NCBI GenBank assembly: GCA_010093995.1
Contig: ML992519.1
Span: forward strand, 158,699 to 178,698
DNA length: 20,000 bases
Source of the DNA: Elsinoe ampelina
Taxonomy: Eukaryota
Reading direction: 5' to 3'
The notes under the pieces were generated by a model, which had not been told where the DNA came from, did not search any database, and saw nothing but the letters and a program-made list of their open reading frames with translations. Shown here in pieces: positions 1 through 20,000 of this stretch. A program made the position numbers and the translations under genes. Position 1 is the stretch's first letter. Each line of letters begins with the position of its first letter.

Positions 1-720
1 ATTACTATAACTAGTATCTACTAGATAATAATAACCTTTAAGTATTTTAAAGCTTTAGGTTTAAGCTAAATTTAGCACCTTAGAGTTATATATAGATCTC
101 TTCTATCTAGCTAAGATAAAGGTAAAGTATATATTAAAATTTACTACTACTAGTATATTCTAAGATAGTATACCTTTATAATTCCTCTAAGCTAATAGCT
201 CTCTAGTTATATAGACTAGAATATATAATCTATTAAGCGCTCTAATATAGTCTTTAAGATAAGGCTAGAATTTATAATTTTAATAAAACTAGATAGGTAT
301 ATTCTCTACTTTAGTTACTAGCTTTACCTCTCTTAAATAGAAGCTATATAAGCTATTAATAACTAAATAGAATATACCTCTAATCTACTATAGTAAGCAC
401 TTTACTAGTACTACTATTTAATAATATAATAAGCTAGCTATAATAATATAGAGAAAGATAAGAAGATAGTAATAGGCCTTAAATATTATATCTCTAGTTA
501 ATAGTACTCTTTTATCTCTCTTAAGGTACTAAAGAAAAGTATTAAATATTAACTAGTAGTACCTTAAGAACTAGTAGAGGTACTTTAGATAGTCTAGTAT
601 AGTATTAAGGAAATTAACGCCTCTATATTAATTTATTTAGTATATTAAAGAGATAGTACTAGAGAGAAGACTACTACTTTTAGTAGTAATTATATAGCTA
701 GAGAAGAATAACTATAGTAA
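1..720 (-). pseudogene. PIF/Harbinger (DDE_Tnp_4-like) transposase relic
   Basis: One minus-strand frame reads F*PYLKDYIRALNRLYILV (from 270 down), RNYKGILS*NILVVVNFNIYFTFILAR*KRSIYNSKVL and GYYYLVDTSY (36-7). Reversing G>A/C>T transitions gives FWPYLKDCIGALDGSHIPV, RNRKGxLSQNVL, FVLAGWEGSAHDSKVL and GxYYLxDAGY. These are the Harbinger DGxH / AHDS / YLxDxGY motifs in the correct order and spacing. The 5' end is uncertain. Confidence 0.88.
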
Positions 721-1594
721 GGTAAATAGTAGTATTAGCTATCTATAGAGGAGTCTTACTAATTAATAAATAGATTAATAAATTATAAGTCTTATATCTA
801 ACTACTACTATCTTTAATAAAGGTCTCTTCTAAATAAAGTATTACTAGCTAAGTAGCTTTACTACCTCTATAGCTTTAATACTAGCTTAAATAAGCTTAA
901 ACTAGCGCTAATTATTAAACTTAATATTAAGCTACCTTATTAAGTATTTAGAAGAAGTAACTTATTAAATAAGAAATAAAGACTTTATAGGCCCTAAGTA
1001 GATTAGTAGAACTATAGATAGTAGAATATATATACTCTAACCTAATATACTTTAGCCTCTTATAACTTTATTAAGTAAGTATTATAATATAGAAGTATAT
1101 TTTAGTACTTATAGCTACTAGAAATAGTCTAGATAAAGCTAATCTTAATAAAGATAGAACTAAGAGTAATAAGCTAAGTTATAGTCTTAATTATAAGATA
1201 TAGCTAGTACTTAGCTTTAGTAGACAACTAAGCTCTCTATATAAAGGTAATATAGTTAAAGCTAGCTATACTATTAGCTATTCTTACTATTAATCTCTCT
1301 ATACTATTTAACTTATATATTACTATTTATTTTTCTATATAAAAACTAATATCTCTCTCTATACTATTATATTTACAATTTTGACCCTGGCTACTATTTA
1401 GTCTATACTAAATTAGGAAGTTAGCTAGCCTACTTAGGTAAGAAGCTTTATAGAAAGTTTATAAGAGCTGTATTATCTAGCGTTTTTGTCTAAAACTAGG
1501 CCTATTCTAGCCGATCTCGCGAAGGAAAACGCCAAGCCTAGTCACCTTATACTAATAATCTCTCTCTACCGTTTAAAGCCTAGTTCACGAAGCC
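1..1594 (-). mobile_element. RIP-inactivated PIF/Harbinger DNA transposon (truncated by the window start)
   Basis: Very AT-rich, TpA-saturated, CpA/TpG nearly absent up to ~1370, fading by ~1600. Contains a RIP-mutated Harbinger transposase frame (next feature). The right end at ~1594 is tentative (…GAAGCC|TAA, i.e. TTA|GGCTTC… on the minus strand). Confidence 0.75.
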
Positions 1595-2115
1595 TAACGG
1601 TATAACCAGCTTTGACTGTATGTAGCACCGGCTTGTTATTACCGGGCAGAACGTCTTAGAAGCCGCCACGTGCCTTATCGAGGAGGACCATGTCCTGCTG
1701 TGCGCTGTCTGCGACAGAGAGTCTCCGAGTATGCACCAAAGGCGCGGAATTCCGTCGGCTTATGTTGAAATGGATCAAAGACCGATCTGCAGAGTCGTAC
1801 CACGTGGCGGGCTATCCTTTAGCCATGGGAGCCGCAAGTGGATTACCTCGCGTGTGAGGTCCGGGGTAAGGACGTTTACGGTTCCGGTCTGGAATTGTTA
1901 TTGGGGTTGGATCTAGCTCGGCAAAGCATGTCTTGACTAGTCTGTGACAATGCTGGGTATCAATTCGTTCGACTTGTCTGAAAGCCTATATCTTCGTGTA
2001 AACGTAGTGCCGCACAGAGCACTTGGCAACGGGAGGTGATAAGTACTCTGTTTGATGCGAGGAGCCACGTATTCCTAGCCCGCCCAGAAACGATCATCTG
2101 TCATGTCTGTGAGAC

Positions 2116-3488
2116 TCATCGATTGGCGCGTTTGTTGGTCCACAATCCCATTGTTGTCTCCTTGATCTTCCGTTCCTGCTCTTTGATCTGGGCTTGTGTC
2201 TGGCCTCTCGCGTTGCCCCGACTGTCTCCGACCTCTTCCATTTGAACATCCCCATCATCGTCAGTGTTGGGTCGAGCGTCTGCTAGAGTTTGAGCGACAC
2301 GATCTGGGTTCGTGCTGGTGGCTCCGTCCATCATGCCCATGGCACCTCCAGCGCGGAGCTGATTGATAGCGCGTACGGTGTCAATAGCCTTATGGAGTGT
2401 CCGGCGGGCGTTGAAGTTCTTCTTGACCGTGGGCAACAGATCTTCCTCGCCTCTTCCACCTTCTGGTCCTGCGATCCATTCGTGGGCTAACGCCTCATGT
2501 GCCGTCATGCGTTTCGTTGGGTCGATCGTCAGGCAGCGTTTGATGAAGGCGCGGGCTGACAGCGATACGCCCCTCCAGTATTCGATTGGGGTGAAGGAGT
2601 AGTCGGCGACAAGGATGGCTTGCATTTCTTCGAGATTGGAATCGCGATCGAAGGGTGTGTAGCCGCACAAGAGGAAGTAGGTAATGACACCGATGGCCCA
2701 GACGTCACTGCAGGTTATCAGCAAGGTATTTCTCCAGCGATTGCGACTTTACTGACACTGGCTTGCCATGACCAGTCTTCTTGAATATTTCGGGAGCCAT
2801 GTAGCCTGGCGTGCCGCATGTCGTAGTCAAGACATGGAATTGCTCCTCGTCCATGATGCGGGACAGGCCGAAATCTGCTATGAGCAGGTCTGCATTGTCT
2901 TCCGGGGTACGAAACAGGAGATTCTCCGGTTTGAGGTCACGGTGGACAATACCGTGGTCGTGCAGATAAGCTACTGCGGACAAAGTCGCTCGTATGAGGT
3001 CTGCCGCGTCCGACTCGTAGTATGATCCTTTCCTGCAAATGCGGTCGAAGAGCTCACCACCGAGCGCCAGGTCCGTCACCAGGTATACTGAGCTTCATCA
3101 GCCTTGAATGCGATTGCCTGGCAAGGAGACGACTCACAATTGTTCATGGTCTCAAAGTAGTCGACCAGTGTGAGGATGTTCTGGTGTCCCATTGACACTC
3201 TCTTCAATACCGCAATCTCATTCCTGACCATGTGCTCTCTCCCCATCATCAATCGCTTGTTGATCACCTTGGCCGCGTAGAACCTGGCACTGTCAATGGG
3301 TCGCTCGTTATGGAGTGGTGGGGAATGCTGACCGGCCAGAGTCGATATGTACACATTCCTGCGCAAGTCAGCAAGACATTATACAGATCTCAGAATCCAC
3401 TCACCTTGACGACACTGTACGATCCGGCACCCAGCGTCTTGCCGGTCTTGTACCTGCAGGGCTGGACCTGAGGTGTCGGAGTAGACAT
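2116..3488 (-). CDS. cmkB: Calcium/calmodulin-dependent protein kinase (CaMK I-like, Aspergillus CmkB type), ~392 aa
   Basis: Exons 3488-3405, 3358-3333, 3283-3138, 3087-2757 and 2707-2116 total 1179 nt in frame. Introns are 46/49/50/49 nt, GT..CAG. Motifs: VQPCRYKTGKTLGAGSYSVVKECVHI, YAAKVINK, HRDLKPEN, DFG, TTCGTPGYMAPE, DVWAIG, and the CaM-binding-like KKNFNARRTLHKAIDTVRAINQL. Confidence 0.95.
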
Positions 3489-4569
3489 GGTTTGTGCCGA
3501 TGACTGGGAGGTCGAGGTCAGGCGCTGAATGCTCGGTTGCGGCTCCGAATGTTCTGGAGTAGCTTGAACTATGGCGCAAGGAATTTGCTGCGTGCTATGA
3601 TTGTGCAATGGCTGTGTGAGAACATGTGAATTAACAGATAGCGCTGCTGACTTTCAAGTTTCAGGTGACACGACCGAAGCGACAAGGCAGGCAAGTTTCG
3701 GCTAAAAGGTGGGGTATCCGGCCCGCCCCCACTTCCCGTCGACTGTGCACCCTCTCCACTGCCTGAAATAATCACTATAAGATATAATTCTGGTAATTAT
3801 ATTAGCTCTATCTTTCGATACCAGATATCTGATTCATCTACTCGTGTTGTGATAGCTGTTACAACCAACCACACCTTTCAGATTGCGGAAAAAGGACGCA
3901 AACATTATGCGAGTGGAGAGGATTGTGCACTTCAACTTCGGTGACCATACTTGATGAATTTCTTAATGCTTTGCACGATTGATTCAGTACTCCGACACAG
4001 CTTCTTCAAACCCCATGGATGTTGACACTTGACTCACTCACTATCTAACAAAAATATCAGTCAACTTGTCTCGAGGCTGCATTGTTGGATAGACCGCCAC
4101 CATCGCGTGACCGCGTGATGCGAATTTCCTGGTCATCTGCCACTTTGGAAAATCACAGTCGTGTTGCCATTGCGCATCGGACGAGATTATCACCATCCCA
4201 TATCCTCATCAGTCGGTAGTGCATCGACGCTTTCGTCGCATTTCATTGAATCATTACCAGATTAGCGCTGCAATGCTTCCAGTAATCTGATCGACTTTAC
4301 TCAAATAATGCACCACACGGGTCTAAGGCTGCAGCGCAAGCAGTCATCAACTGTGGCCACGCGCGCACCTGATCTGCTCAAGACGGAATGATGTACTCGA
4401 CTCATCCTTACATGTCATCTGTAGGTAGCGTATGCTGCTTGCTGTCTCGGCATAGCCATGTTTACCACCCTTTGACCGCCATCTCTCCTCCACAGCATCT
4501 CTGCTTCCACAGTCTAGCCCTACTTTCAAGTCACTATATCATGACCAAGCCCTAGCAGATCTGCGTATC

Positions 4570-5913
4570 ATGACAGAATACAGCATACAGCGAGCACGTC
4601 CGCTCAAGTTCGACCAGGACGTCCAGGTCAGAGAAACCCGCCAGGAAGACAACGTCACCGATGGCCGACCTGCAAGATCTCAACTGTCCTTCCTGGTGGG
4701 ACAACTACCAGCTCTGATCAGGCACATCCCTTCATACACCAGAAGGAAGGGCGTCAAACATGTCAACCCGAAGAAACACTACGTCTGGGTCTTTGACAAC
4801 ATCGCCTTCAGAGCCTCGAGTACCGACAAGGAAGAGATGGCTGCCAATACTCCTCTGGAGGATTCGATGAATTCAGACAACCCATTTTTCAAGATGATGA
4901 ACCGCGAGAAAGATCCCTGGCAGGTCGAATACGTCGCCGCCTTCTTCAAGAGGAAGGGAGGAAAGGAGCTGGCAAAGAGTGTTGGGCGTCTTTGCCGCGA
5001 GCTTGACGTTGAACAAGGTAGCCTGTCAGAGGATAGAGTCAGATGTCGGGTGCAGCACTTTGTCGACCATGTCTTACCAGGGCACGCTATACACACAAGT
5101 ATCGGCCATGGTATTCGTCATCTCCACGGCCCGTCATCTTCTTCTGGACTTTCGCTCACCTTCTCGACGCTTCCGACTACTGGCCGTGACCCACAGCATG
5201 TGGTCGTGAACTCATTCCCGGGCGCCAAATCAGCTCGCTGCTTCCTTGCAGGTACTACCACATTCGCCGAGCCCACTGGCTGGGGTGTCATATCCGACAT
5301 CGACGACACGATCAAAGTGACGCTCACCGCTTCATCACTGGGTGTGCTAACTACCACCTTTCTTGAGGAAGCCCGACCAGTAGCAGGAATGCCACAGCTC
5401 TATTCCTCGTTACAGACTCTTCTTTGCTCGCCGACCTTTTTCTACGTCTCTGCTTCACCATACAATCTTTATCCGTTCCTCCGAAATTTCAGAGAAGAGT
5501 ACTTTCCCATGGGGCCCATCATGTTGCGGGAGAGCACATGGCAGTCTTTCGGCGGCCTCATCTCATCTCTAATGGAGGACGTTCAAACATACAAGCTCGA
5601 TCGCATTACGAAGATCCACTCTTGGTTCCCGCATCGTCGATTCATCCTCATTGGCGATTCGACCCACAAGGATCCGGAGACGTACGCAGATGTCATCAGG
5701 AAGTATGGTGATTGGGTTGTTGCTGTCTTCATTCGACGAGTGACGGGCGTCAGCGATGTTGGCAATCCACATCAGGAGGAGAAGAATAGTGACGAGAGAT
5801 TTGAAAAGGCTTTCGAGGGTATTGATACGTGGAAGTGGTTTGTTTTCGATGAGCCCGAGGAGGTGCAGGTCATTGTCAGCCAGATGGTCGATGAAGGAAC
5901 ATCGGTCAGCTAG
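4570..5913 (+). CDS. App1-like phosphatidate phosphatase (HAD DxDxT; DUF2183-type), 447 aa
   Basis: Single-exon ORF with WGVISDIDDTIK, FFYVSASPYNLYPFL, FPMGPIMLR, FPHRRFILIGDSTHKDPETY and VFIRRV, the conserved blocks of the APP1 catalytic domain. Confidence 0.85.
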   Translation: MTEYSIQRARPLKFDQDVQVRETRQEDNVTDGRPARSQLSFLVGQLPALIRHIPSYTRRKGVKHVNPKKHYVWVFDNIAFRASSTDKEEMAANTPLEDSMNSDNPFFKMMNREKDPWQVEYVAAFFKRKGGKELAKSVGRLCRELDVEQGSLSEDRVRCRVQHFVDHVLPGHAIHTSIGHGIRHLHGPSSSSGLSLTFSTLPTTGRDPQHVVVNSFPGAKSARCFLAGTTTFAEPTGWGVISDIDDTIKVTLTASSLGVLTTTFLEEARPVAGMPQLYSSLQTLLCSPTFFYVSASPYNLYPFLRNFREEYFPMGPIMLRESTWQSFGGLISSLMEDVQTYKLDRITKIHSWFPHRRFILIGDSTHKDPETYADVIRKYGDWVVAVFIRRVTGVSDVGNPHQEEKNSDERFEKAFEGIDTWKWFVFDEPEEVQVIVSQMVDEGTSVS

Positions 5914-6271
5914 GCCAGCTGGGCTCGGATGGCGCTCGGTGTTGAAGGCATGAGTGATACCCAGACGGTTTGCGCATCTTTCTTGATGATAGCGTTTCTA
6001 CAGGCGTTTCGTTCTTGCGAACAAGAGGGAAATAATCGGGCATATCGGGACGGAAGCATCGCTTCGAACACATAGTCAACTGAGATCTGTTGCTAGTATT
6101 CTGGTAGTTATCTAATCTACACTCTATCTATCATCGCTCATCGTATTCGTTCAGGCTCAACACCTCTGCAGCAATGTGATTCGCTGTTTTAGTCGACCGC
6201 CTTTCTCCTGTCGTAATCATCGTCAACTCATCTGTCCTCTGGCCATCTTATCTCGCCCAGTCCGCATATAC

Positions 6272-7882
6272 TCACTTCTTCTGCAGCAAGCTGGATCCAG
6301 TCATCTCCTCAGGGATTGGTAGGCCTATTGCTTCCAGCATCGTGGGGGCAACATCGCCGAGCACACCGTCCGTCTTCTTCAAGCTCCAGCCATCTGGTGC
6401 ATTTGCCATGACAAATGGTACTTTGTTCGTTGTGTGAGAGGTTTTGGGTGTCTTCTTCTCGGTGAGCATTTCTTCGGCGTTCCTGTCAACTGTAAGTGTC
6501 TGTCCATACCCTCCATGGCATATTTCTTACCCGTGATCTGCCGTGATGAAAAGAATGTATCCGTGCTCTTTGCAAGCTTCGTATACCTTGCCGATGGCTT
6601 TGTCGGTTTCGGTGCAGCCTTCGATGGCGGCCTTGTAGACTCCAGTGTGACCGACCATGTCTGGTGGGGCAAAGTTCAGAATCAGAACCTCATGCGTCCC
6701 TTCCTTGATGCGCTCAGCCATTTTCTCACCAACCGCCATGGCGCTCATGGTGGGTTGAAGGTCGTATGTGGCTACCTTGGGCGAAGGGATCAAATCGCGG
6801 TCTTCATTGTCAAATTGGATCTCCCGACCACCGTTGAAGAAGAAGGTGACATGTGCGTACTTCTCCGTCTCGGCGATATGACATTGCTTGACGCCTTGTT
6901 TCGAAAGCCACTCGGCGAGCACGTTATCCATGACTTGAGGTGCGAAGGCGATAGGGAAGTTGAAGTCGGTCTTGTAGCGGGTCATGGTTGTGATGGCGAT
7001 GTTCTTGGGGTAAGGGAAGTCGGGTTTGGGGGAGCGGTCCTGGTCGCCCAGAAGTTGTGTGACCTCGCGGACTCTATCGGATCGGTAGTTGAAAAAGAAG
7101 ACGGTATCTTCATCTTGGATCCTGCGCTTCTCGCCTCCAACAATGATGGGCTTGAGGAACTCGTCTGTCTCGCCCTTACCATATCGCTCTTCAATCGTCT
7201 TGGCCGGATCTTCCGAGGCCTCACCCTCGCCTGTCACTAGACCTTTCATGCCGACCTCGACCCGATCCCAACGCTTGTCTCTGTCCATGATGAAGTAGCG
7301 GCCGACCACGGTCGCAATTTCACCGAGGCCAATCTTCTTGGTGTATTCGAGCAGATCCTTCATGTGACCGAGGCCGGACTTGGGGTCGGTGTCGCGGCCG
7401 TCGCCAAAGAAGTGGATATAGACTTCCGGAATCTCAATCTCCTTTGCGACCTCGAGGAGGGCTTTGAGGTGGTTGATGTGGGAGTGGACACCGCCGTCGC
7501 TGACGAGACCGCAGAGGTGAAGACGTCCATTCCCTTCTTTTGCTCGCAGGAAGCTCTTCCGGATGTTCTCGATCTTGTTCAACTCCTTGTTCTTGATTGT
7601 CTGGTCGATTCTGACCACGTCTTGCCACACGACCCTGCCTGCGCCAATGTTGAGATGACCGACTTCGGAGTTGCCCATGAGACCTTCTGGCAGGCCGACG
7701 GCGAGAGAGGAGGCTTCGAGCTCAGTGTAGCCTTGGGTGATCTTGGAGCCGGTCTTCTTGAATTCGTCCATCCATGGTGTGTCGGCATTGAGAATGGCAT
7801 CTCCGTCTGGAGGGGAGGATTCTGATGCGATGCCCCAGCCATCGATACAGATGAGGACTGCCTTTTGCTGGAGTTTGGCCAT
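6272..7882 (-). CDS. gpmI: 2,3-bisphosphoglycerate-independent phosphoglycerate mutase, ~520 aa
   Basis: Exons 7882-6531 and 6482-6272 total 1563 nt. The 48-nt intron GTAAGA..CAG joins TADHG to NAEEM. Motifs: LICIDGWG, GLMGNSEVGHLNIGAGR, SDGGVHSH, DGRD, AETEKYAHVTFFFNGG, PDMVGHTG, SHT, GDVAPT. Confidence 0.97.
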
Positions 7883-8359
7883 TCTCGCGGGTTGTGCAGT
7901 GAATAGAGCAATTGAATGATTTGGAAAGGAATTGAAGAGAGACAGAGATAATTGGCGAAGCGGTGGATATTTTGGCGAGCTCAGCCTGTTCAGCACTGAC
8001 GTCTCTGCCCTGATCTGTTTTTGTTGCGGGGCAGCCTTTTAATAAAGATCCTTGATTGTTGAGCTTTGCTTTGAGCTTTGCTCTGCGAGTGCGGGGCAGA
8101 GTCGGAGAGTTTAGGACCCGACAATGTCCGACCAAGGGATCGATAGGGGAAGAGCAGTAGAGGCAACGAGGCAGCATATTTGTACATTTCAAAAGACCAC
8201 TACTCCTCGCTTCGCTATCATCAGATCAATATTGTACATGTCCCACCAAATACTACCAGCAGCCTTGCGCAACTCAATCAAGTCTTCTAAAAGGCTTATT
8301 ACAATCTCTACCATGAACGACAAGAACGAAACGAACAAAGACACCTCCCTGCTATCTTT

Positions 8360-11300
8360 CTAGACCGTGACTGACGCGGGCTCACTCGTGCTCCCCACCC
8401 TAGGCGTGCTATCGAGACTGGCCTCCCCGCTCCGGAGACCGGTCGAGCCGACGGTGCTGCCATTCCTTTCCGCTCCAGTAGCAGTACTCATGCTCCTCTC
8501 TGTATCTCCGGACAAGGCTGCCTGAGCTGCCAGTCTTTCCCTTTTCTTCAATTCTCTCTCCTCTTTTTCAGCTTCCCTCTCGAGCCTGTCCTTGTCGATC
8601 TTGATCTTCTCCTCTTGTGCCAGATTGAGGGCGTCGATGTAGGTCCTGAACTTCACAATCTCGCGCAGAAGGTATGCAGACTTCTTCTCCCAATTGGCGA
8701 TGGCTTTGTTGAGGTTGGGATGACGTGCAGAGTACTGGTCAATTGTCAGCCAAGGTAGATACAGAGCATATGCGGAAACTTACAGCTCCAGGAATTTGTG
8801 CTCGAAGGTCGTTGTGCTTGGTGAGCTCGGCCTCCACGGACGCGACGTAGTCCTTGAGACCTTGGAGTTGGTCGACCTCCATCAATTGTGAGGCCATCAT
8901 ACTCTGAGCAGGCGGCTTCCAGTCCTCGAGGTTCACCTTGTCGCCAGCTGTTCTCGCTCTGATCATGTTATGATCGATACTGCCACGTATGCTGCCGGCA
9001 ATGCTTGCCCTTGTTCCTGGACCGTGAGCAGATTGAGGAATCGAGATGCTGTTCTGTGCCGAGTGACGACCAGATCGGCTTGGTGGTTTGGACGAGTTCG
9101 GATCGGGACTCCCTTGAGCTGTCGCTGCCGCGATTAAGCATGGATGGATGAGGGTAGGAGCGAGGATGTTGTCACCCCAACCATATTCGATGTTGTCCAC
9201 ACCGCCCTGGAGTGGCTCCTTGCTTAGACGAGCGGACCAGTAGTTGGCTGTGTTCATGAACTCTTTGGCGATTTCAGCGGTCCCGACTTGGAAAAGATGA
9301 ACTGCGCCGGTCGGAAGTGATAGAGCCCAGACGTGTGGGCGAGCCTTGCTGTACCCGGGAGGTGGCAGTGTCGATGCGATGGTCTGACGAAGGAGAAAAG
9401 ATCCTAGAGATTCCGCACTTTGCATCCAATTACCGCCACCGACGACCGAGGGTGCGATCGATGGTGCCTTGCCTCGGGCTTGCATTGACTTGCGAACACC
9501 GAGTGAGCCAGTCTTGCCGCCCTTGGAGTTGAAGGAGAACAACCGCAAGTAGCCCTTCTCGATCACAGCAAAACATTCGTTCCAGTTTCGCTCTTTGGCT
9601 TTCTTGTCCGAGGCTTCCAGGTGGTGCTTGTGTTTGAGAATACCTTCCTTCGCCCAGGGAGCACCAGCAAGCTCGAGTGAGTCGTCTTCGAGAAGAAATT
9701 TCTGCGGGTTGATGGACATGTTGTCGTCTTCGATACCGTCTTCTCTGGCGTTGGACTGGGACAGAGCATTGGCGAATCCAATCTGCTGCGGGAAGAGTTG
9801 GTCAGCGCCGATGCCGTTGGGATCGGTGTTCATGGTCAGTGTCCTTGAGAACTTGCTCGCCGCGGTTGAGAAGATACTGCCTCCGTCGTCAAAGGATGTG
9901 CGTGATGACGCCATCGTGGATGAGCCGTAGAATTTGGATCTTGTGCGATTCCGGCCCCAACGACCAGACATGCTGTAGAAATCAGACTTCTTGGTGCGGA
10001 CGGACATTTCTGAAGGCGCCATCGACTTGCCCGAGTTTGTCCTACGAAGGCCGGGGCGATCCTGGCGGTTGAGTGGGAGAGCTTCGTTCTTGATGGCGGT
10101 AAAGAAAGACTTGAGGATCGCTTCCAACTCGTAGTGCCACTCTGCGGGCTTGCCGTCAAAACGCTCGGAGATGAGGGCGTTTGATCCACTGTTTGGCACA
10201 AGTTGTTGCTCTTCGTCGGCCTTGGGAGCGTTCATACCCAGGGACCAGGACATGCGCTTGGTGAGGGTTGGACGCCTGCTATCGACAGAGGATCGGCGGT
10301 TGTCCGCTACCTCACCCGATTCGATGGTCCCCATGGAATTGGACGAATCATGCCACTGTAGGCCTGGTCTTTCCGGACGGTCGGCGGGATCGAATGCTTC
10401 GGGAGGCGCTTCGGCGACAATCTTCTTGATCAGAGGTAAGGTGTTCTTGACGAATTGGGCTCTGGTCATGCGGTTGTCGAGCTCAGCGACGTGCATGTCG
10501 GTATTGAGCAGAAGAAGACTGTAGAAGACGGTGTGGACGCAGTCCTTTAGCTTGAAGCCATGGTGTGGGTTGCACTCGCACCATCGTGCTGCAAGTGCGT
10601 CGAGGATTCGATCGACCTGCTGTGATTCTGCTTTGAGGACCAGTCGGTTGCAGAGCATGCGCATAGCTCCCAGGATCGTCTGGCCGGTGAGATTGAATAG
10701 CTCGACATACGCACGGAGGGTGTTGACGCTGGCTGTTTTCCTGTCTCCGAGAAATGTGGCTGCCGTCGCGCGAGGCACAAAGTCTTCGTCGCCGTTGAAG
10801 ATGGACAGGGCATGCTCTCGATCTTCGAAAGTAGGGCCTTCCAGAATACCAGACATGGACGACATTCCGGTTGCGGTCGTTGCGATGGACATGTTGCGAT
10901 TCGGGTCTGACCCCTGGCGCTCACTCCGAAGATTGTCCATGTATGGGCTGGATGCTTGACCTTCGACTTGGAGTGATGGAACAGCCGACGCCGGCTCATA
11001 CGAAAGACCGAGATCGTCGGGAGATGTTATCCTCGCCTCCATCTTTGGTGCTTGTGACAATTCATTTGTCGGGGTGTAAAAGGTATCGCGGTCGGACGGA
11101 GTGTCATCTGCACGACGCGAGGGAGAAGGCTCAAGATAAGTCGTGTACCTGATTGTTGAACGTTCTCCTTGCTCGGCTTGGAGTGAAGTTGTATCGACCG
11201 CGAGGTCTGGTCTGGCCACGGATCTGGCCAAGCGTGTCTCACCATCTCTGGGGCTTGTTCGCCCCTTGCCTGTAGAGCTGCCTCGTTCATTCGCGGAGAT

Positions 11301-13139
11301 AGATCGTGTGTGTGAAGGCGGGGGAGACAACGAAGTCGGCTTTTCCTTCTTTCTCGGCTTCATTTGTAGTGTTGGACTTTGACCACCTGCCATGCTGCCA
11401 TTGCGTAGTGGCAGCTCTGACGTGGAAGGTGCGGCACTTGGGCGACGTGCCTCATTCGGCGTGATGCTCTTGCTTCTGATCGGGGCATCTGGGGACTTGT
11501 CGTAACCATTGTGGAAGAGCTCAGGGTCGTCCGAGTCTTCGGTGGAAGGCGATGTTTCGTCCCGCTTGCGAGGCTTCTTGTTGTCAATGGCGTTTTCCCG
11601 CGCGAGTTGTTTCTGCGTTTGGCTTGCCTGGTCTTTGCTTGTCAGGTAAGGATCCATTGCTTTGTAAAGGCTGCTTCGTCCTGGTGTCGGGGCGTCGTTG
11701 ACAGCTCCGGACAGCTGTGGTGGCTGCGGCATCGCTGGGACATCTCCGGCATCTGCGAGTGACTTCTTTCGGCGGCGGAAAAAGGAGGAAGGCTTTTTGG
11801 TGAGCTCTCGTGTACCTGCTGGAGCGGGAGAAGAGTCGCGATCTCTCTTGGTTGTGGAGGCATGGCCGTTAGGGTAGTGGATGTTGGAGTACGAACCCTG
11901 CCGTGATACTGAGGGACTACCAGATTGATTGGCTGACTCGCTGTTGTTGAGGTTGCTACGGCTGTTGGAGGAGCCAAAGACACGCTTGAAGAAGCCTCTC
12001 TTTTCTTCTTGCTGATAGTTCTTGTGCGGAGTACTAGTAGGAGACTGGTTGGCAGAGATGTTGGTCTGCTGCAGACTCTTCATGCTGCTAGCTCGAATGA
12101 AGTCGCCTGCGGTTGTGCGGACACTCTCAGGGACGTCTTGTGGTATTCTCGGACTACGCGGGATGTCGCTTTGTGATTGCGAGCTCTGTTTTCTGAGTGG
12201 AGCGGTGACCCTCTGGTCCTTTGCTGTCGAATCATATGTTTGCCTAGATGAGCTCGGGCTGTCTTTCTTCGAAGCTGCTGGTCCACTTGGTACGGATGGC
12301 TCAGGCGCAGAGCTCAGAGGAGTGCCATTTGAAGGTATCGGTCGACCTCGAGATAGAATCGAGTCTTGCAATCTCCCAGTCCGACTTCGCGAGCGATCTC
12401 TGTTCTGATTGCGATAGTCTCGTTCGCGTGATCCGTCCCTTGCGTACATTCTGTTCGGCGATGCCGACATGCTGTCCCCAGTTGTAATATCACTGCTCTT
12501 GCTTCCGTGTCTGCTCCATCCTCTTGCCGTCCGGACTGTGTCTGGACTCTGGCCGTCGACTGACCCTCTCATGCCGGTCATGATCCGTGTAGCGCTGAGG
12601 GCGGATGGTCGGCGGGTGTGGGGGGAGTCGGCATTGTTGGGTCTGCTCGGCGATTCGTTGCGGTCTTGCTCAGAGGAGATTGAATTTGAGTGATTGTGGC
12701 CGCGAGTGCGGTACGTGTTGAATTGGCTCATGGGCGGACCTGGCGGGCTCTCGTTGGAGCTGGGATTTGGCTGATTCGAGAATTGATCGAGCGACAAGAG
12801 CAAATTGTCAACCAGCGAGTCTCTGGTATGGCTGGTCCAGGACAGACCGTGAGAATGCTTGCGCTGCGTCTTTGGGCGAGAGGATGAAGAGGTACTACCA
12901 GTGGAGTTGGCCGGGGGCCCATCCTGCAACGGCTGATTGTCCTGGTGTGTGACTGTCGCGGTGGTTGGTGAGCGTTGTGAAGGGTCGCTAGCGGAACCGG
13001 TGTCAACGGTGCGGCCACGACGAGATGACCTTTGTCGTGTGAAGCCCGTCAAAGATGGGGTGGGGGAATGAGATGGGAGCGACTTGTTGTCGCGCGACAG
13101 GGGATGGGCATCCTGCAGCAAGGGGCTGCCCTGGGCCAT
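8360..13139 (-). CDS. Sec7- and PH-domain Arf guanine-nucleotide exchange factor (Syt1/EFA6-like), ~1576 aa
   Basis: Exons 13139-8784 and 8734-8360, with a 49-nt intron GTAAGT..GCTGAC..CAG. Long S/P/R-rich N-terminus. Sec7 glutamic-finger LKAESQQVDRIL and YSLLLLNTDMH; PH region PWAKEGILKHK..W..F..GT..EF..TANYWSARLSKEPL; C-terminal coiled coil with NWEKKSAYLLREIVKFRTYI. An extra 5' exon cannot be excluded. Confidence 0.92.
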
Positions 13140-13859
13140 TAGGAGTAGAGAAGCGCGGCGGTACCTGCAGGAGACGTCCTGTTCTGTAGAAGTGTACTAG
13201 TTACTGAGTCTACTGTAGTATGCGAGGTGCACGGCCGCTGGATTGCCTGTTTCGGATAGCTCCTTTCTCTAAAATGCTGTAGAGTCGAAGCTTGTGTACT
13301 AGGCGTAAGTAAGGCAGGAGCTACATCATGGATGGTCTCAAATTTGATCAGTGCAATTAAACCAAGGCTTCAGGTGCGTGATATGCAAGGGGGATCAAGA
13401 AATGACATTATACTCGAGGGACTGCAGATGATTCAGGTCATATTCAGCAGGGTCGTCTGCGCCAAGGAAAGCTCCATCAACACATGATAAGCCAATCCTC
13501 GACAATCGCATCACTGGAATGGACGGCAAATGAATTGAATAGTCAAGCGGATCATCTAGAAGAGAAGCTCAAGAGGACGACGGCAAGAAACCATAGGCTG
13601 AAGAGTATCCTGAGGGATACTAGAGAAAAGATTGAAAGACAGAATTCTGGCTGAGCTAGAGAAGAGCCGTGAGATATCGGAATCCACGTGGAGCTGCAGC
13701 AGAAGGTCAAGGAGCACAATGCATTAGCTGTGGTAGTTTTAGAGCGTTATAGAACTACCGACAGTAGCACACAGTTTCTGAAACCCCCTGTAGCCGTGAA
13801 ATTCGTCGTCAAGTGGAAGCCCCAAATTTCGGCAGTTCTGCGGTGCCGTGACTTCTCGA

Positions 13860-14057
13860 GCCCACCCATGGGCGATTTGGAAGACCATACATTCTAGTCC
13901 TCTACGCCGACTTGCGAAGAGATGGTGGAAACGCAATGCTTCCCTTCTGCAGAAATATCCCGACCTGGCTGCGTGGGTTCTACGATCATTCATGACGGAC
14001 AGGATGAACATAGCAGCTTCGCCATCGAGTTCACTTTGGGACGGGGAAACCACGTGA
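13860..14057 (+). pseudogene. Possible C-terminal fragment of a fungal BTB/POZ-type protein
   Basis: IWKTIHSSPLRRLAKRWWKRNASLLQKYPDLAAWVLRSF resembles the 'SPLRR..…YPDFA.D.L' helical tail typical of fungal BTB proteins. No intact upstream gene is visible. Confidence 0.35.
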
Positions 14058-14726
14058 CCCGACCTGCCCTGCAGCCATCAATCCCGACTGACGCCCACAG
14101 GTGCTCCTCGACAGCCTGAAGAGGAGGCAGATCCGCCACGGTTGCATGTCTTCAATCCCAGCTTGAGAGTAGCTTTGAACAATACCCTAGCAGGAGCTCT
14201 TCGAAAAGTGGGTCAGTTCCCCCTCTCATCAAGCGCAGCTCCAGTACTGTTCCCAATAATAACAAGAATAGAATGCCAAGGCGACACGAACTCAACTACT
14301 ACCAACAAGACCTCTTCATCAAGAGCAAGGTGATGATTCTCAGCTTGGGTCGGACGCTTCTTACCATGGTATGCACAATTCAACCACGCCAAGACGTCAT
14401 TGTCCAACAGATTGCATGCGACTCGTTCGCACGCAACCTTTTCCAATGGAGCTGATCATGCCTCTCGAGATGTACACGTCAAATGTGACAGAGAAAGAGC
14501 AAGTCCCTACAGCTTGTATAATCCAGACATCGCGCTCGCTTTCAGCCATTGCATTCAGGGTATCGAGATGGAAGGAGTCAGGGAAGCATTGGATGAGCCG
14601 GGCTCACGGAAGTCAGGTTTCGTCGTCACCTGTCCAGTTCCGCACCCACAACATAAATGCCACCCACACAAGGAACTTTGGTCGAGATCGTCACTCCGAA
14701 GATATCGCCGTCCAACCCACTCAAGG

Positions 14727-15449
14727 AAGCCGTTCTCCTACGGCCTCGTCTGACGGCTACGATGGCTCAGACAACGACATTCACGATTCATCACGATGAG
14801 GAAGAGGAAAGTCACCTGATGCCATCAGGATCAAGGACGAAGGCCGGGCCAATGTATTTCTTCATCCATCCTTGTGAAGCACTTACTATCGCACAGAGTA
14901 CTCACTCTCGAGAAATTGTGCTGATCATCATTGCTCCGGCAAAAGAGAATCGCTATATCCATCGCAACCCGCTTCAAATCGGGACATGAACATCTAAACG
15001 AACAGGATGGTATGTCAACTCTTGCACTTGCAGCAGCGCCTACATTTACGAGACACGCCAGACTGTGCATGTTCGTAGAGAGCGACGCCATCGATTCTCC
15101 CGCCAGTCAAGTCATGCTCGCGCTGCCCCACGACGACGCTCGCGTAGTCGAAGACTTCATCCACTGGGCCTATTTTCAGCACCTACCAGCAACGCCATCG
15201 ATTCTCCCGCCGGTCAGGTCATGGTCGGAGACTTCATTCACTGGGCCTATTTCCAACGCCTACCGGCAACCCCGACTACAAGTAATGAGACACGCCAGAC
15301 TGTGCATGTTCGCAGAAAGCAACGCCATCGGTTTTCTCGCCAGTCAGGTCGTGCTCGCGTTGAATGACTTCAAATCAACGATCGACAGGATTTTTGGGCT
15401 TTACGTAGATCATCATCAAAGCAGTCATCGTGTTGTCATTCCGAAATGA
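14727..15449 (+). pseudogene. Degenerate BTB/POZ-like gene, copy A
   Basis: Pieces in different frames: SRSPTASSDGYDGSD; DEEEESHLMP; EIVLIIIAPAKENRYIHRNPL (BTB beta-strand-like start); LALPHDDARVVEDFIHWAYFQHLP (LPEDD..F..W.Y motif); HARLCMFAESNAIGFLASQVV (L.V.A..Y.I..L motif). A degenerate 45-nt intron lies at 14854-14898. Confidence 0.6.
15050..15359 (+). repeat. Interleaved short direct duplications A-B-a-B'-A'
   Basis: 15050-15122 vs 15287-15359: 73 nt, 8 mismatches. 15147-15193 vs 15224-15270: 47 nt, 6 mismatches. 15188-15223 is a third partial copy of A (3 mismatches vs 15081-15116). Confidence 0.95.
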
Positions 15450-15600
15450 CCTGACAGTAATGTGCCAGTGCTCATGCGGTCCTTCATGGAAGATCGGAGG
15501 ACCATGATGCACATCCAACATCTAATTCAGGCGTTGCTGTCACGGGCGGCTTCGCGTGGCATTCGTTGAAAGCTGGCACAGAAGCTTCAGCTGAAGTGTC

Positions 15601-16182
15601 ATGTGGTTGATTGCCTCACTCGTTCTCGATGCCTTGGCCACTGCTTTCTCTCAGGTCACTGCTGCTGGAGCCGTCAGTCTGATGTGCTTGGTAGTATCAT
15701 GCGGGATCGACTACCACTCCCGGATACGTGACTGCGACGTAAGTTTTCCCGATGAATTTGCTCAAATGCCACGCGCTGACTCCCCCAGTTTGGACTCCAC
15801 GAAGATGTCGCACGCTTCTCGATATTCACCCGCGACTATTCCCACTACAGCAGCCTCCATGGTCAAGATACCGCGGACTCGCTCCAGCAGGCCCCAAACA
15901 CCGACATCTGCCCCACTGATCCCAGCGTTCCGGGAATCACCACAATTACATGAACATTCACCTGCGTCTCTCTCTATTACGGCAGCTTTCAAGGTCAAGT
16001 CAACGGTCCCAATGGCGCCAAAGATATCGCAGTCTCCTCAGAGCGCCAATGAGCCAATAAATCCTACCGATATCTGCCCAGAAGGTTCTCGAGGCGTGGA
16101 CGGTGCATCTCCGTCGACCGTGCTGGGGCCGCACACAAGACTGTCGACCAAGAGATCACGTGGATCGACCGCGATGCAATAG
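15601..16182 (+). CDS. Hypothetical S/P/T-rich protein or gene remnant (193 aa ORF; possibly starting at the ATG at 15766)
   Basis: Open frame with an in-frame internal repeat (YSPATIPTTAASMVK / HSPASLSITAAFKVK). No recognisable domain. Confidence 0.3.
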   Translation: MWLIASLVLDALATAFSQVTAAGAVSLMCLVVSCGIDYHSRIRDCDVSFPDEFAQMPRADSPSLDSTKMSHASRYSPATIPTTAASMVKIPRTRSSRPQTPTSAPLIPAFRESPQLHEHSPASLSITAAFKVKSTVPMAPKISQSPQSANEPINPTDICPEGSRGVDGASPSTVLGPHTRLSTKRSRGSTAMQ

Positions 16183-16541
16183 CCGAGACACCCATCGAAC
16201 ACCACGGTCCGTCGTACATTTGCTAGGTGATCAATCCTATTCATGCATCACCAGAGAATGCCAAATGCATGTCAATACTTCGTCAACGATCTTCGCCTCC
16301 CTCAGCGATACCACATCCGACACTTACCAAGATGCGCACTAAGCAGTGTCCGAAGTGTCAGCACCCAACAACATGGCATTTGAAGCCTCTCCGCCGACAC
16401 CATGAGGAGGTCATAATGGCATCAAGAGATGAAGCCTTACATTGGGGTCATCATTGGCGCAGCTTGCAACCGCGCCTGAACTGAATAGGGGAGCGATCGA
16501 ACTCGTTGTCGATGCACTCACACCATTCACTCAGTCCAATG

Positions 16542-16835
16542 AAGCTATTCACCTGCAGCTTCGTCCGATGGATCGGACGGCTCTGATCACGAGATGACGA
16601 TGAGGAAGATAGTCAGCTATTGTCCCCAGCGTCAGAGATGGAGACTAGATCAGCGTACGTGTCTCTTCTTCCTTGTTAAGCACTCACTAACACGCATAGT
16701 CTAGGCTCTCGAGCTATAGTCCAGGTCATTATTATAGTCATTGTCGGTCAAGGCAAGAAGGACCGACGTAACTACCATATACCCCTCGAGCTGCACGGCT
16801 CGTTACACGAGGAAGAAGAAAGTCAGCTGTTCCCT
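16542..16835 (+). pseudogene. Degenerate BTB/POZ-like gene, copy B (5' part only)
   Basis: SYSPAASSDGSDGSD; then, frameshifted, DDEEDSQLLSPASEMETRS; a canonical 45-nt intron 16655-16699 (GTACGT..CTAAC..TAG); then in frame LGSRAIVQVIIIVIVGQGKKDRRNYHIPLEL. Collinear with 14727-14980. Confidence 0.6.
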
Positions 16836-18391
16836 TTTTGCCTAAGGAGAAGACGTGTCCATCGAAGATTAAGCATACTTTGCTACGCTACGGGTGTAAT
16901 TTAACAAAGCGCCTAACCGAGGAAAAGGCTTATAGCGATTATAGCACGCTAAGCAAGAGTAGTGTAAAGAAGACAAGAGGTAGAAAGATGTCCCGAGGTC
17001 CCTACTTTAGTACTAAACTGTCGTCGTGTCCCTTATACTACTTCTGTCCCTCGGGACACTATCGATACTACTTCTCCTCCTACTCCTTAAAGCTAAGGGC
17101 GCCTAAAGAAGAATACTACTCCCTATACTAACTAGTATTCTATTTAAACTATCTAGAAGTTATAGCTAGTCTTGACTCTAGACACTATATGTCTTAGGAG
17201 GAAGAGTACATTCTAATGGTTTTACTAGAGCAGGGTTAGGGTATTTTCCTAGATTCTAATAGGATTCCTAACCTCTATTCTTTTGCTTTTTCTTCTATTT
17301 TTTCTTCTTGAAATTCTTAGATATTACTTACGTTATCTTAAGCTTCTATAATTCTTAGTATCATCTAGAATGATCTAGTATTACTCTTAGAATTATAGTT
17401 ATAGTATGCCTAAAATGTCCTAAAAATGTTTTAAAGTTCCCGAGGAAATATAGAGTATAGGCCTTAGTAGCTTTAGTCCTAGCAGCTAGGAACACTAGAG
17501 TACCCCTATAAAACTAGTAGCGCCTAGGTAGACTAGTAGACATACATAGAATACATGCTAAAGTAGAGTAATTTTCCTAGTAGACATAAGGTCTAACAAT
17601 TATAAATAACTATATAGAATTTATAATGTATGCCTAAATACCTAAACCTAAGAATTGTTAGGAGGACACCTAGGCCTAGGAGCCTTAATTAATAAGATTA
17701 ACAGCTAGGATCTTTAGTATAAACACCTGTCTTTTTTCCTGTCTTTGTCTATTCTATCTACTTCCTAGTATTCCCCTATGATTTCCCTTTGTCTAGCTCT
17801 CTTAGAATAGCTAGATTAAAATTTAATAGCCTTTTATAATACTCAATTAAGATCTAGTAAGCATATTATATAGACAGGAGTCGAAATAGAATTCTTAGGG
17901 GCTATAGCTATACTAGGATATAGAGCTACTATTATAAGTTTATTAATCTAAAGGTTTAGTCTATTATTCTTATTGTATTACCTATTGTTATATTGCCCTA
18001 GGCAATAATAAGCTCTTATATAAAATTGTTAGGAAACATTCCTAGGTTAGCCTCTAGCACCTAGGCATAGGTTAATACATTCTAAGTCTCTAGGGCATAT
18101 AAACCTAAGTATTTTACATGCTATATTTATATGCTTCTTTGTTATTATATTACTCTTTGTTTTATATGCCTAGCTACCTAGCATGACTTATAGATCTTAT
18201 ATATCTCTTTTATTCTCTCTAGCTTTCTTTCTTCCTCTTCTTATTACCTTTATTATAGTAAGTTTGCTCTATTATAGCTAGATCCTTATCTAGTCCCTTT
18301 AAGAGAGTTAAAGTAGCTAGAGATGCTACTATAGAGATTAAACAGCCTTTAATTAGCTCTAGAAAGAACTAGCTTTATAGCTTACTTATAG

Positions 18392-18427
18392 CCTTTATAG
18401 CCTTTATAGCTTTTATAGCTTTTATAA
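18392..18427. repeat. 9-bp tandem repeat (CYTTTATAR) x4, with degenerate copies just upstream
   Basis: cctttatag cctttatag cttttatag cttttataa. Confidence 0.8.
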
Positions 18428-18704
18428 AGCTTTTTACTAGTAAGAGATAGATATCCCTAGGGTTCCTTTACTTTAATAAGCTTAGTAGCCTTTATAGTAA
18501 CATATATAGCTTTAGTTAGCCTACAGATCTTATCTCTACTGCCTTAACTCTACTAAGAGACCTTAGAAGAGGACCTTTAGTAAATATAAGCCTTCCTAAG
18601 AACCCTAACTAACTATAACTCCTAGCACTAGCCCCCTAGCTCTCTCGCAATTTTGCCCTACCCTCCTAAATAATTCCCTAAGCCTAGTGCTCCTAGCAAC
18701 TATT

Positions 18705-19685
18705 ATAGCTCCTAGAGCCTAGCACCCTAGAACTCCTATTAACCTCCTAAACACTACTAGTAATAAGGTTACTAACCTAAACCTCCTAAGTACGTCTTAA
18801 ACTCCTAACCTAACCTAAATATACTAACAATTCTAGGCTTTACCTAGGTCCCTATAACTCTAGGATTTACCTAGTAGGTCTAGGCTAACCTCTATAGGCT
18901 TAGCTCCGCCTAGCGCGACACTCTAGATCCCTAGGTTAAACCCCTAATCAATTAGGACCTCTAGTATTTTAGCAAGCCCGACTCTAAGTTCTAGCTTAAC
19001 TAGCCTATTATCCTAAGGAACCCTAGGACTGTTATAAACCTCTCTAGATCTAATACTAACTACTTAGTTTCCCTACTTGTCTATAGTGCTAATAGGTATA
19101 CTATCTACCTAGCTAGTTAGGAATATACTTTCTATACCTAGGAGAATAGCAAGTATAACTCCTATATTACTATAAGGACTCCTAATAGCACTATGCTCCT
19201 AAGGGGTTCCTATACTAACTATAGCTTCTAGAACAATTATTATAGCTATAGCTTATCTAGTACGTATTTCTAAGTTTCCTAATCGATCCTAACTAACATA
19301 AGTCCTAGACTACTAGAGAGCTTCTAGACGCTCCTCTACTAACTCTACCCCTATACGTCCTAGGGCTTCTAGACCTATAAGACACCTTAGAGGTCTCCTA
19401 ACCGACGATAAGGCTACTAGGAGCTTCCTAATTAAGCTTCCTAACAACTCTAACTCTTCTAAGAACTAGCGTGCCTTAGACAATTTCCTAGCTCTCCTAG
19501 ACGATATTAAGACTTAGGTAACTACTCTAAGAGACAGGGGCTACTTAGTAGAGTAGGACAAGCTCCTAGATCTTACTAAGTTTAGGCTTATCTTTAATAA
19601 GGCTTAGGGCTAGTTAGGATCATATATGGCCTTAGGGCAACTTTAGAGGATATTAGGATAGAGTAGCTAGCTCTCTTAGTTTTCT
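18705..19685 (+). pseudogene. RIP-killed three-exon gene with six-Cys DUF3716-like domain
   Basis: Introns 18790-18836 and 19260-19308 (both GTACGT..CTAAC..TAG, phase 1) join a frame whose stops are all TAG until the TAA at ~19686. TAT (from TGT) codons at 19124, 19133, 19163, 19211, 19220 and 19247 give C-x2-C-x9-C-x15-C-x2-C-x8-C. The 3' end is uncertain. Confidence 0.75.
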
Positions 19686-20000
19686 TAAGTGTAAGGTAAG
19701 TAAGTAGCTTTCCTAGGGTTTAGATAGCTTTTTCTAAGTGTTCTAGATGTTATAATAGACTAGCAAGCTCCTAAATATTATAACTCTAGTTCTAAATTAG
19801 AAATCTTCACTAATAGTCTATTAAATTTCCTAGTGTTCCTATAATATATAAGTGATATAGTGTCTTTCTAATATGCTTAAACCTTCTAACCTTAGGTTAG
19901 AATTCTAAGCTTAGCTAAGAGTTAGAGCAATCTTAGGGTCTTTCTATAATTTATACCTAATATAATATTCTTCTAATTCGCCTAGACCTACTTACCTTAG

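Follow-up and report, generated by a model that had tools for sequence, protein, structure and literature searches.

A gene relic on the margin of an AT-rich block

The window analyzed here, a 20,000-nucleotide (nt) stretch of Elsinoe ampelina contig ML992519.1, comprises a gene island (positions ∼1500 to 16900; GC content of ∼0.52) with AT-rich blocks on both sides (positions 1 to 1500 and ∼17000 to the window end). The island carries genes for a kinase, an APP1 phosphatase, an iPGM, and a Sec7/PH exchange factor. Among the matches listed for the Sec7 open reading frame (ORF), at least 120 in number, identity was 83% for Elsinoe fawcettii, 72% for E. australis, and 69% for Sphaceloma murrayae, which points to a Dothideomycete of the Elsinoe type; none of the listed matches was from E. 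ampelina, and a look-up of seven ORFs of the window gave no exact match.

At the block borders, the GC content drops from ∼0.52 to between 0.24 and 0.41. For repeat-induced point mutation (RIP), the usual index limits are ∼0.89 for TpA/ApT and ∼1.03 for (CpA+TpG)/(ApC+GpT). The island (1501 to 16900) has values of 0.52 and 1.28, respectively, and the two AT-rich blocks have values of 1.8 to 2.8 and 0.06 to 0.47. The RIP signature spills ∼500 nt into the unique flank of the right-hand block (16650 to 17175). The two blocks have nothing in common beyond 30-nt matches of 67 to 73%. As a general setting, rather than as a specific repeat family, this arrangement, with its GC drop, extreme RIP indices, and RIP leakage, is like that published for the RIP-degraded AT-rich blocks beside gene islands in Leptosphaeria maculans and does not differ in any essential point (PMC3105345).

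Positions 18615 to 19607, within the right-hand block, represent one copy, turned into a pseudogene by RIP, of a DUF3716 domain gene with 298 codons and two introns (Table 1). In other respects, it is a RIP relic of an ordinary kind, situated on the margin of an AT-rich block. Its interest lies partly in the fact that a gene could be recovered by eye from RIP-scrambled DNA devoid of ORFs.

Table 1. Features of the gene relic and of the repeat block that contains it (window coordinates)
Feature	Position	Strand	Description
Multicopy RIP-mutated repeat block	17175..20000	.	Runs past the window end; contains the gene relic; possibly a mosaic built from more than one repeat
Exon 1 relic	18615..18789	+	Codons 1 to 58 and base 1 of codon 59; BLASTP match to P0003 residues 1 to 58, 84% identity, E = 3e-30
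Intron 1	18790..18836	+	47 nt, phase 1, GTACGT...TACTAAC...TAG; splice required by the gapless P0003 alignment
Exon 2 relic	18837..19259	+	Codons 59 to 200, 13 premature TAGs; BLASTP match to P0003 residues 60 to 199, E = 7e-65
DUF3716 (PF12511) six-cysteine domain relic	19112..19255	+	Corresponds to P0003 residues 151 to 198
Intron 2	19260..19308	+	49 nt, phase 1, GTACGT...CTAACTAAC...TAG (contains CTAAC); splice required by the gapless P0003 alignment
Exon 3 relic	19309..19607	+	Codons 200 to 298 and native stop TAG 19605-19607; BLASTP match to P0003 residues 201 to 298, E = 5e-51

The identity of the gene was established by protein homology. When exon 2 was read with X at the stops (140 amino acids) and compared with 1,835,955,588 representative proteins, it gave a single match (E = 1.7e-35), with query residues 2 to 140 aligned to residues 31 to 169 of the hypothetical protein BDZ85DRAFT_31462 of E. 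ampelina (NCBI KAF2220791.1; partial, 246 amino acids; here P0002). A word-indexed search then yielded a second hypothetical protein of E. ampelina, BDZ85DRAFT_309722 (298 amino acids; here P0003), which is 88% identical to P0002. Over 246 positions, the two proteins show 30 differences, of which almost all fall within the first 115 residues, and these intact paralogues are encoded on separate large contigs of 1.0 and 2.0 Mb. Both carry the domain that the preliminary description of this DNA had named, DUF3716: PF12511 scores 45.0 bits in P0002 and 45.1 bits in P0003 (residues 151 to 198), above the Pfam gathering cutoff of 22 bits. The word-indexed searches, with P0002 and with P0003 residues 135 to 205, returned only P0002 and P0003, and a metagenome scan for P0003 relatives gave 171 pattern matches, none of which was confirmed. 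In the ESM Atlas, 19 of 30 feature matches were DUF3716 clusters of Ascomycota, and every structure match had a TM score of <0.5 by query length, so that nothing was gained over the Pfam result.

The spliced coding sequence (CDS) of the window copy (18615 to 19604) aligns with P0003 without a gap over all 298 residues, of which 211 are identical and 87 are different. The two phase 1 introns of 47 and 49 nt predicted from the DNA are present, and the alignment needs exactly these splices: in the BLASTP comparison, the exons fall on consecutive blocks of P0003, with the two codons split by introns corresponding to residues 59 and 200. Provided that P0003's own gene model is correct, both introns are thus confirmed by exon-wise homology. 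The outer limits of the gene had to be moved. The start of translation had been placed at ATA 18705, a codon that matches Met31 in P0003 and the first Met in the partial P0002 model; the annotated Met1 of P0003 falls on ATA 18615, three codons 3′ of an in-frame TAA. At the other end, the CDS had been extended to 19685. It ends at the native TAG (19605 to 19607), directly after the last aligned residue (298), and the last five TAGs of the longer frame (19608 to 19685) belong to 3′ flanking DNA.

The frame as first drawn (18705 to 18789, 18837 to 19259, and 19309 to 19685) was described as having roughly 290 codons with stops of the TAG type only, and we counted 295 codons with 24 TAGs, no TAA, and no TGA, compared with 14 and 25 TAAs in the two remaining sense frames of this spliced sequence. 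Taken alone, this TAG-only frame is only suggestive because TAA/TGA-free frames of 102 and 107 codons are also present on the opposite strand of the RIP block and because the introns had been chosen to keep the frame open. Such frames of ≥100 codons, together with CTAAC and TAG being common strings in this DNA, are what would be expected if both the frame and its intron-like signals were accidents of TA-rich DNA. The probability of such an accident is negligible, however, given the E value of exon 2 among 1.84 billion proteins, the match of three exons to P0003 in the correct order, and a gapless alignment of 298 residues in which all 87 differences run in one direction.

RIP damage to the DUF3716 gene

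All 87 amino acid differences from P0003 can be explained by C>T or G>A changes in the window copy, and none can be explained by T>C or A>G. When the 87 replaced residues were permuted among the positions concerned (1,000 trials), a mean of 15.9 and a maximum of 32 of 87 were explained. The minimal changes number 35 of the C>T kind (CpA, 28; CpC, 6; CpT, 1) and 52 of the G>A kind (TpG, 46; GpG, 3; CpG, 3), so that 74 of 87 lie in a CpA or TpG context. For positions 18705 to 19685, TpA/ApT is 2.80 and (CpA+TpG)/(ApC+GpT) is 0.22. The diagnosis of RIP made from the DNA was therefore sound, and on sequence comparison RIP accounts for all of the amino acid differences. The alignment likewise shows that the predicted product of the gene before mutation was P0003, residue for residue. 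With its differences running one way only and every hittable Gln, Met, and domain Cys codon hit, the relic offers a clean worked example of RIP.

The codon changes explain the appearance of the frame. Of 19 Gln codons, 18 have become TAG, all from CAG by C>T, and the one CAA survives; P0003 has no Trp, and no premature TAG derives from TGG. The stops are exclusively TAG because the gene used CAG for Gln and lacked Trp, and RIP could create only TAG. The suggestion that they arose from CAG or TGG codons is thus correct in its first half, as all 18 premature TAGs come from CAG, and wrong in its second. All 6 Met codons have become ATA (Ile), and 7 of 8 His residues have become Tyr.

Six of seven Cys codons are now TAT, each a single G>A step from TGT, and these six (19124, 19133, 19163, 19211, 19220, and 19247) encode the domain cysteines. 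In P0003, these are residues 155, 158, 168, 184, 187, and 196, each of which lies within the PF12511 match, in the pattern CxxC-x9-C-x15-CxxC-x8-C. A six-cysteine pattern of this kind is typical of the DUF3716 family. The central proposal made from the DNA, that six tyrosines of the frame had been cysteines, thus holds at every position. Other tyrosines of exon 2 have different histories: the pair written YY in the earlier translation was HH in P0003, and P0003 likewise has Tyr at the position of the Tyr in KYN. The three exons of the window, read with X at the stops, matched no Pfam family even at E values of up to 10, which is expected since all six domain cysteines are now tyrosines; the DUF3716 assignment comes from the intact proteins.

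The window copy and BDZ85DRAFT_309722 are alike in being the same gene, with the same domain position and, as implied by the gapless alignment, the same exon layout. They are unlike in that the window copy has 18 premature stops and has neither a start Met nor the domain cysteines. Given these stops and the loss of the Met codons and domain cysteines, the window copy cannot make the protein. It could be used only if its transcripts were repaired, for example, by A-to-I RNA editing (UAG>UGG, UAU>UGU, and AUA>AUG), as in the restoratively edited pseudogenes of Fusarium. One of those pseudogenes, PSC58, is itself described as a DUF3716 gene (PMC10776026), and the 52 G>A changes here are formally reversible in this way. 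The 35 C>T changes are not, however, and editing of the 18 stops would yield Trp at all 18 places where the protein had Gln; moreover, the copy lies within heavily RIP-mutated DNA among many dead copies. Restorative A-to-I editing is known from Sordariomycetes and is not known from Dothideomycetes. We consider it exceedingly improbable that the window copy is still used through editing, and we treat it as a RIP-inactivated pseudogene.

Copy number and spread of the repeat

Contigs from two runs of the source organism (X1 and X2) were aligned to positions 16000 to 20000 at ≥80% likeness. A third run, X3, from another organism (organism B), covered only 34 nt of this stretch, which is uninformative as to presence or absence there. 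The runs contain 87% (X1) and 80% (X2) of the sampled words of window positions 12000 to 20000. The unique flank is covered by a single contig (depth of 161) that spans 16000 to 17203 in X1 or 16000 to 17207 in X2 and then stops. Positions 17200 to 20000, in contrast, are covered by 445 (X1) and 466 (X2) diverged contigs at 80 to 99% likeness, in agreement with the multicopy status proposed for this DNA. From ∼17196 onward, the summed depth in X1 is 256 to 9,127; over the bins of the gene, it is 256 to 5,141 in X1 and 874 to 8,819 in X2, compared with 161 in the unique flank, although summed contig depth is not equivalent to copy number.

The gene itself exists in many variants. At position 19123, where the window has A, 13 (X1) and 16 (X2) contigs have G, and at position 19512, G again replaces the A of the window in 14 (X1) and 15 (X2) contigs. 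Counted as window letter versus contig letter, the differing places in X1 comprise 124 of A versus G, 154 of T versus C, 43 of C versus T, and 31 of G versus A. The other copies are mostly less mutated, and the window copy is among the more mutated ones, as the differing contigs mostly carry G or C where the window has A or T.

These counts bear on whether the gene might have been a single-copy gene damaged by RIP that leaked from neighboring repeats. Leakage does occur at this locus, as the signature in the unique flank (16650 to 17175) illustrates. Over the gene, on the other hand, many diverged contigs align and the depth is 1.6 to 32 times that of the unique flank (X1), with up to 16 contigs carrying another letter at one place, and damage by leakage to a single-copy gene is very unlikely. 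We are nearly certain that the relic is a RIP-killed copy of a multicopy DUF3716 gene.

Likeness to other copies extends beyond the CDS on both sides, with contigs of other copies covering 18366 to 18712 and reaching 19898 and 19811. The introns are also shared. Intron 1 is kept in another copy (contig at 18690 to 19122, 0 gaps), as is intron 2 in others (contigs at 19178 to 19898 and 19208 to 19811, 0 gaps each), and no intron-skipping joints were listed among the contigs on 16000 to 20000. Since the introns are kept in other copies, the family must have multiplied at the DNA level and not via spliced RNA. We rejected a processed (retro-)copy or a relic of the gag/pol type, as introns are present in the window and in other copies and there was no match to a reverse transcriptase, gag, or integrase in Pfam searches of the three exons and of the other TAA/TGA-free frames of the RIP blocks; on this point, too, the preliminary description had judged correctly.

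At 17175 to 17178, the loose ends of other copies enter flanks that are unlike the window and mutually different (agreement of 0.59 to 0.70), which indicates dispersed copies. Taken jointly, a RIP-inactivated DUF3716 pseudogene copy and a dispersed, DNA-level repeat family are highly likely. The block is uneven: relative to the unique flank, the depth of individual bins is between 1.6-fold and 57-fold (∼50-fold in the bin at 17206 to 17339), and at 17283 five contigs depart from the window sequence with one common continuation (agreement of 0.96). Because of this uneven depth and common departure, the repeat block is likely to be a mosaic, and the left boundary shared at ∼17175 may belong to a repeat other than the carrier of the gene. 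Joints within single contigs that skip 343, 165, and 405 nt were also seen; these may be deletion derivatives, a weak observation in that the shorter side measures only 24 to 48 nt.

A possible mobile element and a putative DNA-binding protein

A DUF3716 gene on a multicopy repeat has a precedent in Zymoseptoria tritici. The element ZtREP9, later named Styx, is described as a 7.9-kb element of Class II, in the IS3EU superfamily, with 43-bp terminal inverted repeats (TIRs), 6-bp duplications of the target site (TSDs), and four genes (PMC8232023 and PMC10853768). Two of the four, REP9-1 and REP9-2, are reported to carry DUF3716, and these genes were constant in REP9 at all nine sites of one Zymoseptoria strain (PMC8232023). 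In the account of the sister species, REP9 has been RIP mutated into pseudogenes (PMC8232023), and in the account of Styx, two of the four reading frames are termed putative DNA-binding genes (PMC10853768). REP9/Styx is reported in Zymoseptoria only (PMC8232023 and PMC10853768). As described there, ZtREP9/Styx and the Elsinoe repeat are alike in being multicopy DNA repeats of Dothideomycete plant pathogens that carry DUF3716 and have RIP-killed copies. They are unlike in that the rve/DDE transposase, the 43-bp TIRs, and the 6-bp TSDs of ZtREP9/Styx are known, whereas the Elsinoe repeat is seen only to the window end; the likeness is one of description.

The window relic is a known kind of object, a DUF3716 gene copy carried by a repeat and inactivated by RIP. 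After Zymoseptoria, Elsinoe is the second genus of Dothideomycetes with a DUF3716 gene inside a multicopy, DNA-level repeat. By analogy with ZtREP9/Styx, the repeat would be a DNA transposon or would ride on one, and we lean toward the view that it is part of a mobile element. Given a DUF3716-bearing IS3EU element, the label "unclassified" that the first description gave to the element may be too strong. Our literature search did not find DUF3716 described for Elsinoe, and among the matches listed for E. ampelina and RIP, there was nothing on this repeat.

The window contains at most one candidate repeat end, at ∼17175, and the block runs past position 20000. A search for transposase or recombinase relics in the window found none: when stops were translated as X, the 31 further frames of the two RIP blocks that lack TAA and TGA gave a best Pfam E value of 0.17, all below the cutoffs, although RIP would hide such a gene and the element may extend past position 20000. 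This result would also suit an ordinary host DUF3716 gene family that was amplified by segmental duplication, or passively captured by an unrelated repeat, and then mutated by RIP, in which case the gene would not be a functional part of a transposon. DUF3716 genes are numerous in Ascomycota. The two annotated paralogues are intact and lie on separate contigs of 1.0 and 2.0 Mb, and as the only two intact relatives found by word-indexed searches, they could be ordinary host genes. The uneven depth and the internal loose ends suggest a mosaic, and amplification of host genes mediated by transposons, followed by RIP, has been described in fungi (PMC6710886). Nevertheless, hundreds of diverged contigs and at least 13 to 16 variants inside the gene are far above what a family of two or three members would give, and the likeness extends past the CDS on both sides, with heterogeneous flanks at the left boundary. 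The reported constancy of DUF3716 genes in REP9, at all nine sites of one Zymoseptoria strain (PMC8232023), also speaks against this reading. A host family is a serious candidate, though in our judgment an unlikely one.

What the intact protein does can be approached through its domain. The six-Cys pattern of P0003 is a plausible zinc-binding module. Recombinant NCU05718 of Neurospora crassa was reported to bind double-stranded TTAGGG repeats directly in vitro (PMC4650311), and Fusarium graminearum PSC58, a DUF3716 protein, is called orthologous to NCU05718 (PMC10776026). The six-Cys pattern, this orthology, and the TTAGGG binding together favor a zinc-dependent DNA-binding role, and we tentatively predict a DNA-binding function for the DUF3716 protein, short of considering it probable. 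The CxxC...C...CxxC...C module of the intact protein would be its zinc- and DNA-binding part, with the element itself as a possible DNA target. The comparison is limited to the DUF3716 domain, for which NCU05718 binding is the only experimental hint of a role in the published accounts cited (PMC4650311); NCU05718 and PSC58 differ in being single host genes rather than repeats, and their link to P0003 is the shared Pfam domain (PMC10776026). TTAGGG was not enriched in the window, with 10 occurrences found against 9.9 expected. AlphaFold2 gave no usable model of P0003 as a single sequence (pLDDT of 36.6 and pTM of 0.23), and the best match in a PDB sequence search had an E value of 0.47.

A more specific possibility, speculative and in our view doubtful, is that the window preserves part of an Elsinoe DNA transposon family so far undescribed, Styx/IS3EU-like or of another superfamily, in which an intron-bearing gene for a DUF3716 zinc finger is a constant and functional component whose product would act as the transposase's DNA-binding partner and recognize the element's own DNA. 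If this is true, P0002 and P0003 would represent copies that RIP has spared and whose activity may persist, and DUF3716 would recur in Dothideomycetes as an accessory domain of transposons instead of being only an orphan domain of the host. Short of that, the relic strengthens a lead that links DUF3716, a widespread orphan domain, to DNA transposons and to DNA binding. The two "hypothetical proteins" of E. ampelina are probable members of the repeat family, which is relevant to annotation and to lists of effector candidates.

The border of the right AT-rich block

A RIP signature (TpA/ApT of 1.75 to 4.25, with GC of 0.45 to 0.49) reaches about 500 nt of single-copy DNA beside the right block, the multicopy, RIP-mutated AT-rich repeat block that contains the dead DUF3716 gene. 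The single-copy state of this flank is seen in the two sequencing runs of the source organism, in which one contig with a depth of 161 covers it up to position 17203. RIP looks to have leaked here from the repeat into its unique flank.

The highest summed depth of the run contigs falls in the short sub-block that follows, with roughly 50 times the unique depth in the bin at 17206 to 17339. At position 17283, five contigs diverge from the window sequence into one common continuation (agreement, 0.96). The sub-block, which adjoins the gene-bearing repeat, is probably a piece of another repeat or a rearranged piece.

Coordinates of the features in the window
Feature	Position	Strand	Details
Left AT-rich block	1-1500
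Sec7/PH ORF	8742-13196	minus
ORFs enclosing direct repeats	14925-15449
Direct repeats	15050-15362		76 nt, 88% alike, 237 nt apart
Single-copy flank with RIP signature	16650-17175
High-depth sub-block	17175-17345
9-nt tandem units, AGCCTTTAT / AGCTTTTAT	18375-18425		~200 nt upstream of dead DUF3716 gene

Variation among copies and paralogues

A less mutated copy loses register exactly at the 9-nt tandem units, and the number of units therefore varies between copies; its loose end, at position 18413, has intact CA and TG dinucleotides. Between the intact E. ampelina paralogues P0002 (BDZ85DRAFT_31462, partial) and P0003 (BDZ85DRAFT_309722), 30 of 246 positions differ, all but one of them within residues 1 to 115. 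The C-terminal 130 residues are otherwise identical, a pattern that could reflect patchy divergence or gene conversion.

The left block and the gene island

The left AT-rich block is more exhaustively mutated than the right one, retaining four CpA and four TpG dinucleotides in 1,500 nt (RIP index, 0.06), and no similarity between the two blocks was detectable.

Among the matches listed, orthologues of the Sec7/PH ORF come from E. fawcettii, E. australis, and S. murrayae. No E. ampelina entry appears among the 120 matches listed, in contrast to the dead DUF3716 gene, whose premutation product is identical to an E. ampelina protein; the E. ampelina Sec7/PH model may be missing or beyond the length range, or the window may derive from a different, closely related species. 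The direct repeats are accompanied by 40- and 50-nt repeat families, and the ORFs enclosing them, which have no Pfam match, look like a gene that encodes a repeat-containing protein.
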